The notes under the pieces were generated by a model. That model searched no databases. It was given only the letters and a program-made list of their open reading frames with translations, and was not told the origin of the DNA. This document shows positions 1-64,000 of a stretch of DNA of 64,000 nt, one piece after another. The stretch's first letter is position 1; the number at the start of each line of letters is the position of its first letter. The translations under genes and the position numbers were made by a program. Source of the stretch: Heteronotia binoei (Eukaryota); the NCBI RefSeq assembly GCF_032191835.1, contig NC_083235.1, forward strand, positions 23,994,001-24,058,000, in the 5' to 3' direction.

Positions 1-81
1 AGTGGTTAAAGTGTTGGACAGGGATCTTCACTCGGCCATGGAAGCTTGCTGGGTGACCTTTGGCTACTCATATAACCTTAG

Positions 82-216
82 NNNNNNNNNNNNNNNNNNN
101 NNNNNNNNNNNNNNNNNNNNNNNNNNNNNNNNNNNNNNNNNNNNNNNNNNNNNNNNNNNNNNNNNNNNNNNNNNNNNNNNNNNNNNNNNNNNNNNNNNNN
201 NNNNNNNNNNNNNNNN
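82..216. other. Assembly gap (N run)
   Basis: Run of N. Confidence 0.99.
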
Positions 217-1075
217 TTATACCCCACCCTTCTCTCTGAATCAAAGACTCAGAGCAGCTTATAATCTCCTTTACCTGCCTCTCCCACAACAGACACCCTG
301 TGAGGTGGGTGGAGCTGAGAGGGCTCTTACAGCAGCTGCCCTTTCAGGTACAATTCCTACAAGAGCTATGGCTGACCCAAGGCTTTTCCAGCAGCTGTAA
401 GTGGAGGAGAGAGGAATCAAACCCGGTTCTCCCAGATAAGAGTTCACACACCTAACCACTACACCAAACTGGCTCTCTGGTAAGCAGCTTTGGGGCCCCA
501 TTTAGTGTTGCCAGCACTTTTTTTTGAGCAGGAACACAGTTCTGGCTGGCTTGCAATCCGGGTGTGGTCTAATATGCAAATGAGTTCCGGATGGGATTTT
601 TCTACAAAAAAGCTCTGAGTGTTGCCAACCTCCAGGTGACACCTGGAGATCTCCTGCTATTACCACTGATTGCTGGGTGACCAAAATAATTTCCCCAGGA
701 GATAATAGCTGCTTCAAAGGGGGGAGCATTATACACTGCTGAGGTTCCTCCTCTTCCCAAACCCGATCCCTCCCCACACTCTGCCGCCCCCCAAATCTCC
801 AGGTATTTCCCAACTTGGAGCTGGCAACTCTATCGCCATTGAGGAGAAAGATGGGGTATAAATAAATAAAAGATGAACAGTTAGGCCAATTCTTTTATTA
901 CTATACATTCATGGTAACAGCAAGCCAAGTGATTTGCTATGATATTTCATTTAAATCATGGTCATATTTGCGGGGGGGGGGGGTGATGGAATCTTTTTCC
1001 GGGGGCCCATGGTGGCTCCCAGCAGCCCTGTTCCTCCATGAGCCAGTTTCTCAAGTCCCATCCCACACTTACATA

Positions 1076-2072
1076 CAGGGCTTTTTTTTGTAGCCGGAAC
1101 TCCTTTGCGCATTAGGCCGCAAACTCCTGATGTAGCCAATCCTCCTGGAGCTTACAGTAGGCCCCAGATGCACCTCTAATGCCATTTTAAGACAGGAAGC
1201 TGGCCTCCCTAAAGCAGAGTTAAAAACACGGAAACTTGCAATTTGCTTTTGGTTAAGAGTTCACTTAAAGCCGAAGGGCCTAATCCCATTTTTTTCTTGC
1301 AGCAGACCCCTATCCTTTCTGGTCTGCTAAGATTATTGGAAAAAATCAGATCGACTGGGCTAAAATCCAGAAGAACTTTTTGGCAGGGGTCTGAATGAAG
1401 CAAAAGCTCTGGTATTTTGGAGACTGAAGTGACATTGAGCTCCAAAATGATAAAGCACTGCTCCCCGCAAATTATTCCAGATTAAAATCATGACCAGATT
1501 ATACACCTGCCCCCTTATCTATCGAATATAACATATGCGAGACATAGATGGGCTTTCTCAAGGTCTCGCCTTGACGTTTTTCCATCTGCAGTATTAGCTG
1601 GTAGGTTCTCCCATCTACCAATGCAGACATGATGTTGTCTTAGTTCAGCAAAAGTAGTTGAAAGGGTCTCACATATCCTTTTCCACTGTAAACTATCAGG
1701 AGGAAAGATTGCGTCTTATTACCCCACTTTTATCTAAATTCAAACCCTTGGAGTTGTATATAAATTTTAAAACTGAGGTACTTCAGAAATTTTTATTGGA
1801 AGATATACAACGCTCAATAACTCAGGCAGTAGCAAAATTTTGTTACATTGTAATTTGTAAGAGGAAATATTTGGAAGAGCCTTGGTTTCGTCAACTGTAC
1901 TCTTATGAGTTGTCTTGTTGTCTTCCTTTATTGCTGTTCTGGTCTTTGACTGAAATAAATATTGATTGAGTAGGCCCTGTCCTAAGAGCCCTGTAAGCTC
2001 TTAGAGGATCGGCTACCTCAGGAGGTGTGAGTCCTAATATGCAAAGGAGTTCCTGCTACAAAGAAAGCCCTG
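1076..2072. mobile_element. Palindromic hAT-type MITE (CAGGGCTTTTT...AAAGCCCTG) interrupted by a LINE fragment
   Basis: Perfect 8-bp TSD cttacata (1068-1075, 2073-2080); the two halves are split by the insert at 1165-1968. Confidence 0.85.
1165..1968 (+). mobile_element. 5'-truncated LINE 3' fragment (degenerate ORF2 C-terminus; R4/Dong- or RTE-X-like)
   Basis: 9-bp TSD agtaggccc; remnant ...RWAFSRSRLDVFPSAVLAGRF...VERVSHILFHC; AATAAA followed by an ATTG-type tail. Confidence 0.65.
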
Positions 2073-2282
2073 CTTACATAAGAAAGCAAATCGTAACACA
2101 TGGTAAATACTCCTATAAAGATTCTCTTAAGTTGTATACAGTGTTACTAATCACAGTGACACATAACTGCCAGGTAAAAACAGAATGTACATTCATTCAC
2201 ATTATTGCAAAGCAAACTTCTGCATGGTGTAGACCAAAAAAAAAATCATTAATTACATGGTCAACCCCCACTCCAGCTTTAA

Positions 2283-2570
2283 AAAGGTAAAGGTAGTCCC
2301 CTGTGCAAGCACCAGTCGTTTTCGACTTTGGGGTGACGTTGCTTTCACATCGTTTTCACGACAGATTTTTTACAGGGTGGTTTGCCATTGCCTTCCCCAG
2401 TCATCTACACTTTCCCCCCAGCAAGCTGGGTCCTCATTTTACCGACCTCAGAAGGATGGGAGGCTGAGTCAACCCGGAGCTGGCTACCTGAACCAGCTTT
2501 TGCTGGGATCGAACTCAGGTCGTGAGCACAGGGCTCTGACTGCAGTACGGTAGCTTTACCACTCTGCGCA
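2283..2570 (-). mobile_element. Sauria-SINE-like element; further copies at about 4709-5004(+), 16322-16508(-), 19436-19722(+), 26934-27218(-), 34759-35055(-), 45799-46097(+), 51880-52171(-), 56549-56846(-)
   Basis: Shared ~290-bp sequence with tRNA-like head (gcagagtggtaaagctgcagtactgcag...gagttcgatccc) and (acctt)n tail. Confidence 0.85.
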
Positions 2571-2832
2571 TAGCATAGTCAAGTCTCTTCCTCCTCCTTT
2601 GAGTCTGTTGCATCCTTCTCTCCCCCTTTGCTCTTCTTCCTCTTGTCCATCACAGGATCCGATTTGCCTGAGAAACAGCTCGTTCCAAAATAGTGCGAGG
2701 AGAAGCTAAATATGGGTCTTGCGGAATCCTTAATTCTGGGCGGCAGAACGGAGCTTTTTCAACACCAGCCGGTTTGCGTACATCCTTGTGCCTAGCTGCC
2801 CCCAGGGGATAGGTGAAAGCACCAGTATCTAT

Positions 2833-2838
2833 TTTATT
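2833..2838 (-). terminator. Candidate STAT6 polyadenylation signal AATAAA
   Basis: First AATAAA seen on the minus strand after the stop, about 375 nt downstream (tttatt on + strand). Confidence 0.45.
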
Positions 2839-3213
2839 TTACAAAATATCCTGCCTCTCTGCCCTCACGAGGGCAGCCGAGCCAGAGAACAGCCTGAGTC
2901 TGTGGATCCTGAGAAAAAAACCCTCCTCGTAATCTAGGCTGCTGCTGAAGGGTGAAAATCCCCTCCCAGTGTGTCACATCCGAAACCCTACCATACACCA
3001 CACCCCTTTCTGACAGGTCGCTTCTCGAGAGGAGCACAGGCAAAGCGCAAAGCATCTGAGGCCACAATCCCGCTTCCCTTTCTGGGACAAAGTGCATTCT
3101 AGTTCCTCTGGCTCAGTTGGAAAAAAATGGCCAAATGTATCCGTTGTCAGTTGGTCACGCCGTCCATTAAGGTCCATAGAAAGTCCTTCCAAAAATATGA
3201 GGTGTGAAGATTA

Positions 3214-3331
3214 TCAACAGAGGTTGGTCAGGGTAGGTCCGGAACTGTGGGAAGAGTGAAGCAGAAGTGGCTGGTGCTGGATCAGTTGCTCCAGCTCGTA
3301 GATGGAGGGCGCAGGCAAGTTCTCAGAGGCT
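3214..3331 (-). CDS. STAT6: STAT6 terminal coding exon with LxxLL-like motif
   Basis: [38 protein letters not shown]; acceptor tttacctccctag; phase fits; LEQLI and QPLL echo human LTKLL...QPLL. Confidence 0.75.
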
Positions 3332-5264
3332 CTAGGGAGGTAAAGAGAAGCTGGGTAGACGCAATGCTAAGGCCCTCATGACGGTCCAGGGATCCCTCTT
3401 TCCTGCCACGGTTCCTCTGCCCTGAAATGTTCTGCAACTGGTCACCTTCCAGTGTGTTTCCCATTAATCCACCCTCTTTAAGAACACAAGAAGAACCCTG
3501 CTGGATGAGACTAGTTGTCCATCTTGTCCAGCTCACACAGTGACCAACCTGTTCCTCCGGAGGGCCAACAACAGGGCACAGAGGCCGAGGCCTTCCCCTC
3601 ATAAGAACATAAGAAGAGCCCTGCTGGATCAGACCAATAGTTCACCTAATCCAGCGTCCTGTCTAACATAGTGGCCAACCAGTTCCTCTCTATGGCTGTC
3701 AACAGGGCATAGAGGCTATGGCCTTCCCCTGATGCTGCCTCCTGGCTCCGGGATTCAGAGGTTTAGTGCCTCAGTCACCATGGCTAGCAGCCAGTGATAG
3801 TCCTATCTGCCCACCTTGGCTCCTCCTCAAATCGCACACTACCCAGCCCTACTACTACAGGTCTCAAAGCATCGCCATGGATTTATCTCCTCATCTCTCT
3901 CTCCCCTTAATGCCCCCTTTTAGTTCACTTTGCGAAATTAGTCACATGACCCCTGCAATATCCCACTGTGCCTCATCCCACAACCGCCAACTGCAATTAA
4001 CTGTAAAACATATTGCCCATGTAAATAAAGCCAGTTTCTGATTGGCTATTGTGGCTCCCAGCTGAGAAACTCCAGGAAACTTGTATCTCTGAAAGCGCTA
4101 GGGGTTGCTAACTGACATTTCTCACTCCCTTCTCAAAACGGCATTTTTCTGACTTTGGAGATCAGGGGGATATTTAAACCTCCGAAAAATGCACAGAGTA
4201 GATGAATGTTCAGTTGAAGCACAGCAGTGAAATTTTCATCTACAACTGGCAGTTGAAGGAAGGAATCTGCTCTGTCCCACCAGCTCGCCCCCTTCAAAAA
4301 CTCTCGCCACACTCACAATGGATCCAGCGCCATGTGGTAATCCATGACTCCGTGGCAGTTTAAGTCAGGCAGGCAGATATCCATCTCTGACTCCTGAAGC
4401 AAGAGGTGTGAATCAACCGAGTCGAGGGGCAAAGTGTTTCCTTGAGACATCCAATTGATCTCAGGAGGAGGAGGCAAACTGGATGGACAAAGAAGACTGA
4501 GTCAGAAGAGGCACCAAGAATAGAGAATTCTAGTTAAGATCAATACCTGGTCGGCTAAGGGGATGAAAACAATGCCCAGGGCCTTTCTCCTCTTCCATAG
4601 CAGTAGATCTGATCTTTTGCATGCTGGAATAACCAGCTCAGATTACAAAGCTGTATCCAAGAAGCGTTACGCTAAACACAATGGAAATTATATATATATA
4701 TATATATGAGAGCTCCATGGTGTAGAGTTTTAAAGCTGCAGTACTGCAGTTCTAAGCTCTGCTAACGACCTGAGTTCGATCCCAGTGGAAGCTGGGTTCA
4801 GGTAGCCAGCTCAAGGTTGACTCAGCCTTCCATCCTTCCGAGGTCAGTAAAATGAGTCCCCAGCTTGCTGGGGGGAAAAGCGTAGATGACTGGGGAAGGC
4901 AATGGCAAACCACGCCGTAAAAAGTCTGCTGTGAAAATGCTGTGAAAGCAACGTCATCCCAGAGCCAGAAACAACTAGTGCTTGCACAGGGGACTACCTT
5001 TTCCTATATATATATACATACATATATGTGTGTGTGTGTATATTCCATTGTATTTATCCTAATGCTTCTTAACTACATATAGTAGCAGGAACTCTTTTGC
5101 ATATTAGGCCACACACTCCTGAAGTAGCCAATCCTCCTGGAGCTTACAGGGCTCTTAGTACAGGGCCTATTGAAAGTTCCAAGAGGACTGGCTACATCAG
5201 GGGGGTGGCTACATCAGGGGCCTGTGGCCTAATATGCAAAGGAGTTCCTGCCACAAAAAAAGCC

Positions 5265-5310
<46 letters not shown>

Positions 5311-8300
5311 CATAATTCATACCAAGGGAAAGCAATACAAGTGGCATATTCATAATTCATACCAAGGGAAAGCAATACAAGTGGCATATTTTCACACAGG
5401 GAGGAGCTTATGTGATTTCACCACTGCTGGTGCAGCTGTTGATAAACATTAGGGCTTCAACATGGCAAGGTTTCCTTAATTTCCCTGCCCCAGTCCCTCC
5501 GCATCGGCCAAACCCCCCTCCCCAAAGAAAGCAAGGCTTTTGCTTTTTTTTTAAATGATCACTAGAATATCATTATTAATATACTATTGTAATAACAAAC
5601 ATACCATGTCCTCCAAATTCCCAGCTTCCATTTAAAAAGTAAATCTGTAGCCCCTTCCATTGTGGAGATATGCCTTTCTCCTTATATCTCTGCAATGAAA
5701 GGGACAGAGATTTACTTTTTGAAAAAAACGTGCGAGGGGAGCCAGGAACCTCCTGAGTTCCTTGGAAGAAGAGCAGTATAAAAATGCATGGGCAGAAAAA
5801 AAGGGCAAAAAAGAGGTGCAATTGCTGTTCAGAAGTCATTGGAAAGATGCAACCACAGATCTTCCTGTATCTCATCTGTTTTGATCCTGGCTTAAATGCA
5901 ACCACAAAGAAGAAGAAGAAGAATTGCAGATTTATACCCCACTCTTCTCCCTGAATCAGAGACTCAGAACGGCTTACAATCTCCTATGTCTTCTCCCCCA
6001 ACAACAGACACCCTGTGAGGTGGGTGGGGCTGAGAGGGCTCTCACAGCAGCTGCCCTTTCAAGGACAACTCCTGCCATAGCTGTGGCTAACCCAAGGCCA
6101 TTCCAGCAGCTGTAGGAGGAGTGGGGAATCAAACCCGGTTCTCCCAGATACGAGTCCACACACGTAACCACTACACCAAAAGGCAGGGATTCTTACGTTT
6201 GCATTATCTGGTTTCCACAATTTGTGTTCATGGGAGAGAGCATGCTCCGGTGACTCGCTGCTTGCGGAAGTATCATCGGTGAAGGGCTGCGAGAAGGACA
6301 AAGCAAAGGCGACCATCAAAAATTTGCAAAAGGAAAAAGGACCAAAGTCGGAACCAGAAACGGACTGGGGGGAAATGCACCAAACTAGGGGTGTTGCAAG
6401 AAACAGTGCCACAGAAAGGAGCTAAGGACCACAGAAAGGAGCTAAGGCCACCACTACATCACTGAGAAATGGCAGGAAACCCAAATTCTTTTTGGTTTAC
6501 ATTAAAGTTGCTTTGCTAACTGCTCAAGTGTCAATTAAACGAATGCTGACCAGAATACTGGAGCATGGGAGCAGGTTTATTTCTTGGCAAGCCACTGGGT
6601 AAGAATAACATCTGCACATTTTGCTTTTTATCTCTTAAGGAGCTTGAGGTTGTTCTTTTAAAAAGATCAAAGCTGAGCATTCAGGAAATAAGCCCGAAGG
6701 AGAGGGAGAGAGTAGGCCATGCATGGAAGTCAAGGGGGGGAGGGCAGAGCATTCCCTGACAGATTTTAAGTTTCCTCTCCCACTTGGGACAACTCTGTAA
6801 ATGATGCGAGTTTCCATCAAGTAGGAGCCTCCTCGTCTCTATATGGCCCTTGTTTCTTTCCCTACTGGGAGTTCTAACTACACATTGGTGCCGCTCTGTT
6901 CTAAAACGATCATGCTGCTCTGTACCAAAAGCAACTACGTCTTATTTGTTATTCTTTATTTTTATGTTAGATTTATATCCCGCCCAATCTACAAAGACTC
7001 AAGGCGGCTAACAACATAAAATAAACAAAGGCAACATTAGTGAACAGTATTAAAACAATAAAACAGTAAAAGAATCAAATAAAATCACAATGGTGCTACT
7101 ACATCTATTATAGGCAGGATCATATAGTATCTTCCTCTCTTCAAAGCTGTCGAATCCTAGGCAGTTGGTACTAACGCAAGATAGGTCCAGGTGAGGTGGC
7201 AGCCCTCTCCCATGTAGATATTATATGCCATACAGAATAATCCAATCTTGCAGGCCCTGCGGAACTGTGGTAAGTCCCACAGGACCCTGATGGCTTCTGG
7301 GAGGGTGTTCCAGATTATTGGGGCTGCCACCGCAAAGGCTCTGGTGGAATTTAGCCTAGCCTCTTTTAGCCCAGAGACAACCAGAAGATTTTAGGAACTT
7401 GATCAAAGTGCTCTCTGGGGAACTGTAGCAGAAAAATAATGGGACAGCACTCAATTACTGGTATGAAGCAAGGTTTTTTTACTTTGACGCCAAAGCAGAG
7501 TCCACTGAAACGTAATTCCCCCTCAAAATACTTAACTGAATCATATAATACACAAACAGCCTTCTTTAAGCACAAATGCAAGCTAGCAGGCAGGCCCATG
7601 AGCTTATCTGATTGCAACATCTCCGCCCCCTCGCTCTCTTTCTGGTAAAATTCCATGGTTTGTCCCCTCACTCTATCTGCTACAGCCAGACGCCTTCAAT
7701 GAGGCTCCTGTCTCTTATCTAATACACATATTTGAATACACACCCATTGAAGCTGTCTGGCCTCTAATGGACAGTTACATCAGACACCCTAGTTTTAAAA
7801 AGTAAAAGCATGCTTTCATTCATTATTATAGAGGTATTAATTAATTATTCAGGGCCCCCCCTTCAGAACATGTGGGGCAAGGCGGTCCCGCAGACAGGTA
7901 GGTCCTAGGTCATATAGGGCTTTGAAGGTTAATACCAGGACCTTGAAACGAATTTGGTACACAACAGGCAGCCAGTGCTGTGCCCTCGGCACAGGCTGAA
8001 TGTGCTCCTGCCAAGGGAGCCCCATTAGTAGCCTGGCTGCAGCATTCTGCACCAGTTGCAGCTTCCGAATCTGAGTTAAGGGCAGCCCCATGCAGAGGCC
8101 ACCTAACTGGCCGACTCCTATACATCGGCCCTGTTCGCAACACATTTCTAGAACCTGGATATGGTAACAAGCATCTGGGGAGAGGAATTGCAACGAAAAA
8201 CATGATGGGTGGGAGGGAGAGCTAAGAATGCCGTCTGTGCTAATAGCACCCTTCCACTACCACTCTGCTAAGCAGCAGCACCGGTTTGAGGGTTTGGGGG

Positions 8301-10347
8301 GGGGCGGGGTCTATAGGTACAATGTTATGCACACTTGCTTGGGAATATGCCCCACTGAATTCATCTGCACTTCTTTCCAAAGTAATGCTCATTGGATTGG
8401 GTGGCAGCTCACCTATTTTGACTCTGTGACATCAGCAGTTCTTTCCCTTGAGCGCCTGCAGACTTAATGTGGGCACTAGTGGAACCTGTGGCCTGAAGAA
8501 CCATACCTTAATATTTAAAACTAGCAACTTGCTCAAGTTGTAGCCCATTAATGGACCATGATCTCTTTTTCTTTTTTGCCTATTTCCAAAAGCCGCCCTG
8601 AGCCATTCGTGGGAAGGGCGGGATATAAATCCCGAATAAATAAATAAATAAATAAATAAAGCCATAATCTTTGTTTTTTGGTAATTTATCTCCAGCTGTT
8701 GTCAAGTTCTGCACTGCCTGCTATAGCATCCAAAAGACTCATTTTACTGCTTCTCAGTTTTAAGATGTTCTGTTTCAACTTGTGTCTTGATGTAACTCTT
8801 ATTAACATATTAAGACAACTGTCTATCCTAAATACTTATAGCATAGATCTTATCCTTTGTGTTGAAGCTTTTAAATTCTTGTATTTTAATTGGTCTGTGA
8901 CCGTAAATAAACTGTCCGTCTGACTCTGAGGCTTTTGGCATTAGCAGAGAATTCCTCTTTAAATGACACTATGGGTGCGCATCTCCTCCTCTCTTTCCTT
9001 TTTTTTTGTGAGTAGTTCTCAGGAATCTTATATGTCCACTGTCAACTTCCATCATATCACCAGTTTTGGAATGGAGGGTACTTAGGAAACCATCCAAAGC
9101 TATGAGGGTCCAAACCAAAATGTTCTTCAGTGCTTTGCTGGCTATTCCAATCTGCTGATGTCCTAGAAATATTCAATGCAGACTTTTGTTTGCAGCCAGG
9201 CATGCCAATGAAATGGCATTCTTCACTTCTATGTCATGCCAACATGGACGCTTGATTTGTGAAGCAAATGAAAGATGCAAATGTCTCAGACAAACACATC
9301 ATACATTTGTGCTTTCGCTCTGAGGACTTTTTACAACAATGCCATCTTAAGCAGAGTAGACATACAACTCAGGATCACAGTGTAAAAGAACAGAAACGAC
9401 ACAACCACTGCAATTAATAGCTACTAAGGTTAACAATTAAGTTACATTACATATAGTCCTTGCATATTAAGAAGAAAAAGACTGCAGATTTATACCCCGC
9501 CCTTCTCTCTGAATCAGTCTCAGAGCAGCTTACAATCTCCTTTATCTTCTCCCCGCACAACAGACACCCTGTGAGGTGGGTGGGGCTGAGAGGGCTCTCA
9601 CAGCAGCTGCCCTTTCAAGGACAAGCTTTGCCAGAGCTATGGCTGATCCAAGGCCATTCCAGCAGGTGCAAGTGAAGGAGTGGGAATCAAAACTAGTTCT
9701 CCCAGATAAGAGTCCACACACTTCACCACTACACCAGACTGTTATCTAGATTAAATAGATAACATAGATAACGTTAATGTGACCCTGTAATGTAAGTTAA
9801 GAAAAGTCTTGCAATGTTGCTGAACAGCTTCTATAATGAATTGATGAGCATACAGATGTAAGCCTGTTTTCTGAGGAATCTTCCCTAGCAGATTTTCTTA
9901 ATAGATCTTCCTGTGCGGTTATTTCCTTAGAATGAACCATGAAGATTATTGCATAAAGGCTGAATGGAATTTAAATATTCTACAGGAACAAAAACTAAAC
10001 AATTTAGACTTGCCAATGATTTGTAACTCTGCATTTATATAGGAAGCAAGTCAGCCGTTTAATCTTTTCATACTAGGGTGCGAAGCCTTCTGCTCTAACA
10101 TTAGTTAACACAGTGCCCTCTAAACATACTAGTAACAAACTATAACTAACCCTGGTAATTCCATGCATCCGCACAGAGGTTTTTTTGTAGAAAAAGCCCA
10201 GCAGGAACTCATTAGTATGTGAGGCCACACCTCTGACATCACCAAAAGTACTATAATATCTTTTTTGAGGTGTGGTAACCAGAATAGTACTGTGTACAAT
10301 TCTGGTCACCACACCTCAAAAATATATTCTAGCATTGGAAAAAGTCC

Positions 10348-10440
<93 letters not shown>

Positions 10441-13400
10441 ATCCCAGAAAAAAAAATCAAATTCCANNNNNNNNNNNNNNNNNNNNNNNNNNNNNNNNNN
10501 NNNNNNNNNNNNNNNNNNNNNNNNNNNNNNNNNNNNNNNNNNNNNNNNNNNNNNNNNNNNNNNNNNNNNNNNNNNNNNNNNNNNNNNNNNNNNNNNNNNN
10601 NNNNNNNNNNNNNNNNNNNNNNNNNNNNNNNNNNNNNNNNNNNNNNNNNNNNNNNNNNNNNNNNNNNNNNNNNNNNNNNNNNNNNNNNNNNNNNNNNNNN
10701 NNNNNNNNNNNNNNNNNGGAAAAAGACTGACAGAAAGAAAGAAAGAAAAAAAGAGAGAGGGGGGAGTGGGAAATAAGACAAACAGAGAAAAAGAAAGAAG
10801 GAAGAAAATAAAGTGAATAGACAGAAAGAAAAATGAATGAATGAATTTAACATGTGCATATAATCACTGCGATGTTCAAAAAATATTTTGCCAAGAGGCA
10901 GCTTGGATCTATAGGTTAAAAACATTTATGCCTCATGGACTTAATACAAATTTAGATCTATCACGTTATTTATAGGAGTTTAAGACTATTTGTAATGTAA
11001 CAATACTTGCATGCTGACATTTTCTTCAATTAATGATATAATTAGAAATGAGAAATTTATTGAACAAGCGTATATGCATTATATTTTATTTATTGGATAT
11101 TCTATCAGTCAGATATTAATAATTAAGTTCACACTTGTGATTTGTTGCTTTAAGTACGTGACAGTTTCACATGTAGCTGCGTGGAATTACAAGGGTTTAA
11201 GAAAGGCACCGCTATCAGTCTGTTTAGAGAGCCTTGTGCTGGCTAACATTAGAACAGAAGGCTTCGTACCTAGTATGAAAAGATGAAAGGGCCAGCTTAC
11301 TTCCTATATAGAGCTATAAATCATAGGTAAGTCTAAATTGTTTAGTTTTTGTCCCTGAAGAATATTTAAATTCCATTCAGCTACTTGGTGGCCTTTCTGT
11401 TGTACTCTTCATGGTCAATTCTAGGGAAATAACCACAGAGGGAAGATCTATTAAGAATACCTTCTGAGGAAGATTCATCACAAAACGAGCTTACATCTGG
11501 ATGTTATCAATTCATTACAGAAGCTGTCCTCAGCAGCATCACAAGGCTGGGACCTTTCTTAATTTACATTACAGGGTCACATTAATTGTGCATATCTTTG
11601 CTATCTACTTGGAGAGCTAATTTGGTGCAGTGGTTAAGAGCACGAACACTAACTGAAAGAACCATATTCGAATCCCCACTCCTCTACATGCAGCCAGCTG
11701 AATGACCTTGGGCAAATCACAGTTCTCTCGTAGCTGCTCTTTCAAGAGCAGTTCTTGAAAGAGCTCTCTCGAAAGAGCTCTCTCAGGTGTCTGTTGTGGG
11801 GAGGTGAAGCAAAAAGGAGACTGTAAATGGCTCTGAGACTCTGAGTGAGGGGCGGAGTATAAATCCAATCTCCTCCTCTTCTTCTATGCAATGTAACTTC
11901 ATTATAAAGCTTAGTAGCTATTATTCACAGTGATTAACACTGCTTAGGACAGCGCTTTACATCACTGGCTGAAGCCATAAGACTTCATGACTTCTACATT
12001 CTTAGAACGCAGGGCTTTTTTTTTTAGCAGGAATGCACAGGAACTCTGTTCTGGCTGGCTTGGTGTCAGGGAACATGGCCTAATATGCAAATGAGTTCCT
12101 GCTGGGCTTTTTCTGCAAAAAATGGTGATGTAGGGGGGCGTGGCTTAATGAGTTCCTGCTGGGCTTTTTCTACAAAAAAGCCCTGTTGGAATGTATAGTA
12201 CAGAGGCCTTCAATACAGTGCTCATGGGCCCCATGGCACCTTCCGGCAGCTTTATGGCAGCCAACAAAAGATTTTAGAAAGTGGGTGAAGCCAAGTGGAG
12301 CTTCTGCCCAGCGAGGCTTCTGATTGGCTACTGGAGATCTGAGTGGGTGTGCAGATTCTTACAAACATCATTTTGGCAGCAGCTGCCACTACAGCACAAG
12401 GATTTGCACAGTGTGACCGAAGGTAAGCTGCTGCAACTGTTTTGCAGTTGTCTCCGCCTCCAGTGGCATCCATGTGGCATCCATGTGCCTACCATACTAC
12501 ATCAAAATTCCAAAGTTGCCTGCATATTAAAAACATCTGGGATCCACTGATACAATAGTATCAGCAAAAGGAAGGGGAAGGAGATGTTTTCTTGTCTCTG
12601 TTTTCATGAAACCATGGCAATACTGTGGCCTGCTGTCAATTCAAGTAGAGCTATCCCACAGTTCTCTTTGGCACAGAGCAAAACCACAGGACAGTTTGTT
12701 ATATAAACATCAAAGTTACTAAAAGCTTTCTTCCACGGCAGAGTACTTTTATTTCATACTGTGCCAAAGGAATGACATGTTATTTCTTTCGCCAGTTAAC
12801 AGAGTCATGCTTCCTTTAACTTGTAGAACACTTTCTAATACCTCTACACACTGGGCTACAGATACACCAGGAATCTTTAAGTATTTTTGAGACACAAGGC
12901 AAGAACTGAAAAAAACAATCTACACCAAAATGTCCTGGCAGCCCTTGATGTCCTTTGTTCTTTAAAAGAACTCGATAGCTGAACTACCGGGTTCCCCCAT
13001 TTCATGCACAATAGAGACACAAGCACCTGGCAGATCAGTAGTAGAGAGTTGCCACTTACTCAGAGTAAGTAGGATCAGTATGGATCCCAGGATTCCCACT
13101 GAGATTGGATACGGATCCCATTAAGTCCTGTTCCGGCAGAACCAAGCTGGGAGGTCTAGAATGAAACACAAACTGTGTTAGCATCCTTTCCCCCCTCCCC
13201 GGTTTAAAGTTTTTATTAAATTTCCACAGAGGGGAAAGGGAAGGGGAATGAGGGAATAGCTAGACATAAAGAATACATAAAGAAATATTACATTCTGCAT
13301 ATCGATATGACAATAAGAGTAAAAAGGCAATAGAATAAGTCAATAAATTCAAAATACATTCAAAATAACGATTGTTAGCATCCATTTTTTTTAAAGTGCA

Positions 13401-16400
13401 AAATCTGCCAATGGATGGGTTTGCACCTGCCAGCAAGACATCAAACATATGTAATACACCTCAGCCAGAAGATCTACTGGTGGCCCAATGTTTGGTTCTG
13501 GCAAGTTGTGCATTCAGTGTATGCCTGGGACACACACACACACAATCTCTATGATCTCAGTCACAGCCAGCCAGAATCTGACCAATTTCCCATACAGCCC
13601 AGCAGGTTTTTCATAACAGCATTTGGAATTCAAATGCCTAAAGGAAATGTAAACACTAGATGACAACAGTGGAGGGATTCCTCCCCCCATATGCTGCCCC
13701 ATGATAACATTTAAACAGCAAGGTTATTGGGGCAAAGAACTCTTCTTTCTGGGCATATGCTGCTAAGACTACCTTTATTTCATACTGTGTCAAAGAAATA
13801 CCATGCAATCTCTTTCACCAATTTAGTAGTGCTTATTTTTAATTTGGAGAAAACTTTCTAGTACTTCTACATACTAAGCTATGGATACAGCTGGATTCTT
13901 GACGTGTGTTTCAGAAGGAGGGCAGGGATTGTGTAAAACAATCCACACTGAAATGTCAAAGCAGCACTTTGTCCTATTTCCTTAAAAGGTGGGCTGTAAA
14001 ACAGGGATGCCAGCCTCCAGGTGGGACCTGGGGATCCCCTGGAATTGCAGCTCATTCTCCAAACACAGAGATCTGTTCCCCTGGAGAAAATGGAGGCTTC
14101 AGAGGGTGGACTCTGTGGCATTACACCCCAGAGATCCCTGTTCTCCCCAGCTCTATCCCCAAATCTCTAGGATTCCCCAACCTGGATCTGGCCACCCTAC
14201 CTGCGCCCCAAATACCTGGCAATCTTAGCTATAATCCTTTCTAGCTGAACTACTATGTTCCTCCATTTCAAATTTCAGGCTATTCACATTCTTTGTCAAT
14301 GACTTTCCATCAGTGTTTCCTCTAAGTTGAGCTAGCGTGAACTAGCTCACAGTTTTTTAGCCTCTGGCTCACACATTTTTGCCTTAGCTCAGAAAAAATG
14401 GCCCTGGAGCAACTTAATTTATGCAGTAGCTCATAACCTTAATGCCAGTAGCTCATGAAATAGAATTTTTGCTCACAAGACTCCACAGCTTAGAGGGAGG
14501 ATTGCTTCGCATATCTTATTCATGCTGGGAGAAATAATGGGGCAATGTGTGTATTTATCTAACATATTTTTCTCGATGTGTGTCTTTATCTAATATATTT
14601 TTTATTCTCACTCTTACAGAGAACCACTAAGAAATTCCATTGGCACCCTTTCTGGTACTGTATCATACAGAGAAAGTCACAATGCAGACACAAGCGCCCA
14701 GAAGATTAGCAGTAGAGACTTGTCACTTACCCAGGGTAAAGATCAGTAGGGATTCCAGGACTCATGTTAAGATTGGACACGGAGTTGTGTAAATTCTGTT
14801 CTTGTGGAGCCGGGTCTGAAGATCTGGAATTGAACACAAGCTTACGTTAGCATCCATTTTTTAAAAAATGCAAAATCTACCTATGAGGGGGTTTGCGCCA
14901 GCTGGCTCATCACTCGCAGACCAGTGACACCTTGCTCAAGTGAACTGAAGTATCATAAAATGGAAACAGAGCTTTCAGACCACCACAGCTCACACAATAC
15001 TTTTCAACCAAGGCATTTCATAAAGCAGGAGTGGCCAAACATAAGAGCCATATAGAATATACATCAGATGTTTGAGAGCTGCAAGACACGAACATCAGAG
15101 GAAGGAAGGAAGGAAGATTAGATGGGGGATGGAGGAGGGAAGGAGAGGTGGAATGAAAGCAATTTTAAATGCATTCTCCAAGTCACTGGCTGGCTTGGCT
15201 TGGAGAAGTGATTTAAAGAGAGATATGCCTTCTCTAAGCCAGCCAACGAGGCAGTGGAGCCTTCGAAAGCCACACAATAAGTGTGAAAGAGTCACATGTG
15301 GCTCCTGAGCCACAGTTTGGCTACCCCTGTCATAGAGCTTGTTCCTTTACACACTGCAATTCACTGCTACAAGTTATAGAGAGAAGGCAGAACAAATTCA
15401 TGAGGGATACAGATGAGACATACACACACAATCAGAGTTCTAAGCAACACAACCTGGCACTCTAACCAATTTTCCTTATAGCATAGCATGTTTTTCATAA
15501 CACCATCTGATACCCAAATACCTACATGAAACGTAACCACCAGATGATAACAGTGGAGAAATCCCTCCCCCCTTTTTCAGTTGTTTCCCCATGATAACAT
15601 TTAGATGGCAAGGTCTTTAGGGCAGAGAATTAGCTTCCTGGCATATGCTGCTAAGTGCCACGTGTAGTGATGTACACTTAAAAAAACCCCACCACTTCAC
15701 TTCCAGATATCCATTGCCGTACTAATGATACATCTAAGGTACTGCTTGCCAAAGTGGTAAGCGAATTGGAAGCTAGGAGTGGTCTTCAGAGCTCACCACA
15801 CCCCAAGGAAGGTTCAGAGGGGCAGAGGCAATCTTCATTCATCTGAGCCATGCAAAGGGAAAATTCAAGCACTCACGTGCCCACGGTTATCCTTATCTGG
15901 GTTGGGATGTATTCTTTGTTGGTCTTCCTTGGTAACTCTTCTGTAGGAAGAAATATACCCAGTGCTGAAATGCTCCAGGCACAAAACCAGGCCCAATTTT
16001 CTCATGACAAAAGTACCCCAAGCAACAGCATTATTTCTCCAGAGCACAAAAATGAGATCTTAAGCTTTCTGCCTTGAACTGCCAGTTGAGTTGAACTTTT
16101 TGACTGCACAGGGATCACTGGAGCTTCCAGTTAAGGATTTAGCTTGTGATTTGATGTCCCAATAGAAAGGGCACAGCAGATCACCTGACAACCTTTTATT
16201 CCATGCGACGTCCCCAACATGACGATGTCACTTCTATGTGATGTTATCACACGGGGGACATTGCTCGACATCCCAGCTCCCTCTGGGAATGTCCCCCAAG
16301 CCCCGCCCCCCAACTGGCATGCAGGTAAAGGTAATCCCCTGTGCAAGCACTGAGTTATTACCACAGCATGATGTTTTCTTGGCAACCTTTTTTTACAGGG

Positions 16401-19400
16401 CTGAGTCAACCTTGAGCCAGCTACCTGAACCCAGCTTCCACCAGGATCAGACTCGGGTCGTGAGCAGAGCTTGGACTGCAGCTTTAACACTCTGCGCCAC
16501 AGGGCTCCATAGGCATGCAGGAGGACCTGGCAACCCTGAAGTCTGCTCCTGCCCATCAAGGACCAAAGAAATGAATTTTGCATTCCTGGGAATAGACAGA
16601 CACAGCAGATACAAGCAGAATAAAGCCCTGTTCTCCCCTTCTGCTCACCGTTAAAGTAGTTCCGGAATGCCTCTTTTTTAGGCCTGTTAGGATACAGTAT
16701 CTGAATCTCCTCCAGATCCCGAACACAGTCGGCAAGGGAACGAACTGACAAGTTTGCTGCTGTGAACGGCTGGATGTTCTCTACTTGACAGGAACCTGAA
16801 GTGAGCAAAAGAAGAAAAGCAATGTGGGTGGGTTACATTGGAAAGCATCTGCCCTCTGCCCTGAGCATTGTCCCACTATAGGAAAGATCAACATTAGTAG
16901 CAAGTGACGGCCCTTAAGCTACTGTTGAAGATGATGATATTGAATTTATATCCCGCCCTATACTCTGAATCTCACAATCTCCTTTACCTCCCCCCCCACC
17001 ACACACACACACAAAACAGACACCCTGTGAGGTAGGTGGGGCTGAGAGAGCTCTTGCAGCAGCTGCCCTTTCAAGGACAACTCCAGAGCTATGGCTGACC
17101 CAAGGCCATTCCAGAAGGTGCAAGTGGAGGAGTGGGGAATCAAACCCGGTTCTCCCAGATAAGAGTCCGCACACTTCACCACTACACCAAACTGGCTGCT
17201 GATTGCTGTTTCACGCAGAAGGAAAAATGCATCCGCTAGGTGCTGTGGATACAGATCGCTGGGTGAATAAAGCTCGTGATTTGCTTGACGTCCCAGCTCC
17301 CTCTGGCTTGCACAGACAGATGCCTCCCATGTTTATTTGCATGGCTTCGTGTTGCAGGCTGAGTAACCCACGAGAGGAGCCACTGGCTAGGAAGAGGGCT
17401 CCAGTCCTTCCTAGACAGCCAGTTCTGCTCTGGACCTTCACTAGGAACAGATCCCACATTCCCTCTGGGCGTTTGCTCAGAGACTGCACTCAACCCAGTG
17501 CATGTGGCCTTAACGAGGGATCTACTTTTCCACCACACCTGGAAGTGACTAATCAGTGACTATCCACAGGATGTGGTATGAAGTCACAAGCTGTTCTGCA
17601 TCACGGCCCAGGAAGAGAGCTGATGCTAAAAGCCCCGCTATGTTTCCCTTCCCCATTCTGTTTTCTCCAGCTGGAAAAAGCTGGCGCTGCAGAAAGGACG
17701 GATTTGTGACTCTGTTTCCTCTGCCTCAGCAATCCAGCAGGGTGGCGACATACATTTCGAAGGGGGGAAAGGCAAAATGTGAATGAGCTGTAGCGTAGCC
17801 ATGTCTGCGAAAGCCAAGTCAAGAACATGTGACCCAGTGATGTGCCAGCACTGCTATCTGTGTTTGCAGCTGAAGTCTCCAAAAGTCTGCATTCCTCACC
17901 CGATAAAGCAAACTAACCTTTAACACCAATCCTGTTTTCTTAAAACTATAGTAGTTTGCAGTTCATGTTGTGCTACTAACGTACCATAGATAAAGTAGTA
18001 CTATTCTTAAAAGTATGTTAAGAAGGAAATATATATTGCTTTTCTATTGGTTTAGATTTGGTGCAGTCTTGAGTGGTCACTGTGCAATCGGTGTACGAGT
18101 TCTGCAAGTTCCTGATGTCAATTTGCCTTTATATGCTTATGCTTTTGTCCATAATGTTGCCAGTGTCTTGAACTTTTGTAGGGATACTTTCTTTCTTTCT
18201 TTTTGGTGTTTTGACATGTGCATGTCTGCATGTGCATGTGTGAATGTGTGTGTGCACCTGGAAGTCAAGGTGACCTCTGGTGACTGACCTCTACCTGGAG
18301 CCTGGAGGATATTCAGAGAGGTGGCTGAATAAAGCCTGCCCCTACCTCCCGACTGCTGGTATTCCAAGGAGGTCTCCCATCCAAGTACTTGCCAGAGTTG
18401 GCCCTGCTTAGTTTCCAAGAAATGATAAGATTGGGCTTGCCTGGGCTATCCAGGGCAGGGCAGGACAGAGACTTTCCTTGACCACGACCAATTGAATAAT
18501 AATAAGATATTGGATTTATATCCTGCCCTTTATTCAGAGTCTCAGAGCAGTCGCAATCTCATCTACCTCCCCAACCCCCTCCACAACAGACACCCTGTGA
18601 GGTAGGTGGGGCTGAGAGAGCTTTTTACAGCAGCTGCCCTTTCAAGGACAACTTGAAATTTGAAAGGACAATTTCAGCAAGTGCAAGTGGAGGAGTGGGG
18701 AATGAAACCCGGTTCTCCCAGATAAGAGTCTGCACACTTAACCACTACACCAAACTGGCTCTCAATAAAGACTTTGCTTCTCATGCGCACAGATCCTAGG
18801 CAATTAGTATTAAAGCATGGTAGATCCAGATGTGGTGGCAGCCCTCTACCATTATATTGAATCAGACCCTCGCTCCATCAAAGTCGGTATTGTCTGCTCA
18901 GACTGGCAGTGGCTCTCCGGGGTCTGAGGCCTTCTCTTCCCTCATTGCTCCCACCATTGGGGAGGTGGCAAACCTGGCAAGCACGCATTGGCCTGCTCAT
19001 AGGATCCATCTGGGTGGTGGCATTGGGTCTGGTGGCGCCACCCGGGGCTGCCACTTGCTGTGGCTGCCAGGATCTGCCCTGAGCTTCTTTTGGTGCCCAC
19101 TCCCCCAGCCCCAGAAACCTAGATCTGCTTGATAGACAGGCCTGTTCTGCGGGAAGCACTGCATGCAAAGCACTAGGGTTGCCACTGAACAGTGGACCTT
19201 CCCAAGCATCCTGTGTGCTCACTGCATTAGCTACAAACCTATCATTAGCAACTGTTTGGGGTTTCTCAAAGTTGACAGAGAAACTCTGGATTCACTTGAA
19301 GAGGTTCAAATAAATGTAAAATTATGTTCAATAGAAAGAAGATATTACATGATCCGCCTGAAGTAGCACCATTGCCATTTATCTGATTGTTTTATTGTTT

Positions 19401-22400
19401 TAATGTTGCTTTTGTTGTGGCGCAGAGTGTAGGATGCCCCGTGGCACAGAGTGTTAAAGCTGCAGTACTGCAGTCCTAAGCTCTGCTCATGACCTGAGTT
19501 CGATCCCAGTGGAAGCTGGGTTCAGCTGGCTTGAGGTTGACTCAGCCTTCCACCCTTCTGAGGTCGGTAAAATGAGTACCCAGCTTGCTGAGGGGAAAGT
19601 GTAGATGACTGGGGAAGGCAATGGCAAAATACCCTGTAAAAAGTCTGCTGTGAAAACACTGTGAAAGCAACGTCACCCCAGAGTTGGAAACGACTGATGC
19701 TTGCACAGGGGACCTTTCCTTTTCTTTTGTTTACTGTCTATTTTATGTTGTTAGCCACCTTGAGTCTGTATAGAATGTGAGGGATATAAATATAAATAAA
19801 AAAATCAAATAATGCAGCTTTGTGCATCCATAGTTTGTGCTCACTAATACTACATGGGCCAGGGATCATATTGCTGCATCTCTAACCTACTCCTTTGTTA
19901 CTTACCTGCCATTTTCCACATACATATATGTATAGAGCAGGGGTAGCCAAACTGCAGCTCGGGAGCCACATGTGGCTCTTTCACACATCTTTGTGGCTCT
20001 TGAAGCCCCCACCATCCCATCAGCTAGCTCGGAGAAGGCATTTTTCTCTTTAAACCACTTCTCCAAGCCAAGCCAGTCAATGGCTTGGAGAATGCATTCA
20101 AAGTTACTTTCTTTCCACCACTCCCTTCCTCTCCCATCCATATGCCTTCCTTCCTTCACCCTTATCCAAGAGGGGACTGGATAAACATATGGAGCAGAGG
20201 TCCATCAGTGGCTGTTAGCCACCAGGTACAGATGGAACGCTCTGTCTGGGGCAAGTGATCCTTCCTTCCTTCCTTCCTTCCTTCCTTCCTTCCTTCCTTC
20301 CTTCCTTCCTTCCTTCCTTCCTTCCTTCCTTCCTTCCTTCCTTCCTTCCTGTGTTGTGGCTCTCAAACATCTGACATTCATGTCTTGTGGCTCTTAAACA
20401 TATTATGTTTATTCTATGCAGTTCTTATATTTAGCAGGTCTGGCCACCTCTGGTATGGAGGAAGATAGATTTTGTTGCTTCATTGCAAGGATGTGGTGCA
20501 CTGGAAAGCTCCTGTTTTTGATGCATCAAATGTTTTCAATGCATATACTGAAGTTAGAAGCAGATTCAGCAATGCTGCCCCAGGTGGACATGTTCCTCCC
20601 ATTCCCGGCCCTCCTCCAAAAAACCCTTCCCATTGTTTTATTATCTCCATACAAATTCTAATAAAATATTATGAACTAAAAAAACCTACCATTCGGCAAG
20701 CGGATGACGTAAGCGATGCTGATGCCGCCTATCAAGGAATCACTGAAACGGAGCAGGAAGGTACCTGCTGGGGCATTGCCCAGGCGACTGGAGACATAGT
20801 CCTTGCTGACAAAACCCATGATAAGCCTGCGTGGGACAGAGAGAAGAAAAAGGAGGGGGGATCAATAGACAGCACTAAAACCACTCTCAGCTTTAGTGGA
20901 TAAGGGGAAAATAAAAGTGGATAAGGGAGAAACCACATCCCTGCAGTTAGGGCGTTTATGGAAGAGAAGAAGCAGAACTTTCAGATCCTTCAGCAGTTGG
21001 TGAGTCTCAGAATGAAACTAGATGCAGCCAATTCTCCCTCTAAACTGTGGAGTCTTGTGAGCAAAAATCCTTCTTTGCGAGCTACTGGCATTAAAGTTGT
21101 GTTGCTCTGGGGCCCTTTTTCCTGAGCTAAGACAAAAATGTGTGAGCTGGAGGCTAAAAAACTGTGAGCTAACTCACCCTAACTCATCTTAGAGGGAACA
21201 CTGAATGCAGGCATTTTTTTTTCTGAATCAAGGAACACCACAAAGGACAAGACTGCTTCACTCCGCTCTGGATCTTTTTAAGAATCAAAACTGTCATAGG
21301 AGGTGGTGGCAGCTACATGCATAGATGGCTTCAAGAGGGGATTGGATAAACATATGGAGCAGAGGTCCATCAGTGGCTGTTAGCCACCAGGTACAGATGG
21401 AATGCTCTGTCTGGGGCAAGTGATGCTCTGTATTCTTGGTGCTGCGGGTGGGGGGTGAGAACAGTGGGAGGGCTTCTAGTGTCCTGGTCCCACTGGTGAA
21501 CCTCCTGATGGCACCTGGCTTTTTTGGCCACTGTGTGACAGTGTTGGATTGGATTGGCCATTGGCCTGATCCAACATGGCTTCTTGTGTCCTCCCCAAAT
21601 CGTTGTTTCATCTGCAGAGGAAAAGATATAAAGGTTCCTGCCCCTCTCACTTTGCAGGAGAACAAAGAACCTGAGATGGAGCTATCTGAGCTGAAAAAAA
21701 TAGGACAGGAAATGTGCAGCCTCTACCCCATCTACCAGCGGAAACTGACCATGAGATCTGAGCCACTGTGACGATCACACACAACCTCCTAAAGTAGGAA
21801 GCACTCTTTCATTTCCAATATTTACCATTTGTTTATTTTTAAAGCCTAAAGTTTTTACATGGGTCCAGAATCCTCTGCTCTAAAAACCAGTGTTTTCTCC
21901 CCCTCCTGCTCTTTTCTATATATAAGTTCCAAGCATATGCTTCTGTTCATAGCTGCTGAATTAGTCATTAATTCCTCACTTGCTGAGCAGCAGATAAGCT
22001 TACGTACCAAGAAAATGAAAGTACGCTCTCGTCAAAGGAGGATGTCAGCTATATATAAGTGCCTAGCTTGTACACAAGGGCACAAACAACACTCAACTCG
22101 ACAGTCACGTTCATTTGCATTTTCCTATAAGCTGAAGAAAGGGTTTTGAACATGACATAAATAGACGAGAGAGGGGTAGGGAGTCGGGACCATGGCCCAG
22201 TGGTAATACATGTTCTTTGCATGTCCCCAGCATCTCCATTTAAAAGGCAATGTGAAAGACCTCTGAGACCCTGGAGAAGTTTTCCATCTGTCTGTTTTAT
22301 GTGTTTTAGTTATTTTCCCATTTTTTGTGGGGCAAAATATTAGAAAGTTTATCAAGAGTTCAGTAAAATTATCAAAGGAGGTTTGAACAATGGAGCCCAG

Positions 22401-25400
22401 AAGAAAGTTTGTTTGTTTTTTGGAGGGGAAAGGGGGAGAAAGAAAGAGCACAATAAAATTTAGATGTTCCAGAGCTCTGCTCCTGTGAGCTCCTGCCCAA
22501 AATGTGGCCTGACTTTGGGGGGCATTTTTAAGGGCTTTGAATGATTGGATAGTTGTAAAATCCAACAGCAAAGCACTGGAGGCTTAAATAAGCCAAAAGG
22601 TAAGATATGAATATTCTGAACTGAAATTAAAATATAAAACACAAAATTTTCTCTGTGTTCCTTGTTGCATGCCCCCTTCCCCCAACTGCAGATCTTAGGT
22701 ATACAACCCAGATTAAAGGAGCTTAATAAACTTTGAAGATGTGATGCTGAAATAAACTGCTTTACATGCAGCATCCAGCTACAACTTCACATTCACATCC
22801 ATCCTCTATAAAGCTGTGAACCCTACAGAAGACACATGGCCAATCCAGCCTCTAGGCCATGGGTGTCAAATGTGTGGCCTGAGGGCCAGATCAGGCCCCC
22901 AGAGGGCTCCTATCAGGTCTACAAGCAACTCATTATCATCTGCTTCCTTCTCCCTCGCTTGCTTCCTTTGGCAGCACAGCTTGCTTTGCCAGGCTTGCTC
23001 AATTAAGCTATGGAGCAAAAACTATTTTCTCCATTGGCTGACCAGCACATGAAGCAGTTTAGGTGCAAAAAGCTCACAATGCCCAACCATTTCATGTTTT
23101 CACCTGGGTCTTAGGCTCAAAGCACTGACCATGAGATTTCTGTAATGAGTGTCAATAAATCAAAAGTAGGTTTGCACCTTACAAGCATGCACCTGAACAA
23201 CATACTCAAGATTGCTACGGCACAGACATCGTCTCCAGATTTTGATGCAATAATTCAGAGCAAGAAGTGTCAGTTACCGGAAACTGTTAAATAAACAAAA
23301 TATTGCAAAAGTGCTAATCTTTTAAACATATTTTACGTTCTAAAAAAAAAAAAATCTTTAATTGTGTTTGTCTGTGTCCTTTATAAAGTTTATCTCTCTG
23401 CAACCTGGCATTACATTTTATGACACACGTGGCCCAGCCCTACAAGGTCTCATTTATATCAGATCTGTCCCTCATAGCAAATGAGTTCAATACCCCTGCT
23501 CTAGGCAAACCTAAGCAATTGCCTAAAGCACCAGAGTTAAGCCTATGGGGAGCTGTCAGATGACTGGCCTACCTAGTGTAGGGCTGCCAACAACATGGAG
23601 AAAAAATATCCTATCCTTTCAATAGAGGTTCAATGGGATGACGTCTTGCTATTCTCTCTACTGAATGGGAGGGCAGGACGCTAGTCATAGTTCCCCTTGG
23701 GCACCAAAACCTCTCAGGCTAGTAACGGGAAGACAGCAGCGAGGCCTCTGCCCATTCTGCCTGGGTCCAGACCCATTCATGAAGAATCCTCTTCCAAAAT
23801 CCACTGGAACAGAGAGGAAATGAAAGCTCCTCAATTCCATCAAAATTGCTAGAATGTATTTGAGTGCATTGTTAGGACACCAAAGGTTCAAAGTTACAAA
23901 AGCCTCCTAGCGAGACAACAAAAAAAATAAGTACTGAGGATCTATGCCAGTCAGTCTCGGTGCTGAAAAAATGTCTCCCTTACCGATCAGACCAGTAGTC
24001 CTTCAGATATTTCTTTGTGAGGTCAAGGATGCCTTCAAACCACTGCCAGAAGGTGAACCCCCTGTTAGGAAGGATTTCCTATAAATGCCAAAGAAAGAGC
24101 GTGAGGATAAAAGGACCTTGTTTTCTGAGCTTGGTACCATCCCACCCCTCTTCAAAACCCCACTGCCATAACAACCTTATTGAACTGAGACCAAGAAACG
24201 CAGCGGTTCTGGAAGTCCTTGTAGCTGGCGTTGTTGTTGTTGAAGATCTTCTGGGCCAAGAAGAAGTAGTGCTCCTGGAGGAGGCCTTTGGAGGTCTGCA
24301 CCTCAGCCATGAACTTCTGGTTGAGAGTCTCACACATGCTCCCCCAGGGGACACGCTCCGTGACCACAAAGGGGATTCGATCCTGTAACAGGCCAGAGGG
24401 ACTGAGCTTTCCATCATGCACATGGTAAGCTGCAGGAAACGGTAAGAGGGCATTCCCATAGTCTCCTCCAACCACTGCTCGTTCTACCTCCCCCTTTCCA
24501 CCATGGATACCTAACACGATGGCAGCAAAGAAGCAACCTAAGGTGTGAACAACATGTTTGCACATGAATTGGGTCAGCCACTTCAGCCACAGGGCAAAAA
24601 GCACCCCCTGGGCCACTTCTGGTCAGAAAAAGACAAGAGGAGGGAGGCTGAAGCTGCTTCTCCCCCACATCGTGGTTCCAATAGAGATCCAGCTCTGTGA
24701 CACTTGGGGAAATAAATTTCCTACAATGGCTATTTGACTGGCGAATGAGAGTCAGGAAAACCTTGACTTGATTCATGGACAAGTATCTTGGGCAGTTTGG
24801 GCCTAAGCTAAGAACAGAACTCAGAGGTCACACCTCCCTGTCTGACCAATATGCCCAACTCACCCTGTACATCTGGTGAGCAAATGGAAGCCTGGTCTAC
24901 TTATGCAACAAGAGAAATCACTCAAGAACATACAATAAACACAACCTTCAGGTTATAGTGACAGATAACGAATATATTGCAAAAGCAGGGGTGGATTTCT
25001 AGCAGGAGCTCTTTTTCATATTAGGTCACACACCCCTGATGCAGCCAATCCTCCAAGAGCTTACAAGGCTTTTTTTGTAAGCTCTGGGAGGACTGGCTAC
25101 ATCAGGAGGTGTGGCCTAATACGCAAAGGAGCTCCTGCTGGAATTCCACCCCTGCAAATGTGTAACAAGCAAACCAAAGACTTTATCTTTGGTTCACTTG
25201 TTACACATTTGCAATATATTCGCTAATTTGTCACTATAACCTGAGGGTTGTGTTTATTTGTATGGTCTACTTATGCAGCAGAATTAGGTGCGAATAATGG
25301 GGCAGAATTATACAATGGTACACTTTGGACTGCTGGTAAGAGAATCACATTTTTTAACACTCCCTTATGTAAAAAAAAGGCACCCCTTCCTGCAAGTAGA

Positions 25401-28400
25401 GAACTAGACGGGGTCCCCAATGTGGTGCCCATGGGCCCACCCAGCGTTTTTAGAAAGTAGGTAGGGCCAGGTGGGGCTTTTGCCCAGCAAGGCTTCTGAT
25501 TGGCCACTGAAGCTTTGATTAGCTGTGCAGATTTTTTAAAAACGTTGCTTTGGCAGCAGCTGCCACCACAGCACAAGGACCTTCACTATGTGACTGCAGG
25601 AAAGTGGTGGCAGCCATTTTGTGGCTGGTTCTGTCTCCAGTGGCAGCCATTTTGCGGCTGGCTTAGTCTCCGGTGGCAGCTGTTCTGTGACTGCATCTAC
25701 CACACGTGACAGAATTCCAGAGGTACCTGCAGGCTCAAAAAACGTGGGGACCCCTGAACTAGACCGATGGAGAAACAAATAAGTTAGGCTGCGATCACAA
25801 ACTCTAAATAATCCACTTCCCAACTCGATTTTGCTAGTTCACACAGTAAAATTCAGTTGGCAAGTTAGGGATGCCAATCCCCAGGTGGGAGCAGGGGATC
25901 CCCCGGTTTAGAGACCCACCCCCCTGCTTCAGGGTCATCAGAAAGTGGGGGGAGGGGAGGGAAATGTCTGCTGGGAACTCTTATTCCCTAAGGAGATTTA
26001 TTCCCATAGAAAATCATGGAGAATTGATCTGCGGGTATCCAGGGCTCTGGGGGGGGGGGCTGTTGTTTGGGGTAAAGGCACCAAATTTTCAGTATAGCAT
26101 CTAGTGCCTCTCCCCAAAATACCCCCCAAGTTTCAAAAAGATTGGACCAGGGAGTCCAATTCTAGGAGCCCCAAAAGAAGGTGCCCCTATCCTTCATTAT
26201 TTCCTATGGAAGGAAGGAATTGAAAAGGTGTGCCGTCCCTTTAAATGTGATGGCCAGAACTCCCTTTGGAGTTCAATTATGCTTGTCACAGCCTTGATCT
26301 TGGCTCCACCCCTAATGTCTCCTGGCTCCACCTCCAGATATTTATTGAATTGGACTTGGCAACCCTATTTAGTGTGCGTGATCACAGCCCCCCCCCCCAC
26401 TGCTCGAGGCAGATTAATTTTTGGCTTACAAGGTTTTTTTAAAACACACACACACACACGACTGTTTGAAAGTACTATTCTTCCACTTACAGTCTGAAGT
26501 GGTACTGTCTACTTTATCACCTCTAATTAGCTTTCATTCTGCTATATACGGAGACCAGGGCTGATTAGATTGTTATATTACAACAAATATGGGAGGGACT
26601 GCAAAACTGAGATAACATAAAAGGCCTGAAGCCTGGAGTAGACTGCCTTTCTGGCCTGAAGTGCTCATAAAGCCTGTGAACCTGTGAGTACATGCTGACT
26701 AATAAGAGGGGGCAAAGTTTGCACTTGAAGAGATACACTGCCAACATGGCACAGTAGGCTAAGTGTCGCACTAGGATCTAGGAGAGCCAGATTCAAATCC
26801 TCACTCTATCATCTCCTAGGGTGACTTTGGTGCCACTCTCAGCCTAATCTACACCCCAGGGCGTTTTGTTGTGAGGGTAAAACAGAAGAGGGGGGAATGC
26901 TGTAAGCTGCTTTAGGACCATTGGGGAGGTAGAAAAGGTAAAGGTATTCCCCTGTGCAATCATCAATCATTTCCGTCGCATCACGACGTTTTCACGGCAG
27001 ACTTTTTTTTACGGGGTGGTTTCCCATTGCCTTCCCCAGTCGTCTACACTTTCCCCCCCAGCAAGCTGGGTACTCATTTTACCGACCTCGGAAGGATGGA
27101 AGACTGAGTCAACCAGATCTGGCTACCTGAACCCAGCTTCCGCCGGGATCAAACTCAGGTTGTGAGCAGAGAGTTCGGACTGCAGTACTGCAGCTTACCA
27201 CTCTGCGCCACGGGGCTCAAGTTACTGGGGAGGAAACCCAGGGCTTTTGTGGCAGGGGTGGAAGGAGGTGGAACAGAATTCCAGAACCTCATTGGGGAAA
27301 CAAAATTCTCCAAAAAAGTATTTTTTTTAAATGAGGGGCACCCGGGTGTTTCTTCTTCATTTCCCTTTGAAAGTTCCAGCACCTCTTTTTCCAGGAAAAA
27401 AAAGTCCTGAGGAAACCAATTTATAAACAGCCAAATAAATTAAAGGAACACAGCTCTAATTCTTTCTCTCCTAAGAAGGAAGAGATTGCTTAAAAGACAT
27501 CTATACTAGTAAACATCAGCGGTTTGACTTTCCATGCGTGGACTTTGGAATGTGATTGCAATGGATGAAACTATGTCCTGAACAAATTCTGGCTCTAGAA
27601 GTTGTTTATAAGCAGAGTCCTAGCAGGGCACGAGAGCACCGATGACAGCATTTACATTCAGGCGTTCTCAGAAACTACCCCAAACTGTATCCCTAAATCA
27701 CTGCTGCTGTACAGAAAACCCACCCACCCCCTCATCAGAGTACCCCTAGCTTCCAGCCTGCTCTTCAGCTTCCATCTGCTTCTTAAATCCGATCTGGTAT
27801 CACTTGCCACCTCTAGCTCTCCAATCAGTCTCCTCTTCAAGCTAAAGAAGTTCTGGTTGATAACATCAGGTGGTGGCAGCTACAAGCCTACATGGCTTCA
27901 AGAGGGGATTGGATAAACATATGGAGCAGAGGTCCATCAGTGGGTATTAGTCACAGGGTCTAGATGGAACTCTCTGTCTGGGGCAGTGATGCTCTGTATT
28001 CTTGGTGCTTGGGTTGGGGGGGCAACAGTGGGAGGCCTTCTAGTGTCCTGGTCGGGCGGACCTCCTGATGGCACCTTTTTTTGGGTGGGGGGCGGTTGCC
28101 ACTATGTGACACAGTGTTGGATTGGATGAGCCATTGGCCTGATCCAACATGGCTTCTCTTATGTTCTTTAAAAAAGTCCTCTAAATCACCCTAGCCCAAC
28201 CACATCCCTACTTTTAGGCAGCAACAAGGAAGCCTCTGTGGCAAACAAAATTGTCTGGTACACTCCCATTTGGCACATGTTGTGGTAGTTGCCTATGGTG
28301 TCCCAGAAGGTTGGACCAGAACCAACAGGAAGAAATGAAATCAAAAGAGTTTTCAGTTAAACATTAGGAACAATTTCTGACAGAGCAGTTCCTTAGTGGA

Positions 28401-31400
28401 ATAGGCTTTTCCGGGAGGTGGTGAGTCTCCTCCTTTGGAGGTTTTAGAACAGAGGCTAGATGGTCATCTGACAGCAATGTTGATTCTGTGAACACAGGGG
28501 GAGGTATTTGTGAATTTCCTGCATTATGCAGGGACTAGATGACCCTTCCAACTCTATGACTCTACCCAAGTCTGATTGCCTCTCCAGAAAGGGGTGGAGC
28601 AAGGAGCATTCTGATGGCTCCTCCCACATGAACAAGGTTTCTAATCTAACCCTGGCACTGTGGAACAGCACTAGTGCTGCAGCAGTTCCAACACCACTGG
28701 CACGAGATGAGAAGGAAATCTAAGGACTTTTTAAAAAAATCCCATCCTACCCCACACTGTGTGCAGTATTCCTAAAATATTTTCCTATAGTTAGCCATGG
28801 CCATTTGTCGGGGAACATCATGTTGCAGGGACCGGCCCTGCCCCCAACCAGTAGCACCCCCTATCTCTCATTCTCTGAGAGGCAGAATTTCAACCACAGT
28901 CATAAGAACATAAGAGAAGCCATGCTGGGTCAGGTCAATGGCCCATCCAGTCCAACACTCGGTGTCACACAGCCAAAAAACCAGGTGCCATCAGGAGGTC
29001 TGCCTGTGGGACCAGGACACTAGAAGCCTAGCTCCCACTGTTGCCTCCACAAAGCACCAAGAATACAGAGCATCACTTGACCCCAAACAAAGAGTTACAC
29101 CAATACCCTGTGGCTAATAGCCACTGATGGACCTCTGCTCCATATGTTTATCCCCTCTTGAAGCCATCAGTGCTTGTAGCTGCCACCACCTCCTGTGGCA
29201 GTGAATTCGATGTGTTAAGCACTCTTTGGGTGAAGTAGTACTTCCTTTTATTGGTTCTAACCCGAGTCCTCAACAATTACATTGAGTGACCATGAGTTCT
29301 TGTATTGTGAGAAAGGGAGAAAAGCACTTCTTTCTCTACCTTCTCTATCCCATGCATAAGCTTGTAAACCTCTGTCTTGCACTTACTTTTGTGGCAAAGG
29401 CATTGTCCCACAAAATTGTGGCCTTAGCATTATTGTCTTGGTTGCCGTGAACGATCACCACAATGGGCAGAGTAAGGGCCTGGAGGAGAAGCAGAGAAAA
29501 TGAGAAGATGACAGAATGAGCTGGCCAAACAAGCTGGATACAAATCTCCCTGACAAACAAATAATTATCTAACATTAAGTTCCCCAGAACTGTTCGTGCT
29601 CCAGTTCTCCTCAGTTCAGTTCCCCAGGTGCTCTCCTCAGCCAAAGGTCACGGCAACTTGGCCCTCTCTTGGCATTTAAAGAAGCCAATGAGCCAGGTGC
29701 ATCTATTCCCCTCAGTGCTCTTCCAGACTTGACAGCGTCTGATGCCCACTGGGTCTTCACCAGAACACTGATGCTTCCTTGATAAATCCTTGAAGTCCTG
29801 CCACATTATAAATCCTTCAAAAATTCAGACTTTCCTCCCTTGGCACTTATTTCCTTCTGCCAGAAATTGTCTTCATTGTATTCTGGACAGCTTCTTTCTT
29901 TGTGAGCTTATCCAGTACTAATTATAACTTTTATCCTGTTTACTTTCTTGCTATTATATTTGCTTAACAAACTATGTCTTGCTCACTCCACGTTTGCCAT
30001 TCCCTGTGTTTTCCAGGCTGCTGCTCAGCTGGCCAGGGGGGAGGGAATTGTGAGAATGTCAAAAGCAACCAAGCCCAGTGTTCCCTCTAAGTTGAGTTAG
30101 TGTGAGCTAGTTCAGTTTTTTACCCTCCGGCTCAAACATTTTTGCCTTAGCTCAGGAAAAATGGCCCCAGAGCAAATGAATCTATGCAGTAGCTCACAAC
30201 TTTAATGCCAGTAGCTCACAAAGTAGGATTTTTGCTCACAAGACTCCACAGCTTTGAGGGAATATTGACCATGACACGCTGACATGACTCCCTGTCTGCC
30301 CAGTAGTGACATCAATCCATTGCCAGGGGACACTGGGGATGCTCTGGCGCTTGGGCAAAACTCTATGGTTAAACCACAGAGTTTTTGTCCAAATGCCAGC
30401 GCATCCCCGGCAACACGCTGAAGTAATTTTTGAGCACAGAGGGAGTGACATCAGCACATTGCTGGCAACAGGACCTGTTGCATGTGAGTTGCCCTGGGTT
30501 CTTAACTCCTCAACTTCAACCACAGAACAGGGCTTGCCCTGACTAAATATAGGGTTGCCTGATGATGGGGGGTGGGTGCTCTGGGCTCTCTATGATAAAG
30601 CCCTAGAATCAGAGTGGTTGCAGTCGGTTAAGGCCCTTGTCTGTTCTAGGCCTGAAGTGGTCAGGAGGAAGTGGGGTGCGTGGAAAGAGGGCGCTTGCTA
30701 GGAAGGATGTCCTGGTTATGACAAACCTATATGGCCCCACCCTCTTTTCATGATCGATTCCCATTGGGGAGAAAAGCAGAGGAGAAAAAAAAATGGAATT
30801 CTTCTTCTGTGTCATATTTACTCTAACATGTGAACAGCCGACAAACAACTAATGATATTTGATCATGTAAGAAGAACTTGTCACACAATACCATCAGTAT
30901 ACCAGCATTGCCACCTGCGGTCGGAAGAATGACGTCATCCCAGTATTACCTGCAGCAGGAAGGTGGTATTGTTGGAGCCTAGGCTGATTCGGGCACTGAA
31001 AAGGATAGCACATTTCTCTTCAGTCACAGACTCAGTGCTCTTGCGGTCGCTGCGCTTGATTTTCTTTAGAAGCTAAAGGATGAGAAAGACAAACCACACA
31101 GTGTTGCCAAGTGGGGGAAGGGGGGCACCCTTGGCTGGAACTTTCACCACTATTTGGGAAAAGTTCTATGCCATGCAAACCTAGCTATCTATATCTGCCC
31201 CCACAGTCCACTTGCTACCCTAGGACAATGCTCTTCAGCATGTGGTTGGGACACGGGTCGGTTGTATAGCTCTGTCTGTTTGGTCGTGTGTCCCTACAGA
31301 AACACTTCTCTTCTGCTTTTGCTGCTTTTTGCACAAAAAGCAAGAGTGCCACACCTTCAGCAAGCGTGGGAACAGGAAACAGTTTAGGGAGGTGAAATTT

Positions 31401-34400
31401 CTCAGCTATGGGGCTTTTGGCAGGCATTGGAACATTCTAATCAATGTCCTTGAGACTCAACTGACAGTGAGAAGGCAGTCACACTTTCTCTCTCTCTGTT
31501 CTGGCTGTTCTAGCCATCCCATTGCTCCTCCTCTTGTTGAATCCGGGTAACCTGCTATCGAGGAGCCAAGATATTCCGGCAGCCTACACAGCGCCTTGAA
31601 GCAAGGTACCAGATGAGATGGAACAAGGGGAAGTCAACAGTGTTGACTGGCTGGGTGGGGCAAATTTTGAGTGGGGCAATGCCCCTAAATGCCCCATCAC
31701 AGCTACAGGTCTGTTCATGCTTCTATCCCCTGGTTTCTCCCTTACCACAGTATACCTCCTCATGCTTCTCCTTTGAGGAAGAGGAGGATAAAAGTGTACT
31801 AGCTACTAACAAATAAAGCCAATGGCATGAGAGTTTACCCCGCATCTACCCATACATCTTTATCCCGACCTCTAATCCATGCAACATTCCTGGACACCCC
31901 TGCCTCTGTATCTCAGCCTTGCCCCCAACCTGGGATAGAAGGGCTGTTTTAGTTCACTCACCATATTCTTAAAGACAGCACAGCAAGCACCGCTTGTGGC
32001 AGAGATCTCTAGAGGGGCTAGGTTGTTCACAATTTCTCCCGTGCTTTCACTGAAATGCAGAAAGAGAGATCAGCAGACAGGAAGAGAGTATAGATCCAGG
32101 TGGGCAGCTGTGTTGGTCTGCAGCAACGGAACAAAGCTGGAGACCAGTAGCACCTTTAAGACCAACCAAGTTTTATTCAGAATGCCAGCTTTCGTACACA
32201 TGCATACTTCTTCAGACAAGGAATGAAATATCTTTAAGTGCAGGTGGCCTGAGACAGGTGTAACTTTTGCAGAGTGATGGAATAATTTGGTGGCAACAGT
32301 CCTAGAGAAAACAACTGCCCTCTGCCCATTCCATACGGCTTATTTACTTTGGAAGCAACCACTGAGCTTTCCGCTTAATAAAGTGCCTAGTGGCATATAC
32401 AGGCTTATGAATGTCATCTTTCATTATACTAAAAACAAACTCAAAACACGTGAGGATAGTGACAGTACTAGGCTACAGTGATGACCAGTGTTCCCACTAA
32501 GGTGAGTTAGCGTGAGCTAGCTCACAGATTTTTAGCCTCCAACTCACAGATTTTCGTCTTAGCTCTGGAAGGATGACCCCAGAGCCCAATAATTTATGCA
32601 GCAGCTCACAATTTTAATGCCAGTAGCTCACAAAGTAGAATTTTTGCTCACAAGACTCTGCAGCTTAGAGGGAACATTGGTAATGACCAGTGTTCCCTCT
32701 AAGCCAGGGTGTTGAACTCATTGTTTAAGAGGGCGGGATTTGACATAAATCACCTTGTCGGGCCAGGACACCTGAGTCATAAAATGTAAGGGCAGGTGTG
32801 TGAGGGGAGGGAGAGGTCCTGCTTCTGCAGCATCCCACGCCTCCCGGATAGTCCTGGCTGCAGACGCACAAGGAAAGCCCACCCAGCCCCTGCCTCTCCA
32901 ACATTTGGAGTGGCGCGGGAGGGGGAGATCTTCTTCCTGCTTCTGCAGCAGGCACTGCAGAAGCACAAGGAAAGCCCAGCTGGCCTGCGCCTCTCAGGCA
33001 ATTGGAGAGGTGTGTATGGGGGGGGGGGGTGTCAGTTGCTCATGGGCTGGATCCGAGCCCTGCAGGGGCTGGATCTGTTTTACAGGCTGCTGCTCCAAGC
33101 TGTATGCATGAGCAGCTGCTTATTAACCAGATTTTTCCCAAGGGAAACCATAAAAGGTGGGATACTTTACATTTCCATACATACCAGTTGATTACAGGAT
33201 GGGTAAAAGCCCTGGCTGGTTCTGGCCCCCGGGCCTTATGCTTGACAGCCCTGCTCTATCAACTACTACCACACCAGCTCTATTAATATGAACTGTGGCT
33301 GAGTGTTTTGAGTGCAATTGGATAGGATCTGTAATCTACTGTGGGTTTCTACTTCTGTACTTTAGCCAAATCCAAAACACATTTAACACAGGAATACTCT
33401 TTCAGTATTAACTAACTCTAAGAGCAGAAAGAATGGAAGACGTCATCTGCATTAACTGGAAAACAATATTGTCAGATAACAAAGTACACTCACTAAAACC
33501 TTGAGGAATGTTCTTTTTCAAATCCATAAATCAAACAAGGAAAAGAAATCCAAATATATACTATGCTGCTGCCAAGCTGCTTTCAGTTTTTTCTTCAAAA
33601 ACTGCTGGACAAACAGAGGTAGCCCAGCAATAACACCGACTAGAGAGGTCATTAACTTGAAACCCTGCTTGAAATCACGTTCTAAAGCTCAGGAAGGTTG
33701 AAATGCAATTGTGCTGTCCAGTGTTCCCTCTAAGTTGAGTTAGAATGAGCTAGCTCACAGATTTTTAGCCTCCAGCTCACACATTTTTGTCTTCGCTCAG
33801 AAAGGATGACCCCAGAGCACAATAATTTATGCAGTAGCTCACAGCTTTAATGGCAGTAGCTCACAAAGTAGAATTTTTGATCACAAAACAAGGCAGCTTA
33901 GAGGAAACATTGGTGTTATCATTCTTCCTGCATGGACAGAGATCAGTTCAGAAACCTGACGAGCACACCCCAAACTGCCTTGTTTACCTGTGCACTCCGA
34001 CAGCAAGAGAGGGGCTGGAAAATGTGATACATGACAGCAGGGCTTTCTTTGCAGCAGGAACTCCTTTGCATGTTAGGCCACACATCCCTGCTGTAGCCAA
34101 TCCCTCTGGAGCTTACAGGGCTTTTAGTACAGGGCCTACTGTAAACTCCAGGAGGATTGGCTACATCGGGGAGGGGGTTGTGGCCTAATATGCAAAGGAG
34201 TTCCTGCTACAAAAAAAGCCCTGCATGACAGTCTCTTTCTCTCTCTGCTTCAGATAAGTCCAGGATGGCCCCATGGTCATCTGAGATCACTAGACAGGTT
34301 CTCAGACACTGCCTCAGTCCTTGGGGAAACTGCTTCCCTCCCCATGCCAAAGACCTGTTCTGACACCTTCTTTCGACACCATCCCTTCAGTCTGCCCTTA

Positions 34401-37400
34401 CAGTATAAACACAAGTTACAAAGTCCTTGTGTCTCCTATGTGTCCACCCAGGGCTTTTTTTTCTGTACCAGGAACTCCTTTGCATATTAGGCCACACACC
34501 CCTGATGTAGTCAATCCTCTTAGAGCTTACAGTAGGCCCTGTACTAACAGCTCTGTAAGCTTTTGGAAGATTGGTTACATCAGGGGCGTATGGCCTAATA
34601 TGCAAAGGAGTTCCTGCTACAAAAAAAGCCCTGTGTCCACCACAGGTACTGCCTACCACATACCTATACACTGGAAGTTCCATGCTCAGAATTTAATTAC
34701 CAGGTGTGTAGGGGGCTGGTTCAGATCAGGATTATGATGCTTACTATTTTCACAGGAGGAAAGGTAAAGGTAGTCCCCTGTGCAAGCACCAGGTTGTTAT
34801 CGACCCATGGGGTGACATCACACCAGGACGTTTTCTTGGCAGACTTTTTATGGGGTGGTTTGCCATTGCCTCCCCCAATCATCTACACTTCACCCCCAGC
34901 AAGCTGGGTACTCATTTTACCCACCTCGGATGGATGGAAGGCTGGGTCAACCTTGAGCCGGCCACCTGAACCCAGCTTCTGCCGGGATTGAACTCAGGTT
35001 GTGAGCAGAGCTCGGACTGCAGTACTGCAGCTTGCCACTCTGTGCTACGAGGCTCCATTTTCAGAAAACTGGCATCTATTTATTTTTAATAATTAAAGAT
35101 TTTTTTGTGTACAGGATATGGAGAATAGGAAGGCCAGGTCACAAGCCTTGGTCCCCTGTCTCCCCTTTATGGGAGTTGGGCTGGGACTGGCTGGGACTAA
35201 TGGGAGTTGAAGGCAAAAAACATCTGGAGAGCTACCATTGGCCACCCCTGCTCTAGGATTCCTTCAAATCCATGACCTGGTGAAGTCGCTTCTGGTTATG
35301 GAGCAGGAGGTGACATCATTTGTGTAAGGCCACCTGTAATGGAGATGGAAAATTACCCCATCATTTCCCCCAAAAATGTTTCATAACAACTTGTAGCAAT
35401 TGCCTCCAATCACCAAAACTCTCCCAACAGACTACGCAAGCTGGCTAGCCCCAGGCAGGCTGGGTTAGGGTAAGCCAAGGAGACTTGAGTTAATTGGGGG
35501 ATAGGTTATCAGTGACGCAAAATTATTTGCCTCGCCTTCTCCACTGCTGCAAATCCTCACCGGCAACAGACCTACAATCATGGCTTTGGCAGGTTTCAGC
35601 ACTGAAACAGTAACTACAGGGATCAAATTATTTTAAATAGTTTTTTTTAATTAGCATGGTAACTGCTGCTGTCTATGATTGTAGCCCAAACCAGAGAAGG
35701 CGCACTCCCTTGCTTTCTAACTTTGCCGAGTTTTGGACTTCAAAAGGATTCTTTGGGTGGCTGACAACACTGGCAGGCACCTGGTACACCAGCTGGAAAG
35801 TTGAAACATGTAAAATTACGTATGTAGACTGGATCGTAAATCACGTAATGTGTATCTATCTGTTTGCCGATCCCGGCTGCAGCCCAATCCAGCAGCAGAC
35901 AGCCCCATAAACAGATCTACACCCTTGTCAGCTCATTGACTTCAATGGACTTAAGAAACGTGCAACTCTGCTTAGGATAGCAGGTGCTTAGGGGCTAGCT
36001 TTCGAATAAATATTTAAGTATGTAGGATGGGCTTGTCAACACTCCGCAAATGAGACTAGATCGTAAATCTATCACAAATCAATTGCAAATTGATTTGCAT
36101 AAACTGTAAATCAAATAATGCATATCTATCTGTTTGCTGTTCCCAGTTGCAGCCCAGTCCAGCAGCAGACAGCTCCATAAACAGAGCTACACCCTTGTCA
36201 GCTCATTGACTTCAATGGACTTAGAAATGTGCAACTCTGCTTAGGATAGCAGGTGCTCAGATGCTAGCTTTTGAATAAATATTTACTGCCTTTCTGCGCA
36301 CCCAGCCCAGACGCCTATAAATCTTCCATCTGCACAGTTTATGGTCCTCCCTATGCAAAGCAACTTAACCACATTTCCCTTTTTGAGCAGCACACCTTGC
36401 AATTTGGCTGGGGACTGGATAAAAGTATTGCGCGCTTGGAAAACAAAACGCACTGGAGATCGTGGTGGTGGATAGCACCCTCAAGTCACTTACAGTGACT
36501 CTGTAGGGTTTTCAAGGCAAGAGACGTTCAGGCATTTAAAGCCCTGTGCAGCCTGGGACCGACGTATCTGAGAGACCGCTTCTCCTCATATCTGCCCCGA
36601 AGGACTTTATGTTCAGCTAATCACCATCTGCTGGTTGTCCCCGGCCCAAAGGGCGTCCATCTTGCCTCAACTAGAGCCAGGGCTTTTTCTGCCCTGGCTC
36701 TGGCCTAGTGGAACAGGCTTTTGTTGGAGATTAGAGCCCTCCCTGTTCTACTACCTTTTCGGAGGGCCTGTAAAATGGAGCTGTTCCGCCAGGCCTTCAA
36801 GTGAGGCAGCGGACACCCATAGTACATAGAGTTTGGCCTCCCTGTCGCAGCATTCTATCATCTACTGGGCTAACTGGAACATCATTAGTTCCAGCTCTGT
36901 TTGCACTATGGCCTGATTAGTTGTCTTCCACCTGAAATGGAGTAATTTTATTCTTTTTATTGTTTTATTGCAGGGGTGGCCAACGGTAGCTCTCCAGATG
37001 CTTTTTGCCTACAACTCCCATCAGCCCCAGCCATTGGCCATGCTAGCTGGGGCTGATGGGAGTTGTAGGCAAAAAACTTCTGGAGAGCTACTGTTGGCCA
37101 CCCTTGTTTTATTGTTTTAATTGTTTATTTACTTCTAATTTTATAGCCTATTGTTATTATTTAAGTCTGTGGTGATCCGCCCTGAGCCCACTCATGGGAT
37201 AGGGTAGACTAGAAATTAACAAAAATAAATAAAAATAAATAAAAGAGGTGGTTTGCTGTTGCCTGCCTCTGGACTGGGGATCTTCCATTCAAGTACTAAC
37301 CAGGGCTGACTGCTTAGCTTCCGAGATCTGATAAGACTGAGCTAGCCTGGGCCATTCAGGTCAGGACAGAGAGGAGCGGAGAAAGTCTGCTGTTGCCTAC

Positions 37401-40400
37401 CTCTGAGGAATGATCCTGATATTCCTTGGGGGGGATCAAATACTAACTAGGGACAACCCTGCTTAGCTTCCAAGATCTGATAACATCAGGCTTGCCTGGG
37501 CCATCCAAGTCAGGGCAGAGATGAGCCGAGGTGGTTTGCCATTGCCAGCCTCTGAGCAGCGACTCTGGACTTCTCTGGTGGCCTGCCATCTGAACACTAA
37601 CTAGAGCTGGCCCTGCTTAGCTTCCAAGATCTGACTACATCGGGATAGCCTGAGCCACCCAGGTCAGAGCGGCAGAGGGGTAAACAAATAGAAGGTTGTG
37701 GACAGGGGTGGAATTCTAGCAGGAGCTTCTTTGCATATTGGGCCACACACCCTTGATGCAGCCAATCCTCCAAGAGCTTACAAAAAAGAGCTTTGCAAGC
37801 TCTTAGAGCAGGGATGTCAAACATGTGGCCCGGGGGATGAATCAGGCCCCCAGAGGGCTCCCATCTGCCCCCCAAGCAACTCACTGTCATCTGTTTCCTT
37901 CTGCATCACAGTTTGCCTTGCCAGGTTTGCTCAATAGCACAGGAGCTACAGAGTAAAGCCTCTATTTTTCTCTATTGGCTGAGGCTCCTCCCTTGGAGAG
38001 GAAGGTGGGGAGGCAGAGTTTGCTGTGCCAGGCTCTCTCAATTGCACAGCTTTAAGGGTTTTTTAAAAAATTAACTGTGTTTATCTGTGTCCTTTATAAA
38101 GTTTTTATCTCTGCTACCTAATCTTAAATAGGCACACACATACATGGCCTGGCCCAACATGGCCGGCCCAACAAGGTCTCACTAATGTCAGATCTGACCC
38201 TCATAACAAACAAGTTTGATACCCCTGTCTTGGAGGATTGGCTGCATCAGGGGTGTGTGGCCTAATATGTAAAGCAGCTCCTGCTAGAATTCCACCCCTG
38301 GTTGTGGATACCATTGATGTGGATAGACAGAGGAGATGATCACATGTAGGGCTTTTTTGGTAGAAAAAGCCCAGCAGGAACTCATTTGCATATAAGGCCA
38401 CACCCCCTGATGTCACCATTGTTTCACACAGGGCTTTTCTGGTGGGAAAAGCCTGGCAGGGACTCATTTGCATACACCCGCTGACACCAAGCCAGCTGGA
38501 ACTGTGTTCCTGTGCATTCCTGCTCAAAAAAACCCCCAGCCTTGATTACGTGCAAGGAGCAATTGAGGAGGCTAAGTTTGAGAGTGAAAGAAGAAGTATC
38601 CTGCTGATCTGTGTAACAGCCATGCTTGAGGAATCTCAATCCCTGGGTATCCTCAAAGCAGCCTAGGAAAACTGTCACTGCAGTTGCAATGGTGTTACTC
38701 ACCTGAGGCTGGCATCAGGACACCCGGCAGCCAGTTCCCTTGCCTGTTTCTCTGTTACGATGTTGGCACAGACTGAGAAGGCCGTCTGCGGAACTTTGAA
38801 CAGCTGAGAGCCCAGCAGGAAACAGACAGTGGCTTGAAATTTGGTTTGGGTCTTCAGAACTTGAGGGGGTTGTTTGTCCACCAGGAAGGCACTTAAAGGA
38901 GACACGACAAGAGGTCACAGAACCCACAATCAACAAGGATCAGCTCTTAGGCTAGATACTTAAAGCTGAAGATTGTCGAACCAGCAATTTTAATCTAACA
39001 CAGCCCTTTAAAGGAATGAGGTGTATAGTATATGGAGCAGAATCAAAATACTCCATATTCTTGGAGCAGCTGCAATTATAAAAACCGCAATAAGGTTGAG
39101 AAGGGAAATTTTTTGAACATGCTTTGTATTTAATATGCATGCACCACGTATCATACATGTATACATATATTATATATCATTTATATTCTTGAATGTCCTT
39201 GATAAATGTAAATATTTTTAAACTTTCTCTCCATTTTTTTTCAAATTCCTCAGTCCCCATTTTGTTTTTGTACGCTTATCTTTTAAAAAAACCCAAGAAA
39301 TAAAAAATTAAAAACCCAAGGATCAGCTCTCAGCTTCTTCCCAAATCAGAAAAAACACCAACCTCAAACAGGGATTAAAAACCGGAGGCCAAATCCAACT
39401 CCTTCAAGAGTTCCCACACCCTGCCCAACTGCCAGCTAGGGTTGCCAGGTCTGTGTTGGAAAATACCTGCAGACTTTGGGGGTGGATCCAGGAGGGGATG
39501 GGGTTTGGGGAGGGGAGGGGCTTCAGCATGGTCCAGTGCCACAGAGTCCACCCTTCAAAGCGGCCATTTTCTCCAGGAGAGTTGATCTCTGCCAGCTGGA
39601 GATCAGCTGTAAAAGCGGGAGATCTCCAAGCCCCATGTGGAGGCTGGCACCCTACTGCCAGCTATGAAGGGGACAAAAGGTGTGTCACAATCATAGTAGT
39701 GGGCTTGCAGATAATTATGGCTGCCAACCTCCAGATGATGTAAACACAAGATAACACCGTGTAGCAGCAACTGCACTTCGTGCTAGTGCTGAACTTCAGC
39801 TTGTATTAGTAATATCTTAACAGACCATAAACGTTAAACTGAAAGTATTTTTCACAACTTGTTCATGCAAAGTCCAAAAGCACATCTTGATAATGACATA
39901 GTGTGGTAATTAAAAGTCCTTGAATCACAATCCTCAAGGCAATCTCTCACTGGGCTGTGGGTCTGACAAAGGTATACTGTTTTCGCACACAGCTTACCTC
40001 GCAGTCACAATCCTGTTCCCTCCGCAGCGTCTGGTTGGATTTCCCACCATCTGCGCCAAAGCTACAGGAAGTGCCGCGGCTTCTGTGTAGCAAACGTAAA
40101 CCGCTAAAACCCAGTTTACGTTTGCTACGCAAAAGCCGCGGCACTTCCTGTAACTCCGGCGCAGATGGTGGGACGCTGCACCTGGCAGAGGTTGTCCTTG
40201 AAAGGGCAGCTGCTGTGAGAGCCCTCTCCAGCCCCACCCACCTCACAGAGTGCCTGTTGTGGGGGAGGAAGGTAAAGGAGATTGTGAGCTGCTCTGAGAC
40301 TCTTCAGAGCGGAGGGCAGGATATAAATCCAAGTTCCCCTTCAGACCTATGAGCCTATGATCTAAGCCAGGGGTGGCCAAACTGCAGCTCGAGAGTCACA

Positions 40401-43400
40401 TGTGGCTCTTTCACATTGTGTGGCTTTTGAAGCCCCACCCCATCGGTCAGCTTGGAGAAAGCATTTGTCTCTTTAAATCACTGCTTCAAGTCAAGCCAAT
40501 CAGCGGCTTGGAGAATGCATTTAAAGTTGTTTTCTTCCCACTCTNNNNNNNNNNNNNNNNNNNNNNNNNNNNNNNNNNNNNNNNNNNNNNNNNNNNNNNN
40601 NNNNNNNNNNNNNNNNNNNNNNNNNNNNNNNNNNNNNNNNNNNNNNNNNNNNNNNNNNNNNNNNNNNNNNNNNNNNNNNNNNNNNGCGGCTTTTAAACAT
40701 CTGACATGTATTCTATGTGGCTCTTATGTTAAGTAAGTCTGGCCACCCCTACTCTAAGAACTTTTGAATGGGGAGCTCTGGTTTACCTTTTGATGAGAGT
40801 GTTGAAAACGTTCTCCAGGCATTCCTGGAGACAAGACAGCAGATCAGGGCCCAGTTGAGCCGAGAGGGCTACCAACTGCTGGCGAAGCTTGAAACAAACA
40901 TCCATCAGGCTTTCAAACCTGTCCGGAAAGATGCTGGATCAGTTGGGTTTGCTTCTCCCCACCCCCACATCTATCAAAATTCCATGTCAAAGCCAAGTCT
41001 GCACAAGCTGCAAGGAGCACTTTAAGTAAGAGGTGTTGTGGTTATGAGGAGCAAGTACAGTAAGAGGCATGGTGACGATATTTACATTCAGATTGAGCAG
41101 TGCCATTCAGTCTTAGTTCCAGCAAAGGAGAGGGGTGACTGAGCTTCTAGCCGGATGCATCTCTCCTACGCTCCTGCTATTCCTCCAGAAGATTAACGAC
41201 TACTCCCAGATAACACAGCCAAGTTTGGAAAGAACATCAAAGTCAAGTATGGGAAGGACAAGAGCAACGAAAGATACTAAAAACCCTCCCTACAGACCTC
41301 CTAGAAAGGGTAAAACTGACTTAGAAGAATCTGAAGATTCTGACTTGGAGACTTCTCTGGTAGAGGAAATGGCGGCGGGAGGGAGTAATCCTTCCCTAAA
41401 TGAGCAGACTGAGATACTGCAGGCCCTAATGGAGATAAAGAATGAAATTAAGAAAGATATAAGGTCTATTAATGGAGAGGTTGGACAATTAAAAAAAGAA
41501 CTCGAACTTATCAAACTGTCCCAAGCAAAGCCACTTCTTTGCTTGCTAGCAAATGAGCTCAGTGTGGCATCTTCCAAGCGAAAGCCTCCCTGCCTATCTA
41601 TCTGTGGTTATCTGATATAAACAGGGATGTGTGCAAGTTGCAATTAATTTACCTCATTTACAGTCTTTCTTTTCACTGAGGATCAGGACGGGATACAATA
41701 TTTTTTTAAAACGCCATTTAAAAAAGCACGATGCATGCATTCAAACCGCCAGCGTTGCCACAGACAATTTAAATGACAATTCTACTTTCTCTGCAGGACA
41801 GCAGCAAAAGTGTGGGGACCAGCTTGCAAAGTTTTCCTTTAAAGAAGCAAGTTTCTAGTCCATATTGGCTGCAAAGCTATAAACACGCTGAGATCTCAGG
41901 AGCCAAAGTAGCGGCTAAAAGGGGTTGCCAGCAGGTGTTTGTGTTCCAGTACAGCTCTTAGCATGCCGTCAAGATGAGCAAACCCAGAATTTATTATGTA
42001 AAAAAGCCCACAGTATGAAACAAACAATGCAAATGTGCTCCGTTGCAGAATTTACAGTTTGCAGAATTCACCTCTTCTTGGCACAGAATCTGGGGGTGTG
42101 ACAAATTAAAGTAGGGATCTATGTATTTCCTGGTGCCAGCCAGGCTCCTCCAGACTGTAGGGGTGGGGAAACATGAGAGAAACTAGTCCCACAAGAATTT
42201 CATATTGGCCATTGGTATCGAAGCTGCCCATTAAAGCAATATGATCGATGCCAAAGAGAGCTGCACACAGTTCATACAATCATAGAATTATAGAGTTGGA
42301 AGGGACCTCCAAGTCACCTAGTCCATTCACTTATACCTCCCCCCTAAGTTCACAGAGTCAGGATTGCTGTCAAATGGCCACGATAGAAGTTATACTTCTG
42401 GGCTTCCTTACCATTGGTACGAATGGGCCAACATTCATTGCAGCTTGGCTTGAAAACCTCCAACAATTCCAGAACAGCAGCTCTGAAAATGAGGCTTGCG
42501 ACAATGCCCTGTAGTGATACTCACCTCTTCTGCAGCGGAGCCAAGTCCTCGTCGAAGGGAGTTCCGTTCCCGGCCAGTTGTTGCTGCCTCTTCCAGATAT
42601 CAAGCCTCTTCAGCAGCCTGGTTTTTGTAGTTTCTAGATCTTTGGCTGCTTCTGAGAACAGAGCACGAAGGGCCTGGAGAGACGAGGAAAAGAGGCAAAT
42701 TGTTTTGACAGACTGAAGAAAACGACCAGATGTACAGTGGCGAAGCTCAAGAGGTTCCCATGGTATGCACAGTACAACTCAAACCTGCAATCTGGTCCAG
42801 AAACTACAAGTGTTAACTTTCACTTGGAACACAGAGACATCACCGTCAGATTGTCTGGAGTGAGGAGACTGAAGGAGTGTGGACAAGAGTTGCCATCGAA
42901 AACTGATGTTTTGGCCACTGTGTGACACAGAGTGTTGAACTGGATGGGCCACTGACCTGATCCAACATGGTTTCTCTTATGTTTATGTTACAGACATGAT
43001 GGGCTGTCTGTAAGGCTCTACCCAGCTCCCCTAAGCACCCTTCCATGATGGCACAGCTGAAAGCATGGTCTCTGCCAGCTAAGGACTTGTACAAAATCCC
43101 CTCTTGAAAAACAGACTTGGAAAATCTTTTGTTGCAGGGGACACAGATGCTCTCTGTCTGTTCGCATCTCTGATAGAGGGAAACTGGACTTTTCCCACGA
43201 CCTCAGCCTGCCATCCATTACTTCTGCTTAAATGCAACTCTCCCTAAGCCTACTGCAATTTTTTTTTAAACACCCTCTTGGTAACAGAAATAGAGCACAG
43301 GATACACAACACTTTGCAGAAAGAACAACTGAAGCTGCCAAACTGAATCATATGAACATACATATAAACATATGAAGCTGCCTTATACTGAATCAGACCC

Positions 43401-46400
43401 TGGGTCCATCAAAGTCAATATTGTCTACTTAGACTGGCAGCGGCTCTCCAGGGTCTCAAGCTGAGGTTTTTCACGCCTATTGGCCTGGACCAGTAGTTGG
43501 AGATGCCAGGGATTGAACCTGGGACTTCTGCTTATCAAGCAGATGCTCTACCACTGAGACACCATCCCTCCTCAGTCAGATACCTAGTCCATCAAAGGCA
43601 GAGGCTCTCCAGGAACTTAGGCAGAGGTCTTTCTTAAGAACTTAAGAGAAGCCATGTTGGATAAGCCAATGGCCCATCCAGTCCAACACTCTGTGTCATA
43701 CAGGGGCCAAAACCCAGGTGTCATCAGGAGGTCCACCAGCAGAGCTGGAACTCCAGAAGCCCTCCCACTGTGGCACACTAAGCATCAAAAATACAGAACA
43801 TCACTGCCCCAAGTCTTTCGCATCACCTACAGCCAGATCCCTTCTTAATGGGAGATGCCAGGGATTGATCTGTAGGCCAAGCAGATGCTCTACCACTGAG
43901 CCACAGTCTCTCCCCACCCTATCAAAGAGGATTACTCACATTCACTTGCTGTTCCCCTTGTGTTGAGAATTGTGGATCCACTGTGTTTATCTGCAGAGAA
44001 GCTGACAATGGCAAAGCAATAGTTCATTTAAGGGATGTGCAATCCACCTTTCCATGAATAACACATGCTCCAGGCAGCTTACAAAAATTACAACATGTAG
44101 AATACTATGTAAACCTTAAAGGCTTCATGGAACCCTCAAGGCAAGACACTAAAACAAACAGAACTCAGGGATACCATAAAATCCTATTCAAAGTCCTTCT
44201 CTCTGGAACACACGAGTGTTCCAAAACCACTGGAAGATGTATAACAAGGGAACATGACAATGTTCCTGGGGAAGGGAGTTTCACAGTTTAGATACAACTG
44301 GCAAGAATGCCTGGGCTTCAGTTCCTGCAAGACAGACCTCTGAAAATGTGGATTCTTACAGCAGAGCCAGTTTGGTGTCGTGGTTAAGTGTGCAAACTCT
44401 TATCTGTGAGAACTGAGTTTGATTCCACACTCCTCCACTTGTAGCTGCTGGAATGGCCTTGAGTCAGTCATGACTCTCTGTTCCTCTCAAGAGCAGTTCT
44501 CTCAGAGCTCTCTTAGCCCCACCTACTTCACAGGATGTCTGCTGTGGGGAGGGGAAGGGAAATGAGATTGTAAACTGCTTTGAGACTCCTTCGGGTAGTG
44601 AAAAGCAGGGTATAACTGACTCTTCTCCTTCTCCTCCTCCTCCTTCTGAACCCCTTTGGATGACCTCAGAGCACTGGGGCAGGAACATACAAGTGGAGGT
44701 AATCTTTCAGACACTTTGAACCCATGACATCTGGGGCTTGAACAGTGCCCTCTTAAACAGAATTATGCCCTTCTGGGTTCCTTGAAGTCTGTGGCTTAGA
44801 AGAACATAACTCGGCTTGCTATGGCAAGAAAGATGGCTAAAGCATGTTTTAAATAAATATTTTTTAAAAAAACCAAACCACCACCACACACTGATGGCTT
44901 GTTTTTCAAAGCCGTATTCAATCAGTAAAACCAAATGCATAACACACTTCAATACCTGAAAAGATTTTCTAGTTTGCATTTGCTGCCAAGCAATCACAGC
45001 TGAAAGGTGAGCACCTCCGAACCCCCATCACTGACGGGTCCCCTTCAACACTCCATCCTTACAATCAGGGCTTTTTTTGTAGCAGGAACTCCTTTGTATA
45101 ATAGGCCACACACCCCTGATGTAGCCAATCCTCCTGGAGCTTACAGGGCTGTCAGTACAGGGTCTACTGTAAGCTCCAGGAGGATTGGCTACATCAGGGG
45201 TGTGTGGCCTGATATGCAAAGGAGTTCCAGCTACAAAAAAAAAGCCATAGTTTAGAACATCTCAAACCTTTGAAGTGCTCACCTCTTGAGCCGTTCTCCA
45301 GGTTCCCACAGAGGGCTTGGATCTCTTGCAGTTTGTACTGCAGCCGCTTCAGATCAAATCCAAACTTCAGTTCCTCCTGTTGGCGGTGGAAGCTGAGGGG
45401 CAGGCACTGAAACTATAAGATGTAGAAATAAGAGACAGCCCTCCCTACTTCTTTTTCTGTGCATGTAGAACGGGACAATTGTTTTTCGATAATACAGACC
45501 CAATCTGCAGAGATCCAGCACAGGAGCCTTCAATCTTTCCAGACCCACAAGCTGCTGAGTAGCATGCACATTACAGAAAGTCACCTGACATCAGAATCAC
45601 ATGACAAAAAGAGGGAAAGTAGAGGCCACGGGGGGGGGGGGGCATGGGGGTGAGCGCAGGAAGTTGGAGAGGCTGGGAGCTGCCCCTCTCCCTCCTGCAC
45701 AATTTAAATAATGTGGGAGAGGCATGTTGGGAGGGGCATGCAGGGAGTCCAGCAGCTGCCCCTCCTGTGCAATTTAGAGCCCACCGATCAGCTGATTAAG
45801 GAGCCCCGTGGAGCAGAGTGGTAAAACGGCAGTACTGCAATCCGAGCTCTCTGCTCACAACCTGAGTTCGATCCCGGCGGAAGCTGGGTTCAGGTAGCCG
45901 GCTCGAGGTTGACTCAGCTTTCCATCCTTCTGAGGTCGGTAGAATGAGTACCCAGCTTGCTGGGGGAAAAGGGCAGATCTGGGGAAGGCAACAGCAAACC
46001 ACCCCGTAACAAAAGTCTGCCGTAAAAACGTCGTGATGTGACGTCACCCCAGAATCGGAAACAACTGGTGCTTGCACAGGGGACTACCTTTACCTTTAAT
46101 CCACTGATTGGCGGTCCATTTAAATGGCATGGGACAGGCAGCAGCTGCTCCTAAGTGCCCCTCCAAGGAGGGGGAGAGAGAGGGGCAGGCCCTGGGATGG
46201 CGGTTGAGGGCCCCCAAAACTGCCGGGGACCAGGCTCCATGGGCCCTGGTTAGCTACAGGCCTGGTTATGACCTCAATGGTGTCAGGGTAGCAGACTGAG
46301 GGAGCCAGGGACAGCAAACACAAGCTGAGCACCAGCCGTAATGAGGAACAAGCCAAGGGCCAGCGCCATATAGAGGAATACTTTCCATCGAATAACCTCA

Positions 46401-49400
46401 CCTTCTGCTGCTGCTCTCAGCCTCTGTGCAATGAGAGACAGGTAGAATGCTCAGCTGTAAAACAAGCAACCGACATGGGGTTGCAAGAAGGACCAGCCAG
46501 ATCATCATTGTAAAGTAAACCCTGTAAGGTGCTGAATAGAGCCAAGGGTCACGTGGCACTGATGTACTGTGGGGACACAGCATGAGGAAAGTCTGGATGT
46601 GGAGAGGTTCTAGGGACATCATACACCAATGAATTGAGGAGCCATCTGCCTGCTAGAGAAGCAGGACGCATCAAGGAAACAGCAGCATCTTCTGAAGGGT
46701 TAAAATCTCTGGCGACCCTCTAGGCGTCATGAGATTGAGGGTGGTGGGACTGCATTTGTCCTCATAGTTGCCTTGTAGATATAACATTTAGGGCCCGGGG
46801 TGATGATCCAGGTCTAGAACTATAGAAGAGCTTTGGGTGGGATGAGAAACCACCCTACCTTGTTCTGAACAACTACCCGCTCCGCTTCTAGAATCTGTTT
46901 CACGGTTCTTGCCAACTGCAGTGGATCTCTCCGATAAGCATTCTGTAATCAGAAAGAACAAGAGAAATGTTATTGGCATTTCTTCCTTCAACCTGAAAAG
47001 CAGCTACTCGATAGCTGCTCTCATAGAAATTGCTCTAGGGCAGCTGGGGAGCTGCGTCTGTGAAGGGAAAGGATCTTAAGGCCATTGGGGGTGGGCCGTG
47101 CAGGCGTTCACCCGCCTGAGACTCCCGAAGCAAAGTTTATACTCTGAAGTATGAGCGCTGCACAGAAAGATCCAATCTTGGCTGTGGCAAATCAGGTCTT
47201 TCTGTGCAGAGGACAGAACTGGTATTAGTTCTTTACGCTATGCTGTGCTCATGAAACTGGCTCTGAGACATAGAGCAGTAGGATGAGGTGGGGGAATCCC
47301 AAGGTGGTTAAAATGGATTATGTCATTTCACACTACAGGTAGGTGAACAGTTCTGCGATTGCTCTCATCATGCAAAAAACCAAACCAACCAGGAATCGGC
47401 AAGGAAAAACTTGTATTGCAGAGAGCAAGATTCTAACCCTGCCCATCTCTGTGCTGTGCTAGTTTTATACTTAGATCAGGGGTGTCAAACATGCAATCAG
47501 GCCCCTGGAGGGCTCCAATCAGGCCCTCAAGCAACTCACATCTGCTTCCTTCTCTCTTGCTTCTTTCTGCATCACAGCTTGCTTTACCAGGCTTGCTCAA
47601 TCCAGCTACAGAGCAAAGCCTCTATTTTCTCCATTGGTTGACCAGCACATGAAGCAACTTATGTACAAAAGCTTGCAATGCCCAACCAATTCATGTTTTC
47701 ACCTGGGTCTTAGGCTCAAAGCACTGACCATGAGATTTCTGTAATGAATGTCAATCAATCAAAAGTAGGTTTGAAACTTAACAGATACACACCTGCACAA
47801 CACCTGAACAGCCTACACAAGATTGCTACGGCACAAACACTGTCTCCAGATTTTGATGCAATAATTCAGAGCAAGAGGTGTCAGTTATCAGAAACTGTTA
47901 AATAAACAAAGTATTGGAGAGTGCTAATCTTTTAAGTTTTTTTAAAAAAATCTTTAATTGTGTTTGTCTGTGTCCTTTATAAAGTTTCCATATCCAGAAC
48001 TGGCATTATATTTTATAACGCACATGGCCTGGCCCAACAAGGTCTCATTTATGTCAGAGCCAGCCCTCATAACAAATGAATTTGACACCCCAGACTTAGA
48101 TAGCTTTCTTATGAATGCATATCATAGCCAAATGACACAATCCATTCTAGCTCTTAAAGATTCTGTCATTTCCTTCTGCTGCATCGGGAGACCAGGTTTA
48201 AGGACTTCTCTGCCTGGAACTGCAACCACAATACAGGCCATACCTGGGGGCATGTGTGTTTATCTGGACCTCGGGGCTTCCCATGTCCCACAATAACCCC
48301 TCTGTAAGGTCTCTGGAGAAAGTCTAGATTATCCTGGGGGTTGGACTAGATGACTCTGGAGGTCCCTTCCAACTCTATGATTCTATGATTAAAGACCACT
48401 CCTAAGGGATGCCTTGTATCTAAGCAATCTGTCAGTCCTTTCAGTCCCAGAGTGGGAAAACCCAGTTCTTCAACACAAGGAAAGGGCAGGCCCACCTGCA
48501 TTGCTGAATCAACAAAGGATCCAGACCAGGCTACACCTCCATGCCTTTCCCTCAACACCATAAAGAGAGACAAGGACACCTGCGAGATGGAAGGGCATCC
48601 TGTCCTGATACAGCTAGTGCAGAGGTGGCCAAACTGCGGCTTGGGAACCACATGTGGCTCTTTTACACATACTGTGTTGCTCTTGAAGCCCCCACCACCC
48701 TGTTGGCCAGCTTGGAGAATGCATTTAAAGTTGCTTTCTTTCCACCTCTCCTTCCCCCCCACATCTATCTGCCTCCTGTCTTGCAGCTTTCAAACATCTG
48801 ACATTCATGTCTTGCGGCTCTCAAACACTGGACGTTTATTCTGTATGGCTCTTATGTTAAGCAAGTTTGGCCACCTCTGTGCTATTCACAAAAGAACATT
48901 AATGGAAACAGAGAGCTCCAGCAACAAACCCTGAAAGCACCATGCTAAGTGATAAGGCTGAAGATGCTACTGGTATCTTCTTCCAGTTCAGCACCTCAGG
49001 CCCCAGGCGTACCTCCAAGTTAGCAGTGAGCTGAAGAATTAAGCTGGGTTGGCAGTTTTTATTGGCCAACTCTTGCAGTTTCTCCATCATGGCAGAAAGA
49101 AGGCTGTCGGCCATGTAGGTGTTGAAAGTGTCTGACCCAGTGATGAATTCCCTGAGGAGAACAAAAGGAAACACATGCAAAGATTAAGATAAGAGTCACA
49201 TCTGAACCCATCCACCTCTTTTCAGGATTCTGTGACTGGCTGGTCTTGCCAGAACATACACATCACCTAATGGCCACCTATATAAAACATGTGGAGACAG
49301 GTTTTGCCACAGCAATTACAATCCATAACTATAGGAGAACCAGAACTGTCTTACGCCTATGGCTATATAACAAGGAATCTGTTAGCCAAATCTTGCGTCA

Positions 49401-51290
49401 CCCATTGAAAATCACTTTTTTATAGCTGCCATGTAATGGCAGAACAAAAATGGCTTGAAGAAAGTATAACAGCGGCGCTGAGCTGGTTTTTTTTCCTGGA
49501 GACAGGGTGCCTGTAGCTGCAGAATGGCTATACTAAGAGCTGGTCTATTTTAAAAATGTAAGCTGGTCTACATGCCATGGCTTTCTCCAAAGAATTCTGA
49601 GAATTGTAGTTTGGAAGAGTGCTGGACATTCTGGTCTGGGATCTTACCATTCCACTGAACAAAGTCTGAAGCCTTCCTCCAGCCCTCACAGAAGGTCAGC
49701 TGAAGGAATAGCCACATAAATTGGAGGAAGTTCTTCTAGCTTAAGGTAGGAGATATGTCTCCACCAGAGAGTGCTAGCCCTTCTGATACAATAATAGCTG
49801 GAGGTCTTTGTGGGGAAAGCCACAACAATAAAACTGGATAAAGTTGTAGTATAGTTTTGCCTTCAGAATTATATTTATGTTGCTGGATCAAGCCAAACTT
49901 CTATCAAGACTAATGTTCTGTTATGGAAGAGAGCAATGGTCAAGATTCATTGCGTAATGTAATCTGCTGAGCAGATCAGTATGGCCTGCATGACACATGG
50001 AAATGCTCCCCTAATTTATGCATGGCCATTAGAATGACCCCCTTGCTCTCCCTTCTAGCTTGCACTAGAACATCATCGAGTAACGGTATACAGGGATTTT
50101 TTCTTTTGTAGAAGAAGCCCAGCAGGAGCTCCCCCATGCCTTCCCCAGCACACACACCACAGCAGGCACGCTGGAGAAGACTGAAGCCATTGGGGAGGCA
50201 TTTAAATTGGCCTCCCCACACCTTTCCCAGCATGCCAGCCAGAGCCCTGCCCAGCCCAGCTGAAGGTCCGCTCCCGTGCGGCTCCCATCCTAAAACAAAC
50301 AAACAAACCCCTGACATTATATCTGCACTTTGGAGCTTCCTGCTCAGAGCTATGCGCACACACACTTGAAGAGATATTTCCACATACTAAACACAAAGGG
50401 GGATGAAACAGTTCTCTTCTCACAGTTCCTTTGCCCGCCTCCCATCACGCCTGCTGGAGAGACAAACGTGTAACTCCACTGCATATGGGAGCGGGCATCA
50501 GGAATCCAAGAAAGAACAATGTCAAAGTAACTTTCTGCTTTGTAGCTGTGGAACTGTTAAAAGAAGCCAATGGAATGTCTGAGTTAACAACCTGAAATGT
50601 GATAATGGTTTAGGACTGCCATCACATCAGGGCTTGGATACCGAACTTTTCCAGGAGCAAGGAGAGGAAAGGTTTTTCTTTTTTTAACCAAGCTATTCCT
50701 GGGAGCCAAGAGCCCCCAAAAATCACCCCCTCTTGCAGGGTTTTTTTTTTAAAAAAAAATCTAGGTGAGATCCAAGCCCAATAGCTTCTTTTCCAGTGGT
50801 AATTCTCCAGAGTTTAAGATGCTGCAATAAGGCCCTTAGTGAGAAAGAATTCGGGCTTTTTTTGTAGCAGGAACTCCTTTGCATCTTAGGCCACACATCC
50901 CTGTTGTAGCCAATCCTCCAAGAGCTTACAGGGCTCTTCTTACAGCGTCTACTGTAAGCTCTTCGAGGATTGGCTACATCAGGGGTGTGTGGCTAATAAG
51001 CAAAGAAGTTCCTGCTACAAAAAAAGCCCTGAAGAATCCATGCTATTGTGTATACTAGGAATGGCTGTGCTGGGTAAGATGAATGAAACATGGTATGGAA
51101 AGCATTAATTAGTCTGGGCAACACCAGAGCTGCCATTTTGGAATGTTAAGACCTACAGCACTCCCAAGACTTACCATGGGTACTTCTCCAGCCAGTCTCC
51201 AAGGAAGCAACGCAGGTTGTGAGGAAACTCTTCACTGTAGCCATTGAACAGCTCTGGAGATATGTCGCAAACAAAGCTCCACAAGGCCAT
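3214..51290 (-). CDS. STAT6: STAT6 (signal transducer and activator of transcription 6), spliced CDS of about 22-23 coding exons, ~848 aa
   Basis: Exon translations match STAT6: MALWSFV...[90 protein letters not shown]. All have GT-AG boundaries and continuous phase. Confidence 0.97.
4317..4478 (-). CDS. STAT6: STAT6 penultimate coding exon (162 nt, phase 2-2)
   Basis: [53 protein letters not shown](L); tccatccag / gtgagt; weakly like human DPLLCSDVTMVEDSCL. Confidence 0.8.
5914..6181 (-). mobile_element. Second tRNA-derived squamate SINE family; copies also at about 217-477(-), 9473-9740(-), 11613-11885(+), 16925-17196(-), 18508-18762(-), 44362-44645(+)
   Basis: Shared head gccagtttggtgtagtggttaag...ggtttgattcccc (A/B-box-like) and tail gggtataaat(ctt)n. 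Confidence 0.8.
6197..6286 (-). CDS. STAT6: STAT6 TAD exon (90 nt, phase 2-2)
   Basis: [29 protein letters not shown](T); long pyrimidine tract ending ttctcgcag, donor gtaaga. Confidence 0.72.
7849..8122 (-). mobile_element. L2-type LINE ORF2 C-terminal remnant
   Basis: [12 protein letters not shown]...[33 protein letters not shown], the typical L2 motif; related 3' ends at about 6950-7390(-), 36533-36960(+), 53380-53580(+). Confidence 0.85.
9061..9162 (-). CDS. STAT6: Weak candidate STAT6 TAD exon (102 nt, phase 2-2)
   Basis: Open frame [33 protein letters not shown]; AG/GT present but weak (atttctag / gtgata); no homology support. Confidence 0.3.
10352..10436. repeat. (TA)n microsatellite; also at about 5267-5307 and 4690-4706
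   Basis: Direct reading. Confidence 0.97.
10467..10717. other. Assembly gap (N run)
   Basis: Run of N next to (TA)n and a purine-rich low-complexity tract. Confidence 0.99.
13060..13155 (-). CDS. STAT6: STAT6 transactivation-domain exon, duplicate copy 2 (96 nt, phase 2-2)
   Basis: [31 protein letters not shown]; cattctag / gtaagt; paralogous to 14731-14823. Confidence 0.78.
13187..13372 (-). mobile_element. Short retro-insertion (L1-like 3' end) inside the duplicated unit
   Basis: 11-bp TSD tgttagcatcc (13176-13186, 13373-13383); absent from the paralogous unit at ~14847. Confidence 0.75.
14731..14823 (-). CDS. STAT6: STAT6 transactivation-domain exon, duplicate copy 1 (93 nt, phase 2-2)
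   Basis: [30 protein letters not shown](G); aattccag / gtaagt; weak resemblance to human exon 18 (PTPELQ...VPSYDLGMAP). Confidence 0.82.
15026..15329. mobile_element. hAT-like MITE family (CAGGGGTGGCCAAAC termini); copies at about 19940-20445, 40368-40750, 48620-48877, 53820-54176
   Basis: Shared body (gagccacatgtggctc) and TIRs; several copies carry (CCTT)n/(GGAA)n tracts. Confidence 0.75.
15877..15940 (-). CDS. STAT6: STAT6 exon (human exon 17 equivalent, phosphotyrosine tail), 64 nt
   Basis: (E)[20 protein letters not shown](T); the Tyr aligns with human Y641 (GYVPATIKMTV); cctacag / gtgagt. Confidence 0.93.
16649..16795 (-). CDS. STAT6: STAT6 exon (human exon 16 equivalent, SH2 C-terminal part), 147 nt
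   Basis: [48 protein letters not shown]; cttcag / gtgagc. Confidence 0.96.
20258..20349. repeat. (CCTT)n microsatellite; complementary (GGAA)n at about 53905-53969
   Basis: Direct reading. Confidence 0.95.
20690..20826 (-). CDS. STAT6: STAT6 exon (human exon 15 equivalent, SH2 core), 137 nt
   Basis: [45 protein letters not shown](G); acgcag / gtaggt. Confidence 0.97.
22858..23498 (+). mobile_element. Non-autonomous hAT element (~640 bp); second long copy at 47477-48093, shorter relatives at about 37807-38226 and 60580-60903
   Basis: TIR-like ends CA(G)GGGTGTCAAA...TTTGACACCCC(T)G; perfect 8-bp TSDs ctctaggc and acttagat. Confidence 0.85.
23984..24078 (-). CDS. STAT6: STAT6 exon (human exon 14 equivalent), 95 nt
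   Basis: [31 protein letters not shown](R); preceded by a 97-nt intron; ttatag / gtaagg. Confidence 0.97.
24176..24382 (-). CDS. STAT6: STAT6 exon (human exon 13 equivalent, linker), 207 nt
   Basis: [69 protein letters not shown]. Confidence 0.97.
28903..29345 (-). mobile_element. CR1-type LINE 3' end or CR1-derived element; others at about 3603-3800, 21290-21586, 27860-28168, 43632-43810; different CR1 tail (tctatga)n at about 28340-28560 and 48300-48390
   Basis: Shared sequence ending in (cttatgtt)n or (ttctatga)n tails. Confidence 0.65.
29387..29479 (-). CDS. STAT6: STAT6 exon (human exon 12 equivalent), 93 nt
   Basis: [31 protein letters not shown]; ctccag / gtaagt. Confidence 0.97.
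30950..31072 (-). CDS. STAT6: STAT6 exon (human exon 11 equivalent), 123 nt
   Basis: [41 protein letters not shown]; cctttag / gtaata. Confidence 0.96.
31962..32049 (-). CDS. STAT6: STAT6 exon (human exon 10 equivalent), 88 nt
   Basis: [29 protein letters not shown]; atttcag / gtgagt. Confidence 0.95.
33719..33912 (+). mobile_element. MITE family with CAGTGTTCCCTCTAAG termini; copies at about 14311-14500, 21030-21204, 30077-30270, 32486-32680
   Basis: Shared ~190-bp body and TIRs; near-perfect 8-bp TSD gtgatgac/gtaatgac at the 32486 copy. Confidence 0.75.
34038..34223. mobile_element. Palindromic hAT MITE (~186 bp); other copies at 34449-34633 and about 45066-45245, 50852-51030, 55118-55288
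   Basis: Whole element is an inverted repeat; perfect 8-bp TSDs catgacag and tgtccacc. Confidence 0.88.
38703..38891 (-). CDS. STAT6: STAT6 exon (human exon 9 equivalent, start of DNA-binding domain), 189 nt
   Basis: [62 protein letters not shown]; tttaag / gtgagt. Confidence 0.96.
38948..39316 (+). mobile_element. 5'-truncated L1-like insertion
   Basis: 14-bp TSD caaggatcagctct (38934-38947, 39317-39330); AT-rich 3' UTR and A-rich tail. Confidence 0.75.
40545..40685. other. Assembly gap (N run)
   Basis: Run of N inside a hAT-type MITE, where other copies carry a (CCTT)n tract. Confidence 0.99.
40787..40918 (-). CDS. STAT6: STAT6 exon (human exon 8 equivalent), 132 nt
   Basis: [43 protein letters not shown](S); gacag / gtaaac. 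Confidence 0.93.
41128..41523 (+). mobile_element. L1-like 5' end fragment (5' UTR plus ORF1 N-terminus and coiled coil)
   Basis: [11 protein letters not shown]...[35 protein letters not shown] heptad pattern; 7-bp flanking repeat agcaaag. Confidence 0.65.
42525..42673 (-). CDS. STAT6: STAT6 exon (human exon 7 equivalent, coiled-coil), 149 nt
   Basis: [49 protein letters not shown](R); ctccag / gtgagt. Confidence 0.96.
43940..43990 (-). CDS. STAT6: Candidate small STAT6 exon, 51 nt, phase 0->0 (or 41 nt from an internal AG)
   Basis: [17 protein letters not shown]; acceptor cttctctgcag, strong donor AAT|gtgagt; position fits human exon 6. Confidence 0.65.
44956..44999 (-). CDS. STAT6: Candidate small STAT6 exon, 44 nt, phase 1->0
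   Basis: (A)[14 protein letters not shown]; acceptor cacctttcag, donor CAG|gtattg. It restores the frame together with the 51-nt exon. No recognisable homology. Confidence 0.5.
45283..45412 (-). CDS. STAT6: STAT6 exon (human exon 5 equivalent), 130 nt, ends in phase 1
   Basis: [43 protein letters not shown]; ttatag / gtgagc. Confidence 0.93.
46859..46942 (-). CDS. STAT6: STAT6 exon (human exon 4 equivalent), 84 nt
   Basis: [28 protein letters not shown] vs human [28 protein letters not shown]; ttacag / gtaggg. Confidence 0.93.
49013..49151 (-). CDS. STAT6: STAT6 exon (human exon 3 equivalent), 139 nt
   Basis: [46 protein letters not shown]; acceptor tctcctcag, donor GAG|gtacg. Confidence 0.93.
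51175..51290 (-). CDS. STAT6: STAT6 first coding exon (N-terminal domain), 116 nt
   Basis: [38 protein letters not shown](W); donor TG|gtaag; same size as the human first coding exon. Confidence 0.95.
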
Positions 51291-52891
51291 CTTGGAACTG
51301 GTCATCCACAGATGTAAAAGAAGAAGCTGGCAGTTACAACACAGCACAGAGAGGAAGTTACAGTATATTGGCCAACATGCGGTTACCCATCTACAACTCA
51401 GGCAGGTCCCACCTACAAGAGTTTCCACTTGGAAGGGGGCTGCACTCAATATTATAAACATCAATACAATCTAGGACTGTATTTACCGAGATAATCATTA
51501 AGTCGCAATAGAAGTGGAAAAGACCAGGGCCTGGGAGAAGACGATCCTGTGGCAGAACAGCTTTTCTATCTGTGGGGAACGGAAGGGAGAGTTTTGCCTA
51601 TCTCTTCTGCTGCAAATTTGCTCCCGACGCTCTTCCTTTGAGTCCACTAGTTCACAGGAGCACAATTCTCAGGAGAAATGCAGTGAGGAGGGAAGCTGCC
51701 TTCCTGTATCACAACTTACAGTAATTCAGATGGCCAATTTGGGCCGACACAGGAACCCCCACATCTGGATTAAAAGGCATGTTCAAACACACACATCTGG
51801 GTCCCATCTTGCTCTCGCCCTTACCTCATCCTCCGCCATCACTATGCCACTTCAAAATGCTACCAGGTAGGAAAAAAAGCTAAAGGTAGTCCCCTGTGCA
51901 AGCACCAGTCGTTTCTGACTCTGGGGTGATGTCACATCACAACATTTTCATGGCAGACCTTTTGTTACATGGTGGTTTGCCATTGCCTTCCCCAGCCATC
52001 TACACTTTCCCCCCAGCAAGCTGGGTATTCATTTTACCAACCTCAGAAGGATGGAAAGCTGAGTCAACCTTGAGCCAGCTACCTGAGCCCAGCTTCCGCC
52101 AGGATCGAACTCAGGTCGTGAGCAGAGCTTGGACTGCAGTACTGCAGCTTATCGCTCTGCACCACAGGGCTCTCTACCAGGTAGTAGATGATAGCAAATC
52201 TTGGAAGTGATTCCTCGTTACCTTACCCAGCTGCCTGAACAGCTGGGGAGTGCCAGGAAAGCATCTCTCATGCACTTGAGTGGTATGACCGCTCCTCTGG
52301 GGCGTGCACAGCCTGCCCCTGTCCTGGCAGCAGGCCACACTCTGACCACCCCCAGGGTGCTTTCTACTATGCCAGCTTTTTTTTGCGACAGGAGGCTGCT
52401 GCCCCAAGCTGCCGGTGGGAATCCAGCCTACGCTCAGCTTAGGATCCAACCCAAAAGTCTGCTTTATGAAACCAATTCCACAAGGACGAGAAGGGCTATC
52501 AAAGCTATCTCTACAGACCAAACGTGACTCAGGCCAGAGCAAGTCACAAATAGTAGATAGGTGCTTTACAGAACAATGGGAGTCTCAGACGACCAGCTGG
52601 TGCATGTCCGTGGGCACCAGACAGCAAAGGAGGCTTGAGAGCTTCCCAAGCCTCCTTTGCTGTCTGGTGCCCACGGACATGCACCAGAGGAGATAATGAG
52701 TAATGGGCCAGAGGAGATAATGAGTAATGAGCCTGGAGGAGGCTATCCAACAGATAAGTATGTGCTTGCAAGTGTAATTAACAAGCAAGGCTAAATGTGT
52801 GTGTGCCAGCACAGAGTTTCAGAGGCTGAATACTGAATTGTAACAATTGTAAATATAAAAGACAAATGTAATCAATGTATTAATGTTACCA

Positions 52892-53307
52892 TGGTGAGAA
52901 TATGAATATGTAATATTGAAATGGATTGCAGCATGAGCTTAAAACTGAGGAGGGGTGTCACTTATATGTAAAAAGTCTTGACAGTTTTCTAGCACATGCT
53001 GGGAAAGCGAAACTGATCTGCCAGGTAGATCATCTAAATGACAGGAGGTGGCTGGGTGCCAGGTTGTATCAGCCCAGAGCAAAGTCAGCATGACTCAGCA
53101 GGAAGCTGATTGGTTACTTGATGTATAAATGTACAAAGTCACTTTACTATGTGTGGGTTATGGAAGTTGGAGAGCAGCGGAGCATTCTGTCGGATTGGAG
53201 AGTGAGAGGTGTAAATAAATTGTATATAGTGGTTTTTACACTACTGTGTGCAACCCTCATTCTTTGCGTCACTAAAGACCACCCTCTTAAGCTCGGGCGC
53301 ATCAACA
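52892..53307 (+). mobile_element. Candidate solo LTR
   Basis: TGgTGA...TCAACA termini; TATAAA at 53124, AATAAA at 53214; no clear TSD. Confidence 0.5.
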
Positions 53308-56300
53308 TGGAGACCAAGTCACTTCTAAAAACTTGAACCACACTTGAAGAGGGGAAATAACTATATCTAGGGTTAGATGGGTGGCAACCCAAGAAAGGGT
53401 CTTCTTGGTCATGGCACCAAACCTATGGAACTCCCTATCCAGGAAGATTTACCTGTTCCCTTCTATCGTTGACCCCTTTTATTACTGGGTGAAGACTTTT
53501 CTGTTTTGCTTGTCATGCCCTCATTGGCTCTCCATGGCCCTCCTTCCCATTTGTGTGAGTTTCCACCACCATTACAATATGTGATAGTTGCCTTGGCTTT
53601 AGGAGACTGTGCCAATTCACAGAGGATAGGTGTATTAATGGGTATTAGCCAGAATAGCTATGCTGTTCAGAAGGACCATGCATATAACTTTATCCCTCGT
53701 GCCTTGCTTGCAGGCTTCTCAGGGATAACTGGTTGGCCGCTGCTTGAAACAGGATATAAAACTAGATGGAACTTTGGTCTGATCCGGCATGGCTACTCTT
53801 ATGATCTTACAATCTAGCACAGGGGTGGTCAAACTTGCTTGATGAAAGAGTCACATAAGATAAACATCAGATGTCTGAGAGCCACAAGACGGATGGATGG
53901 ATGGATGGAAGGAAGGAAGGAAGGAAGGAAGGAAGGAAGGAAGGAAGGAAGGAAGGAAGGAAGGAAGGAAAAGAGATGGGGGAGAGAGAGGTGGAAAGAA
54001 AGCACCTTTCAATTTAAATGCCTTCTCCAAGCCACCGGTTGGCTTCCTTAGAGAAGTGACTTAAAGAGAAAAATGCCTTCTCCAAGCCAGTCAATGGAGT
54101 GGTGGGGCTTCAAGAGCCACACAATGTCTGTGAAAGAGCCACATGTGGCTCCCAAGCCACAGTTTGGCCACCCCTGATCTAGCATTATGTTTGATGCTTC
54201 CACATCAGGAACGAAGGAAGGAACGAAGGAACAAAATCATGTGTTAAAAAAAAAAAGTCATGAGACTCAACTCTTGCATAACCCATGTTCCCGACACACC
54301 ACTCCAGTAAGCTTTCTTTAATACATCAGCTATTCCTCTTGTCTCTTTTTTGGCCTTCCCCCTTTCTCTTCCTCCCCCTCTTTCATGCTTAGGGGGGAAA
54401 ACCTGCAGGTCGGTGCCACATTTCCTTGAAAGGTGCGGTAAACTTTTCACTCTAGGCAAATATTTATACTGGGTTTTGAAATGTTATATAAAGTCCTTGA
54501 CAAGATGCTGGATTTTAAAGGCTGCAGTCCGGCTCTCAAGTGTGCTCACGTTATTTGCTTTCAGTGGTGCAGGGCCAATATGGGAAGAGGTTGCTTTAAT
54601 GATATAACAGCTCAGGTAAGAACCAGAAGCACCTCATCAAAGGATTCGGCTTAGCAGCAGTAAATCATTGGGCCCCGTACAGCCACCCCATGTGCAAACC
54701 AGGACTCATGTCTGGTTTGTTTCCTCCCACAACTCTTACACGGCTCCCCTCCCCCAACCCTTCACAGATGTACCAGTCCACTAATGGAATGCTGATTCAG
54801 CATCCAGCTTGACTACCACAATTCATAACAGAAGAGCTCTGCCAAATCAAGTCAAAGGTCCATCCTGTTCAGCATTCCCTGCAGCAATCAACCAGACATT
54901 TCCGGGAAGTTCACGAGTAAGATATACAAACAAAAGGCCAATGCAGAGCGAATGAGCGCTGCCAGCAGGCCTTCAAGCAATGTGTTTTCAGAACAGTGAC
55001 AGCCGTGCCTCCTGCAGTACCTTTTGCATACCTAACACGGACGTCTTTTCACATCTGTGAAATGCTGCACAGTAGAAAACTCTATGGGTATACCTTGACA
55101 TTTTAAATGGAAAAACGCAGGGGTGGAATTCTAGCAGGAGCTTATTTACATATTAGGCCACACACCCCTGATGTAGCCAATCCTTCAAGAGCTTACAGGG
55201 CTCTTTTTTCTAAGTTCTTGGAGGATTGGCTACATCAGGGGTATGTGGCCTAATATGGAAAGGAGCTCCTGTTAGAATTCCACCCCTGGAAAAAAAAGCA
55301 CAACATACTAAGTCATAGATACACTGCAGTGAATGCATGAACACTGTTCACATTACATTAAACGCACGTAAGATCTGAATTCTTAATTTTTTGTTGTGCA
55401 TGCACTTAATTCTTACATTATATTCGACGCTTGTGCAGGTGAATAGGCGATTTCAACCCCCTGTTTATCCAGACAGCGGTCCCCAGTTTTATTTGAAAAG
55501 TTTATGTAACCCTCTGCAGATATTATGCTGGCATTCCATTCAAGCAGAAGTCTACCAGCTAAGTGTATTAGGAGTGCATGGGTCCCCATTATGCATCCAA
55601 TTCATACGATCACTGTATCATGACAACTGGGAAACGTGGATAATCTATACAGGTTGTGTCCCCAAGTTCTACAATCCAGTCCAGAGGAATGGAAGCTCTA
55701 CCCACATGGAAAATCCACACATTTCCCAATCCACAGGATATGCAGTTGCACAAAATGTGTTCCTGAAACATGGTGGTTGGCCTTCCCCCTTCCATGCAAA
55801 AACAACATCAGTGTAGCTTCTGCAGAGTGCTTGTGTATTGGCTGATTTTTACAGACAGATGGACACATGTACATGCAGGATGTATATCATTCACTATCAC
55901 ATATGAACAGGGCTCTATGAAACCCATGCATAAAAGTATACTGCTGAATAGAAATCACCTTCCAAATATAAAAAATGTGGAATATGCATATACATTAAAG
56001 TCACTGACGCATACAATATTGACATACATTATGTGGAACCTTCTTGTATCTAATGGCTTTGGGCAGCAGGGGACTCATGCAGATAAAAAAATTCCACACA
56101 ATGGGGATATATGGGGAATCTCCACATTTGCAGGAAAATGTGATTTAAAAAAGAAAAATCTGCAGTTTGAAAAAGAAGCCTATAGTGAAAAAAAATTCCA
56201 CTGTCCGAGTCACATGGTTCCCACACCATGCCAAAAAATGCCCAAAATTGAACTAGCCATTTGGATCCCTTTTTCCTGGCAGGGGTTGGGGATTGCCCAG

Positions 56301-59300
56301 GAAGGGTTAAACAGCCATTTAAACAGCTGATGGGCAGACCCGCTGTCAGGTTTAAATAGCTAGCAGCTCTTTCAGCGATCTGTTTTGTTTCCCCTTCTTT
56401 GAAGAGGGGGAGTGAAACTGACCAGCAAAGTGGCTCACAGCCATTTAAACCTAACAGATGAGCTGTGGACCCTTGCTGCTCCGCTGCTAAGTTTAAATGG
56501 CCCAACCAGCCGCACTGGACAAACGTTCAGGGGCTCTGAACTGGGCCTAAAGGTAAAGGTAATCCCCTGTGCAAGCACCAGTCATTTTCGACTCTGGGGT
56601 GACGTTGCTTTCACAACGTTTTCACGGCAGACTTTTTTTTTACAGGGTGGTTTGCCATTGCCTTCCCCAGTCATCTACGCTTTCCCCCCAGCAAGCTGGG
56701 TACTCACTTTACCGACTTCAGAAGGTTGGAAGGCTGAGTCAACCTGGAGCTGGCTACCTGAACCAGCTTCCGCTGGGATCGAACTCAGGTCGTGAGCAAA
56801 GGGCTCCGACTGCAGTACTGAAGCTTTACCACTCTGCGCCATGGGGCTAGTTCATGGCAAATTTTGGCTCCTGAACTGGTTTGTGCCTGTCCCTAGCCAG
56901 TACAGAAGAAGTGGAGCCTGGTGTATCTTGCTTTTGTTCAAATAATAAAGCAACACATATCAGAGAACGCTAAAATATTGAGATTGGCATTTAGTTTTAC
57001 ATGAAGTCAGCCAAAGTCCGTTTCCACTGTGTCTATTTTCAGAATGCTCTAAAGAGATTTAAATTTGATTCCCATTAATCATAAGGAGAGAAACATCTTG
57101 GGCTGCAAAATGCTGTGCGATCGTTGCGTGCAATACAACTTTCGGCTGTTCAGACCGAAAAGATGACCTTTTCGAGGAATGTTAGCAGACATCAAGAGTG
57201 AGCAGTAAATAGGAAAGTGCACAGCAAACTTGCAGTTCTCTGAGATTCCATAGGAAAACATCAGAGCAAGCCTGAAGAATTTGCAAATTCAGTCCTAGGG
57301 CTGCCAGCTCTTGCTTGGGAAACTACTGAAAATGGACATGGGAGCCATGCTCAGGGAAGGTGGAGCTTGGGCAGGAGTCAGAAGCACAGCAGGGAGTCTG
57401 ACTTCTGAAACCGCCATTTCCAAACAAAGAACTTCACTTGCGTTGCCAACCTCCAGGTGGGTGACAGGAGAAAACCCTAGGGTTCCGTGATAACCAGCCT
57501 CCAGAGAAGCATAAGGACACACAACACAAAACACACAACACAAAACACACTTATGGTATTACAAACATTCTCAGACAAACCATCTTATAAACATACCCCG
57601 ATATACAGAACATCTAAAGTGAAAACAAAGGAAGGACACAATCTAGAAAGTTCATAATAAGCAATCCCACGTAGTCAACAATCAGTCCGTCCACATTCAA
57701 AGGAATCCTCGGTCCAGTGGCTCCTGAGGAAATCCGGTAGTGTTTCTGAATAGTCCCAATTCCAAATAGTATGTTATGTACACAGCATAGCACAGCAACA
57801 AGGTAGTACTTTATATTCCCTCATTTCACTAGAAGCTTTGACCAGCTTTCAATAACTCCATCAGAGCATGGCAAGATTCCAATTCTTTGCACACAATTCA
57901 GTTACAATTTTCAAAAAGTCTTGCCACGGAACCTTAGGGTTTTCTCTCGTCAACCTCCAGGTGGGGCCTGGAGATCTCCCAGAATTGCAAATCATCTCCA
58001 GACTACCAAAATCAGTTCCTCTGGATAAAAATGACTGCTTTGGCAGGTGGACTTTATGGCATCATACCTCATTGATGTCCCTACCCTCCTCAGGTTCCAT
58101 ACCCTAAATCTCCAGGTATTTTTCAGCCTGGAGCTGGCAACCCTAGAGGTGGATCCTACCATCTTTCAAGTAACCTTTTTCCAACTTAAGTGGCTCCTCC
58201 TTATGATTGGGAAAAGGTTCTTTAGGTAAGAGGAAGGCTTTAAACTTGAGCCTGAAAGAAAGGCGGGGTATAAATGTTTCCATAAATAAATCAATAAACT
58301 CTGCTCAGGAGAGTAATAGAATCCACCCTGCAACCTGAAGATCAGACTCTATGCTCAGTGCTGTTCCTTCATTCAAAAAAAATGACAAAGAAGCTTGACA
58401 AAAAAAAATGTCCAAAGAAGTGTTTAGACCAGAAAAAGGGTGAATACTCTGCTGAATCACATATTCCAACAGTAGCCATCCATGGCACACCTATAGCTAA
58501 GGGGGTTACAGGGCTTTTTTTTAGCAGGAATGCACAAGAATGCAGTTCTGGCTGGCTTGGTATCGGGGGATGTGGCCTAATATGCAAATGAGTTACTGTG
58601 GGGCTTTTCCTACAAAAAAACCCCTGTACGGAACAATGGTGATGTCAAGGTGTGTGGCCTAATATGCAAATGAGTTCCTGCTGGAGACTGAGGCTCTAAG
58701 ATTCAGAGTGGAGGGCAGGGTATAAATCCAATATCATCTTCTATCTTCTTCTATTGTCAGCCCTAAAGGTGGCACATGATCTCAGAAAGTGCCGTCAAGA
58801 CACAGCTGACTTATGGCGATGCTGTAGAGCTTCCAAGGGAAGAGACACCCAGAGACCCTGATTTCCTTGGTGGTCTCCCATCTGAGTACTACAACGACTG
58901 ACCCTGCTTAGCTTCTAAGACCTGGGCTAACCTCGGCCATCCAAGACAGAGCTAAAGTAGTATTGCCCTCCTTAAATCAGAGAGGGTGAAGAAAGGGAAG
59001 TGCATGAATCCAAGAAAGAGCAAAAACTAGACATGCCACAGAAAGAGGAAGTGGCAACCAACCTGTGATTGACGGAAGAGAAGAACATAATACTAACCAA
59101 ACAGAAAGAAGGGAGGGACGAATCGTCTAAGGTTTCTAAATAAACAACCAAGCCAGATATCTTCACAGGAAATCTCTAGGCGTGGGACACTAACTTACAA
59201 AGTGACTCTGAGGATCAAACGTTACATCATGCAGCAACTGTGGGAGTTTATTTTTCTGGTGTGGGAGACGAGGAGAAGACAGTGCTTAACCCTTCTGTGG

Positions 59301-59658
59301 AATGCCATGAACCCTCCTCTGTGCAAGCTACTCTTACACCTGAAGGAGTTTTGGCCCCACATATAATGTGGGTAGGAAGTTCCAAAGCAAACAAAATGCT
59401 AGGGAAAGAATTAAGCAGATACTCTGTATTTACCCCAAATGAGACGAATTCTCCCCCCACCCCCTGTGTGCCATCAAGAAAAAAAGAGTGGGTCATCTTA
59501 CATTCATATAAGTTAAAATACATTTTAAAAAACAAAACAAAAAACCCAACAACAACACTTCTTTGAGTATAACCTTTTCAGGGGAGTCATTCTTACACTC
59601 AAGGTGGTCTTCCTTGCTGGGGGAGGAAGAGAAACAGGCAAACCTGCTCTTGCTATGT

Positions 59659-60148
59659 TAGGGTTGCCAAGTCCAATTTAAGAAATATCTGGGGACTTTG
59701 GGGGTGGAGCCAAGATCAAGGCTGTGACAACATCATTGAACTCCAAAGGGAGTTCTGGCCATCACATTTAAAGAGACAGCACACCTTTTCAATGCCTTCC
59801 TTCCATAGGAAATAATGAAGGATAGGGGCACCTTCTTTGGGGACTCATAGAATTGGACCCCCTGGTCCAATCTTTTTGAAACTTGGGGGGGGGGGTATTT
59901 TGGGGAGAGCCACTAGATGCTATACCAAAAATTTGGTGCCTCTACCTCAAACAACAGCGCCCCCAAAGCCCCAGATACCCGCGGATCAATTCTCCATGAT
60001 TTTCTATGGGAATAAATCTCCATAGGGAATAACAGAGTTCCCGGCAGACATTTCCCTCCCCTCCCCCCGCTTTCTGACGCCCCTGAAGTGGAGGGAGGGC
60101 CTCCAAACCGGGGAATCTCCTGCCCCCACCTGGGAATTGGCAACCCTA
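59659..60148 (-). mobile_element. Non-autonomous hAT element with TAGGGTTGCCAA TIRs; opposite-orientation copy at 25866-26367; shorter related family at about 620-830, 13990-14200, 39436-39650, 57940-58145, 62534-62748, 63560-63775
   Basis: TIRs plus perfect 8-bp TSD tgctatgt. Confidence 0.8.
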
Positions 60149-63100
60149 TGCTATGTAGAATGGGTGTTTATTCTGGAGCGAAAGTACAGGGCTGCCGTGT
60201 TAGCTAGGCAACCTAAAAGGGAATGTGCTTGCAAGAGAAACAACAGTCCAAAGTGCAGATCTGGGTACGGCTGGTTCTGAAAGATCGCTCTACCAGGTCA
60301 AGAAAGCCAATGAGAAATCCAGACTGTTTCCTTAAGGACAACAGGCTACAGTCAAGGCCACCCTGGATCTGGATAGCCCAAGATAGCCCAATCTTGTCAG
60401 AATTTCGAACCTAAGGAGGGCTGGCCCTGATTACTATTTGGGTGGGAAACTATCGACTTATTTATCGTATGGCACAGCTACACACAGGAAGTTTGTAGTA
60501 ATATAAAATACGTAACCAAGTTGGTACAATAAGTACACACACCAATTGGGCAAACCCCCTAAATAGTAATATCTACATTTTCAACCCCCTCCGTTGCAGC
60601 TGGGGAAAGTTCAACATTCTCCAAAAATGACATGGAGTGTGTCTGCTACAACACTTAGAATCTACAACAAGCTCTCCCTCCCCCCCCTTTCCTCCCCAAG
60701 GAAGGAGCCTCAGCAAATGGAGAAAATAGAGGCTTTGCTCTATAGCTCCTGTGCAATTGAGCAAGCCTTGCAAAGCAAACTGTGATGCAGAAAGAAGCAA
60801 GAGAGAGGGAGAAGGAAGCAGATGACAGCCAGTCACTTGGGGACCTGATAGGAGTCTTCTGGGGGCCTGATTCGGCCCCTGAGCCACATGTTTGACACCC
60901 CTGTCTTAGATGCTCAGCTTTGGGGTTGCTGTATAGTACCAAGGAATATGATGCTTCAGTGTGGCTCAGTCATAAAGGAAATCTGGACACAGAGGCAGGC
61001 AACGGCAAACCACCAGTCTGAACAAACTCTTGCTTTGAAAATCCTACAGGGTCTCTGACTTGATGGCCAAAAAAAGAAAAAAGTCCAGGCTGGAAAGTTC
61101 TAAAGGCTTCTTACAAAGCACGGTACCCTGATATTTCACTTTATTTAGAAGAGTACTTTGCGTAGGTGAGGCACACTTTCCTCCCCCCTATTCAAATCAA
61201 AGGCACACCTCAATCCACGGTGCACGTTTGACTCTACAGCTAAGCCAGCCCTGTGTATCATCCTGCCAAGCTCTTACCATATCTCTGCAACTAGCTAAAA
61301 CCATCTGTAGTGCCAGGGCTTATGTGTTAGCTTGTCTGCCTAAGTCCCTGCAAGAGCTTCTGTTTACATTTAAAGGGTGATAACAGCCAGCTGAACAGCA
61401 TTAGACCTTAGCTGGTAATTAGTGGCTCTCTGGGATGGTTAAAGGAGGAGATTTTTCTTCCTTGTACAGCTTGCGTGCTAGCTTAGGCAAGGGGTTGATG
61501 CGGCCTTAGGGTCACTGAAGTGAATGTTTTGGAATCCTGGAAGACTCTGTCAGACAGTCCCAGAGGAGGAGTTGCCCTGTGAAGCTCTGGACTTTTAACT
61601 GTCTACAATTGGCTTGTTGCCAAGGTAGTTTAGCTAGTTATAAAAGATTTTTGTTATTTTCTTTACACTGTGTGTTGCGGAATGCCTGTGAACCCTGAAT
61701 AAATCTTGTTTGAACTTTTGTTCCAGTGTCTGTGTCAGTGGCTTGCAGAAGGGACCAGTTGCCTTTCGGACTTACCAAAGAGTGCTCCTGTGAGTGAATA
61801 CCTCAAGTCTCTCCCTATTAATATGAAAATTATTGACCCTTCTAGAAGGAACAGGGTGCACTGGGCTCTAGAACTTCGAATACCTGGTCTGGTGGCAGCT
61901 TATGTGGGGGAAGGTAGCAGAGCTCTGCCTCCTTTTATGGGATAAATTCTAAAGGGCCCTGTTAGCAGGGTTCCAAGACTGGTCTCCTCACAGGAAGCTA
62001 GGAAGAGTGCTCAAGGGGAACCAGGGGCTGAGGGGCTCTACACCATTGGCAATCAAAGTAGTAAAATTCTCCTTTTTTCGTTCCAATGGTATACTGACTA
62101 ATTTGAAATTACAGAACCTAAATGAAACATTCCCTAATCTCCTGGTGGTAACTGTATTTCCCAGCCTACAGGAGGAAAAGTAGTTGGGTGGAAGGAAGGG
62201 CCCAATTTTAATTGGAGGACGAATATCAATGCGGAAGAAAGCAGAAGAGAAATACTCAAGCATCTTCTCTCCCCAACCTCCAGTTCCTCTGTCAGTCTTT
62301 TGCAACTATTTTGCATCTAAAAATACATCGGGGGACTGCTTATGCATCACCTGCAAATGTTTTATATTGGCCCACAGAGACACATTTCCCAAGTTATAAG
62401 CATGCCAACAAGAGAGGTTGACTTTGGCACAGTGTTTGCCAATGGGCTGCCCATGGGTGCCATGGCACCCATGAATACCTTTCCTGGAACCCAAGTATTT
62501 TTAGACAGGTCACAGACCACTGTAGGACAGACAGGGTTGCCAGCTCCAGGTTATGATATACCTGGAGATTTGGGGGTGGAGCCTGTGGAGGGCAGGGTTT
62601 GGGGAGGGGAGGGACTCCAAACGGTGCAGTGCCATAGAACCCACCCTCCAAAGCAGCCATTTTCTCTGCAGGAAGTAACCTCTGTTGTCTGGAGATCAGT
62701 TGTAATTCTGGGGGATCTCCAGACCCCAGATGAAGGCTGGCAACCCTACAAGGAAACTGAAGTGTAGGGAACAAGAGGAGTAAATATTAAAAATACACTG
62801 GGAAGGAGTCAGAGACAGAATAAAACCAACACCGTAGCAGCAGCTCTCTGCACAACCAATCAGATTGCCAGTGGACAATCAGAAGCCCTATTGGGCAAGA
62901 GCCCATGTGGCCCAACCTACTTTCTAAAAATACTTGCTGGGTGCCAGGAAAGGTGTTGGTAGGCATTATGGTGCCCCAGGCACCACATGGGAGTCCCCTG
63001 ATGTAAAGACACATACATGCTGTGGGGGAGGGGGAGCAAATGGCCATCAGAAAACACATTGGTGGCTACCACAGCCCAACGTGGGATGCCACATTGAAGA

Positions 63101-64000
63101 TCACCAAGATACACTTCCAGTGGTTTTCCCTCCTTGCTAGAATCCATGACAGTTTAACTGTGTTGTTTTCTGTCATAGTAACACACAATACCTGCTCTTG
63201 AAGCATGGTTTTAATAGTAAGAGGAAGACCGGGTGTTAGTCACTTTTGCTTGAATGTTTTGGAAAAACTTAGAGATGGGAAACATTCTCACATCTCTTCA
63301 GGCTTACTTAAATTAGTTGGGATAAATTGTCTTGGGACTGTTTGAAAGTAAACTTCATGAGGTAGCTTGGCTGGAGAGACAAGGGTTGGGGCATGTTCTC
63401 AAGATTATTCAATGCAGAATATCTTACATTTTTTTTCTGTTTATTTTATGTTTTTAAACTGTTTTAAACATTCCATAAGTATTTATATTTTAAATGCTTT
63501 ATCTCAAATATTTAAATGTTTTGTTTTAATGTCGGGATCCTAAATTGGGTGGAAAATAGGGTTACTAGCTCCAGGTTGGGAAATACTTGGAGATTTGGGG
63601 GGTGGAGCCTGAAGAGGGCAGGGTTTGGGGAGGGGAGGACTTCAGTGGGGTACAATGCCATACAGCCCACCTTCCAAAGCGGCCGTTTTCTCCAGAGGAA
63701 CTGATCTCTGTCACCTGGAGATCAGTTGTAATAGCGGGAGATCTCCAGTCACCACCTGGTGGCTGGCAACCCTAGTGAAAACATGGTACAGAAATGTTTT
63801 AAATAATAAAAAAATATCCCCCAAAGTAAACAGCCCAGCCCATCTCACCAGGGCAGGAGGTGCTTCAGAAGACTCGAGAAGGCATCACCTTTAGGTCTGT
63901 AGGAAACACCCATTCAGATACAGAAGCCCTCATCCTAGGATGATGTTTGACTTGGGACCTCCCAAACTTCTGAAATAGCCACCCATGTTAGCCATTCTGT

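Follow-up and report, generated by a model that had tools for sequence, protein, structure and literature searches.

The STAT6 gene of the gecko Heteronotia binoei carries a tandem exon duplication at the start of its transactivation domain, and both exon copies are present in series in the mRNA. It is very likely that this arrangement arose by a tandem duplication in the gekkonid ancestor, with both exons constitutively included and the activation domain lengthened.

The STAT6 locus and its exons

The gene is located on the minus strand of a 64,000-nucleotide stretch of H. binoei DNA, here called the window, and its identity as STAT6, already proposed in a first-pass annotation, is borne out by the RefSeq protein XP_060109293.1. 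The products of three exons of the window (pY, A, and D; see below) are identical to this protein, the region is 100% identical to the H. binoei assembly behind it, and XP_060109293.1, which bears the source name STAT6, has the domain architecture of the STAT family (PF02865, PF01017, PF02864, and PF21354). SH2 and linker exons can be seen in the window, as can the tyrosine motif KEYIP. The exon with the activating tyrosine (pY exon, positions 15877 to 15940, 64 nt) ends in phase 2, as indicated by translation, splice sites, and RNA. It is followed by the upstream copy of the duplicated exon (exon A, 14731 to 14823, 93 nt), the downstream copy (exon B, 13060 to 13155, 96 nt), the next activation-domain exon (exon C, 6197 to 6286, 90 nt, reached in RNA from B), and exon D (4317 to 4478, 162 nt), all four of phase 2-2. 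The terminal coding exon E (3214 to 3331), recognized by homology to gecko proteins, ends in TLTNLC with the stop codon at 3216 to 3214. Spliced in the order pY-A-B-C-D-E, the exons give an open frame, and all splice sites are canonical; the phase symmetry previously claimed for A and B holds.

The RefSeq model and the window gene represent the same locus and are identical up to and including exon A and again in exon D. The model, however, passes from A straight to D, leaving out exons B, C, and E, and finishes with 50 residues read from about 2737 downwards. The order A-B-C is backed by RNA and exon E by four other geckos, which shows that three coding exons are missing from the RefSeq model of H. 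binoei STAT6.

A tandemly repeated unit of intron and exon

The first-pass annotation had described a tandemly repeated unit of about 1 kb, composed of an intron plus one exon, just after the pY exon, and had suggested comparing positions 12600 to 15700 with themselves. In a blastn comparison of the minus strand (15900-13768 against 13767-12300), this repeat was recovered as five collinear blocks with identities of 71 to 86% and E values of 5e-41 to 5e-4: 15655-15415/13767-13529 (74%, E 5e-41), 14902-14846/13430-13374 (82%), 14858-14678/13189-13007 (71%, exon included), 14270-14242/13004-12976 (86%), and 13988-13770/12968-12744 (73%, E 4e-37). They define duplication unit A (intron-exon-intron, 13770 to 15655, 1,886 nt) and unit B (12744 to 13767, 1,024 nt). 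The units are strictly tandem, since the end of unit A at 13770 abuts the start of unit B at 13767; the head-to-tail junction lies at 13766 to 13770. Unit A is the longer one because repeats have been inserted into it, with high-copy insertions at 13968 to 14540 that break the collinearity and more at about 14994-15335. Repeat families D1 to D7 also speak for unit A. Over the insertions in unit A, RNA contig depth reached thousands, with many loose ends. A third copy of the exon was not found in the window by tblastn.

Exons A and B agree at 61 of 93 aligned nucleotides and 14 of 30 aligned codons (residues), differ by a single 3-nt indel, and are free of stop codons. Each has AG at the acceptor and GTAAGT at the donor, with a gctaac motif some 20 nt upstream. 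The earlier counts, exon sizes, and intact splice signals were all reproduced in this comparison. The repeated motif of the module, GSxSNLxxNPGIxTDxxY(S/P)(D/E), directly follows the phosphotyrosine tail. Exon A, with its short branch, is the copy closest to the ancestral flanks, and exon B has kept the core motif in all four gekkonids.

This organization would be explained if a segment of about 1 kb had been duplicated in tandem, most likely through unequal crossing-over or replication slippage, so that one exon was copied along with the branch point, acceptor, and donor that serve it. The source would have been a symmetrical (phase 2-2) exon of about 96 nt for the initial module of the disordered activation domain at the C-terminus. 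Given this symmetry and the strong splice signals retained by both copies, the spliceosome would place them in series (pY-A-B-C), which lengthens the protein by 31 to 32 residues and repeats the motif after the phosphotyrosine tail.

Both exon copies are spliced in series

The exons pY, A, and B are contiguous in two RNA contigs, record 3 of run X1 (2,249 nt, depth 51) and record 8 of run X2 (2,962 nt, depth 63), with GT..AG ends at the joints. A loose end of X2 at 13060 corresponds, in reverse complement, to the beginning of exon C (first 30 letters), and B is thus continuous with C. Raw reads from X5 and X4 (second study) contained five pY-A joints and three A-B joints, at a low depth of 1 to 5 reads per joint, from about 6% of each run. 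Since the contigs reflect the dominant path alone, minor skipping isoforms may also exist; the exons of the RNA sources (organisms A and B), which may not be the assembled individual, are about 2% off the assembly. Among the junctions proposed for counting in the first-pass annotation, 15877 to 14823 and 14731 to 13155 were seen, whereas 6286 proved to be joined to the donor of B (13060) and not to that of A (14731). Exons A and B therefore occur together in mature mRNA, and the pY-A-B contigs and A-B reads support a lengthened activation domain over a dead pseudo-exon or a mutually exclusive pair.

The earlier claim that both exons are used had left two options, a lengthened domain or alternative modules; the former is what the joining of A to B and of B to C in RNA indicates, and for the latter no evidence was obtained at this low depth. 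A use of the copies as alternative or mutually exclusive modules, by which STAT6 would have two isoforms that differ in the first segment of the activation domain, is quite improbable. Tandemly duplicated symmetrical exons are often mutually exclusive, the RefSeq model skips B and C, and two Paroedura isoforms (X1 and X3) contain a cassette exon between A and B, which marks the A-B intron as prone to alternative splicing. However, A is joined straight to B in both contigs and in three raw reads, so a pair of which one copy or the other, never both, is used was rejected. Moreover, no pY-B or other A-skipping joint and no A-to-C or A-to-D joint was listed in the RNA, at low depth and for a 6-kb region stopping short of exon D, and the models of Gekko, Paroedura, and Eublepharis hold every copy in series, with no annotated isoform skipping one.

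Several features of the exons would also suit a decaying pseudo-exon that still looks intact: the exon copies are less alike than the flanking intron (65.6% versus 75.6%, Fisher p 0.055), their differences are evenly spread across codon positions, and dN/dS between A and B is near 0.7 (0.65 to 0.69). Against this, the spliced mRNA contains both copies, and in four genera both have stayed in frame, their splice sites unchanged, since before the radiation. With RNA junctions to both copies, rather than the lack of junction reads for one that had been named as the mark of a dead exon, this explanation is contradicted and retains hardly any probability.

Distribution and age of the duplication

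Two copies are present in four gekkonids, Heteronotia, Gekko kuhli, G. japonicus, and Paroedura. In the tree, the A copies and the B copies form separate clades (support 81/95 and 100/100, respectively), and a Heteronotia-only duplication was rejected (AU p 4e-6 and 4e-93). About 400 nt across the junction align unbroken, at 75 to 80%, to the A-B intron of G. kuhli, G. japonicus, and Paroedura. For the far intron flanks, global alignment identities of about 55% are meaningless because of insertions, and local block alignments were used instead. Distances from Eublepharis to A (0.60) and to B (0.58) exceed that between A and B (0.36), which in turn exceeds that between gekkonid orthologues (0.26). 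As judged from these trees and alignments, the event was fixed in an ancestor of the gekkonids, later than their separation from Eublepharidae but earlier than the divergence of Heteronotia, Paroedura, and Gekko. By the same comparisons, the duplication is of family level and tens of millions of years old, not species-specific.

Outside geckos, the DNA of Podarcis and Elgaria has a single copy in the stretch from the pY exon to exon C, and the proteins of eight further squamates also have one. The lineage specificity claimed in the first-pass annotation is thus retained in so far as the duplication is absent outside geckos, but it is common to four gekkonids and not confined to this species. 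The remaining possibility named there, that both exons occur in all amniotes, did not hold, since other squamates have one copy only. That A and B are old amniote exons matching two separate human exons would agree with a general resemblance of activation-domain segments and with nothing beyond; in view of the single copy outside geckos, and with flanking introns of A and B that are 72 to 82% identical, its probability is practically nil. Exon C is ancestral, being present in non-gecko squamates, exon D is homologous to the tails of Gekko, Paroedura, and Eublepharis, and the last exons of four other gecko proteins are homologues of exon E. A second protein search yielded no further gecko families.

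A probable second expansion in Eublepharis

Eublepharis has three copies of the exon unit, which cluster together (91/95) and probably arose independently of the gekkonid duplication. The first 120 nt or so of the gekkonid unit are single in Eublepharis, whose repeats begin about 175 nt further in, and the breakpoints therefore differ. On the single-copy block, Eublepharis is equidistant from A and B, and far beyond the distance between the two. One ancient duplication that predates the split of Gekkonidae and Eublepharidae, with gene conversion and an extra duplication in Eublepharis later on, could account for the N-terminal PSDPAP signature that Eublepharis copy 1 has in common with the gekkonid A copies, and gene conversion can cause paralogues to cluster by species; the AU rejections here are marginal (p 0.018 to 0.042) and refer to groups named after the tree had been seen. 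Nevertheless, given the different breakpoints, the grouping of the three units, and the equal distances on the single-copy block, we regard this history as rather unlikely. As for the cause of the apparently independent expansions, which gave Gekkonidae two copies and Eublepharis three, we consider it doubtful that they were favoured for extra acidic-aromatic motifs tuning the strength of IL-4/IL-13-driven transcription; if true, they would constitute a natural experiment in activation-domain motif valency.

Constraint and predicted properties of the module

All 11 gecko copies have a length that is a multiple of three, and indels preserve the frame in 5 of 5 cases within the exons against 8 of 21 within the flanks (P about 0.008). 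The GTAAGT and AG signals do not vary, and conservation within the unit is highest next to the splice sites. At the level of residues, no purifying selection was detectable by dN/dS, either among copies or among orthologues (A about 0.5, B about 1.2); exons this short, in a domain that evolves this quickly, yield no usable signal. The absence of stop codons is weak evidence (P 0.2 to 0.3 per clade). The peptide is weakly constrained, with the frame and the splice signals conserved. In the predicted structure, the repeat region has a mean pLDDT of 56 and is devoid of secondary structure; the only predicted helix of the tail lies in exon E, the counterpart of the LXXLL coactivator helix, where the LXXLL-like sequence reads YELEQLIQ. 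Conserved frame, splice signals, core motif, and predicted disorder together mark the repeated exon as a putative activation-domain module. Its extra copy may change coactivator engagement, for example by added valency of an acidic-aromatic activation motif.

Relation to known systems

Tandem exon duplication is a well-known route of gene evolution and often gives rise to mutually exclusive exons. The gecko STAT6 case resembles such duplications in general, with adjacent homologous exons and introns, symmetrical phase, and retained splice signals. Unlike mutually exclusive pairs, however, the copies occur together in one mRNA, and unlike the usual tandem duplication, the same exon was apparently expanded again, independently, in a second gecko family. 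In kind, the event is fairly ordinary, activation domains being tolerant of such change.

The transactivation domain of human STAT6 (residues 642 to 847) docks p100/SND1, CBP, and, via an LXXLL motif, NCoA-1 (PMC1557814, PMC3082895). Like the mammalian domain, the gecko tail follows the activating tyrosine, is rich in proline, serine, and acidic residues, and is disordered, and the mammalian LXXLL-like C-terminal helix is kept in exon E. The similarity of the first module to mammalian STAT6 is too weak for confident alignment. A search of the literature on STAT6 exon duplication and on STAT6 in geckos turned up nothing relevant, matches to "gecko" being to the GeCKO CRISPR library. STAT6 is a key transcription factor of type-2 immunity, and its gekkonid form provides a dated, transcript-verified case of a disordered activation domain growing by exon duplication. 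With one copy of the first module in other squamates, two in gekkonids, and three in Eublepharis, the apparently independent expansion in the leopard gecko offers natural one-, two-, and three-copy versions.

The repeated block in STAT6

The minus strand of the window carries STAT6: exons for the linker and SH2 regions were seen among the open frames, and the products of the exon with the activating tyrosine (pTyr exon, 15940 to 15877), exon A and exon D are identical to the corresponding parts of XP_060109293.1, the RefSeq STAT6 of H. binoei. Window positions 12600 to 16000 (3,401 nt) matched the public H. binoei assembly with 100% identity, and the gene is otherwise a normal STAT6. Directly after the pTyr exon, an intron-exon-intron block is present twice, head to tail (unit A, 15655 to 13770; unit B, 13767 to 12744; minus strand). 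When the upstream half was compared with the downstream half, five collinear blocks with 71 to 86% identity were obtained (E values down to 5e-41), and unit A, which ends at 13770, is directly followed by unit B, which starts at 13767. With 1,886 versus 1,024 nt, unit A is the longer of the two, owing to insertions of high-copy repeats. Its interspersed repeats are located at 13968 to 14195, 14310 to 14537, and 14994 to 15335; they showed RNA contig depths in the thousands with many loose ends and are transcribed high-copy elements whose RNA comes from elsewhere in the genome.

Exon A (14823 to 14731, 93 nt) and exon B (13155 to 13060, 96 nt) are both of phase 2-2; in each, the acceptor is AG, the donor is GTAAGT, and gctaac occurs about 20 nt upstream. 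They share 61 of 93 nt and 14 of 30 aligned residues and differ by a single in-frame 3-nt indel. The first-pass annotation had described a tandem unit of about 1 kb with these exon positions, identities, phases, and splice signals, including the branch-point-like motif, and both the self-comparison and the exon alignment showed this description to be accurate.

The remaining tail exons were placed on the minus strand with the STAT6 protein of Gekko kuhli as a guide, i.e., exon C (6286 to 6197, 90 nt), exon D (4478 to 4317, 162 nt), and the terminal exon E (3331 to 3214). The spliced tail has canonical sites throughout and an open frame up to the stop at 3216 to 3214. All four internal exons of the activation domain (A to D; 93, 96, 90, and 162 nt) are symmetrical with phase 2-2, a layout that, judged from the sequence, makes the tail modular and should let it tolerate exon gain, loss, or skipping. 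The G. japonicus STAT6 model lacks exon C. At the exon D donor (4314 to 4319, cca tt|gtgagt), an in-frame TGA straddles the splice site, so that intron retention would stop the protein at …ALDPL, with loss of the LXXLL-like helix.

Serial inclusion of both copies in the mRNA

RNA was placed on window positions 12600 to 16000 using assembled contigs of two runs from one study (X1 and X2), which represent the dominant splice path only, and raw reads of two further runs from a second study (X4 and X5), whose depth was low, as the analysis covered about 6% of each run. X1 record 3 (2,249 nt, depth 51), which includes the pTyr exon, and X2 record 8 (2,962 nt, depth 63) both contain exon A followed without a break by exon B, with the introns removed at GT..AG, and the pTyr-A joint was found in both. 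Beyond the exon B donor, the X2 contig continues with 30 letters that match, in reverse complement, the beginning of exon C. Among the raw reads, five (X5) joined pTyr to A (15877 to 14823) and three (one in X4, two in X5) joined A to B (14731 to 13155), whereas neither a pTyr-B joint (15877 to 13155) nor any other joint skipping exon A was among those listed for the X1 and X2 contigs and the X4 and X5 reads (about 6% per run). Exons A and B are therefore spliced in series into one mRNA. Of the two uses proposed in the first-pass annotation, these contigs and low-depth reads support the lengthened activation domain and not the alternative modules.

Relative to the assembly, the exons of the RNA source show about 2% divergence, with eight differences in the pTyr, A, and B exons, including those at 15894, 15908, 14822, 14780, 14766, 13112, and 13093. 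Seven of the eight are nonsynonymous, among them YIP to YVP and, in the first codon of exon A, S to P; this suggests divergent lineages of a species complex and a fast-evolving tail.

XP_060109293.1 joins exon A straight to exon D, omitting exons B, C, and E, and has an unrelated 50-residue end: after exon D it continues to an acceptor near 2737 (2600 to 4478, minus strand), giving the tail IKDSARPIF… where exon E is expected. The three missing exons are supported by RNA and by other geckos, which contradict the RefSeq model, at least as the main form.

Age and distribution among squamates

In protein searches, STAT6 was recovered for many squamates besides H. binoei, five of them geckos, and the loci of Gekko kuhli, G. 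japonicus, Paroedura picta, Eublepharis macularius, Podarcis lilfordi, and Elgaria multicarinata were compared. By tblastn, two copies were found in each of the four gekkonids (Heteronotia included), three in Eublepharis, and one each in Podarcis and Elgaria, and none of these loci concealed a further exon copy. The proteins of eight more non-gecko lineages contain one unit. The pair is thus not a general amniote arrangement. In trees built from the exon plus flanks of 90 or 250 nt, the gekkonid A copies grouped together (support 81/95), as did the B copies (100/100), the latter on a long stem. A duplication confined to Heteronotia was rejected (AU p 4e-6 and 4e-93). In the two Gekko species and in Paroedura, the A-B intron aligns unbroken with the 400 nt over the unit junction, at 75 to 80% identity. 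Taken together, the two clades, the AU rejection, and the common junction indicate one duplication event in the common ancestor of the four gekkonids. The duplication is hence lineage specific, as had been claimed, in that the non-geckos tested lack a second copy, but it is not restricted to Heteronotia.

A rough clock would put this event at about 0.6 of the age of the Eublepharidae split and shortly before the gekkonids radiated. For crown Gekkota, ages between 104 and 137 Ma have been published (preprint 10.64898/2026.10.21.760521), and the Gekkonidae-Eublepharidae split is younger; the duplication would therefore be roughly 50 to 85 Myr old, an approximate figure only.

The Eublepharis copies

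The three Eublepharis copies clustered together (support 91/95, tree with 250-nt flanks). Forcing copy 1 into the A clade, or copies 2 and 3 into the B clade, was rejected with p values of 0.018 to 0.042, for groups named after the tree had been seen. The Heteronotia intron aligns to Eublepharis with 77% identity over 450 nt; the initial ~120 nt of the unit seen in gekkonids are present only once in Eublepharis, upstream of copy 1, and the Eublepharis repeats begin about 175 nt further in than the gekkonid unit. On the single-copy block, Eublepharis was as far from A as from B: distances were 0.60 (Eublepharis-A), 0.58 (Eublepharis-B), 0.36 (A-B), and 0.26 (intergeneric gekkonid orthologues). 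A single ancient duplication followed by gene conversion could account for the copies of both families, which we consider unlikely; most simply, the Eublepharis triplication would be a separate expansion of the same exon. What makes the repeat most interesting is that its exon may have expanded in parallel in a second gecko family. Eublepharis copy 2 is cut to 78 nt by a loss at its 3′ end, and the annotated acceptor of copy 3 (locus position ~49085 to 49091) precedes the conserved ttctag acceptor by 6 nt, adding residues S and R.

Constraint on the copies

There is little residue-level constraint on the A and B exons. Between the copies, dN/dS was 0.65 to 0.69, with changes spread evenly over codon positions, and in independent species pairs it was about 0.5 for A and 1.2 for B orthologues. 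A-B identity is slightly lower in the exon (65.6%) than in the flanking intron (75.6%; Fisher p 0.055). The conserved features are the reading frame and the splicing signals. Specifically, the length is a multiple of three in 11/11 gecko copies (78 to 96 nt), indels are in frame in 5/5 exonic cases versus 8/21 in the adjacent intron (P about 0.008), and GTAAGT and AG are unchanged across gecko copies; stop-codon avoidance by itself is weak evidence of constraint. The best-conserved zones of the unit are the 45 nt before the exon (0.75) and the 35 nt after it (0.78), compared with 0.72 for the exon and 0.63 for far intron. All B copies, all Eublepharis copies, and the single copy of other squamates share a core motif consisting of GSxSNLxxNPGI, then (T/S)DxxY, then an acidic residue; in G. 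japonicus and Paroedura, the A copies have an eroded form of it.

Nature of the segment and proposed effect

The human STAT6 activation domain comprises residues 642 to 847 and docks p100/SND1, CBP, and NCoA-1 (PMC1557814). AlphaFold modeling of the Gekko kuhli tail with a squamate alignment gave a mean pLDDT of 56 and a pTM of 0.15, and the sole secondary structure was a helix spanning VYELEQLIQ (last exon), which corresponds to the LXXLL motif through which mammalian STAT6 binds NCoA-1 (PMC3082895). The duplicated unit is accordingly predicted to be a short module opening a disordered activation domain rather than a folded domain.

Tandem exon duplication is a well-known process, of which the STAT6 repeat is a well-documented further case. 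The sequence and RNA data show that one symmetrical exon and its splice signals were copied by tandem duplication of the DNA and that both copies are recognized and included serially, lengthening the tail by 31 to 32 residues and doubling a conserved short motif. The extra acidic-aromatic motif may then change the strength or the number of contacts in partner recruitment by the activation domain; possibly, the added module is neutral. No published description of the exon repeat was found in the literature searched, and for Gekko, Paroedura, and Eublepharis, databases already contain proteins with both copies.

In Paroedura, a cassette of 22 residues (GTDFLSQ…TSWR) separates copy A from copy B in isoforms X1 and X3 (between locus positions 59324 and 60559). 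Its only counterpart in the window (14014 to 14079; 45% identity, E value 6e-5) lies within a high-copy repeat of the A-B intron, which suggests that the cassette is an exonized repeat element.
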